A stretch of DNA of 64,000 bases, taken from positions 5,146,001 through 5,210,000 of the forward strand of contig OX597818.1 of NCBI GenBank assembly GCA_951406725.2, read 5' to 3'. The notes beneath the pieces are model-generated. The model made no database searches. It worked only from the letters and a program-made list of their open reading frames with translations, and was not told the DNA's origin. Origin of the DNA: Octopus vulgaris. Its lineage: Eukaryota. Made by a program: the position numbers and the translations under genes. Shown one piece after another: positions 1 through 64,000 of the stretch (its first letter is position 1; every line of letters starts with the position of its first letter).

Positions 1-3000
1 TTCGGATTGAAAAATCAGCTACTGGATCAAATCTTCCCGACTCACAGGAGCTGGACGTACCCCACAACCGGAATATTCCAACAGATGGCCATCCATGCAC
101 GTCATCAAATAATCAAAAGAAAAAGAAGGAAAAATGGTCTAGGGAAGATAATAAAGAAGTTCTTGCCATATATTTCTCCACAAATAAATCTAATACTGTA
201 CAAACATACTTAAACTGGAGACAGAAACACCCTGAAGCAAGACCCTACATAGACAGTAACAAACTTGCCAACGTCAGAAGAAACATTATAAAAAAAAATT
301 ACTGACTTAAGTAGAGATTGATCAAATTAGACAAGCAGTAACGGATAAAATGAACGAAGCTGCAGGTAAAGAAGATAATACAGAGGAAATAATTATAGGT
401 CAGCCCAGAGCTAATAAAAACGAAGTAAGGATTGAAAGAGTTAGTATAAGTGATAGGCAAAGTGAAATACTCCCTGAACCAATCATAAACACTAAGACAG
501 ATGAACATCAAAGTCACACAAATATTGACCCAACACAACTACATGAGATAAAAAATCAAATCATGATTGAATGGCTGAAAATTAAAGAAACCAGTATGGA
601 TGAACGCGATACACTCTCTAAAATCCGCAACTCTAACCAAAACATGAAAATAATTGGTAAAATCCGGCTTGCACTTAAGGATATAATTTCAGTTAATGAT
701 GTTGATATCACAGATCTCAACCACCTGTACTATGCATCCGCGAAAATCTCAACAATCCCTTGTGGTGAAACGATTAGAAAATGGCAACATTCCCACAAAA
801 AGCCTACTTGGCAAGAGCGTATCCAACAACAAATTAAACTATTTAGATCTGACATTGAATATCTGAAAAACCTTAAGGTTGACAAGACTACCAAACCTAC
901 AAAAACCCCAAAATTTATGAAAAAATATAATATGAAAACAATACTTGATATTGATGCCACCATAGAAACCATCAAGCAAAAGGTATCTGCTAAAGCTGCC
1001 AGCATAGCGAGGTATGAAAAACTTGTTAGATTCTTCAAGGACAACAACATGTTCAAAAATAACGCCAAAAATGTTTACAGGAAGATAGGAAAAACACCAG
1101 TTACTGTAAAGTCTGTACCATCAAAAGAAGAAGTGCAGGGATTTTGGAATAATATTTGCGCAGACGAAAAAACACACAACAAAAAGGCCCCCTGGATTGA
1201 TAGAATATCTACAGAACTGGACTCCTTAGAAGAACAAAAGTGGGAGATCGTCAAGGTAGAAGATATAAGATCTGCTCTCAGGAGGTCAAGCAAATGGAAG
1301 TCTCCAGGAAAGGATAAAATTCCTAACTTCTGGTTGAATGCCTTCCCAGAGAGCCATGAACTGCTTACAGAACTTTACAATGATGTTTTGCAACACCCTA
1401 GTAGGATGCCTCCTTGGCTAGTTAATGGGTTAACATTCCTGCTTCCAAAAAGTGAAGAAACGAATGAACCAAAAAACTATGGACCCATAACCTGCTTAAA
1501 AACTATGTATAAAACGCTAACATCTGTCCTGATGGAATATACCTATAGTTTTTTGACAGCAGCATATTCCCTAATGAACAGAAAGGATGTAAACGTGAAT
1601 CCTATGGTTGTAAAGATCAACTACTCATCAATAAGATGATCTTAGAAGATTGTCACAAACGACGCAGAAACTTATGGATAGCCTGGATAGACTATAAAAA
1701 GGCTTTTGATAGCCTACCACATAACTGGATTAAGAAATGCCTGGACATGTATAAAATAGCACCTACTCTGTGAAACGTTTTGTCTGTAAGTATGAGATCA
1801 TGGAGAACTACACTAACTTTGAACAGTGACAATGAATCTCTAAATGCTGGTGATGTAAAAATTTCATGTGGCATTTTCCAGGGTGACACGCTATCACCAA
1901 TCCTCTTTTGTTTAGCCTTAATACCTCTCTGAAAATTGCTCAATGACGCACAGTACGGATATAAAATGTTTGATAAAAATATAAATCATCTCATTTACAT
2001 GGATGATTTAAAGCCCTTTGCAAAACATGACCAACAACTCAAGGGCTTACTAGCGATTGTTAAACATTTCAGTGATGACATCAGAATGCAATTTGGCCTC
2101 ACTAAATGTGCAAAAGCTACCTTTATGAAAGGAAAAATGACAGAAACATCTAACGTTAACCTTGACCAGCAGAATGTCATAAAAGAATTAGACCCAGCGG
2201 AGAGCTACAAGTACCTAGGGGTAATTGAAGGGGACGGAATAAGGCATTCAGTGATGAAGGAAAGGATCAGGAGAGAATGTTATCGCAGAGTAAGAGCAAT
2301 ACTCAAGACAGAGCTGAATGCGAGAAACAGGATCGAAGTGATCAATGCATTAGCCATACCAGTCGTGACTTACAGTTTCAATATAGTTAACTTGTCAATT
2401 TCTGAAATATGTAATCTTGACAGAAAAATACGAACACTGTTGACAATGCATAGAATGCACCACCCTAAGACAGATACAGAACGACTTTATCTGCCAAGAA
2501 AAGAGGGAGGCCGTGGACTTTTACAACTAGCAATAACAATCAAGATTGCTACAATTGGCCTAGACACCTACCTGAAAAACTCTGAGGACTGGATGTTAAA
2601 ACTTGTCTCAAAACATGTAAACAAGAAAGCATCATACTCAGTAACAAAACAGGCAAAGGAATATCTAAGTGAATTCCGAATACAACAAATTTCGGAATTA
2701 GACATACAAGAAACAAGCACAGAAAAAGTTAAGCGCATGAAAACCCGTGCCAAAATTACTGCCTTAGATATTTTGAACGATAAATGGCAAGAAAAACCTC
2801 TCTATGGCAAATACCCAAAGAGAGCGAATAATGCAGATGTTGACAAAGCCCTGACCTATCAATGGCTAATGGCCTCTGGCTTAAAATCTGAAACAGAAGG
2901 GTTTATCATAGCAGCTCAAGATCAATGCCTACCAACAAGGAACTACCAGGCCAACATATTAAAGAACGGCAGTAGCCCAACATGTGTATGTCAACAACAA

Positions 3001-3738
3001 AATGAAACCATTGACCATGTTGTCTCCAAGTGCAGTCTTCTAGCGCATACAGAGTATCTCAACAGGCATGATAGAGCTGCACAATATATTCACTATTAAT
3101 TTGCAGAAGCCTGGCCTTGCCCCATGATAAAAACTGGTGGGAACACAAACCACATCCAGTGCTTGAAAATGACCACATCTCACTCCTCTGGAACTTCACC
3201 ATTCAAACTGACAGAAAGATAGATGCGAATAGGCCAGACATCATAGTAAAAGACTTCAGACAAAAAACATGCATCCTCATTGATATGACTGTCCCAATCG
3301 ATATAAACGTATCTGTCAAGACCTACCAGAAACTGAGCAAATATAAAGATATGGAAATAGAAATCAGCAAAATGTGGAACCTGAAGACTAAAACAATACC
3401 TGTTTTCATAGGTGCCCTGTGATTGATAGCAAAAGGGGGTGATTGTTACCTAACTCAGATACCAGGAAACCTCAAAATGGCAGAAATTCAGAAGATAGTG
3501 CTCATGGGAACTGCTCATATCCTATGCAAAATACTTTCTATGTAATCTCAAGTTTTAAAACAAACATAATTTTCAGATGTTTTTTTTTAGACATTCACTA
3601 GTACAACACTAAATACAAAACCAAATATATGGCACACTAGGCATAACACCAACATGAACTTCCAACCTGTTGTATCTTGAGGTCTCTGGGTGAGACTTGG
3701 AGCCAACTTGTACAAATATAAAGCAAAAGTCAAACATA

Positions 3739-3739
<1 letters not shown>
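1..3739 (+). mobile_element. R4/Dong-clade non-LTR retrotransposon (RT plus restriction-like endonuclease), family A, disrupted, probably begins before the window
   Basis: ORFs 350..1639, 1936..3099 and 3117..3422 carry [42 protein letters not shown], the zinc knuckle remnant ETIDHVVSKC, RHD, RPDII and KLSKY. There are several frameshifts and stops. The 3' UTR ends at CAAACATAG followed by (AAT)n. Confidence 0.93.

Positions 3740-3813
<74 letters not shown>
3740..3813 (+). repeat. (TAA)n microsatellite, tail or target of the Dong element
   Basis: Perfect AAT run between the Dong 3' end and the 555-bp element. Confidence 0.98.
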
Positions 3814-3815
<2 letters not shown>

Positions 3816-4368
3816 GCCCTGATGCAGTACCAGGCAGTGGCTCTCATGGCTTCTGATCTTAACTGATTGGAAGTGTTATCATGTACATTGTTTTGTCTTG
3901 GTATAAAAGATGGGCTACAGCAAATATTCTGCTCAATACCACAGATTTGCTTGTCAGTTGTTTGACCGTAACCAGTTGAGCATGTCCCTTAGTGGCTGAC
4001 GATATGTGCATCTCTGATCACGAGCAGAAGTAGTGGGGAGCATCATAGCCATGTGTTGAGAGGGATTCTTTGGGGTTTGAATAATTCACCTCTGGAAACA
4101 TGGGTGTTTCGTTCAACGTCCTTAAACAACCCTTATTCAGGGACCTTTTGAGCGGGATGGGTTACTCGATCTGAAGAAAATTCTAACTGGGTTCCACCTG
4201 CAAGGTCATGTGCTGTTTATCTTGATATGAGATCACCATGTCGCGCACATATGGTTGTGATGCATGTGCCCAGTGTACCCTTATCAGACGGGTAGTCATG
4301 ATGGGTATACTGGGCTTCGTATATTTTACCCCAGTGTCACTTTGATGGCATGCTCTGCTCGCTCACTC
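3814..4368 (+). mobile_element. 555-bp non-coding interspersed repeat (element X), copy 1, flanked by (TAA)n on both sides
   Basis: Runs ATGCCCTGATGCAGTACC...GCTCACTC. Near-identical copies at 4699, 37976 and 38590. No ORF and no recognisable tRNA head. Confidence 0.9.
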
Positions 4369-4410
4369 AATAATAATAATAATAATAATAATGATAATAA
4401 TAATAATAAT

Positions 4411-4599
4411 CAGTAGAATTATTACAAAAGTTTGCCCCCTCGGCACGGCCAGAATCATCAGGAAAATCAGGTAGATAGAAATTACATAGCATGGTACCGT
4501 AGGCTAGAGGCAGGAAGCCTGCTACGCATGCAAGACTCCAAGAGTTACAAAAAAACCTGTGGGATAAAGAATAAATAAAAATGAAAACGAAAATATAAA

Positions 4600-4600
<1 letters not shown>
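4411..4600 (+). mobile_element. 3' fragment of a different R4/Dong-like family
   Basis: Encodes VELLQKV..GTARIIRK (RLE C-terminus) and a short UTR. It sits between (TAA)n and (CTA)n/(TAA)n. Confidence 0.7.
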
Positions 4601-4676
<76 letters not shown>

Positions 4677-4698
4677 ATAATAATAATAATAATAATAA
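4600..4698 (+). repeat. Compound (CTA)n-(TAA)n microsatellite
   Basis: Directly visible. Confidence 0.97.
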
Positions 4699-5055
4699 AT
4701 GCTCTGATGCAGTACCAGGCAGTGGCTCTCATTGCTTCTGATCTTAACTGATTGGAACTGTTATCATGTACATTGTTTTTTCTTGGTATAAAAGATGGGC
4801 TATAGCAAAAATTCTGCTCAATACCACAGATTTAGTTGTCAGTTGCTTGGCCTTAACCAGTTGAATATGTCCCTTAGAGTCTGGTGATATGTGCATCTCT
4901 GGTCACGAGTAGAAGTAGCGGGGGAGCATCATAGCCATGTGTTGAAAGGAATTCTTTGAGGTTTGGTCATGCGCTTTTTATCTTGATATGAGATCACCAT
5001 GTCGCGCACATATGGCTGTGATGAATGTGCCAGTTGTACCCTTATCAGGCGTAGT
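4699..5055 (+). mobile_element. Element X copy 2, internally deleted and 3'-truncated
   Basis: Same start after (TAA)n. It lacks about 125 bp matching 4080-4205 of copy 1 and the last ~70 bp. Confidence 0.88.
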
Positions 5056-5891
5056 GCTAACAGCGAGGAAAACCTCTAATTAGATATAAAAATAAACTAT
5101 GGGCTATGAAAGACACCAGGAATTGCCTTGACATACCCATGGCTGCCCCAGACTCTGCCCAACTAACAGATTTAGTAGGAATGTACCTATTATCGGAACA
5201 TGGTTTAGAACATCTTAACATAGAGGGAGGTCTATATAGGGATGACCTACTCCTTATAACTATAAACTGCACCAATAGATCATTAGAAATCATAAAGAAA
5301 ATATTATACAAATTCTTTAAGAATTTTGGTTTAGATATCTCTATAGAGAAAGAACATTCTGCGGTTAACTACCTAGATGCAAACCTAACCTTAGTAACTA
5401 ATAAAACCCACCCATTCCATAAGTTAAACGAGAACATTAATGCCCATAGCAAACGAGTACATTAATGCCCATAGCAACCATACTAGCTCAATATAGGTCA
5501 AAGAATTTCTATGTTATCCTCGGATTTCGATACTCCCAATAAACATGCCTCTTACTTTAATAGTATATGAAAAGAAGCAGGCTAGGCTATAATTCAAAAA
5601 TTTAATTCTTTAATAATTCGGACCCAGTAATAATACTAGTAATCATCCTAACGCTCAAACTAACTATAGAAGTAATAGCAATGATAATAATAAACATAAG
5701 AAAAATAAGAAAATTATAATATACGTGTAAATAAAAATAATAATTCTAATAATTATAGTAAGGATAATACCAAAAATAATTCGAATAAAAATGATAAGCA
5801 TAATTATTATATACCCACGAAGAATACACTGACAACGATGAATAATAATAATAATAATAATAATAACAACAACAACAACAACAACAACAAC

Positions 5892-5956
<65 letters not shown>

Positions 5957-6398
5957 TAAAAATAAACATAATAAGGAAATTATATGGCTAATTATACCTT
6001 ATGGGGACAAACTAAAACTAATATCATTAAAGAAATTTTTGAACATAATAAAAACACCCTTTAAAAAGAAAAAAAACATACTCGAAAATATTCTCCAATA
6101 AAATTATCAGAGTGGGATATTCTACAATGAATGTAAGTAATATCTCTATAGAGATATTCTACAACAAGGAATGTAAGTAATATCCTCAATAAGCAATTTC
6201 AAATTAAACTAATTCTATAATAATAATTTAACTAATATTAACAATAGCTACAGCAGAATTATCCCAAACAATAAACATAACGTAATTTAAATAAATGCAC
6301 ATGTAAAGAAAAATCCAGATGTAGGGTTAATAATAACTGCAACCTAGATAACGTAATGTATAAATGTATAGTAAACTCTATAAATGTATACCCACCTC

Positions 6399-6459
<61 letters not shown>

Positions 6460-7440
6460 TAATAATAACAATAATAAAGAATATATTGGATCTACAGCGA
6501 ACGAAATTATAAGAAAAATTTCCCACCATTATCAGTCTTTCAAAAATCCCAAACTAAAAACTTCGACAGGTGTATGTAAATACATATGGGAGCTAAAATC
6601 TAATAAAATAGAATACACCAATAATTGGTATATTATTTGTAGTGCAAAGTCATATAAAGTAGGTAACAAAACGTGCTTTTTATGTACAACAGAGTTTATA
6701 AAAATACACCAGTCGAGCGAGTTATTATTGAACAGTATTGGAGAGGAGTAAAATGTCAACATAAGAATAGCTTTACGTTTAATAAAATGAAAAACACATA
6801 AAATAATACCCCCTCCCCCAGCATATCATCTCATGCACATTTATGAGGAAATTAATTACTAGAAGTTAGAATAGTATTTATATAGTATTATATACGGATA
6901 TACTAAGAACTAAGAATTTATTAAACAATATTACCTTTAAATGAATAGACAGGCCACATTTATGTAACATAAATCTCAAAATCTAAAACACTTTAAAAAT
7001 CGATTAATAGCTAGCTTTACGAGTATACCCTATTTCTAGTTATTATCTCCTCTTGACTTCAACCTCTTTAATATTATTGGTTTTAGAGTAATTTTCAGAG
7101 AGTTTTATTTTAAATTAATGTATGTTATTCCCATAATACTTAGCATCTGACAGTGGAAGCGGACATTTGCACTTGAACTTGAAGGATTAAACTACATGTC
7201 GTAAAGTAATCTGTCTTTTTACTGTTTTTTAATAATCTTATTCAAATAGTTCCTAACGTAAGTAGTTGTATTTACTAATTAACCGTTATTGTACACTATT
7301 AATTCACAGTTATACTAGTTTTGACAGGGGTAAATTTTACACTAAATTATTAATTTCTATAATATCTATTTAGATATATTACAAAACTTGAAATATTTCT
7401 AATTTAATCGTTATTAATTTCCTTAGGTTAAGCATTTTTT
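5056..7440 (+). mobile_element. Penelope-like element (Naiad-like RT plus C-terminal GIY-YIG), 5'-truncated and degenerate
   Basis: RT motifs DIPMAAPDSAQLTDLVG, GLYRDDLL and NYLD. Linker CTC-x5-C-x5-C at ~6298. Endonuclease motifs VMYKC...YIGST and CFLCTTE...CQH. The 3' limit is approximate and the clade is inferred from motif pattern. Confidence 0.85.
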
Positions 7441-7617
7441 TTTATATATATCGTAAATGTACTTTATGTATTTAATATTTAAAAAAAATTATTTGAAATT
7501 TTTATTGTGATTTTTAATATGATTTTTAACTTCTAACATTTACCTTTTGGACAGTCCTGGCGGAAAAGAAAGATGATCACGTGAGGAAAAAAAGATGGAC
7601 GATAGTCACGTCTGAGC

Positions 7618-7655
<38 letters not shown>

Positions 7656-7808
7656 AAAGATAAAGAGGAGGAGAGCGACACACATAGAAAACGGTGGAAG
7701 GGAGAAAAATGGAATAAGAGAAAAAGATGGGGGAGAAAACAGTATAAAGTCAAATCAAAAAGATTAAGATAAACTTGTTTGGAAATAGATGCGTGACGTT
7801 CGGTCAAA

Positions 7809-7849
<41 letters not shown>

Positions 7850-8925
7850 CGTAAATATATACAAATGCATATATGTGTACAGAAAGTATGTATATATATA
7901 TACACACATATATATACATATATATACACATACACACCATATACGTATATATATATGTATATAAATTACAAATCTAAAACTAGATATATATACGCATACA
8001 CACATACACATATATACATATATACACATATGCATACATCTACTTGTATATAGACACACACGCACACACATACACACACATGTATACACAATCTAAAGAT
8101 TAAATAACAATATAACTTTTAATTATCTAAAATAGTTTATACTTTAATACCCAATAATCCTCGAAATAATCAATTCAACTTAATTATATTTTCTAAACAC
8201 ATATTTTCAAGAGTGTATACAAAATAAAGCACCTTCTTGTTTGTTGTTTAGATGTTTCTTTTTTATGTTAAAATTTGATATATTTCCTCCACATCAAGGT
8301 TACATCTATTATGAGCAATTTTATAAGATCTAGCATGACTAAGTATTTGCCATTTAAGTTACATAATTTATTATTATACCTTAACTTCCATATAAATTTA
8401 CTTGGACTGGTGCTACACAATTTATAAAACTTTTCGGTTGACCCAATACAAAAATAACTATTTCCTTCAGATTCTACCCTATATGTGTATACAAAAATTA
8501 TTTAAATTACATTTATCTTTAAACCTGCCATCAAAAGTTCTAGCTACATGATTTCGATTAGGTTCATTATTAGTGTTAGTAATTAACGTATTATAATTTA
8601 TATCACTATCAAAAATATATAGTTTATTGTTATCAATCGAAGTGAAGTCGATTAATATAAGTTTTTATATACTGAAAAACCAATTCTAACCGTTTTATTA
8701 TTAATTATTTTCCTTATTAAAGTATTTACGTATAGGTCTGTAAAAACATTTAACCAAATTAGTTTTTATTGGTCTTGCAAAAGAAATAAATCAAACATTA
8801 TTGCCTTTATCAAAGTTATCATTTTGCAATTTATCAAAATTAACATATGGGAGATATTTTCTACTCTTAAATTTAAACTCATCATTCCTATCATTATTGT
8901 TGTTGTTGGTATTATTATTATTATT

Positions 8926-11193
8926 CTATGTTTGACTTTTGCTTTATATTTGTACAAGTTGGCTCCAAGTCTCACCCAGAGACCTCAAGAGACAACAGGG
9001 TTGGAAGTTCATGTTGTTGTTATGCCTAGTGTGCCATATATTTGGGGGTGGGGATGTTGTACTAATGAATGTCTAAAAAAAAAAATGTTTTTTTTTTTTT
9101 TTTTTTTTAAACCGAAAATTATGGTTGTTTTAAACCTTGAGGTTACATAGAGAGTATTTTGCGTAGGATATGAGCAGTTCCCATGAGCACTATCTTTTGA
9201 ACTTCTGCCATTTTTGGGTTTCCTGGTATCTGAGTTAGGTAGCTATCAGCCCCTTTTGCTATCATTCCCAGGGCACCTATGACAACAGGTATTGTTTTAG
9301 TCTTCAGCTTCCACATTTTGCTGATTTCTATTTCAAGATCTTTATATTTGCTCAGTTTTTGGTAGGTCCTGACAGATACGTTTATATCGATTGGGACAGT
9401 CATATCAATGAGGAGGCATGTTCTTTGTTTGAAGTCTTTCAATATGATGTCTGGCCTATTTGCATCTATCTTCCTGTCAGTTTGAATGGTGAAGTTCCAG
9501 AGGAGTGAGATGTGGTCATTTTCAAGCACTGGGGGTGGTTTGTGTTCCCACCAGTTTTTTTCATGGGGCAAATCCAGGTTTTTACAGATTACCCAGTGAA
9601 TATATTGTGCAGCTCTATCGTGCCTGTTGAGATACTCTGTAGGCGCTAGAAGACTGCACTTGGAGACCACATGGTCAATGGTTTCATTTTGTTGCTTGCA
9701 TACACGACACGTTGGACTGCTTCTGATCTTTAATATGTTGGCCTGGTAGTTTCTTGTTGGTAGGCATTGATCTTGAGCTGCTATGATAAACCCCTCTGTT
9801 TCAGATTTTAAGCCAGAGGCCATTAGCCATTGATGGGTCAGGGCTTTGTCGATATCTGCATTATTCGCTCTCTTTTGGTATTTGCCATAGAGAGGTTTTT
9901 CTTGCCATTTATTATTCAGAATATCTAAGGCCGCAGTTTTGGCACGGGTTTTCATGCGCCTAGCTTTTTCTGTGCTTGTTTCTTGTATGTCTATCTCTAA
10001 TTCCGAAATTGGTTGTATTCGGAATTCACTTAGATATTCCTTTGCCTGTTTTGTGACTGAGTATGATGCTTTCTTGTTTTCATGTTTTGAGACAAGTTTT
10101 AACATCCAGTCCTCAGAGTTTTTCAGGTAGGTGTCTAGGCCAATTGTAGCAATCTTCATTGTTATTGCCAGTTGCAAAAGACCACGGCCTCCCTCTTTTC
10201 TTGGCAGATAGAGTCGTTCTGTATCTGCCTTAGGGTGGTGCATTCTATGCATTGTCAACAGTTTCCTTATTTTTCTGTCGAGCTGACATATTTCAGTAAT
10301 TGACCAGTTAACAATATTGAAACTGTAAGTCACGACTGGTATAGCTAATGCATTGATTGCTTCGATCCTGTTTCTTGCATTCGGCTCTGTCTTGAGTATT
10401 GCTCTCACTCTTCGATAGCATTCTCTCCTGATCCTTTCCTTCATCTCTGAATGCCTTATTCCGTTCCCTTCAATTACCCCTAGGTACTTGTAGCTCTCCG
10501 CTGGGTCTAATTCTTTTATGACATTCTGTTGGTCAAGGTTAACGTTAGATGTTTCTGTCATTTTTCCTTTGATAAAGGTAGCCTTTGCACATTTATCGAG
10601 GCCGAATTGCATTCTGATGTCGTCACTGAATTGTTTGACTATCGGCAGTAAGCCCTTGAGTTGTTGATCATTTTTTGCAAAAAGCTTTAAATCATCCATG
10701 TAAACGAGATGATTTATATTTTTATCAAACATTTTATACCCGTACTGCGCGTCATTGAGCAGCTTTGAGAGAGGTATTAAGGCTAAACAAAAGATAGTGG
10801 TGACAGTGAGTCACCCTGGAAAATGCCACACGAAATTTTTACATCACCAGCATTTAGGGATTCACTGTCACTGTTCAGAGTTAGTGTGGTTCTCCATGAT
10901 CTCATACTTACAGTCAAGAAGTTTCGCAGAGTTGGTGCTATCTTATACATTTCAAGGCATTTCCTAATCCAGCTATGTGGTAGGCTATCAAAAGCCTTTT
11001 TATAGTCTATCCAGGCTATTGATAAGTTTTTGTGTCGTTTGTGACAATCTTCTAAGATCATCTTATTGATGAGTAGTTGGTATTTACAGCCGTAGGATCC
11101 ACGTTTACATCCTTTCTGTTCATTAGGGAATATGCTGCTGTCTGTTAAAAAACTATAGGTATATTCCGTCAGGACAGATGTTAGTGTTTTGTA

Positions 11194-11196
<3 letters not shown>
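8926..11196 (-). mobile_element. R4/Dong family A, copy 2, 5'-truncated, flanked by (TAA)n at both ends
   Basis: Highly similar to 1505..3739 including the 3' UTR. TAA repeats lie at 8911-8925 and 11197-11285. Confidence 0.95.
9143..10732 (-). CDS. Uninterrupted 529-aa C-terminal part of the Dong ORF (RT palm/thumb, CCHC knuckle, PD-(D/E)xK endonuclease)
   Basis: YMDDLK, CRVC..ETIDHVVSKC, RHD, RPDIILKD and KLSKY, ending GTAHILRKILSM. It lies in a truncated copy, so it is not an autonomous gene. Confidence 0.85.
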   Translation of the reverse strand: MFDKNINHLVYMDDLKLFAKNDQQLKGLLPIVKQFSDDIRMQFGLDKCAKATFIKGKMTETSNVNLDQQNVIKELDPAESYKYLGVIEGNGIRHSEMKERIRRECYRRVRAILKTEPNARNRIEAINALAIPVVTYSFNIVNWSITEICQLDRKIRKLLTMHRMHHPKADTERLYLPRKEGGRGLLQLAITMKIATIGLDTYLKNSEDWMLKLVSKHENKKASYSVTKQAKEYLSEFRIQPISELEIDIQETSTEKARRMKTRAKTAALDILNNKWQEKPLYGKYQKRANNADIDKALTHQWLMASGLKSETEGFIIAAQDQCLPTRNYQANILKIRSSPTCRVCKQQNETIDHVVSKCSLLAPTEYLNRHDRAAQYIHWVICKNLDLPHEKNWWEHKPPPVLENDHISLLWNFTIQTDRKIDANRPDIILKDFKQRTCLLIDMTVPIDINVSVRTYQKLSKYKDLEIEISKMWKLKTKTIPVVIGALGMIAKGADSYLTQIPGNPKMAEVQKIVLMGTAHILRKILSM

Positions 11197-11286
<90 letters not shown>

Positions 11287-13085
11287 ACTTACTTAAGATA
11301 TCCATATTACTGGTATTAATTTTAGAGTAGAGGTTAGCACTACATTTTTCTCCACTCTTACTTTGTATGTTATTAGATTCAATAGCGGTCGATTTATTAA
11401 TTACAGTATCATTCTTATTTTTATGAGATTTAAAAAGTTTAAGTTTATCAATCATACCACTAACATTATATGTACCCAATCCGTTGTCTATCAATTTAAT
11501 ATTATTATAATTTTTGTTGTCTTTACCCTTTTTACAATAAACAGTTTATGTATATTCCGCTTTATTAAGGGCTATATTATAATATTCAGCATTACTACTG
11601 GAAATTTCCTCATTAGAAGATAAAAATGAAATTCCTCTCCAAATATTTTAAACCTAAGTAAGTGTAATTACTTTTGGATGATTACTATTAAAATTAATAT
11701 ACTTCAAGTTAGTATTAGGGTTACGATATGACCTATATTGGCCGGTAACAAGATTCAGATTAAGATCTAAATAATTAAAATAATGATGTTCGTTTTCAAT
11801 GGAAATAAATAAACCAAGTCTTTTTAAAAATTCATGAAGTCTTTTCATATACAAATCCAATTTCCTATTGGATAGGGTATTAATTAAAAACAGCGCGTTA
11901 TACCTATATATTCGACTTTTAAATTCCGGAAATTCACTATCCAAATAAAACAGAATTATTGATTTCCTAGCTTCTAAAGCTATTTTAATTTATTTTAAAG
12001 TAAGGGTAGATCTATTTTTAGCAAGCAAAAGAGCCTGATTAAGAACTGTAGGATTTATAGATGAATAATAATTATCAATATCTATTTGTATAAATTTATT
12101 TTTATTTGTATTATCTATTCCAACAAACCAATTAAGATCTTCCTGTGTAATTGACTATAGATCAAATTTCAATTTTCTCCTAAATGTCGGTAAATATTTA
12201 TCTAAAATACTTTTACTAGGTCAGATCGCCCTGGGTAAATTTAGGGCTAGAATAGGTGTTATCCTTATGATTTTTCAAAGTTATTCTAGACCTCATAGAC
12301 ACAAATGGCTCAGTCATGTCATCAGAACCATAATCCTTCATAATCTTCTTACCTTTAAGTTAATAGACCGTAATATATTTTTACTTACTACCTTATAGTT
12401 ACTATTTCATTTTTAATTAGGTTATGATAATTTATAATATCAATATTATACAAGTTACCAGCTTTATCTGATTGGATAATAATTCCATTTTTTTTCTAAG
12501 GTCAGATACTAATGTTTTCAGATTCCTTAAATGCTCATCCCCCTGAGGGGATACTTAATAAATTTAACATTTCTCACTATAAATCTTCCTCAAACGCCGC
12601 CAAATGGCAGTTCAATGGTTGAAATTTTTGGTTTTAAAATGTTTTTGGAAGAAGTTCAGCATTTTCATTTTGAGAATCAGTTCTTGTTCAAATTCTTTAT
12701 CATAATAAAACGGCTTCCTATGTATACTATGAATAAATTCAGTAGTCTTGGTAACTAAATCTTCCATATAATCCCACCTAGGGGTTACAGGAATGCCTTT
12801 GAATGAAAGCTCAATTGGTAACTTCTCGATTTTACCAGCGAAAAACAGTATAAACTTTATCACACAAGTAATATTGAAATTAAACCCAATACAAGGAAAA
12901 TAAGGATGAAAACATCCAATATGTCACTGGCTCCACTGTTAAATACCCAATATTTAGAGAAAACCCTTACAAATAACATGGGTGTATATTAGCTTTATGA
13001 AAATAGAAAAATAGAAAAATTGTAAGCATAAATATATTTGAATTGAGTCTTTTCTTGGATCTGTGAATCCTCATATATAAAAAAT

Positions 13086-13147
13086 TACACTGAAGAGATT
13101 CTTACCAACAAACAATGTATTTAAAAGAATCGAAACAATTGTATGTA
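13086..13147 (+). ncRNA. Minimal type I hammerhead ribozyme
   Basis: TACA-CTGAAGA-GATTCTT...AAGAATC-GAAA-CAATTG-TA^TGTA. Intact core, 4-bp stem I, 7-bp stem II and palindromic stem III (ACAATTGT). Confidence 0.85.
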
Positions 13148-13302
13148 CTCTGTATTTAGTATTTATTATTATATCATATTATATTATATTATATCATATT
13201 ATCATAAGAATATGATATAATATTATGTTAATAAATTTTAATTTTTGAATTGAGATTTGCATATCTCTATTTTCTATTCATATTTATATACATATATATG
13301 TA

Positions 13303-14098
13303 CAAGGTCTGATCAATAAGTACCCGGACTGTTGCCATAGTAACGATGCTAAATCGCGCAGGGTGAAGCTGCATGGCATAGATAGAACGTAACCTCTGCT
13401 GTGCATGCGCACTAAGTTTTGATGTCCTAGCTCACTTTCACTGTTTATAGCAGTGCTTGGAAGGATGGTATATAGAGTGTTGATGGTCCCATTGGCCATG
13501 ACACGGAAAGTTGCCAAGCCGTTGCCTGCTGAGAAGCCTACTTAGAATTGCAGACATTGCATGGAGAGAAGTGTATGAGCTGCACACAAGTGTATGAGTG
13601 GCCGAAAAAATATAGATATTGACGAACATTCTGGGAGACTCACAACTAGCATAACTGAGCAAACAATCACAGATGTGAAGGGAAATCGTCGAATAACCAT
13701 CCGTGAGTTAGCACAGGATATGCAGACTAGTTACGCTTCAGTTCAGTCCATTATCACTGAAGATTTGCGTATGAGACGCCTGCCTGTCAAGTTTGTGCCA
13801 AAACTGCTTTCAGCTAACCAAAAAGACACTTGGATTTCAGTTGCACAAATTCGCCCTTGATCGTGTCGAGACCAATGAAAACTTTTTGAGAAATCTATGT
13901 AGGCCTCTGAGAAGGCACCGCCAAGATTTTGGCAAAATTTTATGCATTTTCTCTGTTCAATTCTTTTTGTCATTGTCAATGCGACGATCACACGCCACAC
14001 ACCTTCCTTCCAAGCAGTGCTGTGAACAGCGGAAGTGAACTACAACGTTAAAACTTAATGCACATGCACAGCAGAGTGCAAGGTGAACCGTCCGGATA

Positions 14099-14101
<3 letters not shown>
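13303..14101. mobile_element. Mariner-derived element built from two opposed 5' ends
   Basis: The left end is TA+CAAGGTCTGATCAATAAGTACCCGGAC and the right end carries GTCCGGATACT. The + strand encodes RRITIRELA...VKFVPKLL, and the - strand encodes MTKRIEQRKCIKFC. Confidence 0.8.
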
Positions 14102-14160
<59 letters not shown>

Positions 14161-14344
14161 CATGTGTGAGCTAGTATGCGTGTATATGTGTATACGTGTG
14201 TGTGTGTATGTGAGTGTATATTTATAGTTGCGTGAATTTCCGGTTCGCTGGTATGGGTAGAGTGATGTTTATGTGTGAGGTGTCTGTGTGTGTAGGTGTG
14301 TGTGTGTATGAGGGCGTGTACGAGGATGCTTGTGTGTGTGTTCA

Positions 14345-15822
14345 TATGTGGTTACTTATTATGTGCGCCCCGTGGTGGATGCGGAATTAAGTGTTAGGGC
14401 GTCCAGAATGCCATGAAGGCCAGACTGCACAGACGCTGGGGGCTGGTGGTTGGCGGCTCTGCTCTTGGAGGTTTGTGACAATATCATTGGTGCAATCAGT
14501 GCTGGTGTCTTTTGCGGAGGCAGAGTTGGTGATTACGGGTGCCGGGTGAATAAGGTGACACTCTGTCGATTATGGCCCATTTGATGCTGGGTGTTTAATT
14601 TTGGAGGTCATGGAGTCTCCACAGGAACCGAGACAAAGAAATGGAGGTCTCACTGTCCCTGCATCTAAACAAGTGCATGAGCATGTGCTGTGTCTTCCCT
14701 TGAAATCGTTGGTTGTCACACCCGTATAGTGTGTTACGAAGCCATTAGATGGTGTGAGAATGGCATTGTAGACTATGGTCCGTGAGAGGCAGGAAATCTT
14801 CGAGGACAGCTGGTAGGGTTTCGGAAGTCGCAGGTTGTGGTAAGAGGTTGTGCGTATGCATTTTTGTGTCTGTTGAAGCGTACAATTTTAGATGCGATGT
14901 TGTGTAGAAAGGTGTAGCTAATTTTGATCCTGTGGAGGTTGCAGAGCTTATAATACTTGTGGTCTCTGAGAAACTGCTTCTGAATTAACGACAAGAATCC
15001 CCTGCCTACGTTAGTAGGTAGGGGCTTCCTACATCTAAGTTGGAGGAGGGTTGAACCAGAGTTTTCTTCTTCCTGATCCTCTTGGGGAGTGAGGAGGGTT
15101 TTCGGGTCCACCATATCTGTACGCTTCTCGATGAACCCGCTCCTTACCAAAGCATCATTGTAGATGATCTCTATATCGGCCAAGAGCTTGGAGACAAAGT
15201 TTCTAATTATAGCGGAAGATAGTTCGAGCTCTTGTGGATATATACGGCTTCCCCATAAGGTTTCTTGCACAGGTAGTACTTACCCACGTTCAGGTCTAAG
15301 GTTGGTGGTAACCGTTATGGACAGGCCGAATTCTTTGAATATTTTTAAAGTACTTCATGAACTTGGTGCGAGCGTTCAAATGGCTTGAGATTGTGTCCGT
15401 CGTCCCTATAAAGGGCCGACTCATGTGGATGTGTGCGTGTCTTGAGGATGTCAAAGATGAATAACCCGACAATTTCGGAGATCTCATCCCCGCCGTAGCT
15501 CCTCATACAGACATAGAACAATAGGTATTTTTTTTTTTTTTTTGTAGAAGTCGTGGTGGACAAGGATTGATTTTCTAGGGTCCATGATGATTCTGATACG
15601 GTGATCACTTATGCTAGTAAAGCGTTCCGCAAAATTTAAGGCCTTCAGGAGGAGGGATTTTGATGTAGAAGGCTAGTTGTCGACAATTTCAAACTGTGTG
15701 AATCTACAGGCTGATTTATTCTCGATACCACGGAACCAGTCTATCACCGCTGCGTTGGAATCTCATTAAGTCAATCCCTAACCCTTCTGATGTCGGAGTT
15801 GATGGTATTAAGAATACGCTTA
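14345..15822 (-). mobile_element. Penelope-like element (Naiad-like), 5'-truncated and degenerate
   Basis: MRSYGGDEISEIVGLF, ALYRDDG, TNVGRGFL..IKISY, CDFRNPTSCP and a GIY-YIG remnant IVYNA...HYTG. Confidence 0.85.
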
Positions 15823-15881
15823 CTAATAATATGTATGTATGTATGTATGTACGTATGTATGTATGTATGTATGTATATATG

Positions 15882-15956
<75 letters not shown>

Positions 15957-15980
15957 TTATCTATCTATCCATCTATCTAG

Positions 15981-16131
15981 AAGCGCAGGCGTGGCTGTGT
16001 GGTATGAACCACATGGTTCCGGGTTCAGTCCCACTGCGTGTTACTTTGGGCTAGTGTCTTCTTCTATAGCCTCAGACACACCAAAGACTTGTGCGTGGAT
16101 TTGGTTGACAGAAACTGAAAGAAGCTCGTCA
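15981..16131 (+). mobile_element. tRNA-derived SINE family A, 5' half
   Basis: Matches 60608-60770. B-box-like GGTTCAGTCCC. Ends in (TA)n/(CA)n. Confidence 0.85.
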
Positions 16132-16140
16132 TATACATAC

Positions 16141-16191
<51 letters not shown>

Positions 16192-16199
16192 CGCACACA

Positions 16200-16248
<49 letters not shown>

Positions 16249-16254
16249 TATTAT

Positions 16255-18790
16255 TAAAAAGTAAGGGATTACCCTCAAACGATTACCAATTTGCTCTCAG
16301 GTATTCAAAATTTTATTCAACAGTTAACGTATAAATCCAATAAAGTTCTTATAGGATAAGAAATTTGAGGGATATTCCATCGGATAATTTTGAATATATT
16401 TCATTAACCATATAGGTTTCCTGGAGTATAAATATTGACAATATTGAAAATATAGATCACTCCAAAATAGCAATAGCATTAGCTTTAATTCTATAATTGT
16501 ATACCACCTTTTAAGACCAACACATTTCAATTGCACCGATTAGTAATTGTTGCGATTTCAACGCTACTATAACATGGTGCAGTCTCTACAGGGCTTTAAC
16601 TTGTTATATCTCGGTATTGTTGTTTACTGATTTTCTTTTATAAACTCTGCGTTGTATAATTTAGAACCATCCGTTAAGTCAGACCCAAACAATTTGTATT
16701 TCAAGTGGATAATCCTTTTCAGTCCTTCATTTCAAAACCTTGAATAATTCAAATGGTAATTATTCATTTATACTTCGCAAATGTGAATTTCCTTATGTGC
16801 AAGCATCTCCAAGCTTGCTCTATAGAATTTATTACAGTACCCTTGGATGTGAAAATCCTGTAAGTTGCTTCAAAACATAGGTCATATCTCTTGGTTCCAG
16901 GTCTGTATGGTTTTGTAGTACAAATCAATTCCCATTTAATCGAGCTTGTTACTGTCCTTCAAAGACCAGATTAATTTGCTAAGACTCGTTTGAGACCATG
17001 TATTTTTGTCTTTAAATGAACTCAAATGATTTGCCAGTCTCCTCTTGAAAATTAATGATGTCCCACCGATGTAAAAGAATTCCTTACTCCCAGATGTTAT
17101 TATATATCTATATATTACAATTTTAGTTTTAAACTTATTTTCCATATAACAGTATTCCAATTTAGAACAATTGCATAGATAATCTTTTATATTTCCCTCA
17201 GATTTAGTTTCAATTTGATCATTCATTGTAGAATTGAATGCATTTCCACCAAGTTCCTTATTACTATTTACTCCTATATATAATTCTGTCTTTGTTCTAT
17301 TTCTAGCTGAATTTTTATTCGATTTGACGTTATTATTTATGTTAAATTGGGTTGTTTCCCTTTCCAGGACATTTAATTTCTTAGCATTCCCTACTACATG
17401 AGTTTCTTTATTCCGTTTTACGTTATTATGCTTCGAATTTGTTACGCTATTCTGATCGTAATAACGTTTTTGAAATTTCGATATTATTTTAGCATTGTGT
17501 GCTGCTATAACTTGTGCATTATTACGGCTAAGACAATAACCCGATCTAATGTAATGTTGATTACAAATTTTGTAATATTTGTGGTTTATCGCAAAATATT
17601 TTTGAATTGCTATATTAAGTAATTTGGAAATATTGCAATTGACCTGCTTACCAAATAGAACGATTAACCATAAGGAATACTTCTAGTTGAGATCATAATT
17701 TTGATATTTACACCCATTTTTCGAAGGAGTAAGTATTCTCTGATTTCAATCTATTTTAATGTTAGCGTTTATTTTAGTTTATTTTTATATTTAAATCCTT
17801 TAGCCGATTTTATATTAAAAGAACGTGAGATTTTATTGCAGAATACTACATGCTCATTTCCATTAACAGTACGAAAATTTTTAATCCGGTTATCAACAAT
17901 CTTATGATTTTTCCTTTTGTTATAAATATAATTTTTCATTTGTTTATTTTCACTATTAAAATCACCTGCTCTTGTTATTTTATCAACTTGAATATTTAAT
18001 TTTAAGACTCCACTCCTACATTTGTTATAAGTAGATTTGTTTATAGTACTAGAGTTTAGGTCTGTAATATTAAAATTCCTATTTAAATCTGATTTGATAT
18101 TTGACTAATTAAACTGAATTTTATTGTTATACCCCACTTTCTGAAGTGCCAAGTTATAGTAGTCTTCATAACGTTTGAAAGTACTCTCCATTGGCTGATA
18201 ATTTACTTATTCTAGACGAAATGTTCTTTATTAGTGAGTTTGTTACTGATTTGGGAAGATTACTTCCAATATTTACATTAAGTTTATGACAGGGTTTATA
18301 AATTCCTTTTTTAATCTTCAACATAACATCGAAGAAGTTAACAGAGTTATGTTCATCCGCTATCGTTTTTGATAGACCAATATATTTACAGAAATAAAAA
18401 CAAATCTTTCTATATATTTCCAAAATTCTACTAGATCTGTTTACAATTGTAAGAAGCGCACCATCGTTATATAAACCTCCTATAATTTCATGGAATACCC
18501 AATTTAGAGAAAACAGTATATAAATTCCTACCAACTCAGTAAGCTGCGCCGAACACGTAGACCCCATAGTAATGTCAAACATATTCGGTCTATCCTTCCT
18601 AATCCAATATTTATTCTCAAATCTAGTCGCCAAAATAACATCTATTTCACCCGTAATTATTTCCGTTTTTTTTGCAATCATTTTTACAGTAGGGTTGCAA
18701 TTGCAACGATTTCTAATCGATTCAATTGAAGCATGTGTTGGTCTTAAAAGTTATGGAATCAAAGGTAATGTTATTGCTATTATGGAGTAA
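16255..18790 (-). mobile_element. Penelope-like element (Naiad-like), 5'-truncated and degenerate
   Basis: FDITMGSTCSAQLTELVG, GLYNDGAL, CNC-x5-C and VIYRY...FYIGGT...RRLANH. Confidence 0.88.
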
Positions 18791-18799
18791 TCCTTATTT

Positions 18800-19030
18800 T
18801 TAATATTGTCAAATTGCTCGAAATTTTGAGTGGATAAACAGCTGACAACTGATGAAGAGTCATTCTATATGTCACTTGTCTTCTTTTCCATTTGTTTCTT
18901 TCGTTGTTCGCAAAAAATTCTTATTCCATGTTTTCGTATTTCATATTTCATGTCGTTTTCGTATTTCATATTGTTTACGTTTTATGACGTCCTGTACCCA
19001 TATATGCATATGTATATACATATATATGTA
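18800..19030 (+). mobile_element. Short unclassified repeat (element Y), diverged copy
   Basis: Resembles the reverse complement of 48780-49010 (ACTGA(T/A)GAAG ... GTCCTGTAC(C/T)CATATATGC). Confidence 0.55.
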
Positions 19031-19175
19031 AGTATGTACATGTATAGAGTCAACATATTTTGGGAAGTTCTTACTGTCCCTTATAGATGCATGCCTACAC
19101 ACACACACACACACACATGTATGTGTGTGTATGTTTGTTGTGCATTCATATGTATAGAAGTATGCATATATGAAC

Positions 19176-19235
<60 letters not shown>

Positions 19236-20659
19236 GCATAGATGCTGAGATATAAATGTTTGTGTGCAGGTATGTGTGTGTGCACGCACGCGTGAATGTG
19301 TGTTTGCGTATAGTGGTAAATATATAATTGCATGGCATAATTTCATTTCTTTAATAAAAATAATTAATTTGTTGTAATACAAAATGTTTGAACCATTGCT
19401 TACGGTTAGGTGCTTTCATACAGCAGATAATTGTATTAATTAGAAGATAAGGTATGTTCCTTGCTCCTAAACATCAACACGAATAAAATAAAAATAAAAT
19501 AAGATGAATAAAAAAGCAAACAAATATATATGTATTTCATATGGCTAATGAAATACCATCATAAGTGTGTGTAAAAACATAATATTGTAACATCATTGGT
19601 CAATTTGGTGGAAGTGAATATTACAACAAACGCGTACATTTTTCTTTGAGATATACTTGTGTTATCTTAAAGTTTAATATTCTTCTTTCAAGTTACAAAA
19701 ATGACGCATCTTGGATCGTGACGAGATAATGTTAATTTAAAATTCTTATCTCTTTCGGATTTGTCTGTCGAATGCTTAATTACTTCATTATTTATGAAAT
19801 AGGAAGCCATATAGCTTTGAACCGCATTTTTACACTCATATGTTTCTCAACGCTTATCTTAATTGGATCCATATAGCACTATTAAATAAATTTCTCCATT
19901 AATCAATTTATATTTTATTATTATATTTATTATATTACTCATAAATTCGAAATATTCCAATCCTGTCCATATTTGATATAATCATTTGAATTATTTCTTG
20001 GAATAATTGGGAGATATAACGACATTGGCATTCACGTGATATGCTATATAGCAAAAATATTATCAGTTTTAACTTGTATGACAAATATAATGCGTAAAAG
20101 ACAATAACTACGATTTCAATAACTTATATAACTAAGTTCATCTATCCTCTCTCTACGTATCTCCCTATCTCTCTCTCTCTCTCTATCTATCTAACTCTCT
20201 CTCTATATATATATATATAGACTCTCATGTACACAAACACATACATTAATTTCTATAATATATTGATATATGTGTGTGAGTGTGTGAATATGTGTTTATA
20301 CGCATGCACGACGTGTGTAAATAAATATGTATGTGTGCAGATTCAGCACATAAATACCAGCACTCCCCTAGCAAGGACATATTCACGGACATATTCTCAT
20401 ACATATTCACGTTTATATTCGTGTCTTCATTCACATCCGTACATTCTATTGTCTGAAGTATGAAACTTTCATTCCTTAATATTGTTACTTTCCTTTATTG
20501 ACACTCACGATTAGTACTAATTTTCTGCTTTCTTTTCTTTTTTTTGGCCAAATGAAAGACACGTTTCAATCCATTTAGTATAAGTTCCGCATCTCGTTTA
20601 GTACATCACTAACTACTAAAATTACCAGCGTATGCCCACAGACAAATATACATAAATAT

Positions 20660-21810
20660 ATGTATTGCATATACGTAAGTATATCTGTCTATCTACTTAT
20701 CTGTATCTATATCTATCTATCTACCTATATATATATATCTACACACACACATGCACACACACACACATGTACGCACATACACACACATATACGCACACAC
20801 ATATATACCCACACACATGCACACACACACACATACGCACATACATGCACGCATGCACACGCGCACACCTACACGCATACACACACACACACGCACGTAC
20901 ACATACATACATACACACACGCATACATACACCCATACACATACATGCATCCTACACACACATACATACACACTCACACATACATACACACACACGCACT
21001 CACTCACACACCTGTATGTTCGCGCACACACATGCACATACACACACTTCCCCACACCCACACGTACATACATACACACTCATACACACATACACACACA
21101 CACACACACACGGACATACATCTATGCACACACATATATACACACATACTCACATACATTCATCGGACACACTGCCACCCAGACATACACACAGACACAC
21201 TCACACATCCACACGCACACATACGTACGCGCACACTCGCAGGCTCGCGCACACACGCGTTTGCGCCGGTTCGCGCACGCATGCGCCCGCATGCACCTCG
21301 CCCTTGGACCCGACGAGACCTCCCGCCCGTTCCTGGGATGTCGCTTGTCGTTGGGTTTTCCCACGCCCGTCTCCGCGGGACCACTCTTCCATCTTCCCCT
21401 CCGCTGGAGTCCTTTTCCTAACCCCCCCCCCCTTTTTTTCGTTACACACACGCGCACACATATACACACATTGCTTAAACATATACATCACTCTTACACA
21501 CATTCAATCTACTCGCCACTAATACTACCACGACACTGGACACACACACACACTACTACTCAACACACGCTGGCACGCTACATACGCCCCCACCCCTTCC
21601 CCTCCCTCCCTTCCTCCTTCCTCCCTTTTCTCACTACTGACCTTTGTCTGCTATGCTGCTGCTATGCTGACCACCGTCTCGCCCTACCTCACACGCCTAC
21701 ACACAGACGCACACACTAACACATACATATATTTTTTGTTTTTTTACCTCGCCTCACACACACACATACACACACGCACACGCACACACTCACGCATACA
21801 CACACATCTG
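20660..21810. repeat. Long degenerate (CA)/(TA) compound microsatellite with a GC-rich insert
   Basis: Directly visible, and the source of the His/Thr-rich pseudo-ORFs. Confidence 0.9.
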
Positions 21811-21899
21811 TTGCGTTACCAACCTTGTCTCCACTCTTTTGCCTTTAAAAACCCACTTTGCTCTTGTTATCGTAAACATCCGCCTTTCACCATGTGCTA

Positions 21900-22099
21900 C
21901 TGCTAACACCAGCCGTTTTTTTCTCTATCTCCGTTGCCCGCTCCGGGATCTTTCTTTCCTCTCTCTTCCTTCTTTATGTTTCCGACGAAGAGCTCCGCTC
22001 GAAACGTCATACCTCCCTGCTTCCATTTCCTGAGCGCCTATTAATAATAATACTGTAATTGTTCCCTTGTTGTTGTTTTTTTTGTTTCCCGTTTGGATT

Positions 22100-22104
<5 letters not shown>
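21900..22104 (+). mobile_element. Hammerhead-bearing terminal segment related to element Z (52947..53307)
   Basis: Shares the hammerhead, TTTCCTGA(G/A)CG, AATAATACT and the terminal GTTTGGATTAA before (TA)n. Confidence 0.75.
21978..22012 (+). ncRNA. Minimal hammerhead motif with a mutated core (CCGA instead of CUGA)
   Basis: GTTT-CCGACGA-A-GAGC-TCC-GCTC-GAAA-C-GTC^ATAC. Confidence 0.6.
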
Positions 22105-22166
<62 letters not shown>

Positions 22167-22430
22167 TATATACATTCATTTATTTATATGTGTGTATATG
22201 CGTAAATTTACCATATATTATACGAATATATAATTTTTTCACGTTGCTCCAGCCAGTCCACTCAGCCAGAAAAAAAATTCACACTCTGTGTCACATTCAG
22301 TCTCCCTGAATACTACGATAATGTTACGCGTATCCTTGGATTGCTCAGCCACTTGCACGTTAAATTCAAGAGCAAGTTGTTCCGTTGAATGAACCAAAAA
22401 GAATATTTGTCATATACCTGAATGTGTGTT

Positions 22431-22660
22431 GGTGGTGAGCTGGCAGACTCGTTAGCGTGCCGCACAAAATGCTTAACAGTATTTGGTCCGTCTTTAGGTT
22501 CTGAGTTCAAATTTCGCCAAGGTCGATTTTACATTTTATCCTTTCGGTGTCAATGAAATAAGTACCAGTTATGCACTGGAGTCAATATAATGGACTTGCC
22601 CCTCACTCAAAATTTCAGGGTGTGGCTATAGTAGAAAAGATTATTATTATTATTATTATT
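22431..22660 (+). mobile_element. SINE family C with (TTA)n tail
   Basis: GGTGAGCTGGCAGA head and B-box-like GAGTTCAAATT. Ends AGTAGAAAAGATTATTATT. A second copy is at 25926. Confidence 0.8.
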
Positions 22661-22671
22661 ACTATCATCAC

Positions 22672-22965
22672 TTTACTTCTCAGAACGTCGGGTCTTGTTT
22701 GTTCTGATTAATTCTGTGAGAGCGGACAGCAGCCTTCTGCCAGAGGTCTCACAGGGTCTCTTCCCGCATATTGTAAGCTTTGATACTTGGTTGTTAATTA
22801 TCGTGGGAGACATTCAACATCCAAATACCAATATCAAAATCCTAACTGTCCCCAACAGCGCAGTTTTTTTGGCTTGCTCTGCTTTCATGTCAATTCCGAT
22901 TTCTTTGGCATATTTCTCATACGAAGTTTGTTAGTGCTCCGAGTGCCCCTACACCTACTGGAATG
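22672..22965 (-). mobile_element. 3' fragment of an R4/Dong-like element
   Basis: The minus strand encodes IPVGVGALGALT...KTALLGTVRIL, then a UTR and (TAA)n. Confidence 0.78.
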
Positions 22966-22984
22966 ACACACTTTCCTCACAGTT

Positions 22985-25908
22985 CACATTCTGTCGACTT
23001 AGATAGGCTTCATAGACAGGATCCCGGTTACTGGAAGCTGAACATGTCGTTACCGGTGCGTCAAGCTTACAGCGACCGGATTAGCGAATTAGTTAAGGGG
23101 GCAGTCGTCAATAATAACTGGTGCTTTGCTATTAAAAGGACAATTAGAGTAGAATCAATTAGCTTTAGCAAAGCGTTAGCGGTAAAACGAAATAGAATAG
23201 AGGGAGATTTAGTTAGAAAGTTAGATGAGGCACTTAGGACAGGCATCACAAGCGACATGTTGGCGGCGAGGTTGGCCCTCGTCCAATTTTTTGACGCCAA
23301 ACACGAAGGCTGCGTTGTCAGAGCTAAGGCATGTTTAATAAGCGTGGAGGGAAAGAAAGTGTTGCGATGAGCTTGCGTGTCGAAGACAAAAAGTGGTTAT
23401 AAAACCACCATTCGGTCTTTGGTAGACTAGAATGGATGCAAGGTGTTCGAACCGAAATAGATGTGCGCATCTTTTCAGCAGCATTTTGCTCAACTGTTCG
23501 GGACGAATGGTAGGGCAGACTTTGGTGTGGTACCTTAACGGCCTGCTATGAGTCTCGGCGAGGTGAAAAGCCAGTAACAGCCGCAGATATACAGGAAGCG
23601 ATGAAGAGTTGCACGAAAGGTAGATCGCCGGGTTTCGATTGTCTGTCCTATGAGCTTTATACTTCGATACCAAACTTGTTTGCGGGCCTCTTAGAAGATG
23701 TCTACTTCAACTGGCAGCTGAATGGGAGAATTCCCACTTTTGTTTGTCGAGTGGCGGTGGTACTACTGAGAAAGGACGCAAACAAGGGGGCACGTTATAG
23801 AAAATTTGAGGTCCATCACTCTAATCAATGCAGAGTTGAAGATTTTGGCCAAGGTGTTAGCCAAGAGGTTGGTCCTTGTCTTGGACAAGCTGGTTGGCGA
23901 GGCGCAAATATGCACCATCCTAACCAGGACTATTCGTGCAACCTCCATCTTATGCGCTACATGATAGAGAGGGTGGTTAATGAAGCTAGAATGGGTGAGG
24001 CTCTGATCAATTTAGATAAATCTAAAGCCTTTGATAAGGTCAACCATCAATACTTGGCAGCTGTCCTCAAGTCAGCCTGACTAGGTCCAGATTTTTGCGG
24101 TTGTATCGCTATTTTGTACAGCAACATCTGCTTCGTTTTTCAGGTGAATGGTCACCTGTCGGAGTCATTTAGCATCTTGCGTTTGATCCTTCGAGGGTGC
24201 CCTCTCTCCTCCCTTCTGTATGTATTGGCTCTTGAGACATTACTGCGGAAGTTGGAGGTTTTGATGGGTGTCAAGCATGATCTAGGAAGTGGGAGAGGTG
24301 TGTCTGCTTACGTTGATGTCACCGTCATATAGTCGAACCACAGGCATATAGACTTGATTGGCGACACACAAGAATGTGAAGCGGTGACAGGAGCAAAAAT
24401 TAACGCGGAAAATTAGGTAGGCTTGCAATTCGACACCTAGAGAGGCAAGTCCATGCCGTCCAATAGTGTCGTGGGGCGCTGGACAGAAAGTCCCGTTAAA
24501 TATCCAGAAGTTTGGTTTGATCCAGACCTCCAGATGGAGAAAAAACTAGGACGAGGTGACGAGCAGAGTAGCCAATCCCACCCAGAAATGGGCGTAGAGG
24601 AAGCTGTCTCTGAAAGGTCGAGCGGAGGTGGCGAATGCGTACATCGCATCCATCATCTATTACCGCTTGACTTTCGTCCCTTGCCCCGTTTGCTAGTTGA
24701 CCAAGTTGATGCGTTTACTCTTCCTCTTTCTGAGGAGGGGGTGCATTTTACTGGTGAGGGGCTTCATCTGCAGTTAACAGTCGCTGAATGGAGGGCTGGG
24801 CATGTCGTTGTTAGTAATGCACATACATGTGCTGAGGCAGCGGCATGTCCTGCGTTTCTTTGACTGTGAACAAGTGTGGTCATCATTTGTCAGGCACACT
24901 TTCCCACAGCTCGTCGCTTTGACTGATCTGCAAACCTGCATTAGACGTAGACCAAGGAGAGGTGCTTGGTACCTCGAGTGCCGTCAAGCGCTTGCAGCCT
25001 TCTGCTAGGTGGGCAATGCGGCCGGTAGTAATTCCACTCTAGCATTCTATAGAGGGCTAGTGGAGGGAAAGTGCGACGACGTCCTCAGAGAAGCTCTGGG
25101 CATCGATGAAGTTCCAACTAACCCGTCTGTTTCGGAGAACTTTCAGGCCTGGGCCTATGGATAACTTCCAGAAATCCCTTACCTGGCAGTGCTACCGAGA
25201 GGTGCTACCTGTTCGAGATAAACTTTACAGGTATGGGAGTGCTGTCAGCCGGGCCTACCCGAGATTTACGCAGAACGATGTAACCGTTTTACACACCCTC
25301 GTCCAGTGTCCGAGCATTGCTGACCTGTGGGTTTATGTCGAACACCTGCTGTCGCGTGTAAGACGAATTCGGCTATCAGGCGAATCCATAGTGAAGATTA
25401 TCGCGCCGCCCTCATTTGGCCGGGAGGGAGAGGTAGTTTCTATTTGTTTGGTGGCTGTAGCGAAAGAGTTAGTATGGTGGACTCGTCTGAAAGGGCTAAA
25501 GTCAGACACTTTTCTCCTTGGCCAAGCCCGCAACAGCTTTTTGAAGTTTCACTTGAAAAAGAAGTTGAGGGTGAAGAGGGAAGTGTTGCCTTCTAGCAAG
25601 TTTGATGAAAGGTAGATGAATGTTGGAAGAATGGCCAGTGTGAAAGGACTAATTCTGAGAATACACCTGTAAAAAGAAAATTAAAAGAGAAGGGCTCTTG
25701 CCCTGTTAATCAGGCACCCATGGTTTTGTTAGTTTTTCCTCGAGGACCTTAAAGCGCCTCTCCTATTGGGAGATTTAATTTGCTTAATTTTTTTTATTGT
25801 TTCTCTTGTTTACATGCCGTAAAACCCATTGTGTCGTCCCGTTTTTGTGTTTTATGTATTATTTCATTTAATGTTTTATGTGAGCTCCTGTGGCTAAAAA
25901 AAGAATTG
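22985..25908 (+). mobile_element. L1/Tx1-clade LINE, ORF2 region, 5'-truncated and heavily disrupted
   Basis: PGYWKLN, RSPGFD..YELY, LDKSKAFDKVNH, RGCPLSSLLY..ALE and a zf-RVT-like LPVRDKL...TVLHTLVQCP. The A-rich 3' end precedes (TTA)n. Confidence 0.88.
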
Positions 25909-25925
25909 ACTATTATTATTAATTT

Positions 25926-26144
25926 GGGGAGCTGACAGAATCGCATGCACTCTGACCAAAATGTTCAGCAGCATTTCGTCTGTCTCAGGCTCTGAATTCA
26001 AATTCCGCCGAGGTCGATTTTGCCTTTCATTGTTTCTGGGTCGATAAATTATGTCCCAGCGAAACAGTGGGGTCGATGTAATCGACTAGTCCCCTGCCCT
26101 CAAATTTCAGGCCTTGTGCCTTCAGTAGAAAGGATTATTATTAT
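25926..26144 (+). mobile_element. SINE family C with (TTA)n tail
   Basis: Similar to 22431..22660. Confidence 0.8.
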
Positions 26145-26312
26145 TTTGTTTGTTCTTATTCCTGTAGGATTTATGTGGGTTGCGGGTTGCTACCTGTAAC
26201 CTGAGATATCCACAAGTTTTCAGCAATCTTTCAAGTGCTTAGAACCCTCCTGAAAATCCTTGCTGTCCTTAGGAGCCAAACTTTCTGTAGGAGCTCTACC
26301 GAACATTCTATT
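26145..26312 (-). mobile_element. 3' fragment of an R4/Dong-like element
   Basis: The minus strand encodes SVELLQKVWLLRTARIFRRVLST*, then a UTR and (TAA)n. Confidence 0.72.
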
Positions 26313-26545
26313 GCAAAGGAGTTCTGTTATTATTTTTACTGGTAAATTACCTGTCAAATAAGGAAAAAAAAATGCTATGTTTAGAATAACATTTCAATTT
26401 AATTCAACCATTGTTTGAGAAATACACAAAACATATAATTTGATAATATATTTACATATTCTTAGGGATCTTTTCAATCACAGTCACTGGTTTTTCAATT
26501 AATTTTTTTCAACTAATCAGTTTGAAACTCCGGATACTGGTTGAA

Positions 26546-26732
26546 TGTGTCACGTAGAACACGGTTTACTCTTAGCGTTTTTAACAAAATTTTGTATTTT
26601 AGAAATTATTTCGTGTTAAAGTCGTCGTATTTAGGTAATTTTAACCAACCATTAACATGTATTCAGCTGAAAGAAGTTACTGCTGTTTGCGAAAGTAATG
26701 GAAGAGCAACAGCTTCAGGGTCATCGGGTCAT

Positions 26733-26768
<36 letters not shown>

Positions 26769-26946
26769 ATAAAAGTATAAAAGATAAGAAAGGTGAGAAA
26801 AACGGGAAATTCTTTTATAGGGAATACATAGTGTGTGTGCGTGTGTGTGTGCGTGTATTTTTTCCATCTTGTGCAATGTGTCCTCTCGTTTATATAATGT
26901 TAGCGTGTGACATTGAGAGAGATTTGGCTGTTATTTCCAACAAATC

Positions 26947-26982
<36 letters not shown>

Positions 26983-27275
26983 TGAACAGAGAGTGAGGTG
27001 GTGTGTTGATTATCTGAACGACAGCTTATATAAACTTACCAATTCCCTATCGCTGCATATTAATTAATTAAACCTTCTCCTTTTCCTTGCTTCCAGTCGG
27101 CGTTTTATCAGCTTTACGTATGAATGTGTGTGTGTGGAGGGGGGGTAAGGGTGATGGACAGCATGAACAACTGTCGTTAAATTCACAATCCCCTTCCGTC
27201 CTTAAGCTATGTATTCTTCACACCCACGTCCCTTTCCTTTCCTCAGCGTTCTAAAAGTATGTGTGTGTATGTATT

Positions 27276-27327
<52 letters not shown>

Positions 27328-27474
27328 CGTATACATGCGTCTGTGTATTTACGTACATATATGTATTCAGCGTCCAAAATTACCCAAATACGACAACTTT
27401 AACACAAAATAACTTCTGAACAAAATTTTGTCAAAAATGTTGTTAAGAGTAAACCGTGTTCTACGTAATACACA
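26546..27474. mobile_element. Putative MITE or pair of ~95-bp inverted repeats
   Basis: 26546-26642 (ACGTAGAACACGGTTTACTCTTA...) is the diverged reverse complement of 27376-27474. Confidence 0.6.
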
Positions 27475-28815
27475 GAGTGCTGAAGTGGCTGGACCGCATC
27501 CGCCCAAACCCTGAGAACAATAATCAGGTGAAAGAAATGATTGCATATGCCATAGGGGCCAGTGTAAAAACCACTTTGAAGAACCACATAGTAAAATATA
27601 ATACAAAAACTATACATGCAGGTTCAAGGTGCAGCCATCAGTGTCGGCGAATGTGGAGATGTGGCCGGCCTCTTCATGACCTGGTAGGACAGAAAACTTG
27701 AGCAAATGTTAGCAGAACAGTCCACAACTCTCCTACTCTACAGTATATATGTAGATGGCATTAATATCAGTTAGGGTCAACACTAATAACGGTCGTAGTG
27801 GTGAGCATCCAGCAAGTAGCTAACTCCATCCACCAAAGTATCAATGTAACTATAGATTATCTCACTAAGCACCCCAACAATAGACTCCCCGTACTTGATA
27901 CTGAACTTTGGGTAGAGACTGCGACCAACAGACTGCATCTTCTCCACTCCTATTACATGAAACCCATAGCTTCAAAATATGCTGTTCACAAGAACTCATC
28001 TTTGTCACACATACTGATTAACATACTGATAGAAGACTTAGGATAATGAACAACGTGCCCCTACTATGCGAACCCTATTAAACGAATAAAACATACAGAA
28101 CTTCAGCACCGCGTGCAGTTCTCTGCATATGATCAAAAGCATAGGGTTCGAGTATACAGGGGTGCTAGAAAGAAATTAGATAAGATTATACGTAATGATA
28201 CTAGTGGTACCTGCCCTAAACAAAGACTGAAATAGGATACAAAGAACTTGTGACAAAGCAAACAGGGTGAACACATGGTATAAAACCGACAAATATCAAG
28301 GAGCAATGTTTGTAGAGGCCACATCCCATGGAGAACTAGCCCATAAATTTAGAAAAGCTCTGAAGGAGACCAAAATTCAACATTAAGATTGTTGAAAAGC
28401 CAGGGAACTCCGTTAGATCACAACTATGTAGGACGTACCCCTTTGAGAATACCATATGCACCATTGATAACTGCATGGCATGTACGATTAGTCCTGGCAT
28501 TAACTGTACAACTAGAAGTGTAGTTTACAGCATAAGATGTATAGAAGGTGCTTGTAAAGACATGAACATGACATACATAGGGGAGACATCTAGTAGCATT
28601 GCGGAACGACTAAATAAGCGTTTGAGACGATATGACGACAAAGTCTTCCATACTCTACCAACATGGAGGCAACCTGGGAAAAGTTGACATCTGCATCTTA
28701 TTCAAGCACCCAAAGGATCCAACACACAAACAAATACGGGAGTATGTCCTCATAAATGAAACTTCCCCAACACTAAATAGGAAATATACCAAAGTTATAC
28801 CACAGGGAGAGTAGT
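27475..28815 (+). mobile_element. Penelope-like element of a different clade (Neptune/Nematis-like), degenerate
   Basis: QVQGAAI, IYVDGI, RLPVLDTELWV and GIY-YIG CTTRSVVYSIRC...YIGETSSSIAERL. The clade is tentative. Confidence 0.8.
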
Positions 28816-28862
28816 TAGTAGGCTGTTATGTAGATAGATGTATGTATGTGTGTGTGTGAGTT

Positions 28863-28907
<45 letters not shown>

Positions 28908-28908
<1 letters not shown>

Positions 28909-29277
28909 GAGGCGCAATGGCCCAGTGGTTTGGGCAGCGGACTCGCGGTTTCGATTCCCAGACCGGGCGTTGTGAGTGTTTATTGAGCGAAAACACCTAA
29001 AAGCTCCACGAGGCTCCGGCAGGGATGGTGGAGATCCCTGCTGTACTCTTTCACCACAACTTTCTCTCACTCTTACTTCCTGTTTCTGTTGTACCTGTAT
29101 TTCAAGAGGCCGGCCTTGTCACTCTCTGTGTCACGCTGAATATCCCCGAGAACTACGTTAAGGGTACACGTGTCTGTGGAGTGCTCAGCCACTTACACTT
29201 TAATTTCACGAGCAGGCTGTTCCGTTGATCGGATCAACCGGACCCCTCGTCGTCGTAACCGACGGAGTGCTTCCATC

Positions 29278-29280
<3 letters not shown>
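28908..29280 (+). mobile_element. tRNA-derived SINE family B inserted in (TA)n
   Basis: A-box-like TGGCCCAGTGG and B-box-like GTTTCGATTCC. A partial copy is at 43955. Confidence 0.85.
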
Positions 29281-29344
<64 letters not shown>

Positions 29345-29757
29345 AACATGTATGTAAGCATATAGATATGAAAGTAAACAGATCAACATACAGACGGATA
29401 GGTACATAGGTTATATGAACAGACAAACACACATACACAAATGAAGACTGAAACGCATAGCTATATACACGCACACACTTTACTTCACACAAGAACACAT
29501 ATGCAGACACACATCTACACATACATACAAACACGGTACATAGTTGCAAAACACACACACACTCAGACATGCACACAGAGAGACAGAGGTACACACACAC
29601 ACATATACAAACACACACAACATACATAGAAACACACAAGCACGGACATGCAAACACATTGATATGCAGAATACATACATGCATACATGCATGTATAGGC
29701 ATACACACACACATGCGCACAAATAAATAAAAAGGAACGCAGTGTGAGTAAGGGACA

Positions 29758-29894
29758 GAGTCAAAACTATTGAAAAGGTTGCAAGACGCAACGAAAATTA
29801 TAGAAAAATAAAAAGAAATAAGTGGAAATTTTACCGGTGAGTGTTTTAAATTATAAGGTACCAAAATGAGAATGACTCTCCCCAGACACAACAG
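29758..29894 (-). mobile_element. Partial copy of element Z (the end lacking the hammerhead)
   Basis: Matches 53177..53307 and shares the terminus CCCAGACACAACAG next to (TA)n. Confidence 0.8.
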
Positions 29895-30239
29895 TATATA
29901 TAGATATATAAGCATATATGGCTACAGGACGTTCAATATTTTCCTTTCGTTCTGGTCTGAGGACCCCCCCCCACGTTTGTTTTCATTCGGTTTCCTTGTA
30001 TGTCTCCACTGAATCCATGAATCCTAAATTTTGTTTGGGAGTTTGTAGGACCAGCTGTCTTTGGGGACTCGGGTTGTCTCTGGCTACTCGGGTTGGGGAG
30101 TGGGTGGACTGCGGACGGTTACTGGAGGGCTGTTTTTCTGTGTTTACTTGTCCTGTTTTCCATGTTTCTCTCTGTTTACGTATTTAACTCGTTTTTCTAC
30201 GTATTCCATGTTGTTTACAAAGTTGGTGACATCATCTAC

Positions 30240-30326
<87 letters not shown>

Positions 30327-30327
30327 C

Positions 30328-30678
30328 TCAAAATAAGCAACAAGAATGACTCCGGTAATTTGGTACGATCGTTTCGTACTACATCATTCTATTAAATGTT
30401 GTATTACAACAGATTTAAAATGCCGAGTACTCATCAGCCAATTATAGAGGTTTTGAGTACTTGACATTTGATGAGTACTCGTCATTTTAAATCTGTTGTA
30501 ATGCAACATTTAATAGAATGATGTAGTACGAAACGATCGTACCAAATTACCGGAGTCATTCTTGTTGCTTATTTTGATTATAATCACCCCACGGGTTTCT
30601 ATGGATAACACCATACGAAATTCTGGTGCATCTAAATTAAGTACCATATTCATTTGAATCTAAATTTTTGCTGAACTT
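30328..30678. mobile_element. Fold-back insertion in (TA)n with 109-bp inverted arms carrying hammerheads (PLE pLTR-like)
   Basis: 30328-30436 versus 30469-30577 shows two mismatches and a 32-bp spacer. The + arm continues ~100 bp to a (TA)n run. Confidence 0.85.
30360..30441 (-). ncRNA. Minimal type I hammerhead ribozyme with an extended stem II
   Basis: The minus strand reads TTGG-CTGATGA-GTACT...AGTAC-GAAA-CGATCG-TA^CCAA. Canonical core and palindromic stem III (ACGATCGT). Confidence 0.9.
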
Positions 30679-30729
30679 ATATATATATAACCAGCACTAT
30701 ATGCAATACGCAGTGATTAGACATAAGCG

Positions 30730-31280
30730 AACTTCAGATAAGGCAAATTCACAACAGTTATCGTGGAGAAAAATTCTGTCTTATAGTAAAAGGTGTAAAA
30801 ACATCATATCTATCCAGGGGTGACCTTTATCGATTTACGAAATGCAGCATTTCTGGCTCTTTAGCTTTCCTCAATGGGAAATACCGAAAATAGGTAACGC
30901 TTAAAGCTGAAGCTTTAACCAAAATGTTCCCAACATCGTTGACTGAGTTATGCTAATGGACCGTCCATTCAGGAGAAATTCCACAATATCAAAACATCTT
31001 AACTAACCTAACGTTCTTGGTGCTGATACTACTGAACTTCTCCCGACCGAGCAAATCAATGAATGCTGTTGACTGTTTTTTCGTGAAGACTACGGCTTAA
31101 AATCTGCGCAGCGTTACCTCTCTTCGGTATTTCCCATTGAGAAAGGCTAAAGTGTCAGAAGCGCTGCGGCTGTGAATATAATAGAGGGCAATACTGGGCA
31201 CAAAAGGTGATTTTACACCTTATACCATAAATGAGAAATTTTTCTCTACGGCAAGTGCAGTGAATTTTTCTTTAGAAGTT
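30730..31280. mobile_element. Putative MITE with ~170-bp imperfect terminal inverted repeats
   Basis: CTTTAGCTTTCCTCAATGGGAAATACCGAA...GTAACGCT (30844-30901) mirrors 31110-31168. The outer parts also mirror each other. Confidence 0.7.
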
Positions 31281-33574
31281 AAAGTATGTCGCAAACATAT
31301 TTTAACTAACTCAAATTAAGAAGGTGGAATCTGTTACAAGAAGGAGGGGGCTGTTGAGTCGAAACAGTTTATGAGTTCATAGTTTGAAAATGTAGCACTG
31401 TTCTTATCAATGTCTTGTGATGAAGTCTAGTACTGAAACAAGTAAAAGAATAAATGAATATATAAGCCCTCTCTTATTGCTGTGCAGTGCACAGTGTCAT
31501 GCACAGGGCACGATATGTGACTGTTTTAAGAAATTCGTATAATTTATTATGTTCTCGTTCATACACTGCTATGAACTTCGTCGTATAAAAAACACATCCT
31601 GCGTTATGTTTTCATTTATTTATTTCGTGGTGACATTTTAGTCACGAAATTTCCATCATACCTTGAAATGAATGAAATACTTAAATTAATCACTCTTGTT
31701 ATTCTTTTGTAATAACATTACATACGCACATATGTATATTTGAATGCATATATGTAACTATATACTCACTCACACACACGCACCCACATATTTATATAGG
31801 TATACACATAAATACTTATATATTTTATATACTTCTTCCATATTTTATCTTTTATTGTGTTTCAGTTATTAAACTGCGGCCATATTGTGACACCGCCCTA
31901 CATATAGATGTGTGTGGGTGATAATCCCTGATTTAAGATCTTAATGTAAAGTATTCCTTCATTCTTTTGTGGTGTCGTTCTTTGATACAAAGACCCCCGA
32001 TTTGACTGTCAACATTTTAAAGTAAATGTGATTTATGAGTAGCAGACATATTTGAAACATTACATAAATGAACACAATATGTAATTTCACTGTTACATAT
32101 CGAATTTTATTTTTATATTTCAAATGGTTGTCAGCAATAATTTTGGGATATTTTTTCATTCGTATCATTTAACGGTATAACACCTAATATTTCTTCGCCA
32201 CACTTCTGGAGGGGATCATTGACGGGTATTTAAAACAGTGAAATACAATTTTCTTCTAGACAATATACACATAAATTCAAACAGCACTGATTTATTACCG
32301 AACATTGCAAAGTTTGCAGACTAGTTGTGCATTAATTTCTATTCTATTAGAACAACATAAAAATTTTGAAAATTTATCTACATTTACTTCTTCAATAATT
32401 CACCAGGAAAAATTCTCTATATTATTTATATTTCTTTATATGACAGTATATACTGGGATAATATATAAAATATACAATGGCTATGCCTACATAAAGAAAT
32501 ACGCCCACGCATACAAACATTCATACATATACACGTGTACATGTATATGTGTTTAAGCTTGAGCATATTTGTAGACGTGTAGGTGAATATGAATGTGGGT
32601 GTGACCTTATGTTTTCATGTATATATAAATGATGGGTTAGACATTATGATTTAGATATGTCCGGTTTCGTCCTAAGTATTCTGTTAATGTCAATTCTGTT
32701 TCAATAAATGTTTGCAAGTCATCTTCTTAAGTATAAGTAACAGTATTTAGGAACAAACGATGAAATAGTAAACTCACACGCACGCACTCACGCACACACA
32801 CTCATATTGTCAAGTAATATATTCTTGGTTATGGTACATAACCAGTCAGAAAGTTATCACTGGTTTCATGTAAACTTTGCATCTGGTTTTTCAGACGTTC
32901 ATCAGACGTCATAAATAGAGGGTGGAAGCACATGAAATTAAAACCGCATTAAATGTTTTGAACTTTTGACTTTACTATGTTAGAATTTCTGTTTTATTTT
33001 TAATTTCAACAATGAATTCTTATTTTTTGCTTTCATTTACACCTTAAAATTTCTCAGTCTATTTATTTATGTACTTAATAATGTTTTTTCTTCAATCATA
33101 TTAAATATTATTTCTTACAAGAATACCCGTGTCATCAAAAATGCCGACACTTTTATCAATGATAGAAAATGGGATATCAACGCAATAAGATAAAAACCCA
33201 CACTAAATAAAGGTTAGAAGTGCAGTAAATATTTGTAAACTAGCATACTCGTGTCGACGAAAATAGTGAGTTTCATTAATGAAACTAGCACAGTGGGAAT
33301 AACCATTAATAAATGTCAGCAACCTAGTAAATATAAGTACATACACAGAATTGAAGTACTTAAAAAATCAGGTAAGATTTTAACGTCACTGTTGAAAATA
33401 TAACTCACATATGTATGAGTATATATACACACAAACACAGAGACGTTTATATACACGCACATGCACACACACAAACACATACACACACACACATGCACAG
33501 ACGCACATACACACACATACACAAACGCACATATGAACCTATTCATATATATATATATATATATATATACTTAT

Positions 33575-34677
33575 TACTACATCTATTTGATAGGCTTGCA
33601 AATCCCCTCTTCCAAAATTCACTTGTCCGTGGTGAAAGATAATCTTCCATTACTCTTCTGATCTCGTCTACAGAATTCATATTTTTTTGAAGACTGCAGA
33701 ATAAATAATAATCAGATGGGGCAATGTCCGGTGAATATGATGGCTGGGAAATCGTTTTCCATTGAAACTACTCCAGCGTTTGTGATGTCATTCTCGCTGT
33801 ATGTTGCCGAGCATTATAAATATGGAATTACAACTTTCGTCTTGAAACCATAGACGGTCGTTTTTCTTCTAGCGCTGAATTAAGCTTCTCCAGGTGCTCG
33901 CAGTAGATCTTCATTTGTTATCGTCTGGTTTGGATATAAAAGTTCAAACTGGAGTAAACTTTTCATGGGGTGCCGGTGTTTCTCTTTTCTCTACCCATGT
34001 GCCGCTGTTTCTCTTTTCCCTACCTACTGTCTTCGGCGCTTGACATTTTTATAGAGAACCCATTTCTCGTCTCCATTCACTATTCAGTGTCAAAAAGGTT
34101 CATTCGTGAGACTTGGCTGCAAAGAAGAGCACACAGTCACTCTCTGCGCGCGATTAGACTCGGAAAGTTTGACCCAATTTGCTGACTTTTGCGATGGTAC
34201 GCAGGTGTCGATGAATAGTTGAGTGATTAACTCCAAGCTTCTCTGCTAATTGCTCAACAGCTACGATGGAATTTTCTTCCACCAGTGTTTACTGGACGTC
34301 CCCGTTAAGCTCTAATATCTTCCAGGAAGAGGCTCGTCTTCTAGGCTGCAGTTTCCGGCTCGGAATTTCTGGAACGACCGTTGACACTGGGTTATACTTA
34401 TACTCCGATCTCCATATACTGCATTGATATTCCTCGCACTTTCCGTTGGGTTGTTGTCTTTATTGAACTCATACAGCAAAATATGCCAAATATACTCGTT
34501 TGTCACTTCAACTGTTAAAATCGAACTGCACACTTCAAAACTTGTATTTAGAATAAGGACAAGACAAAATTACTACCTGCTCTTATAGCAAGTTGATGCA
34601 TGTAGTTTACCCCCCCCCCTCCGACTTTTAGTTCATGCAATTGAAAAAACCCGCATTATTTATAGGAATGCCCTAAT
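33575..34677 (-). mobile_element. Mariner transposon remnant
   Basis: HILLYEF...SLEDEPLPGR and SYSPDIAPSDYYLF. TIR-like TATTAGGG...ATAATGCGG at the 5' end. No 3' TIR was seen. Confidence 0.85.
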
Positions 34678-35194
34678 ATATATGTGTGTGTGGGTGTGTG
34701 TGATAGAGTTTACAACTGTAGTGATGCCTTGAGTAGTAGATTTATTCGTAAATTCCAAGGAGGTGATCATATACGAAGACATGATAAATATTTGCTAGCT
34801 AATTAGATCGACTTCATAATTTGTGTCACCGCTTCACAGATAAAGGACAAGTGTTAAAAAATGAATATTTACCCAGGCTGATTATATTACACCAAGGCAA
34901 GTTTAATCCTTTTCTGTTGAATTAAATCATCCGTTCATGTAAAGGTACAAAATCTGTGCGCAGGAAATTCCCAAGATATCTATAATATAGCCAAGATATA
35001 TGTTGACCATTTTCAAATTCAACAAACCAAAAGTGAATTCTAATATAAATTGGTATTAGTAATGAATGCAGGTAAAAATTTCTAGTAGACCAATATAAAT
35101 TTTATTCAGTATCATCGACTTTCATGCACGACTAAGGAGTATGTAAAATCCCCACTTGCGGTGATATTCAAGAGTGCTAGATCATCATTTCAAC

Positions 35195-35302
<108 letters not shown>

Positions 35303-35304
35303 AC

Positions 35305-35880
35305 ATTGCAAGCTTACAGTGGGACCTGAATTCGATATACATGTGGGTCGAAATAAACAACATGCAGTTTATTGCACGAAAATTTCAAGCACTGCACCAT
35401 CAACTCTAGAATGTACTACAACCTGCAAATGCAGGACCCGAGGGTACTACAATTTCAGAGTCAAGTGAAAGACTAGGGGATCCAGTATTTGCAACGACGC
35501 ATCATTTTATATGCACATTACTAAGATAGCAGCAAAGTGCAGACAACTGGCAGCATGGATACTACGGTCCTTCAAGACAAGAGACCAGGAAACAATGTTG
35601 ACATTTAGGAGAACCTTTATTCTCACTCTCCTGGACTACTGCTCCCACTTATGGTCATCACATAGTGCCAAACTAATAGAGGAGCTTGAAGCAGTCCAAC
35701 ATCACTACACTAAAAAGATTGACACAATGTAGCGAATGAGCTACAGGGATAAGCTAAGAAAATTAACTTCACTCCCCGGAGCGAAGGCGTGAGAGATACG
35801 CAATAATCAACATATGGAAAAATCTACCCAATTTCGTCATTGAGCGTTAGAGAAATACCAGAACCGGCCGCCATTGTATT
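35305..35880 (+). mobile_element. CR1/L2-like LINE 3' fragment
   Basis: NMQF, LDYCSHLWS..LEAVQ and ERRRERYA. Related to 59522..60560. Confidence 0.8.
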
Positions 35881-37407
35881 ATATATGTATACTATTTACA
35901 CAGACATGCTTAGATGTACATACGCAGAAATATTCGTATCACGAATTTTTAAATTTCTAAACAACTTATTTATTTGTATTTCACTGAAAGTTTGTCGAAT
36001 TTTGTGAAATGAATCCCTCAAAGTTGGGAAATATATTAGAGCGTCTCTACATTGCTTTTCACTATTATTTGTCTCACTTTTTACGTTCTGATTTCCAATC
36101 TTTACCAGTTAACATTGATTCTCATTCTTCAGGTTTGTGTTATATGAAGTAGCAAATGCACTGTAGGAAATAAAATGTACTACAAGTCTGTCTTTGAGCA
36201 AAGCTGAGTGCCAACACTATCATAGAGCGCTCTAGAGCAAAACATGATGTGACGACTTCTTTAGTACAAAGCCAGTAAAATTGTATTATCAAGCATTAAT
36301 GATCTCCAATAATACCAAATCAGCGCATACATACACGCACATCTGATTATTTGCGCACACATACATAGTTACTCTCTGTCCCACTCTCCATAAAAATGAA
36401 GTCAATTATAAAATAAAATGCTTCTGAAAAAGAAGTAAATCTTAATCCGTTACACGATTTCAACTATACCAGATTGTATAGTGCAAATATATTATTGCTG
36501 CTGATTCTTCTGATAACAATGTCGATGGTGATGTTTGTGATGAGATTTTTTAGTTGTGGTAGTGGTAACAGTTGTGATAATTATCTAAATACCGTAGTTT
36601 ATTACCCGTCCGATAATCGTAATAATTATCCGAAATATTAAATCCGAAGAACCTATATTCATATCCTGAATTTTATCACGATTAATATGTACAAGCCAGT
36701 ATTGCGAAGAGTATATGATTGCTTAGTCTGGTGTTGCTGCCTGCGTTATCATTTTAACAGTTTTGTATGCAATTCGATGTATCGAGCCTCATCTTTGTGA
36801 ATAGTTTACAGTCGTCACTGAGAGAATTCTGACGTTTTATCTTTGGCGATAAGCACTTTCAGTAATACATTCCAGATATATTTCTGAATTCTTTATCTAA
36901 ATGAGAACATTACACATCAAGTGATAAATAGTGTTTATGTGCACGGCAAATAATCAATAACAGAATAAGCATAACATTGAGAAATATTGCAAGAAGATCC
37001 CAACGACTACTGTTACGGTATTTAAACATTTTTGAAGGAATAATTTACGAACCTCACTTCATCAATAATTACATTGCAGTAATAAGTCATCAAATTAATA
37101 TGAAAGCTTATTGAACTAAAAAAAATCAATGACAGAGCATATATTTCATTTATATATTCAATATATATAGTAAAGTGAAAGGTTAGAAAAGAAATTAATA
37201 CTTTACAATTTAGGAGCGATGTGCTCCTGGAAAATTTGTACTTTTTTAAGTATTCGAGATCGAATGACACGTGTGATTATGTTTAATATTTGATTCCGAT
37301 AATATTATATAACATCAAGCTAGGCCGTTAGGAACATTCACTATTATATTAATTGCTGTAGACTGAATTTAAGATATGTATTGAATGTCTGCGACACTTG
37401 TAGTGTT

Positions 37408-37934
37408 TATGAACACCACGCTGAAGCTGCTTCTACATGAACTATCTGAGAAAGCTGTTGAAAATCATTTGGCAAGACAAGGTCCCACATACGGAGGTCC
37501 TCTCTCAAGCTGATCTGTTAGATATTTACACATTGCTGAGGAGAGCGCAAGTCAGGTGGGCAAGTCACGCTTCCCCAAAGACTTTTACAGCGAACTGGCA
37601 GAAGGAAAGCGCATACAAGCTTGACAGAAAATAATGCTTCAGAGATACGTCAACACTGACACTTGGGAAATTCAAGCACAGGACCACCCAGCCTAGCGTA
37701 ACTGAAGCAACAGAAGTACCACCGCCTACGCACAGGATTGCAGGAGTACAAAGAAAGCGTGAGCTGCACAAGTCCAGAGCTAATTCCTTGCCTTCATTGC
37801 CTGCAGACCATTAGTTTCCGACCTGTAGCAGAGCCTTCCTAGTACGCGTCTGACTACCTGGCCACAGCGTGAGCTGTCTTCTCCCATGTGTTCTTGGTTT
37901 TCGTCAACAGCGACAGACGAACATTATCATTATT
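37408..37934 (+). mobile_element. RTE LINE 3' fragment
   Basis: YLRKLLKIIWQDKVPHTEVL...QVRWASH, followed by a CAT/TAT tail. Confidence 0.8.
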
Positions 37935-37975
37935 AAGTGAGAGAGCAACGGGTGAACATTATCTTTATCGTTACT

Positions 37976-38530
37976 GAGTGAGGGAGCAATGCATGCCATC
38001 AAAGTGACACCTGGGTACAAATTTACAAAGCCCGATATACCCACATGACTACCCGTCTGATAAGAGTACACTAGGTACATAAATCACAATCGTAAGTGCG
38101 CGACATAGTGATCGCATATCAAGATGAAAATCACATGGCCTTGCAGGTGGGACCCAGTTAGGATTTTATTCTGGTCGAGTAACCCATCCTGCTCAAAAGG
38201 TCCCTGAATAAGGTTGTTTAAGGATGTTGAACGAAACACCTATGTTTCCAGAGGTGAATTATTCAAACGCCAAAGAATCCCTCTCAACACATTGCTACGA
38301 TGCTCCCCCACTGCTTCTGCTCGTGATCAGAGATGCACATATCGTCAGCCACTAAGGGACATGCTCAACTGGTTAAGGTCAAACAACTGACAAGCAAATC
38401 TGTGGTATTGAGCAGAATATTTGCTGTAGCCCATCTTTTATACCAAGACAAAACAATGTACATGATAAAACTTCCAAACAGTTAATATCAGAAGCTATGA
38501 GAGCCACTGTCTGGTACTGCATCAGGACAC
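37976..38530 (-). mobile_element. Element X copy 3
   Basis: Full-length reverse complement of 3814..4368, more diverged than copy 4. Confidence 0.9.
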
Positions 38531-38589
<59 letters not shown>

Positions 38590-39145
38590 GAGTGAGAGAG
38601 CAGTTCATGCCATCAAAGTCATACTGGGGTAAAATATACGAAGCCCAATATACCCATCATGACTACCCGTCTGATAAGGGTACACCAGGCACATGCATCA
38701 CAACCATATGTGCGCGACATGGTGATCTCATATCAAGAAAAACAGCACATGACCTTGCAGGTAGGGCTCAGTTAGAATTTTCTTCGTGTTGAGTAGCCCA
38801 TCCCGCTCAAAAGGTCCCTGAATAAGGGTTGTTTAAGGATGTTGAAAGAACCACCTATGTTTCCAGAGGTGAATTATTCAAACCCCAAAGAATCCCTCTC
38901 AACACATGGCTATGATGCTCCCCCACTACTTCTGCTCGTGATCAGAGATGCACATATCGTCAGCCACTAAGGGACATGCTCAACTGGTTAAGGTCAAACA
39001 ACTGACAAACAAATCTGTGGTATTGAGCAGAATATTTGCTGTAGCCCATCTTTTATACCAAGACAAAACAATGTACATGATAACACTTCCAATCAGTTAC
39101 GATCAGAAGCCATGAGAGCCACTGCCTGGTACTGCATCAGGGCAT
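38590..39145 (-). mobile_element. Element X copy 4, flanked by (TTA)n on both sides
   Basis: Full-length reverse complement of 3814..4368. Confidence 0.92.
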
Positions 39146-41730
<2,585 letters not shown>

Positions 41731-42108
41731 AAATTTGCTCACATAATATCTACACATGCAACACTGTATTATGGTTGTGATTGTGCAAGTAATAACTTAC
41801 AATTGCATAACACTTTCGAATACAATATCATGTAATATTACTTTACAAACTTGATTGTAGTTTATTACTCAACAAATATTTCCGATTCAATGACGAAAAC
41901 AATACTGGAGGTCTTATAGGACGTAAAATAGTTGATAATCGTTAAAAAAAGAACACCCGAGTTACAACCCTAAATTCGATACAAACTATTCCTACACAAT
42001 GTTAACGATGTTCAGCAAAATTGTGATTTTCTCAAAGCTGGAAGCTATATTTGCATGCTCAAATTTCGGAAGAAAATATTATAACATTCGAAATATACTT
42101 GTGTGTGT

Positions 42109-42147
<39 letters not shown>

Positions 42148-43021
42148 TGTGTGTGAAAACATTGTGTAAATGTGACTGTCAATCGTGTAGAATTTTGTAG
42201 GCGGCTATGAACTCAATTGACTTCTTTAACCTGCTGGCGAACAGCAGTTGGTAGTCTATGAGTATGAACGTAGCAAACAAGTCAAAATAATTATTCATAT
42301 TATGGAAGTCGCAGAGGGAACAACATTAAATTCTTGAAGAAATATTTATGACTGTTCAATAACTTACCTTGACAAGATATTAGGGTTGTCTATAACATTT
42401 GTGACTAGTTTGATAGATTTCTGAATTCATGTTCGACATTCTTAAATAAATTCGTCATAATTTATATAAAACAGATATAAAACTTTACCATACAATTATA
42501 GTAACATTAATATAAAACAATTTTTCTAAATATAATGCAGCTTATATAGTACAGAGAATGACATTGCGATGCATCTTTCTGGCTTTGTTGATCATTTATT
42601 GCCGCAGGGTTGTTTATGTGGTTATCAATCCTATTATTCGAAATTGTTTACATCGAATACTGCGTACTCAATTTTTGTATCATTGAAAATAATTAAATTA
42701 AAAAAAAAATGCTTCAATAAATATAATATAAGTGTTTGGCTTCACTAATTAATAATAATATTTTAAAAACTTCATTGAAAATATAAAGAATATAAAGCAT
42801 ATGTAAATTGTGTGCTGGTGCCATGAGAAATGTTTCTATATTGTAACACTTACAGAATATAGAAAGAAGTGTAACACCGATAACGATATAATCCAACCAA
42901 AATATCTCAGTTACCCAAACGTAAACAGAATCACTATTTAGCTTTAAAATTAATATTTAGCCTTAAAATACATCGCACATATTCATTGATTTAGTGGTAG
43001 GGAACGTTCTTCTGGTATCCT

Positions 43022-43440
<419 letters not shown>

Positions 43441-43954
43441 TCTTTAAGTATGGAGTTGAATTTCGTGTAGCCACCTGTTGGCATCCTTTCTCCCCCACCC
43501 ATTTTGTAGAGGGGTTTACCCATTTTCTGGGCTCTTTTCACAGTTATACCCCATTCGAAATTCGCATCAGTTTTTATATGAAAAGAAAGGAAGAGAGTGG
43601 GACTTGTTTGTAGTTTGTAAAGGAAACGATAAACGTGGCTGAAAAAACATGGACTTTCCCCCCAACTAAAAGACATGTAGAACTACGAAAGAAGGCGAAT
43701 AAGTACCGGGGGTGGGGGAAAGAAGGGATAACTAACAGTCGATCGTTCTAGAATATCCCAGAATAAAAATGTAAGCACCTGAAAGACTTTCCCTCTATTC
43801 ATTACTAAATGTCTTTCCTTCTTCTTCATTGTTAAAAGTGAAGAACCTAAAAAAAGGTCGATCGTATTTCAGTGTAGTTCTCATTTTAAATGACTGAGGC
43901 TTTCCTTTTTCTGTCTCTACTATTTAACTCTTTTCTCTGCGGTTAAGAGAGTGA

Positions 43955-44165
43955 AGATGCGTGGCTCAGTGGTTAGGGATATTCGACCCACGATCGTAAA
44001 ATCGTGAATACGATTCCCGGCGGCGTGCTGTGTTCTTGAGGAAGGTACTGTACTTCACCTTGTTGCAGTCCACTCATCTGGCAAAAATGAGTTGTAGATG
44101 TAATTCAAAGGGGCCAGCCTTGTCACGTTCTGTGTGAGGTGAAATCTCCTTGAGAACTATGTTAT
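43955..44165 (+). mobile_element. SINE family B-related, partial
   Basis: TGGCTCAGTGGTTAGG head and GCCTTGTCAC...GAGAACTA body. Confidence 0.7.
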
Positions 44166-45189
44166 GCTATGCTGTAATTATTTGTCTTTGATTAACGCTG
44201 TGTCTATTTATCTATCTATCAACTTTTCTTCCGATCTATGTATCTACTGTCTCTCTCACTTTCTCTCTTATTTCCACTGTGTCCCTCCCCTCTCCCACTT
44301 TTAATGTAAACAATGTGTGTATGTATCTATCTATCTACTTTTCTTTCTATCTCTGTATCTAATTTTCTTTTGATCTATGTATCTACTTTTCTTTCAATGT
44401 ATGCATCAATCTATTGTGAAAATATAGTTAAACATTCAATTGTGCAAAAGTAAAAGTAACATCCACAACAATTTATTGAGAGAGAAAGACAGACAAAAGG
44501 AGAGAGAGAGAGTGTGTGTGCGTTACATAGAGAGAGGCTGGCAGGCAGAATAACTGTCAGACAAATAGATGTATAGGTAAATAGACAGATAGAAAGATAG
44601 GCAACATTTCTTATTGCAATTTCCATATTGCCAACGGCTTTATCATATATCGTCGAAAACAAAAAGGTTTTCAGCGTTTTCTGTATATGAGAATAGCTCT
44701 ATTCTCTTTCATTATTATTCTGTTATCCACTCTCTTCCTTCACTCAATCTATCTCCCTAAATCTCTCTCTTTTCCCTCTCCCTCCCCTCTCCCACCTCTA
44801 TGTCTACTTGCCTCTAACTGTCCTCCTGTCTTTAACGCGTTATATTTCTGTTACCTCTCAGCACTATCAATCTTCCCCCTCACTCTCTCTCTCACTCCCT
44901 CTTAATTCCTCCTCTTTGCCTCTCAATTCAATTATATTTCTGCTTTTGTCCCTCCCCTCTCTGCCGCTTTGCCATTCACTTCAACTATGTCTCCTTTGCT
45001 TAACACCTTTTCTTTTTCTTTTGTATCTCTCCCTTCAAACTTTTTACCTTTTCCTTTGACGTAAGTGTGACACACACGACAGGTACCTTCAAAAGGAAAA
45101 TGTTGGTGTATTAATAATACCCACAATATTAATATTAAAAACAACAACAGTAATAATAATGATACTAATACTAACAACAGCAATAATAA

Positions 45190-45455
45190 TAATGTTTCTT
45201 TCTTTACCAGTAAGGGTTCACAAAAACCATTTGGGATGGTTTTCAAGGGTTGCTCGCAGAGACCCCACAAAACAATGGTCGTTCTGACCAATAGGGCAAG
45301 TGCCCTCTCCAAATCGTCCTGCTTCAATCTATAGGCGCATACTTAGAAGAGGCTCGTCCACTAGGACCATTCTTGCTGCATTCATCCATTTTTCAATAAA
45401 ATTGCTGGGAGAGAGCACTTCCTTCTCTGCTGACACGGTTCTACCATGTCCTTGT
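45190..45455 (-). mobile_element. L1/Tx1-like 3' fragment
   Basis: Similar to the end of 22985..25908. Terminates GTGAACCCTTA...AAAGAAAC then (ATT)n. Confidence 0.65.
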
Positions 45456-45949
45456 TCGAATCCAACGCCTCCAATATCTGTCTCTCAACGCCTCCATATC
45501 TGCCTCTCAACGTCCCCTATATCTGCAGTAGTGGCTTTAGAGCCAGAACGTACAGAAGAGGCTAAAGGGGCACTGCACAAACAACACACAATATAAACGT
45601 TAATACAACAGAAGACTCAAACAAAACCCATAACAAAAGATACTGATACAATACAATATTCCCCCCACCAAATAATGCAGCACACACTACCCCACCAGCA
45701 CAAATGGGCAACAAATAATGCAATAGAAATTTGCTTGAAATATTCAGATGTCGAAAATAATAGTGGTGATGACGATGGTGACGAACGTTACGTTTCCTCA
45801 GTTTATGAGAGACAGGAGTTTTAGAAGAAAGTTTGGTTATAACAGCGAAAAATGAAGCAGGACCTTTAAAGGAAGGCCTTTCACTCGACAGTCGTTCAGT
45901 AAAGATGAAAACTAATCATAGTTCTTATCCTAATACAGCACCAGTAGAT

Positions 45950-47680
45950 ATTAAAGCAAGGAGGAGGAAGTGGACCAGCGAAGAAAACAGGATAGTGTTG
46001 CAGTGCTACTAAGAAAATGAACCTAAAAGAAGGTTAGAAAACGAATGTTAACACTTTGGGTAGAGAAGGGTTTGTTTAAAGGGACTAAGCTGAGATTATT
46101 AGATCAAGCTAATACTATTAGGAGAAAAAGTAGATGATAGAAGTGGAGGTAGAAAAGATTGCAAGAAAACTAGAGAAGAAAGACCAGGCATTGGGAAAGA
46201 CAAACAACAACATAAGAGATACAGCTCAAACCAAAGAAGAACTTAAAAATAATAATAGTTCTACCAATAAGGAAGGGACAACTGACACCAATGACTTAAG
46301 TGATTTAAGTGAGGAAGATCAGAAGATTTTAGATGGGTTGCAGGAAGTAATGACTGGAGAAGTAAGAAAAAGATTGCCAGCATTGAGAGGCACCAACAGA
46401 AGGAACCTGCTAGAAGTGACTAGGAAAGTAGATTCTGTTATCATTAGGGCACATTAAAAACACAGGCTATATCAATTTATTGATCTATGCAGGAGGGGTG
46501 GTAGTCACAAGAAATATTTAAAAAAATAGCAAATGTGGAAAAGGAGACTACAAAATAAAGTGAAGACTTTTCAGACAAGATCTGAATAGAATAGATGCCG
46601 GGAAACTGAACAAGTTAGGAAAAACAAGATGCAAGTCTTCCCTCGGGAGAAGATACTTAGAAAGGATTTGGGACAGTCATAGAAGAGTTGAAGCAGCGTA
46701 ACATAGCAGTAGCAGGTAAGCTTTCTAGATATCAGAAAAGAATAGATTAGTATAATCAGAATAGACTATTTCAGACAGAGCAGAATAGATTTTATAACCA
46801 AATAAACAGTGGAGAACGAAGTACTGAAGATGAGAAACTTAACGTAGAGGAAGTTAGAAAGTTCTGGAGTAATATTTGAGATAAGCCAGTCAATCATAAT
46901 GGAGATGTGGTGTGGTTAATAAAGTGAAGGCAGAAGTAGTGAGTGAGAAGCAGCCAGATTTGATATTAAGTAGAGCATTAATGAGTAACATGTTAGGAAA
47001 AATGCCGATTTGGAAAGGCTCAGAACCAGATTTAGTTCAAGTGTTCTGGCTAAAGACATACAGTTGTTTACATAGGAGGCTCTGGGAAAAACTATAGGAT
47101 TGCCTACATGGAGGAATAATACCATATTGGATGACTAGAGGGAGGACAATACTCATTATGAAAGATAAGAGCAAGGGTAATACAATCACAGCTACAGACC
47201 AATCACTTGCTTAACATTAATGTAGAAGCTGTTGGCTAGGGGAACGCATGATCTATTATTCATAGGCAAAGCAGTTCTAAATGAAGTAAAATCTAATAAT
47301 AGCATTGATAGATTATAGGAAAGCCTATGACATGAGCCCATACTCATGGATAAGTGAATGTTAGAGTATATATTTAGTATAGCAGACAACATAAGAGAAT
47401 TAATTAGTTGTAGCATGAAGAAACGAAAATATAAAAGAGAAATTCTCGAAGGGTCTCGTCGAACCTTTAATATTTGCCTTATGTTTGATCCTCTTCAGTT
47501 TAGTATTAAGGAAGGCAAAGGTAGGGTATCAGTTCAGAAAAGGTAATGGAAAAAATTAATCATTTGCTCTACATGGATGACCTGAAGCATTTTAGTAAGA
47601 ATGAAAAAGAAACTGGTTCTTTAATACAGACTGTAAGACTCTTCAGCAAAGATATAGGTATGGAATTTGGCATAGATAAT
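45950..47680 (+). mobile_element. Old R4/Dong-like element, N-terminal and RT part, degenerate
   Basis: RRKWTSEEN..VLQCY, KRLPALR, WKGSEPDLVQVFWLK, YRPITCL, NHLLYMDDLK and DIGMEFGID. Confidence 0.82.
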
Positions 47681-48324
47681 ATATAAATTGGTCATAGATA
47701 AACTGGTCTGCTATATTCCATAAACACCTGACACTTTATTCATACACACATTAGTGCTACCATGCTGATATTGTCATTACCGGTGGTTATTCAAAAGTTG
47801 TTAGGTTGGTATTGCTGGGGGAGTTAGTGGTCTTGATTTTGGTGTTGTTGATATTGGGGATGATGACACTACAAGTATAATTGGTGTTGCTGGTGGTCAT
47901 ATTATTTTTGTATGCTGTATTGTTATTGCTATTTAGTCTCAAGCCAATACTCATTGATCTAAGATCAAACTCATCTCAGTCAAGTTTTACATTAGAGAAG
48001 TATATGAAGTTCATACCATTGTCTTTAATTTTACACGGTGAACCTTATTTTGTTCGCACTATTGTTGCTACTGTGTTGTTCGTCATTAAAAAGGTAGAGA
48101 GTTGAGTTTATAATGGTGATGCTTGTGTTTGTTTATAGTGTTTACGACGCTTATATTTTGGGTGCTTATATTAGTGGTATTGATGCTAGTGTTAGTGAAC
48201 GTAGATTACTATATATAGATTTACAAAAAGATAAAGATAGATATTCACTGGTGAAATTTACTCCATATTTAGTAAGCGTTTGATAGTGTCATTCAAAACA
48301 TTTTCACACACGCACCCGTTTATA

Positions 48325-48743
48325 TACTCTTACTCTTTTACTCTTTTACTTGTTTCAGTCATTTGACTGCGGTCATGCTGGAGCACCACCTTTAATCGAG
48401 TAACTCGACTCCGAGACTTATTTTATTGTAAGCCCAGTACTTATTCTATCGGTCTCTTTTGCCGAACCGCTAAGTGACGGGGACGTAAACACACCAGCAT
48501 CGGTTGTCAAGCAATGCTAGGGGGACAAACACAGACACACAAACACACACACACACACACACACATACATATATACATATATACGACAGGCTTCTTTCAG
48601 TTTCCGTCTACCAAATCTACTCACAAGTCATTGGTCAGCCCGGGGCTATAGAAGACACTTGCCCAAGGTGCCACGCAGTGGGACTGAACCCGGAACCATG
48701 TGGTTGGTAAGCAAGCTACTTACCACACAGCCACTCCTGCGCC
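48325..48743 (-). mobile_element. SINE family A, full length
   Basis: Reverse complement of 60608..61045. Confidence 0.92.
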
Positions 48744-48764
48744 TATATATATATATATAATATT

Positions 48765-49250
48765 AATAAATAAAACATATGCATATATATATACATATAT
48801 GTACGTACCTACCTCTACATGTATATATACACGCATATATGAGTACAGGACACCAAAAAAAACGTCGAACACAATGAGAAACGAAAACATAGACACAAAC
48901 CCAAGGAACTGGACATTTTTCTTAAACAACAAAAAAATAGAGTACAGGACAAATAACACAAGGAAAAAACCCCTTCTTCAGTCGCCATGGTTTCATCTAC
49001 TCTACGCTTCGAAGGTGAAGGCGAGACATATCTTAGATAGAAACTTTCCTTCCTGCGAAGAGCAAATCAAATAAAATTTGAGATCTTTTTGCAGAGGGGT
49101 AAAAATGGTAACAAAAACAGGACAGTAACGACAGTACAAAATATAAGCAGTAAAAGACAGGACAAGGAAAATAACAAGACAAGAAGGGCTGTTAAGCCGA
49201 ACGAAAAAAAGTATTACGAACGCTATTTCTGTGGACGGCGAAGGGGGCAA
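48765..49250 (-). mobile_element. Unclassified (TA)n-flanked repeat (element Y)
   Basis: Bounded by TA runs. A related segment is at 18800..19030. Confidence 0.55.
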
Positions 49251-49270
49251 ATATATATATATATATATAT

Positions 49271-49322
<52 letters not shown>

Positions 49323-49514
49323 TGCGTGTGTGTGTATAGGTTGTGTTCCAGCATAGCTGCACCCCGGCTGCTGGAACTGGTAAGGCAATAGAATAATATA
49401 ATTATGTTTTTATGCGTGTGTATGTAACGGCATTCATATGTGCCGTTTGATAGTGTATCAACATATCCATTTCTTCAGATATCGAATTAAATATGAAAGC
49501 GTCCATTGTTGAAG

Positions 49515-49565
<51 letters not shown>

Positions 49566-52106
49566 CTGTGTGTATGAGTACATACACTAAATTGCGCAAA
49601 CCTTTTGTTCAATAAAATTCCCATAAATATAAAGTTCATTTTTGCCGAAGACCCTAAGTAGCTTATTGAAAATTGAATGTTGTATCAACATTAATAATAA
49701 ACGCAATATCATCGCGGATTTGCAAACATACCATGGATACGCAACGTTTATTTTGGTTATAGATGTAAATCTGATATTCAGCATTGATATGCTGAGGCTC
49801 TTTTCAATTCTCATTTTGTTATTTCCGAACTGTATATTATGCTTGAATATAAATAAAAAAAAATCAATTATGTTTCCCATTGGTCGTTTTAATTTCAATT
49901 AATTCTTTATTAAATTTGCAAATAATATGCAGTGTTCTGGGTTCATGCTAAAATTCGAGGATATGTATCAATTTAATTTGAATTTATAGCAATATCGCAA
50001 AGCAATAAATGATGCTTTATTTGATTTCGTTTCGATTTTTATAATCAATCCTTTCATATAATAGAAAATAGGATACATTGTGAAAGACATGGTGGAGTAT
50101 TGTTATTTCATAATTTAATTTTATTACAGATCTCTTTTTGTATTAAAAGGTTAGCTAAAAACAAATCTTATATTCAAACGTGAAATAAATAAAAGAGAAT
50201 AGAGAACGAGTTAGAAAGAGACAGAAAGTATTGTATAGTATATTTCTATTCAACATTGTCGGAATGAATGGCTATAAATTAATATAACATTAAAAGTCAG
50301 ATTAATTTATGCCGGTAAATTTAGTAGCCGGAGAGAAGAGCGCAGTAAAATGAAACAAGGAAGAAAGAGGGCTATATTGAAATAGTGATATAGGGCAATA
50401 TGGCAGACGGAGAAAAAGTGAGTCTGGAAGACATGAATTCATTATTGAGGCATATGTTCTCATAATTGATGGTTTCCATAGCGAAGGGAATGAAGTGGTA
50501 AACGGTTTTGAAATACGGCACCATCTTTATGGGAAGATTTTTCTGCAACAGTGACCTTTGAAGAGAGACTAATCAGAACATTATTGTTTCTCCCCTTAAA
50601 GGTTATCGCTTGGCATCGATTTCTAATAAATATTCAGTGAAATTAAAGCCTAGGTCAGACTTAAAGAGAGAAATAATTCAACAAAAATATCTCGCTCTAT
50701 TCTGAGTAAATGTAGATTTGATTGAAAACAGTCAAACTATAAGCAAAATTATTATATAACAATATTTTCTACCTTATAAATAAAACATGAAATAAAAATG
50801 ACATTAAATCTAGAAATGATAGATATTTTCGTTCCGCTTCTTTTTAAATTGCTGTTTGTTCTCAACTTTCAGACCACACTCTGACTTACAATTTAACAAG
50901 GGACGTACTGTAGTCAACAAGATCGCAAATACTGAAAGTAATGATTATATAACAGTAATCACAAATGCATAAATAGATGTATTGACAGTAATATTATACC
51001 AACATAGAACTGAGCAAAAGAAATGACAATAATGATTTTAAATAAATGCATGAATAATGTAGTTGAATAAACGTTTTATGGTATAGGCACCCAAAAAGTT
51101 TATGAACTTTTAACAGCTGATTATATTATTAGCAGTATTTCAATGGTACAAACAGAAAAAAAAGTAGGCAAAGGCTTTTTTTTTCTGATATTAAAACACA
51201 TCAGGAATAACCATGCCTTTAATTTTTCTAGGATCATTGAGATAAGTACCCCGTAGGTATTAGAGGCAAATATTTATATATATACTAAGATGCCTCAGTT
51301 CTGTGATCAGATTATGGAATTAATACAGCAAAAGCAAGACATACATCGTGCTGGATAACATCAACTGAACTAAAATATAGAAATAAATTTTGTGAAAATG
51401 GAAAGTAAAAATTATACATTTATCACTAGATGATAATTATATTGGGAAGACTAGTGGTTAATAAAGAATTACTTGAAACCACAACGTCAAGTATAACAGT
51501 ATACCATAGTGTATTACATTTATAAAGATATTTTGCCCTCTATAACACATTGGAATACATTTAGAAGACATTTTACCTTCCCTGCCTGATTAACTCTTTT
51601 GACAAGAATAGTTTCTCACACAGACATTGGACGAAAGATGACTAAATGAGAGAACGCGTGCTTATTTCTAGAAAAATACTGTTCTTCTGTATATATATCA
51701 ACTACGCGGAATGGAAATTGAACTTATTCTGTCGACTTAAAAATTCACTATTGCTTCATTCAGCACCTGCACTGTGTCGGCTTTTGAAGTAGTGAAAATG
51801 CAAAAAAAAAAAAAGAAATGAAGCAGAAAAAATCACTAAGAATGCGTCTAATCTTCGTATTAAGAGCCTTGATGTATTCGCACATGGAAAATGTGCCACA
51901 CTTAGAATGAAACCATTAGGCCATCTCGGTCTATTATCTTTAAAATTTGCATTATAAATTGCAACTCTCCTTGATAGTAGTTTTGTAGTATTTGAAATCT
52001 CTGAATTCAAATATTTAATTATCAAGATAATTTCATGGAGGAGCACGGTGAGGATGATGACAACATCAACAACAGGAACAGCAGCAACAACAAAGTAATA
52101 ATAATA

Positions 52107-52635
52107 ATGTTTTCTTTATTAACCACTAAGGGTTCACAAAACGGAAAAAATATTGGGTACGGTATAAGAAAATATGTGGGTTTACATACAATAGTGCGTT
52201 TAAACTGTGAAAACGATAAAATAAATTTTAACCGTGAAGAATTCATCAAAAGAGGAAGACTTCCTTGGGCTGCTCGTGGGAGCATCACAAAACCATGGAG
52301 GCCCTGACCACTGGGGCAAGTGCACTCTCCTTATTGTCTAATGGTGCATGCTTAGAGTAGACCGGTTCACTGGGACCATTCTTGCTTTATTCTTCTACCT
52401 TTCAACAAAATTGTTGGGAAGCAAAACTTCCCACTCTGTCCTCGTTTTTCTTTTGAAGGTTTGGCCAAAGAATACAAAATCTGTCTTTAGTTCTTTCAGT
52501 CTGCTCCACCACTCTTTCTCTCAGGTTATCAGACAAGGAATTACTGCCTGTCCTTCCCGACCAAAGGAAGGTGGCGGGATGATCTTCACAATGAACTCAG
52601 CCGATAGCCGGATCTGCCCTATACGTGAAGCATGA
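52107..52635 (-). mobile_element. L1/Tx1-like 3' fragment
   Basis: The minus strand encodes IRLSAEFIVKIIPPPSFGREG, matching 25370-25430. Ends AATAAAGAAAAC then (ATT)n. Confidence 0.82.
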
Positions 52636-52946
52636 CCTGATGTGGTTCGTCATTGCCCACACTGGTACAGTGGGTAGTTTCAGACAGTTGGAGATATCTG
52701 CGTGTGTTCTATACGTAGATATTAACAAGTGAAACCAATTGGTACATAGGTAATCGTTTTTATTTCGTATGTTTTTATTTGTCTTGATCACTTTTACATT
52801 TTGGCGTTCTTGCTGAGATTTTTTCTTGAGAACACATTCTTCGTGGTAATGGCGATTTGACGTCTATATTTAGGATATAGGGTGTCCATTCTAGGGTGTC
52901 CACTCTTAATTTTGTATATATATGTATATATATATATATATATATA

Positions 52947-53307
52947 GTTAATCCAAACATGAAAACACAAAGAGTATACACAACAACGCGAGGACGTGGA
53001 ACAAGTATAGTATTATTGGACGTTCAGGAAAGAAGGAGAGAAGGAGGGTTTAACGTTTCGAGCGGAGCGCTTCGTCAGAAACATAGGAAAAGGAAAGATC
53101 CAAAGAAGGGAAGACGGAGGAAAACAAATCGCCAACGGTGCACACGCGGTCACATTTTGAAGATATTTTCTCTTGAGAGTCAAGACTATTGAAATGGTTG
53201 CAAGACGCAACGAAAATTTTAGAAAATAAAAATAAGTGGAAATTTTACCGGTGAGTGTGTTAAATAATAAGGCACTAAAAGAGAATGACTCTTCCCAGAC
53301 ACAACAG
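52947..53307 (-). mobile_element. 361-bp non-coding hammerhead-containing mini-element (element Z) in (TA)n
   Basis: Both termini abut (TA)n, and each terminus recurs elsewhere in the window (29894 and ~22100). Confidence 0.75.
53048..53082 (-). ncRNA. Minimal type I hammerhead motif
   Basis: The minus strand reads GTTT-CTGACGA-AGCGCTCCGCTC-GAAA-C-GTT^AAAC. Stem I is GTTT/AAAC and stem III is the palindrome AACGTT. Confidence 0.72.
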
Positions 53308-53751
53308 TATATATATATATACACACACATATGTACACATCAACACGCACATATATACCTGGATATATAATGGCACACAGATTAGTGATAATTTAATTAG
53401 AGATTGGACAGGGTAGTGCCAAACTACATAAAAATTTTACAGGTAAGGTTAAACTAAACGGAAAATATCCGGAAGGCACGGGCGATACACATACATCTCT
53501 GTCCATTCACACCTATACCTACGCTCAAAAACCTACCCATATATCCAAGTATATGAGCGTATACAAATATACAGAAACGTATACACACACACAGATACAC
53601 ACACAGACATACATACACCCAATGGTATATAGTTACAAATACGCAGACCCATATAGAAAGGCATGCTCATATACAGACACATAGAGAGATATGAATGTGT
53701 ATATATCCACATAAATGCGCACATACGCACATACATACAAAGAAATATATA

Positions 53752-55317
53752 CAGTATATCACAGAAGTATGTACACCCCGAAAAAATGTCTGTAAAATTG
53801 CCATTTCTTTCATAATATTGAAGGAGATATAACGAAATTTATACTGAATAATATATATTATGCATGCAAACATTACACAAATCTGGAACACAAAACAATA
53901 CACGTTTTCAAAGATATGAATGAAATATTAATTTACAAACGTTACAAAAATATGTACACCCTATATTCAGTATTTTATCCCCCACTTTTGTTTTACCAAA
54001 TTCAATTCTAATAAATTATTTCTTATGGCATTTTAGCACCAGCCATCGTTATTGCATCTGCAGGAATTCTGATTTTTTACCGTAGTGAAAATCTTCATTG
54101 GGATAAATGGCATCAAAAGGAAAAGAATTGTCTGAAGATTTGAAGAAAATTAGTTTTAATTTGCACAAGAATGGTTTAGGATACAAGTTAATTAGCAAAC
54201 GAATACATATTAGCGTAAACACAGTTGCCACAGTAATTCAGAAGTACAAAGCTACTGGAAGACTAAGCAATAAATAATATCGTCCATATCGTCCTTCTGT
54301 TTTAACTGCGCATGATATTCGCCACAGCCAATGTTGCGTGATAGACGACAAGCGTCGTACCGCTTCGTCTTTGGCTCAAGTGTCTTCTGTTAATGGAAAG
54401 TGTGTATCCGTCCAGACAGTTCGTTAGCCGAAGTTTGAACCAGTGTGGTCTTCATGGACGCATTTCTTGTAGGAAGCCTATCCTCACTACCAGGCATAAA
54501 TCAAGTCATTTTTATTTTGCCGAAACCTATGTTGGTTAGGTGAAGGAGTTTGGAAATAAAATTCTTTTTTTTTCTGACGAGACTAAAATCAACTTATTTG
54601 GGTCATACGATATTAAACGAGTATGGCGACGACCAGGTAAGGATAGTTGCGACAAATGCACCGTGCCTACTGCGAAACATAATGGCGGAAGAGTTATGCT
54701 TTGGGGATGCATGAATGCGGCTGGTATAGGAGGACTCACATTTATTGAGAGAAAAATGGATTCAAAGCTTTATTGTGACATATTGCAGAAAACAATGTTG
54801 AAAAGCATCAAGGAACTAGGAAGACATTCCATGTTCCAACATAATGATGACCCTAGACACCCTTCAAAGATGACGAATAAGTTTTTATCAAATAAAAAGT
54901 TAAAGGTATTGCCTTGGCCTACCATGTCACCTGATTTAAACTCAATAGAATCTATGTGGAGCATCTGGAAAATGAAGATTGAGGATGAAAAAAATGTAAC
55001 ACAGTTGAAAAACATCATTCATGATGAATGGAGGTCAGAAAACTTAATGCAGCCATTGAAAACTAGGGCGCTCGCAACAAGTATTGAATATAGCAAATAA
55101 TCCTTTAGGGCGTACATATTTTTGCATAGTTTTAAATTTGATATTTCGTTCATATCTTTGAAAAAGTGTATTGTTTTGTTTTCCAAATTTGTATAATGTT
55201 TGAATGTATAATCTATTTTCTTGAGTATAAATTCCGTTTGATGTTCTTCGATATTATCAGGGTAATGGCAATTTTACTGCAAATTTTTAGGGGTGAACAT
55301 ACTTCTATGAGATACTG
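53752..55317 (+). mobile_element. Tc1 transposon with ~210-bp IR/DR-type TIRs and TA target duplication
   Basis: TA|CAGTAT...ATACTG|TA. TIRs at 53752-53962 and 55106-55317, with the internal direct repeat A(G/A)TATGTACACCC. Confidence 0.93.
54107..55100 (+). pseudogene. Tc1 transposase (DD34E type), disrupted
   Basis: MASKGKELSEDLK..GYKLISK, FSDETK, VMLWGCM, FQHNDDPRH and SPDLNSIE. Stops and frameshifts in the N-terminal half. Confidence 0.9.
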
Positions 55318-55404
55318 TATATATAAATACACACACGCACACACACATATGTATATGTATATATATGCACACGTACACACACAGGCACACGCACATATGC
55401 ATAT

Positions 55405-58400
55405 GATGATGGCAATCCCTCAAGGTCGAGGATGATGGTCTTCGCGCAAATTTACTGGTGAGTCCGTAGGTGACCGATAAGACCAATTCTTGCTTGAAAA
55501 GATCGGTCGCAGTGCGGACATCTAGTGCCGGAAGGGAGGGTCGCACGTGGTTGTTGTTGGCGCTCCTTCCGTCGTCGTCTTTTCTCCTCCAGCTCTGCAG
55601 ACATTTTCGACTCGAAAGTCGCCGTTCCCTCATGGATGGTGGTTTTCCAGAGTGGTCTGTTTTTTGCCGTTTCCTCCCAGTTAGTGAAGTCGATGTCACA
55701 CTTTTTGTTGTTCGTTTTCAGGGAGTCCTTGTAGCGTTTCTTCTGGCCTCCTTTTGTACGCTTGCCGTCTTTGAGTTGGGAGTAGAAGATCTGTTTCGGA
55801 AGTCGTTCGTCAGTCATTCTAACCACGTGGCCGCTCCATCTTAGTTGGCCTTTGATGACATAGGCTTCGATGCTGGTCATTTTTGCTTCTTGTAGCTGGC
55901 TGACGTTTGTTCTTCTGTCTTCCCAGCTGATGTTAAGGATCTTCCGAAGACAGCGTTGGTGAAATTTCTCGAGCGTTTTCAGGTGGTGACTATACGGGGT
56001 CCAGGTTTCGGATGCGTAAAGGAGGGTTGGAATAATGACTGCCCTGTACACCATGAGTTTGGTTTCGGTTCGGATGTCCCGATCAGCAAAAACTCTTGTT
56101 CGAAGCTTGCCGAAAGCTGTTCCTGCACACCTTAGACAGTGTTGGATTTCATCGCTGAGGTCTACCGTTGCTGACAGATGGCTCCCAAGGTAACAGAAAT
56201 GGTTCACATTTTCCAGTGGAATTCCTTCGAGTTGAATCGATGGCGGGTTGTCAACACGGGCATTGGGAGGAGGTTGGTAGAGTAAGTGAGTCTTCTTGAT
56301 GTTGATGCTCAGTCCAAGTTTAGTATATGCATGATGAAAAGCATTTAGAATCTGTTGGAGGTGATCCTCTCTGTAAGCTGCTACACTGTTGTCGTCGGCA
56401 TATTGGAACTCTAGCAAGCTTCGCGCCGTTGTCTTTGACGTACTTTTGAGGCGAGCGAGGTTGAAAAGCTTGCCGTCCATTCTGTACGAGATCTCGATGC
56501 CAGGTGGAAGGTCATCTCTGTGATGTGCAACACTGTCGCGATAAAGATGGTAAAGAGAGTTGGCGCTATCACGCAGCCTTGCTTCACTCCGGAGGTGACT
56601 TTAAAGGGCTCAGAACTGCCTCCGTCGGTCTGGACTCTGGCGTGCATATTGTCATGGAGGAGTTTGAGGATCCGGATGAACTTATCTGGGCATCCATACT
56701 GGGCGAGAATATCCCAGAGGGGCTCTCGCGAGACACGATCAAAGGCTTTGGATAGGTCGATAAAGGCCAAATTGAGCGGTTGGTGTTGCTCACGGCATTT
56801 TTCTTGTAGCTGTCGCAGCGTGAAGATCATGTCGGTTGCGCTTCGTGATGGCCTAAAGCCAGTCTGCGTCTCAGGAAGGATCCTCTCTGACAGCGTTTTG
56901 AGGCGGTTGTTCAGGATGCGTGCAAGATCTTCCCAGCAGTTGCTAATAAGGAAATACCCCGGTAATTTCCACACTCAGAACGATCGCCCTTACCCAAATA
57001 GTAATGATGTTAGCATCGCTGAAGTCGGATGGTACAACTTCATTTGTCCAGATTTTGACCAAGAGTTGGTGGAGCTGGTGTTGGACAAAACCACCTCCCA
57101 GTTTGTAGATCTCAGCTGGGATTCCGACAGGACCCGCGGCTTTGTTGTTCTTCATCGCTGTGATAGCAATTTTGACCTCTTCGAGGGATGGAATTCGAGC
57201 GAGAGAGTAATCTTTGGCCTCTTTAGGAATCATGTCAAGTATGCTTTTGTCGATGGTAACCTTGTGATTGAGGAGGTCATCGAAGTGTTCTCTCCATCTG
57301 TCTCCTATTTCGGTGTTGCTTTTCAGGATGGTCGCTCCGTCTTTACTCTTCAGAGGAGCCTGTCCATGTGTGGAAGGTCCGTATACTTCTTTTGTGGCTT
57401 TGAAGAACCCTCTGGTGTCGTTTACATCTGCTAGCTGCTGGATTTCACGAGATTTGTGTCTCCACCACTGGTTCTTCAGGGTACGGGTTGCCCTCTGAAC
57501 TGCGGCTTTGCACTTTTTGAAAGACTCTCGTTTAGTGGCAGACTTTGGATCATTCTGTGAGCTGATGAAAGCTTTACGTTTTTGGTCGATCAGTTCTTTG
57601 AGAGCTTCATCATTGTCGTCGAACCAGTCCTGGTGTTTCCTTTTCTTGCGACCGATGGTTTCTCTTCGCAAGCGGTGATGATGGTTTCTTTCAGCTGGTT
57701 CCAATTTTCTTCGACGAGATGATTTGGAGTCTTATTTTGAAGATTGACCTGTAGGCGCTGCTGGAAAGCGACACGAGTTTTTGGGTCTTGCAGTGCTTCG
57801 ATGTTGAATTTCTTTACTCTGCTTTCCTTGCTGTGATATTTCACTTTTGGTCGGAGTTTGATTTTCATGGTGGAGGCGATGAGGCGATGATCTGTCCAGC
57901 TCTCATCTGCTCCAGTGGTGGCTCTGGTGAGCAACACATCTTGCTGGTCTCGGGATCTCACGATGATATAGTCTATGAGATGCCATTTTTTAGATCTTGG
58001 ATGCTGCCATGAGACCTTATATCGATTCTTCTGGCGAAAAAGGGAGTTGGTTATCACCAGGTTATGTTCAGCACATTTGGTGAGTAGCAGAGTTCCATTG
58101 GCATTGACTTTTCTCACTCCTTCCTTTCCGATGGTTCCTGTCCAGAGTTCACGATCTCTCCCAACTCTGGCGTTGAAATCTCCCAGGAGAATGATCTTGT
58201 CGTCCTTTGGGACGGTAGAGAGAATGCTATCAAGCTGGCTGTAAAACTCTTCCTTGACTAAATCCTCCGCGTCAAGGGTGGGAGCATACGTGCTGATGAT
58301 AGTTGCGTGCTGACTTTTGACAAGTTGGATTCGGAGGGTCATGAGTCGAGCGGACATTGCGATGGGCTGCTCTGTCAGTTTGGATAGGATGGTGTTTCGT

Positions 58401-59286
58401 ATTGCAAAACCCACACCATGGATCTGTTGATGGTCGGGATCGTAACCTTTCCAGAAAAAGGTGTATTGACCGCCTTCTTCTCTCAGCCGGCCTTCTCCGG
58501 CTCTCCGGGTTTCACTGAGAGCTACGATGTCAAAATTGAATCAATGGAGTTCCCGGGCGATGATTGCAGTTCGCCTTTCGGGTCTGTCTGAGTTGGTGTT
58601 ATCTATGAGAGTCCTGACATTCCAGGTCCCGAATTTCAGCATTGCGTATCTTGATCTTGATTTTCGACCGCATGATGGTGATCCCTCTGGACGCGGTTTT
58701 CCAGACATGATTGGGGTGAAGCAGACTATGTTTAGGGCACCTTTTCTAGCCCCTTCCCAATTCAGGGTGAGCAGAGTGGATCCTAAACAGGGCTGCTCAG
58801 TCGTGGATACTGCTGCCGAACATCTTCCCTGCTTCTTCCGAAAGATAGAGCGACTGAATCATGTAACCACTGCATCCGTGCCGGTTCTGCACTAGGAGCC
58901 TCCAGCCTTCACGAGCCTGCTCCCTTCATCCATCGCCGATCGCCGAAAGACTTGGAAAGAATAAGAAGAGTGGTGGCGAAGACGCCTGTGCGTGAAATTT
59001 TTTAACGTGTGCTTGAGGTCGCACGCCCAGTAAAGCACACGTAAACTTGACAGACCACCAACTTGACCCAATGGCAAGGTAAACCGAGACGATTGGAGTC
59101 GATGGTCTGCTGCAGCCTTCGTCCGCCTACACAGCCGTTAAGTTGTTAAGGCAACTTCATCCGCCTGTTCCACCGTTGAGGACTTGATGACTGTCAGAGC
59201 CCCGTTTGCCGCTAGCACAGCTGGCTTGCTGTGCTCGCGTTGCTCAGTCTGCACCCCGTAGAGGAGGGGTTGAACTTTTGCAGATC
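55405..59286 (-). mobile_element. Near-full-length RTE-clade LINE (APE endonuclease plus RT) with target-site duplication
   Basis: GTWNVR, ALSETR, LGDFNARVG, IDYI, TDH, FIDLSKAFD, GVKQGC, QYADD and a terminal CPHC..H..H. (CAT)n tail. CATATGCATAT occurs at 55394-55404 and 59286-59296. About three frameshifts and one stop. Confidence 0.95.
59198..59286 (-). ncRNA. Candidate HDV-like self-cleaving ribozyme at the RTE 5' end
   Basis: P1 GATCTGC/GCAGACT with a G.U first pair and one mismatch. P3 CCC/GGG encloses TCCTCTAC, followed by a GAGCAAC junction. P4 is AGCACAGC/GCTGTGCT, J4/2 is GGCAAA, and P2 AGTTC/GGGCT is weak. Confidence 0.6.
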
Positions 59287-59351
59287 ATATGCATATATAT
59301 GTGTATATACATACATACATACATACATACATACATACATACATACATACA

Positions 59352-59431
<80 letters not shown>

Positions 59432-59521
59432 CACACACATACATATATCCTTAAATCCTTAAAAATTTTTGAGCCCCAAAGTTGCGGCCATGCTGGGGCA
59501 CCACCGTTGAATGAGCTACAC

Positions 59522-60559
59522 TAGTATGTGAAACCACCTCTGATACGTGGCACTTGATCAACAAGGGAGTTCGACGCCGCTGCCCGCATCTCTGTTTCCT
59601 GCTGAGAAGTAGGTTCATCTGGAACCCCTGAAGAGAAGAGATCCAGTTTAGTTTGAAAGAAACCCACATCCACAACATGCAGGTCTCTCAGGCATTTAGG
59701 AAGGATATTGAAGAACTGTGATCCCCTGAAACCCAAGCTGTTGCAGTCTCTGGTCCTGTATTTTGATAGTGATGCTGGGATCTTTGGCACCATGCAGTGG
59801 CGCCCTGTTCTGCTGTTGGGGTAACTTTGAATGCCAAAATTCGGAACAAGACCCTCTAGGATTTTCCAGATGTATATCACTGCATATCTCACCCGCCTTC
59901 GCTCCAGGGAGAAAGAGTTTTGATTCTTTAAGTCTTTTCCAGTAGCTGACATGTTGCATTGAGACGCTCTTCTTAGTGTAGCTTCGTTGGATTGCTTCGA
60001 GTTCTGCTCTTAACTTTATATTGTGTGGTGACCATAGTTGGGAGCAGTAGTTCAAGTGGCTGAGGACAAATGTCTTCCAAAGGACCAACAGTGCCTCGTG
60101 CTCTCTCGTTCTGAAAGGTCGGAGAATCCATCCAGCTAGCCGTCTGCATTTCATTACCAAATTAGTAATATGCACTTGGAAAGATGCATCATTGCTCATG
60201 TCAATACCCAAGTCACGCACTGATTTTGACTCGGGAGTTACAATTCTTCCTGGGCCAGTGTATCCGGTCTGCATGTCGTTCACCTTTGTGTGCCGGTGGT
60301 GCAGGGCTTGGAACTTCCCTGCATTAAACTGCATGCTGTTGTCCTCAGCCCACCTGTATACTGTATCCAACTTCCGTTGCAGATGTGCAATATTTCCAGA
60401 GTTTTGTATTGTGTGAGAGACGGTGTTATCTGCATAGCTATCAAGGGTGGCCATCTTAGCAACTGAGGGCATGTCTGAAAGGGCCACTATGAACAGCAGT
60501 GGCCCCAAGATAGTGCTCTGTAGAACACCGCTTGTTATTTGTGTTTCCTTGGAGGCGGC

Positions 60560-60560
<1 letters not shown>
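59522..60560 (-). mobile_element. CR1/L2-like LINE 3' fragment
   Basis: LGPLLF, YAD, MQFNAGK, RDLGI, LNYCSQLWSP and SLERRR. Confidence 0.88.
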
Positions 60561-60607
<47 letters not shown>

Positions 60608-60609
<2 letters not shown>

Positions 60610-60772
60610 CGCAGGAGTGGCTGTGTGGTAAGTAGCTTGCTTACCAACCACATGGTTCCGGGTTCAGTTCCACTGCGTGGCACCTTGGGCAAGTGTCTTC
60701 TACTATAGCCTCGGGCCGACCAATGCCTTGTGAGTGGATTTGGTAGGCGGAAACTGAAAGAAGCCTGTCGTA

Positions 60773-60816
<44 letters not shown>

Positions 60817-61043
60817 TGTGTGTGTGTTTGTGTGTCTGTGTTTGTCCCCCTAGCATTGCTTGACAACCGATGCTGGTGTGTTTACGTCCCCGTCATTAGC
60901 GGTTCGGCAAAAGAGACCGATAGAATAAGTACTGGGCTCACAAAGAATAAGTCACGGGGTCGATTTGCTCGACTAAAGGCGGTGCTCCAGCATGGCCGCA
61001 GTCAAATGACTGAAACAAGTAAAAGAGTAAAAGAGTAAAAGAG

Positions 61044-61045
<2 letters not shown>
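60608..61045 (+). mobile_element. tRNA-derived SINE family A, full length, with an internal (TA)n(TG)n and an (AAAGAGTA)n tail
   Basis: A-box-like TGGCTGTGTGG, B-box-like GGTTCAGTTCC and CTTGGGCAAG body. At least four copies in the window. Confidence 0.92.
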
Positions 61046-61085
<40 letters not shown>

Positions 61086-61299
61086 AGTAAACATACAGGC
61101 ATGTACATGCCCACAGATATACGCCCATACACATGTATGTACATAGACCCACACCTTCATACTCTCACACCCATACGTAGATATCTATATATGCATATGC
61201 ACACGAATATGTATATATGTACACACACACTCATATACATAAATATATACTCTGCCATACGCCTATACAGCTAGAAAATGCAGCACATATGGGAAGAGG

Positions 61300-63885
61300 A
61301 ACAAAAAAGGAAATTTTAAACTCATGTTGGATCAGGTGAAATGTGAAAAACTATAAACTATGAAAGCAACAACAATAAAAATATATAATATTTCATGAGG
61401 GTGAAACCAAGAAAAGAATGGTAGGAAAGTAGACACCATTAAAATCAATAGCAATAAGAAAAGTTTTGGAATATAATCTATAGAAGAAATTAGCGGAGCG
61501 GGAAGAAGGGAAAAGCGGGATGGTTAGGAGGGGCACGAAAACATTTTCTGGGCTCAAGGGTCGATTCACGTGGGAAGATGTTCGAACGCTCCACAGTGGC
61601 TACTATAAACTGTAGAAAGGGGCTGTTGGGAGGGGAAATTACATGTGGGTGGGGGAGGGGGACTAGACTATCTGAGCTTTGTGAAGGTGCTGCGGTTTTT
61701 ATGCGGACCCCGTATCAACTCTTCGTTTCTTTTGTTAATAAAGCGATACCGACTTTTTAGTATCTCGATGTGGACAAATGCTTATTAAGTATCTTGAAGG
61801 AGTAGACATGATTATGATATCTCCATTTAAAATGGGAAGCAGTGGTTACTATGCAGTGGAAGATATTATTATTGGTGGCTACAGTACCCCTATAAACTAC
61901 AATCTCCCTGAGGGACTGGTTGTCCAGTGGACACGTAGTAGGGTCTAGCATAGGCGAGGTTTTATTTGGTGCTCCCAGTTTTGCGGGAATCATTGTGAGA
62001 GTTGCCGTGTCGTTGTGTGGCTGCTGCCCGTTAGCCTTCCCCGTGTGCTGGGCCTGGTTGAGGTGAAGAGGTGTATCTGGATTTTTAGTTAGCTCTGAAT
62101 CTCTCCTGGAGTTAAATATTCTGTTATTTAGGGTATCTATAGTTTGCGATACATTAGGTGTGGTGGAGTAGGATAACTTTATATTGCGTGTATGAAAGAT
62201 TTTGTGGTATTCATGTATGTGGAGAAAGTATCTGTCTAGTGCTCTAAAGAAAATGCCGGGTATATCTGAAGCAATGTTCGATGCAAGAGGAGGGTTAAAC
62301 CATATTATACTTAAACCATATTTTGCTTACCAGCTTGGTTAGTATTCTGTGCTGTGGGCCAGGCCAGATATCTTAACAACACTTTGCTTACTGCCATCGG
62401 GTTTTCTCCAACGCTTAGAGTGTTGCTCTACGATTTTATTATGGTCTGTGTAGTGTAGACGTTCTAATTTATTTCTGTGGGGACGTAAAGTCGTGCTACC
62501 TAGTGTGTAGTCTAGCCTATTTAACTCAGAGTTATGTGGTGATGGGAGGTGATCGAGGGTGGGAGCGGGTGCATTCGCCACTGGTATGTATCCAACACTG
62601 GCCAATGCTTCAATGAAGTAATGGGTGCTGTGTGAGAAAATGTCGCTATTCGCGGATAACCTCGATATTCTGGCGGAGAATATTTTACGATTGATCTTAT
62701 TGCCATCCTGTGGTGGTTAGAGCATCTATTAAAATACTGGAGGTTTTCATTAGGCTTGTGATAAGAGCTATACAAATCCGTTTTGATTTTCAACGTTACA
62801 TCTAGGAAGTTTGCTATCCTATCGATACTGTCTGTTGTAACGGAGAGCCGAAAGTTACAGAAAAGGCTTCAAATCCTCTTGCTGATTCGAGTTCTACTTT
62901 ACTATATTTGTAGAATGTGAACAAAGCATTATATCTATAAAGACCACCTCCTATATCTGGTAAGACGGACTTTAATTGGTGCAATAGAAACAATCCAACC
63001 AAATCGGTGACTTGGGCTGAGTCACAAGCATCCACGCTTATGTCAAACTTCCCTACCTAATCCTTATGAAACCATAGTTGGTTGTCGAATGTAATTAAGG
63101 TCCTCTTAGTCGCTAAGTTAATATCTGCATCCCTCTTAGATAAAGACGTTTTATTTATGGCAAAGGTCAGGGACTTATGTAGGACTATATGGTTAACAGC
63201 GTAATTTAAATTATTGTCAATCTGTAGAAACTTAGGGTTTGTTTTGAGAGGCAACTTTCTAAACCAGAGTATGACGTCCGTGGTGTCCGACCAAAGGTCA
63301 AAAAGTTCAAGTGCCCTGAGATTTAGGGAGCATTTTGTCTATAATGTTTTAAATTCTGCGGTAGATTGACAAGAATATCTGGTTTATGGTCTTTTAATGT
63401 AATTCTAAATTGTTTGGGTACCTAAGGCTCCGTTCTGTCTTGATTATTTAGGTACTCCTCTATTTTGCGTCCTTCCTGATTGATGTTGTCCAAGTTAGAA
63501 GAATGTGTGGATTTGTATCTCTTAAATAACTCCTTCCTTATATGATCCCTATAATGGTCAATACTTTAGTTGTATAAGTTGCTGGGCTTATCCGGTTGCA
63601 CGTGTACTCCATCACATTTCTTGAGTTCCTTGATGAGATCTCGAAGCTTCCAAAGGTGAATATTCTTGCGTAGCGGGTTTTACTTAATCTTCAAGTTGCG
63701 TATCATAACTATCACATTTTCTTCGAAAGCATCGAGTGGTGTGTTCTAGATTTTAATTCCTGTTCAAGTTGGCGTCTGGTTTCGTTCTTTTTTTATTACT
63801 CTTGTTACGATTTGTTTGATGTTCGAAGTGGAACGCCTTCCATCTCATACGACTGATAAAAGATTTGGTCATCTGATGTAAACAT
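61300..63885 (-). mobile_element. Penelope-like element (Naiad-like), long and degenerate
   Basis: FISRMRWKA N-terminus, DSAQVTDLVGLFLL, GLYRYNAL, WFNPP, IKLSYSTTPN and TCPLDN..VVYRG..RYHNH. Confidence 0.88.
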
Positions 63886-63891
63886 GCATGC

Positions 63892-63980
<89 letters not shown>

Positions 63981-64000
63981 AGTATATATATATATCTATA

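What the first reader, a model, noticed from the sequence alone, without database searches (positions are those of the whole stretch)
3814..4368. 555-bp non-coding element X that always starts at (TAA)n: candidate Dong-mobilised, microsatellite-targeted parasite without a tRNA head
Seen: four copies in 64 kb (3814, 4699, 37976, 38590). All start at the same point after (TAA)n and share polarity relative to the repeat, which is also the polarity of the Dong elements. The three complete copies share one 3' end. There is no ORF, TIR or A/B box, but there are hairpins (3849-3874) and a TATAAAA at 3902. Known: Dong (R4 clade) inserts into TAA repeats, and R2-type RLE elements mobilise non-autonomous partners. 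Inference: X is a non-autonomous RNA that uses a Dong RT/endonuclease, and its exact 5' end suggests an internal promoter or a self-processing RNA. I could not match its 3' end to any Dong UTR in this window, and I cannot tell whether it is already catalogued.
Basis: partly seen in the sequence, partly recalled or inferred. Interest (0 to 1): 0.75.

Follow-up and report, generated by a model that had tools for sequence, protein, structure and literature searches.

The report
Headless retroposon riding Dong in microsatellites
A 556-base non-coding repeat with an estimated 56,000 copies sits almost only in TAA microsatellites, always facing the same way as Dong retrotransposons, and likely spreads by borrowing their copying enzyme, although it has no tRNA head and shares no recognisable end with any partner found.

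Summary
X is real, young and abundant: 23 elements in 1.15 Mb sampled (about 56,000 copies, 35,000-84,000). It has a fixed 3' end and frequent 5' truncation (10 of 22 start at +1), so 'always starts at the same point' fails genome-wide, but the orientation is right. 155 of 165 3' ends run into (AAT)n and none into (ATT)n, as for Dong (55 of 66, none ATT). Where X's start is fused to other sequence, the joint lies at or beside +1, so the RNA probably has a real 5' end there. No tRNA head, HDV or hammerhead fold, ORF, TIR or Rfam match was found. No autonomous element carrying X's head or tail was found among 11 Dong 3'-UTR types, but a published octopus library lists 51 Dong families. A 3' hairpin with a C-GGGTA-G loop resembles hairpins in 3 of 11 Dong UTR types (post hoc). 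Verdict: a probably Dong-mobilised non-autonomous retroposon, a new variant beside EhSINE1 and R2 SIDEs; how its 5' end is made is open. Repbase/Dfam could not be checked. The scan's notes held no earlier report of it.

The parts
3814..4368 (+). X copy 1, full length (555 bp; majority length 556)
3740..3813 (+). (AAT)n target array upstream of copy 1, directly after a Dong 3' UTR
4369..4410 (+). (AAT)n array downstream of copy 1
4268..4315 (+). 3' hairpin of X (X 456-503) with pentaloop GGGTA at 4290-4294; candidate protein-binding site
   Evidence: folding z -3.9 for X 426-505; common variants keep pairs; loop motif in 3 of 11 Dong UTR types
3849..3874 (+).
3916..4084 (+). X 103-271, also found inside an older MITE family at 76-91% identity
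4699..5051 (+). X copy 2: 5' end intact, 124-nt internal deletion, 3' end lost
37976..38530 (-). X copy 3, full length, about 7% from the majority sequence
38590..39145 (-). X copy 4, full length, in tandem upstream of copy 3
38531..38589 (-). (AAT)n spacer between copies 4 and 3
39146..39321 (-). (AAT)n array between a Dong 3' end and copy 4
1933..3739 (+). 3' part of a decayed Dong/R4-type LINE (type A) with its 3' UTR, same polarity as X
39322..41749 (-). 3' part of a decayed Dong/R4-type LINE (type B), same polarity as copies 3 and 4

Best explanation
X is a high-copy non-coding repeat with a fixed 3' end, frequent 5' truncation and (AAT)n on both sides, and it is likely a non-autonomous retroposon copied by the protein of Dong (R4 clade) LINEs. 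Inferred mechanism: an RNA of about 556 nt with a real 5' end at +1 (to -3) binds a Dong protein, probably through the 3' hairpin whose loop resembles that of several Dong 3' UTRs; the endonuclease nicks the (TTA)n strand of a microsatellite and reverse transcription is primed at X's 3' boundary; early stops give truncated copies, and jumps at the end of the template give the tandem repeats of the 5' end. Each insertion leaves TAA arrays that serve as the next target, hence the X-X and Dong-X chains. For the 5' end my first choice is an internal promoter in the first ~70 nt (about 0.45), then self-cleavage by an unrecognised fold (0.3), then trimming or an atypical Pol III unit (0.25). Odds by step: retroposition 0.97, Dong as helper 0.85, hairpin as the handle 0.5.
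For: Shown: fixed 3' and variable 5' ends (21 of 22 vs 10 of 22). 3' flank 155 AAT, 3 AAG, 3 AAC, 4 other, 0 ATT of 165; Dong types A-E and G 55 AAT, 3 AAC, 2 GAT, 1 AAG, 1 ACT, 4 other, 0 ATT of 66; the one RTE end has the opposite (ATT) polarity; AAT/ATT arrays are 0.7% of 560 kb sampled. One copy sits in an AAG array on both sides in the same phase (L082), so flanks are target-derived. Tandem repeats of the 5' end occur in X (L003, L011, L013, L030; about 14 units of 68 nt in L233; also at a truncated end, L284) and in Dong (L064, L032). Of 30 examined among 55 non-TAA starts, 20 are joints from +1 back into X without a TAA spacer, 3 follow a Dong 3' piece directly (2 of them one local duplication) and 1 follows a tRNA-Glu; a second tRNA-Glu joint was found. 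One insertion is an X head on a Dong 3' UTR (L319). Two copies on different contigs are identical (L002, L025). Hairpin: the three common variants in its stem (17, 33 and 15 copies of about 93) keep pairing; cells kept:broken 105:62 against 20:51, 6:16, 29:94 and 71:169 in four other predicted stems; loop motif in 3 of 11 Dong UTR types, at most 2.1% of shuffles each, 1.1% for X's last 120 nt. Literature: Dong targets (TAA)n in insects, molluscs and cnidarians (PMC7998251, PMC3812793, passages).
Against: No Dong 3' UTR shares X's tail: 88 UTR rows in 11 types, two hits, both explained otherwise. No LINE ORF joined to X's tail in 40 targeted stretches, in a genome-wide pattern (3 hits vs 2 in the control) or in the loose ends shown for four runs (only the top 24 rows shown). 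No LINE behind X's head in 20 targeted stretches or in the Dong A and B 5' regions. The loop motif was chosen after looking, is absent from 8 of 11 types including the abundant A and B, and occurs in 5.5% of whole-X shuffles. Only 3 double-sided changes in the stem, and a C>A change in 27% of depth in organism E breaks a pair. The tRNA-Glu fusions are not Dong-specific: 35 of 38 dispersed copies of that tRNA end are followed by some repeat, mostly other SINEs. X-Dong chimeras could be DNA deletions between neighbours (L319 has 6-nt microhomology). 28 of 123 full 5' ends were not classed as AAT-flanked. No promoter or ribozyme was identified.
Confidence: 0.8

Rival explanations
1. X is an ordinary bipartite derivative (SIDE/RIME type): the 5' and 3' ends of one Dong family that is rare, extinct or not sampled here.
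For: 51 Dong-R4 consensus families are listed for Octopus vulgaris (PMC13282606 supplement) and only 11 3'-UTR types and two 5' regions were seen here; 23 of 45 ungapped identities to the type E UTR around the loop (no control); R2 SIDEs diverge up to 25-27% from their partners (PMC3414825, section 9).
Against: No such element; no HDV-like fold at the head, which SIDEs keep; PMC5786205 (passages) lists bipartite elements only for RTE, Ingi, Vingi and R2.
Confidence: 0.3
2. X's 5' end is cut out of read-through transcripts by a self-cleaving RNA of unrecognised fold (or by nuclease trimming up to the first hairpin), not made by a promoter.
For: Silkworm Dong self-cleaves at its 5' end (PMC3774820, passages); joints fall at +1 to -3; 0 of 71 recognisable starts have a G at -1 as a copied cap might leave (cap copying is recalled from L1 and unknown for Dong).
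Against: No HDV-like fold with a strict descriptor (0 hits) and only 2 weak hits with a loose one that also gave 0-21 chance hits on Dong sequences; no hammerhead arrangement; no Rfam hit; 5' stems show no constraint.
Confidence: 0.3
3. X is a conventional Pol III SINE whose tRNA head has decayed beyond recognition.
For: A gapped alignment of X 3-75 to the genome's tRNA-Lys starts at the tRNA's first base; internal T4 runs occur in other mollusc SINEs (PMC4758252, passage).
Against: That alignment is not significant (z 1.4-1.8; other tRNAs and other X windows score as well); ARAGORN at a relaxed threshold and a tRNA HMM find nothing while a control head scores E 5e-07; no B box; the family is young, so a working promoter should be visible.
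Confidence: 0.1
4. X is mobilised by a different LINE (RTE, CR1/L2, Tx1, Hero) that happens to prefer AAT arrays in the same orientation.
For: No shared tail with Dong; the genome holds many active LINE clades (PMC13282606, Table 1).
Against: Same target spectrum, polarity and 5' duplications as Dong; the single RTE end examined faces the other way.
Confidence: 0.12

Closest known systems
EhSINE1 of Entamoeba histolytica (partner EhLINE1, restriction-like endonuclease; R4-clade placement recalled)
   Same: 500-600 bp, non-coding, no identified small-RNA precursor, mobilised by a LINE with a restriction-like endonuclease (PMC2996970, PMC1635306; passages).
   Different: EhSINE1 shares about 70 bp of 3' end with its LINE, makes TSDs and is not targeted to a repeat; X has no shared tail found, inserts in (AAT)n and is far more numerous.
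R2 SIDEs and R2/R1 hybrid SIDEs of Drosophila (PMC3414825; abstract, sections 8 and 9)
   Same: Site-specific non-autonomous passengers of a restriction-like-endonuclease LINE, no Pol III head, defined 5' end, template jumps onto tRNA.
   Different: SIDEs are an HDV-like ribozyme plus the partner's 3' UTR, confined to rDNA and rare; X shows neither part by sequence or descriptor and is spread genome-wide.
Dong (R4 clade) LINEs
   Same: (TAA)n target, polarity, alternative AAG/AAC targets, 5' tandem duplications, chains of insertions, a similar pentaloop hairpin in some families.
   Different: X encodes nothing and aligns to none of the 11 3'-UTR types or two 5' regions seen.
Octopus tRNA-SINEs OK, OR1, OR2 (Ohshima and Okada 1994; seen only as cited in PMC4758252, not read)
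   Same: Short, high-copy retroposons of octopus.
   Different: They are tRNA-derived (title of that paper) and OR2 is a CORE SINE; X has no tRNA head.

Membership tests
Non-autonomous non-LTR retroposon | Fixed 3' end with variable 5' truncation | tested here: met
   21 of 22 vs 10 of 22
Non-autonomous non-LTR retroposon | No ORF, no TIR, no LTR-type flanking of an internal region | tested here: met
Non-autonomous non-LTR retroposon | Transcribed as a discrete RNA | tested here: inconclusive
   Indirect only: joints at +1. No raw reads available.
Dong-mobilised element | Insertion in (TAA)n with Dong polarity | tested here: met
   155 of 165, 0 ATT; Dong 55 of 66, 0 ATT
Dong-mobilised element | 3' tail shared with a partner LINE | tested here: not met
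   only 11 UTR types sampled, hairpin likeness only
Dong-mobilised element | Dong protein primes reverse transcription on X RNA | not testable with these tools
   needs an in vitro or cell assay
tRNA/5S/7SL/snRNA-derived SINE | Small-RNA-derived head with A and B boxes | tested here: not met
tRNA/5S/7SL/snRNA-derived SINE | Known central domain (CORE, V, Deu/Nin, Ceph, Meta) | not testable with these tools
   No library of these domains at hand; X's profile did not hit the abundant SINEs in 1.15 Mb
SIDE / bipartite LINE derivative | 5' part homologous to the partner's 5' end | tested here: inconclusive
   No match to Dong A or B 5' regions, none in 20 targeted loci; other families' 5' ends not seen
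SIDE / bipartite LINE derivative | HDV-like ribozyme at the 5' end | tested here: not met
   descriptors can miss deviant folds (PMC3774820 section 16)
Retrozyme / Penelope-derived element | Hammerhead ribozyme in terminal repeats | tested here: not met
   No Rfam hammerhead hit; no terminal repeats
MITE or solo LTR | TIRs, or paired copies around an internal region; no end polarity | tested here: not met

The most novel reading that the evidence does not exclude
X is a retroposon of independent origin, with neither a small-RNA head nor a LINE-derived tail, that captured Dong proteins by mimicking a 3' hairpin and cuts its own 5' end out of (UAA)n read-through transcripts with a self-cleaving RNA of a class not yet described.
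Probability: 0.12. Interest if true: 0.85.

Novelty: new variant of a known kind. Interest (0 to 1): 0.5.

Why it matters
Passengers of restriction-like-endonuclease LINEs are known from a few rare or untargeted cases (R2 SIDEs, EhSINEs); ten literature searches listed none for Dong. X would be a very successful one, about 1% of the genome by my estimate and recently active. It offers a compact 556-nt substrate to learn what an R4/Dong protein recognises, which bears on trans-acting RNA-templated insertion at a microsatellite, and it poses a clean question about how a headless retroposon gets its 5' end. If it proves to be a plain bipartite Dong derivative already in a repeat library, the interest falls to about 0.3.

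Tried and rejected
Rfam on the window region and on six loci: only low-complexity hits. DNA search with X 1-87 returned nothing because common words are skipped: uninformative. Sequencing runs: no RNA holder listed on record (20 runs, 9 studies, 5 coded organisms, all contigs), so expression, strand and ends could not be read. Apparent partners rejected: L030 (a diverged truncated X after a deleted Dong); L108 (truncated X after a Dong UTR); L172 (X tail after a Dong ORF, but the filler is copied from nearby DNA and the Dong UTR resumes 1 kb on, so a repair insertion). The second family sharing X 103-271 is a MITE, not a partner. A likeness of the type E UTR to X 33-110 (4 of 200 shuffles, best of 16 tests) was dropped as chance. 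tRNA-Lys likeness not significant. The idea that tRNA-Glu fusions mark an R2-like enzyme was dropped. Reverse orientation of X rejected by the truncation pattern. One search used wrong coordinates and is void. Look-ups in the scan's notes by sequence and by words found nothing; by place, eight notes on other elements. Rows dropped: MITE loci L141-L170 and duplicates before the counts; one edge artefact (L007); L187 and L190 are cut by stretch ends. The loci behind searches are enriched for young copies; only one search is unselected.

Full report
Observation. Each follows (TAA)n at the same base, and two follow a Dong/R4-type LINE end in the same orientation. The genome is 2.8 Gb in 227 contigs; its repeats look like those of an octopus (inference).

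Abundance and age. The first 24 nt occur exactly 5,478 times and a 3' 24-mer 8,569 times, reversed controls 0. 115 stretches of 10 kb at arbitrary positions hold 23 elements, which gives about 56,000 copies (Poisson range 35,000-84,000, wider if clustering is counted). These unselected copies are 78-98% identical to the majority sequence; among the best hits two on different contigs are identical. Contigs of runs from four coded organisms carry the 3' part in one piece.

Ends. 21 of 22 unselected elements reach the 3' end; 10 of 22 have the 5' end. Over all loci, 155 of 165 distinct 3' ends run into AAT, 3 into AAG, 3 into AAC, 4 other, none into ATT; 95 of 123 full 5' ends were classed as AAT-flanked. 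Dong ends of six types give 55 AAT, 7 other triplets, 4 unclassed and no ATT of 66; the one RTE end gives ATT. A copy lying in an AAG array on both sides (L082) shows that the flanks come from the target.

The 5' end is probably a real RNA end. A uniform junction after (TAA)n could arise simply by annealing of upstream repeat, as described for R2 elements that cleave upstream (PMC3774820, abstract and passages). I therefore pulled the starts not preceded by a TAA-like 5-mer: 55 of 5,478. Of 30 examined, 20 are joints from +1 into an internal position of X without a spacer, three follow a Dong 3' piece directly and one follows a whole tRNA-Glu; a second tRNA-Glu joint came. Some repeats resume at -1 or -3. 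Tandem 5' repeats also occur at a truncated X end and at Dong ends, so they are a habit of the enzyme. The tRNA-Glu joints include the gene's 3' trailer and are common before other repeats too (35 of 38 dispersed copies, one of them a simple repeat; 0 of 7 cluster genes), so they support an RNA intermediate but not a particular helper.

What the head is not. No Rfam family, no tRNA by ARAGORN or by a profile of this genome's tRNAs, with a working positive control, no A or B box, three internal T4 runs, no hammerhead or HDV-like fold. Silkworm Dong does self-cleave at its 5' end (PMC3774820, passages), and such ribozymes can deviate from the standard pattern (section 16), so a negative descriptor search is weak. 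My descriptor also found no convincing fold at the Dong ends I had, which may be truncated ends.

Search for the partner. 88 Dong 3'-UTR rows fall into 11 types; none shares X's tail. A genome-wide pattern for a Dong ORF end close to X's loop gave 3 hits against 2 in the control. 40 stretches chosen for X's tail without an exact head showed truncated or variant X, never a LINE ORF joined on; 20 chosen for the head without an exact tail showed X again, with one X-head/Dong-tail chimera. A published O. vulgaris library lists 51 Dong-R4 families, 5 recently active (PMC13282606, parts 1-2 of 3 and a supplement search); its sequences are on Zenodo and could not be seen, so a partner, or X itself as an unclassified SINE, may be there.

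The 3' hairpin. X 456-503 is the best-folding part (z -3.9 for 426-505). Its three common variants keep pairing, unlike variants in four other predicted stems, but these are few events, double-sided changes number three and one variant in organism E breaks a pair. Its loop, C-GGGTA-G, 74 nt before the end, fits a motif seen 44-58 nt before the end in Dong types C, E and G (3 of 11). The motif was chosen after inspection, so this is a lead only.

Mechanism. Shown: polarity, target spectrum, truncation, joints at +1, youth, absence of coding or small-RNA features. Inferred: Dong protein as helper (0.85), the hairpin as its handle (0.5), an internal promoter as source of the 5' end (0.45, against self-cleavage 0.3 and trimming or Pol III 0.25).

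Comparison and verdict. X works like EhSINE1 (PMC2996970 and PMC1635306, passages) and the R2 SIDEs (PMC3414825, abstract and sections 8-9) but fails their membership tests: no shared tail, no HDV-like head. PMC5786205 (passages) names only RTE, Ingi, Vingi and R2 as sources of bipartite elements. Ten searches listed no description of X or of a Dong passenger; PMC8967140 and PMC4758252 (passages) mention only tRNA-type octopus SINEs. Subscription journals and repeat databases were not searchable. New variant of a known kind; interest 0.5.

Noticed in passing
G000:C10:81.83-81.97 Mb (L395-L400) and dispersed loci L371-L394, L401-L414: A cluster of 33 tRNA-Glu genes, and about 68 dispersed copies of the same tRNA end; 35 of 38 dispersed copies examined carry a gene-like 3' trailer fused directly to a repeat (mostly SINE heads or SINE 3' pieces), against 0 of 7 cluster genes. 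Looks like a family of pre-tRNA/retroposon chimeras, akin to U6-L1 chimeras (recalled).
   Followed up: partly
L141-L170; window 3916-4084: An older MITE of about 430-490 bp with terminal inverted repeats carries X 103-271 at 76-91% identity; at least 367 exact hits of a junction motif. Direction of capture unknown.
   Followed up: partly
L233 (G000:C1:30148100-30149000); L345, L350, L363: Up to about 14 head-to-tail repeats of X's first 68 nt, and shorter 18-23 nt series, in front of a full copy: reiterative copying at the 5' end.
   Followed up: partly
L017, L020, L025, L028, L075, L326 (flanks of X): A frequent element made of a tRNA-like head, an internal (AAT)n and a 3' part with hammerhead-like core motifs (by eye); X often inserts into its internal microsatellite.
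   Followed up: no
L054, L060, L064, L067, L070 and window 1-310: Dong type A has a 5' region of more than 1 kb before its ORF, with internal microsatellites and clustered but not identical 5' ends.
   Followed up: partly
window 37921-37975: X copy 3 abuts the tail of an oppositely oriented RTE and its last ~15 nt plus flank are imperfectly duplicated.
   Followed up: no
window 4490-4575, 5052-6750, 14773-18750, 61757-62326: A Dong type G 3' UTR remnant between X copies 1 and 2, and several decayed Penelope-like RT/GIY-YIG fragments (named by eye from the translations).
   Followed up: no
window 30323-30582; 54540-55324: A 260-bp palindrome, and a Tc1/mariner-like transposase fragment between 219-bp inverted repeats (53745-53963, 55106-55324).
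   Followed up: no
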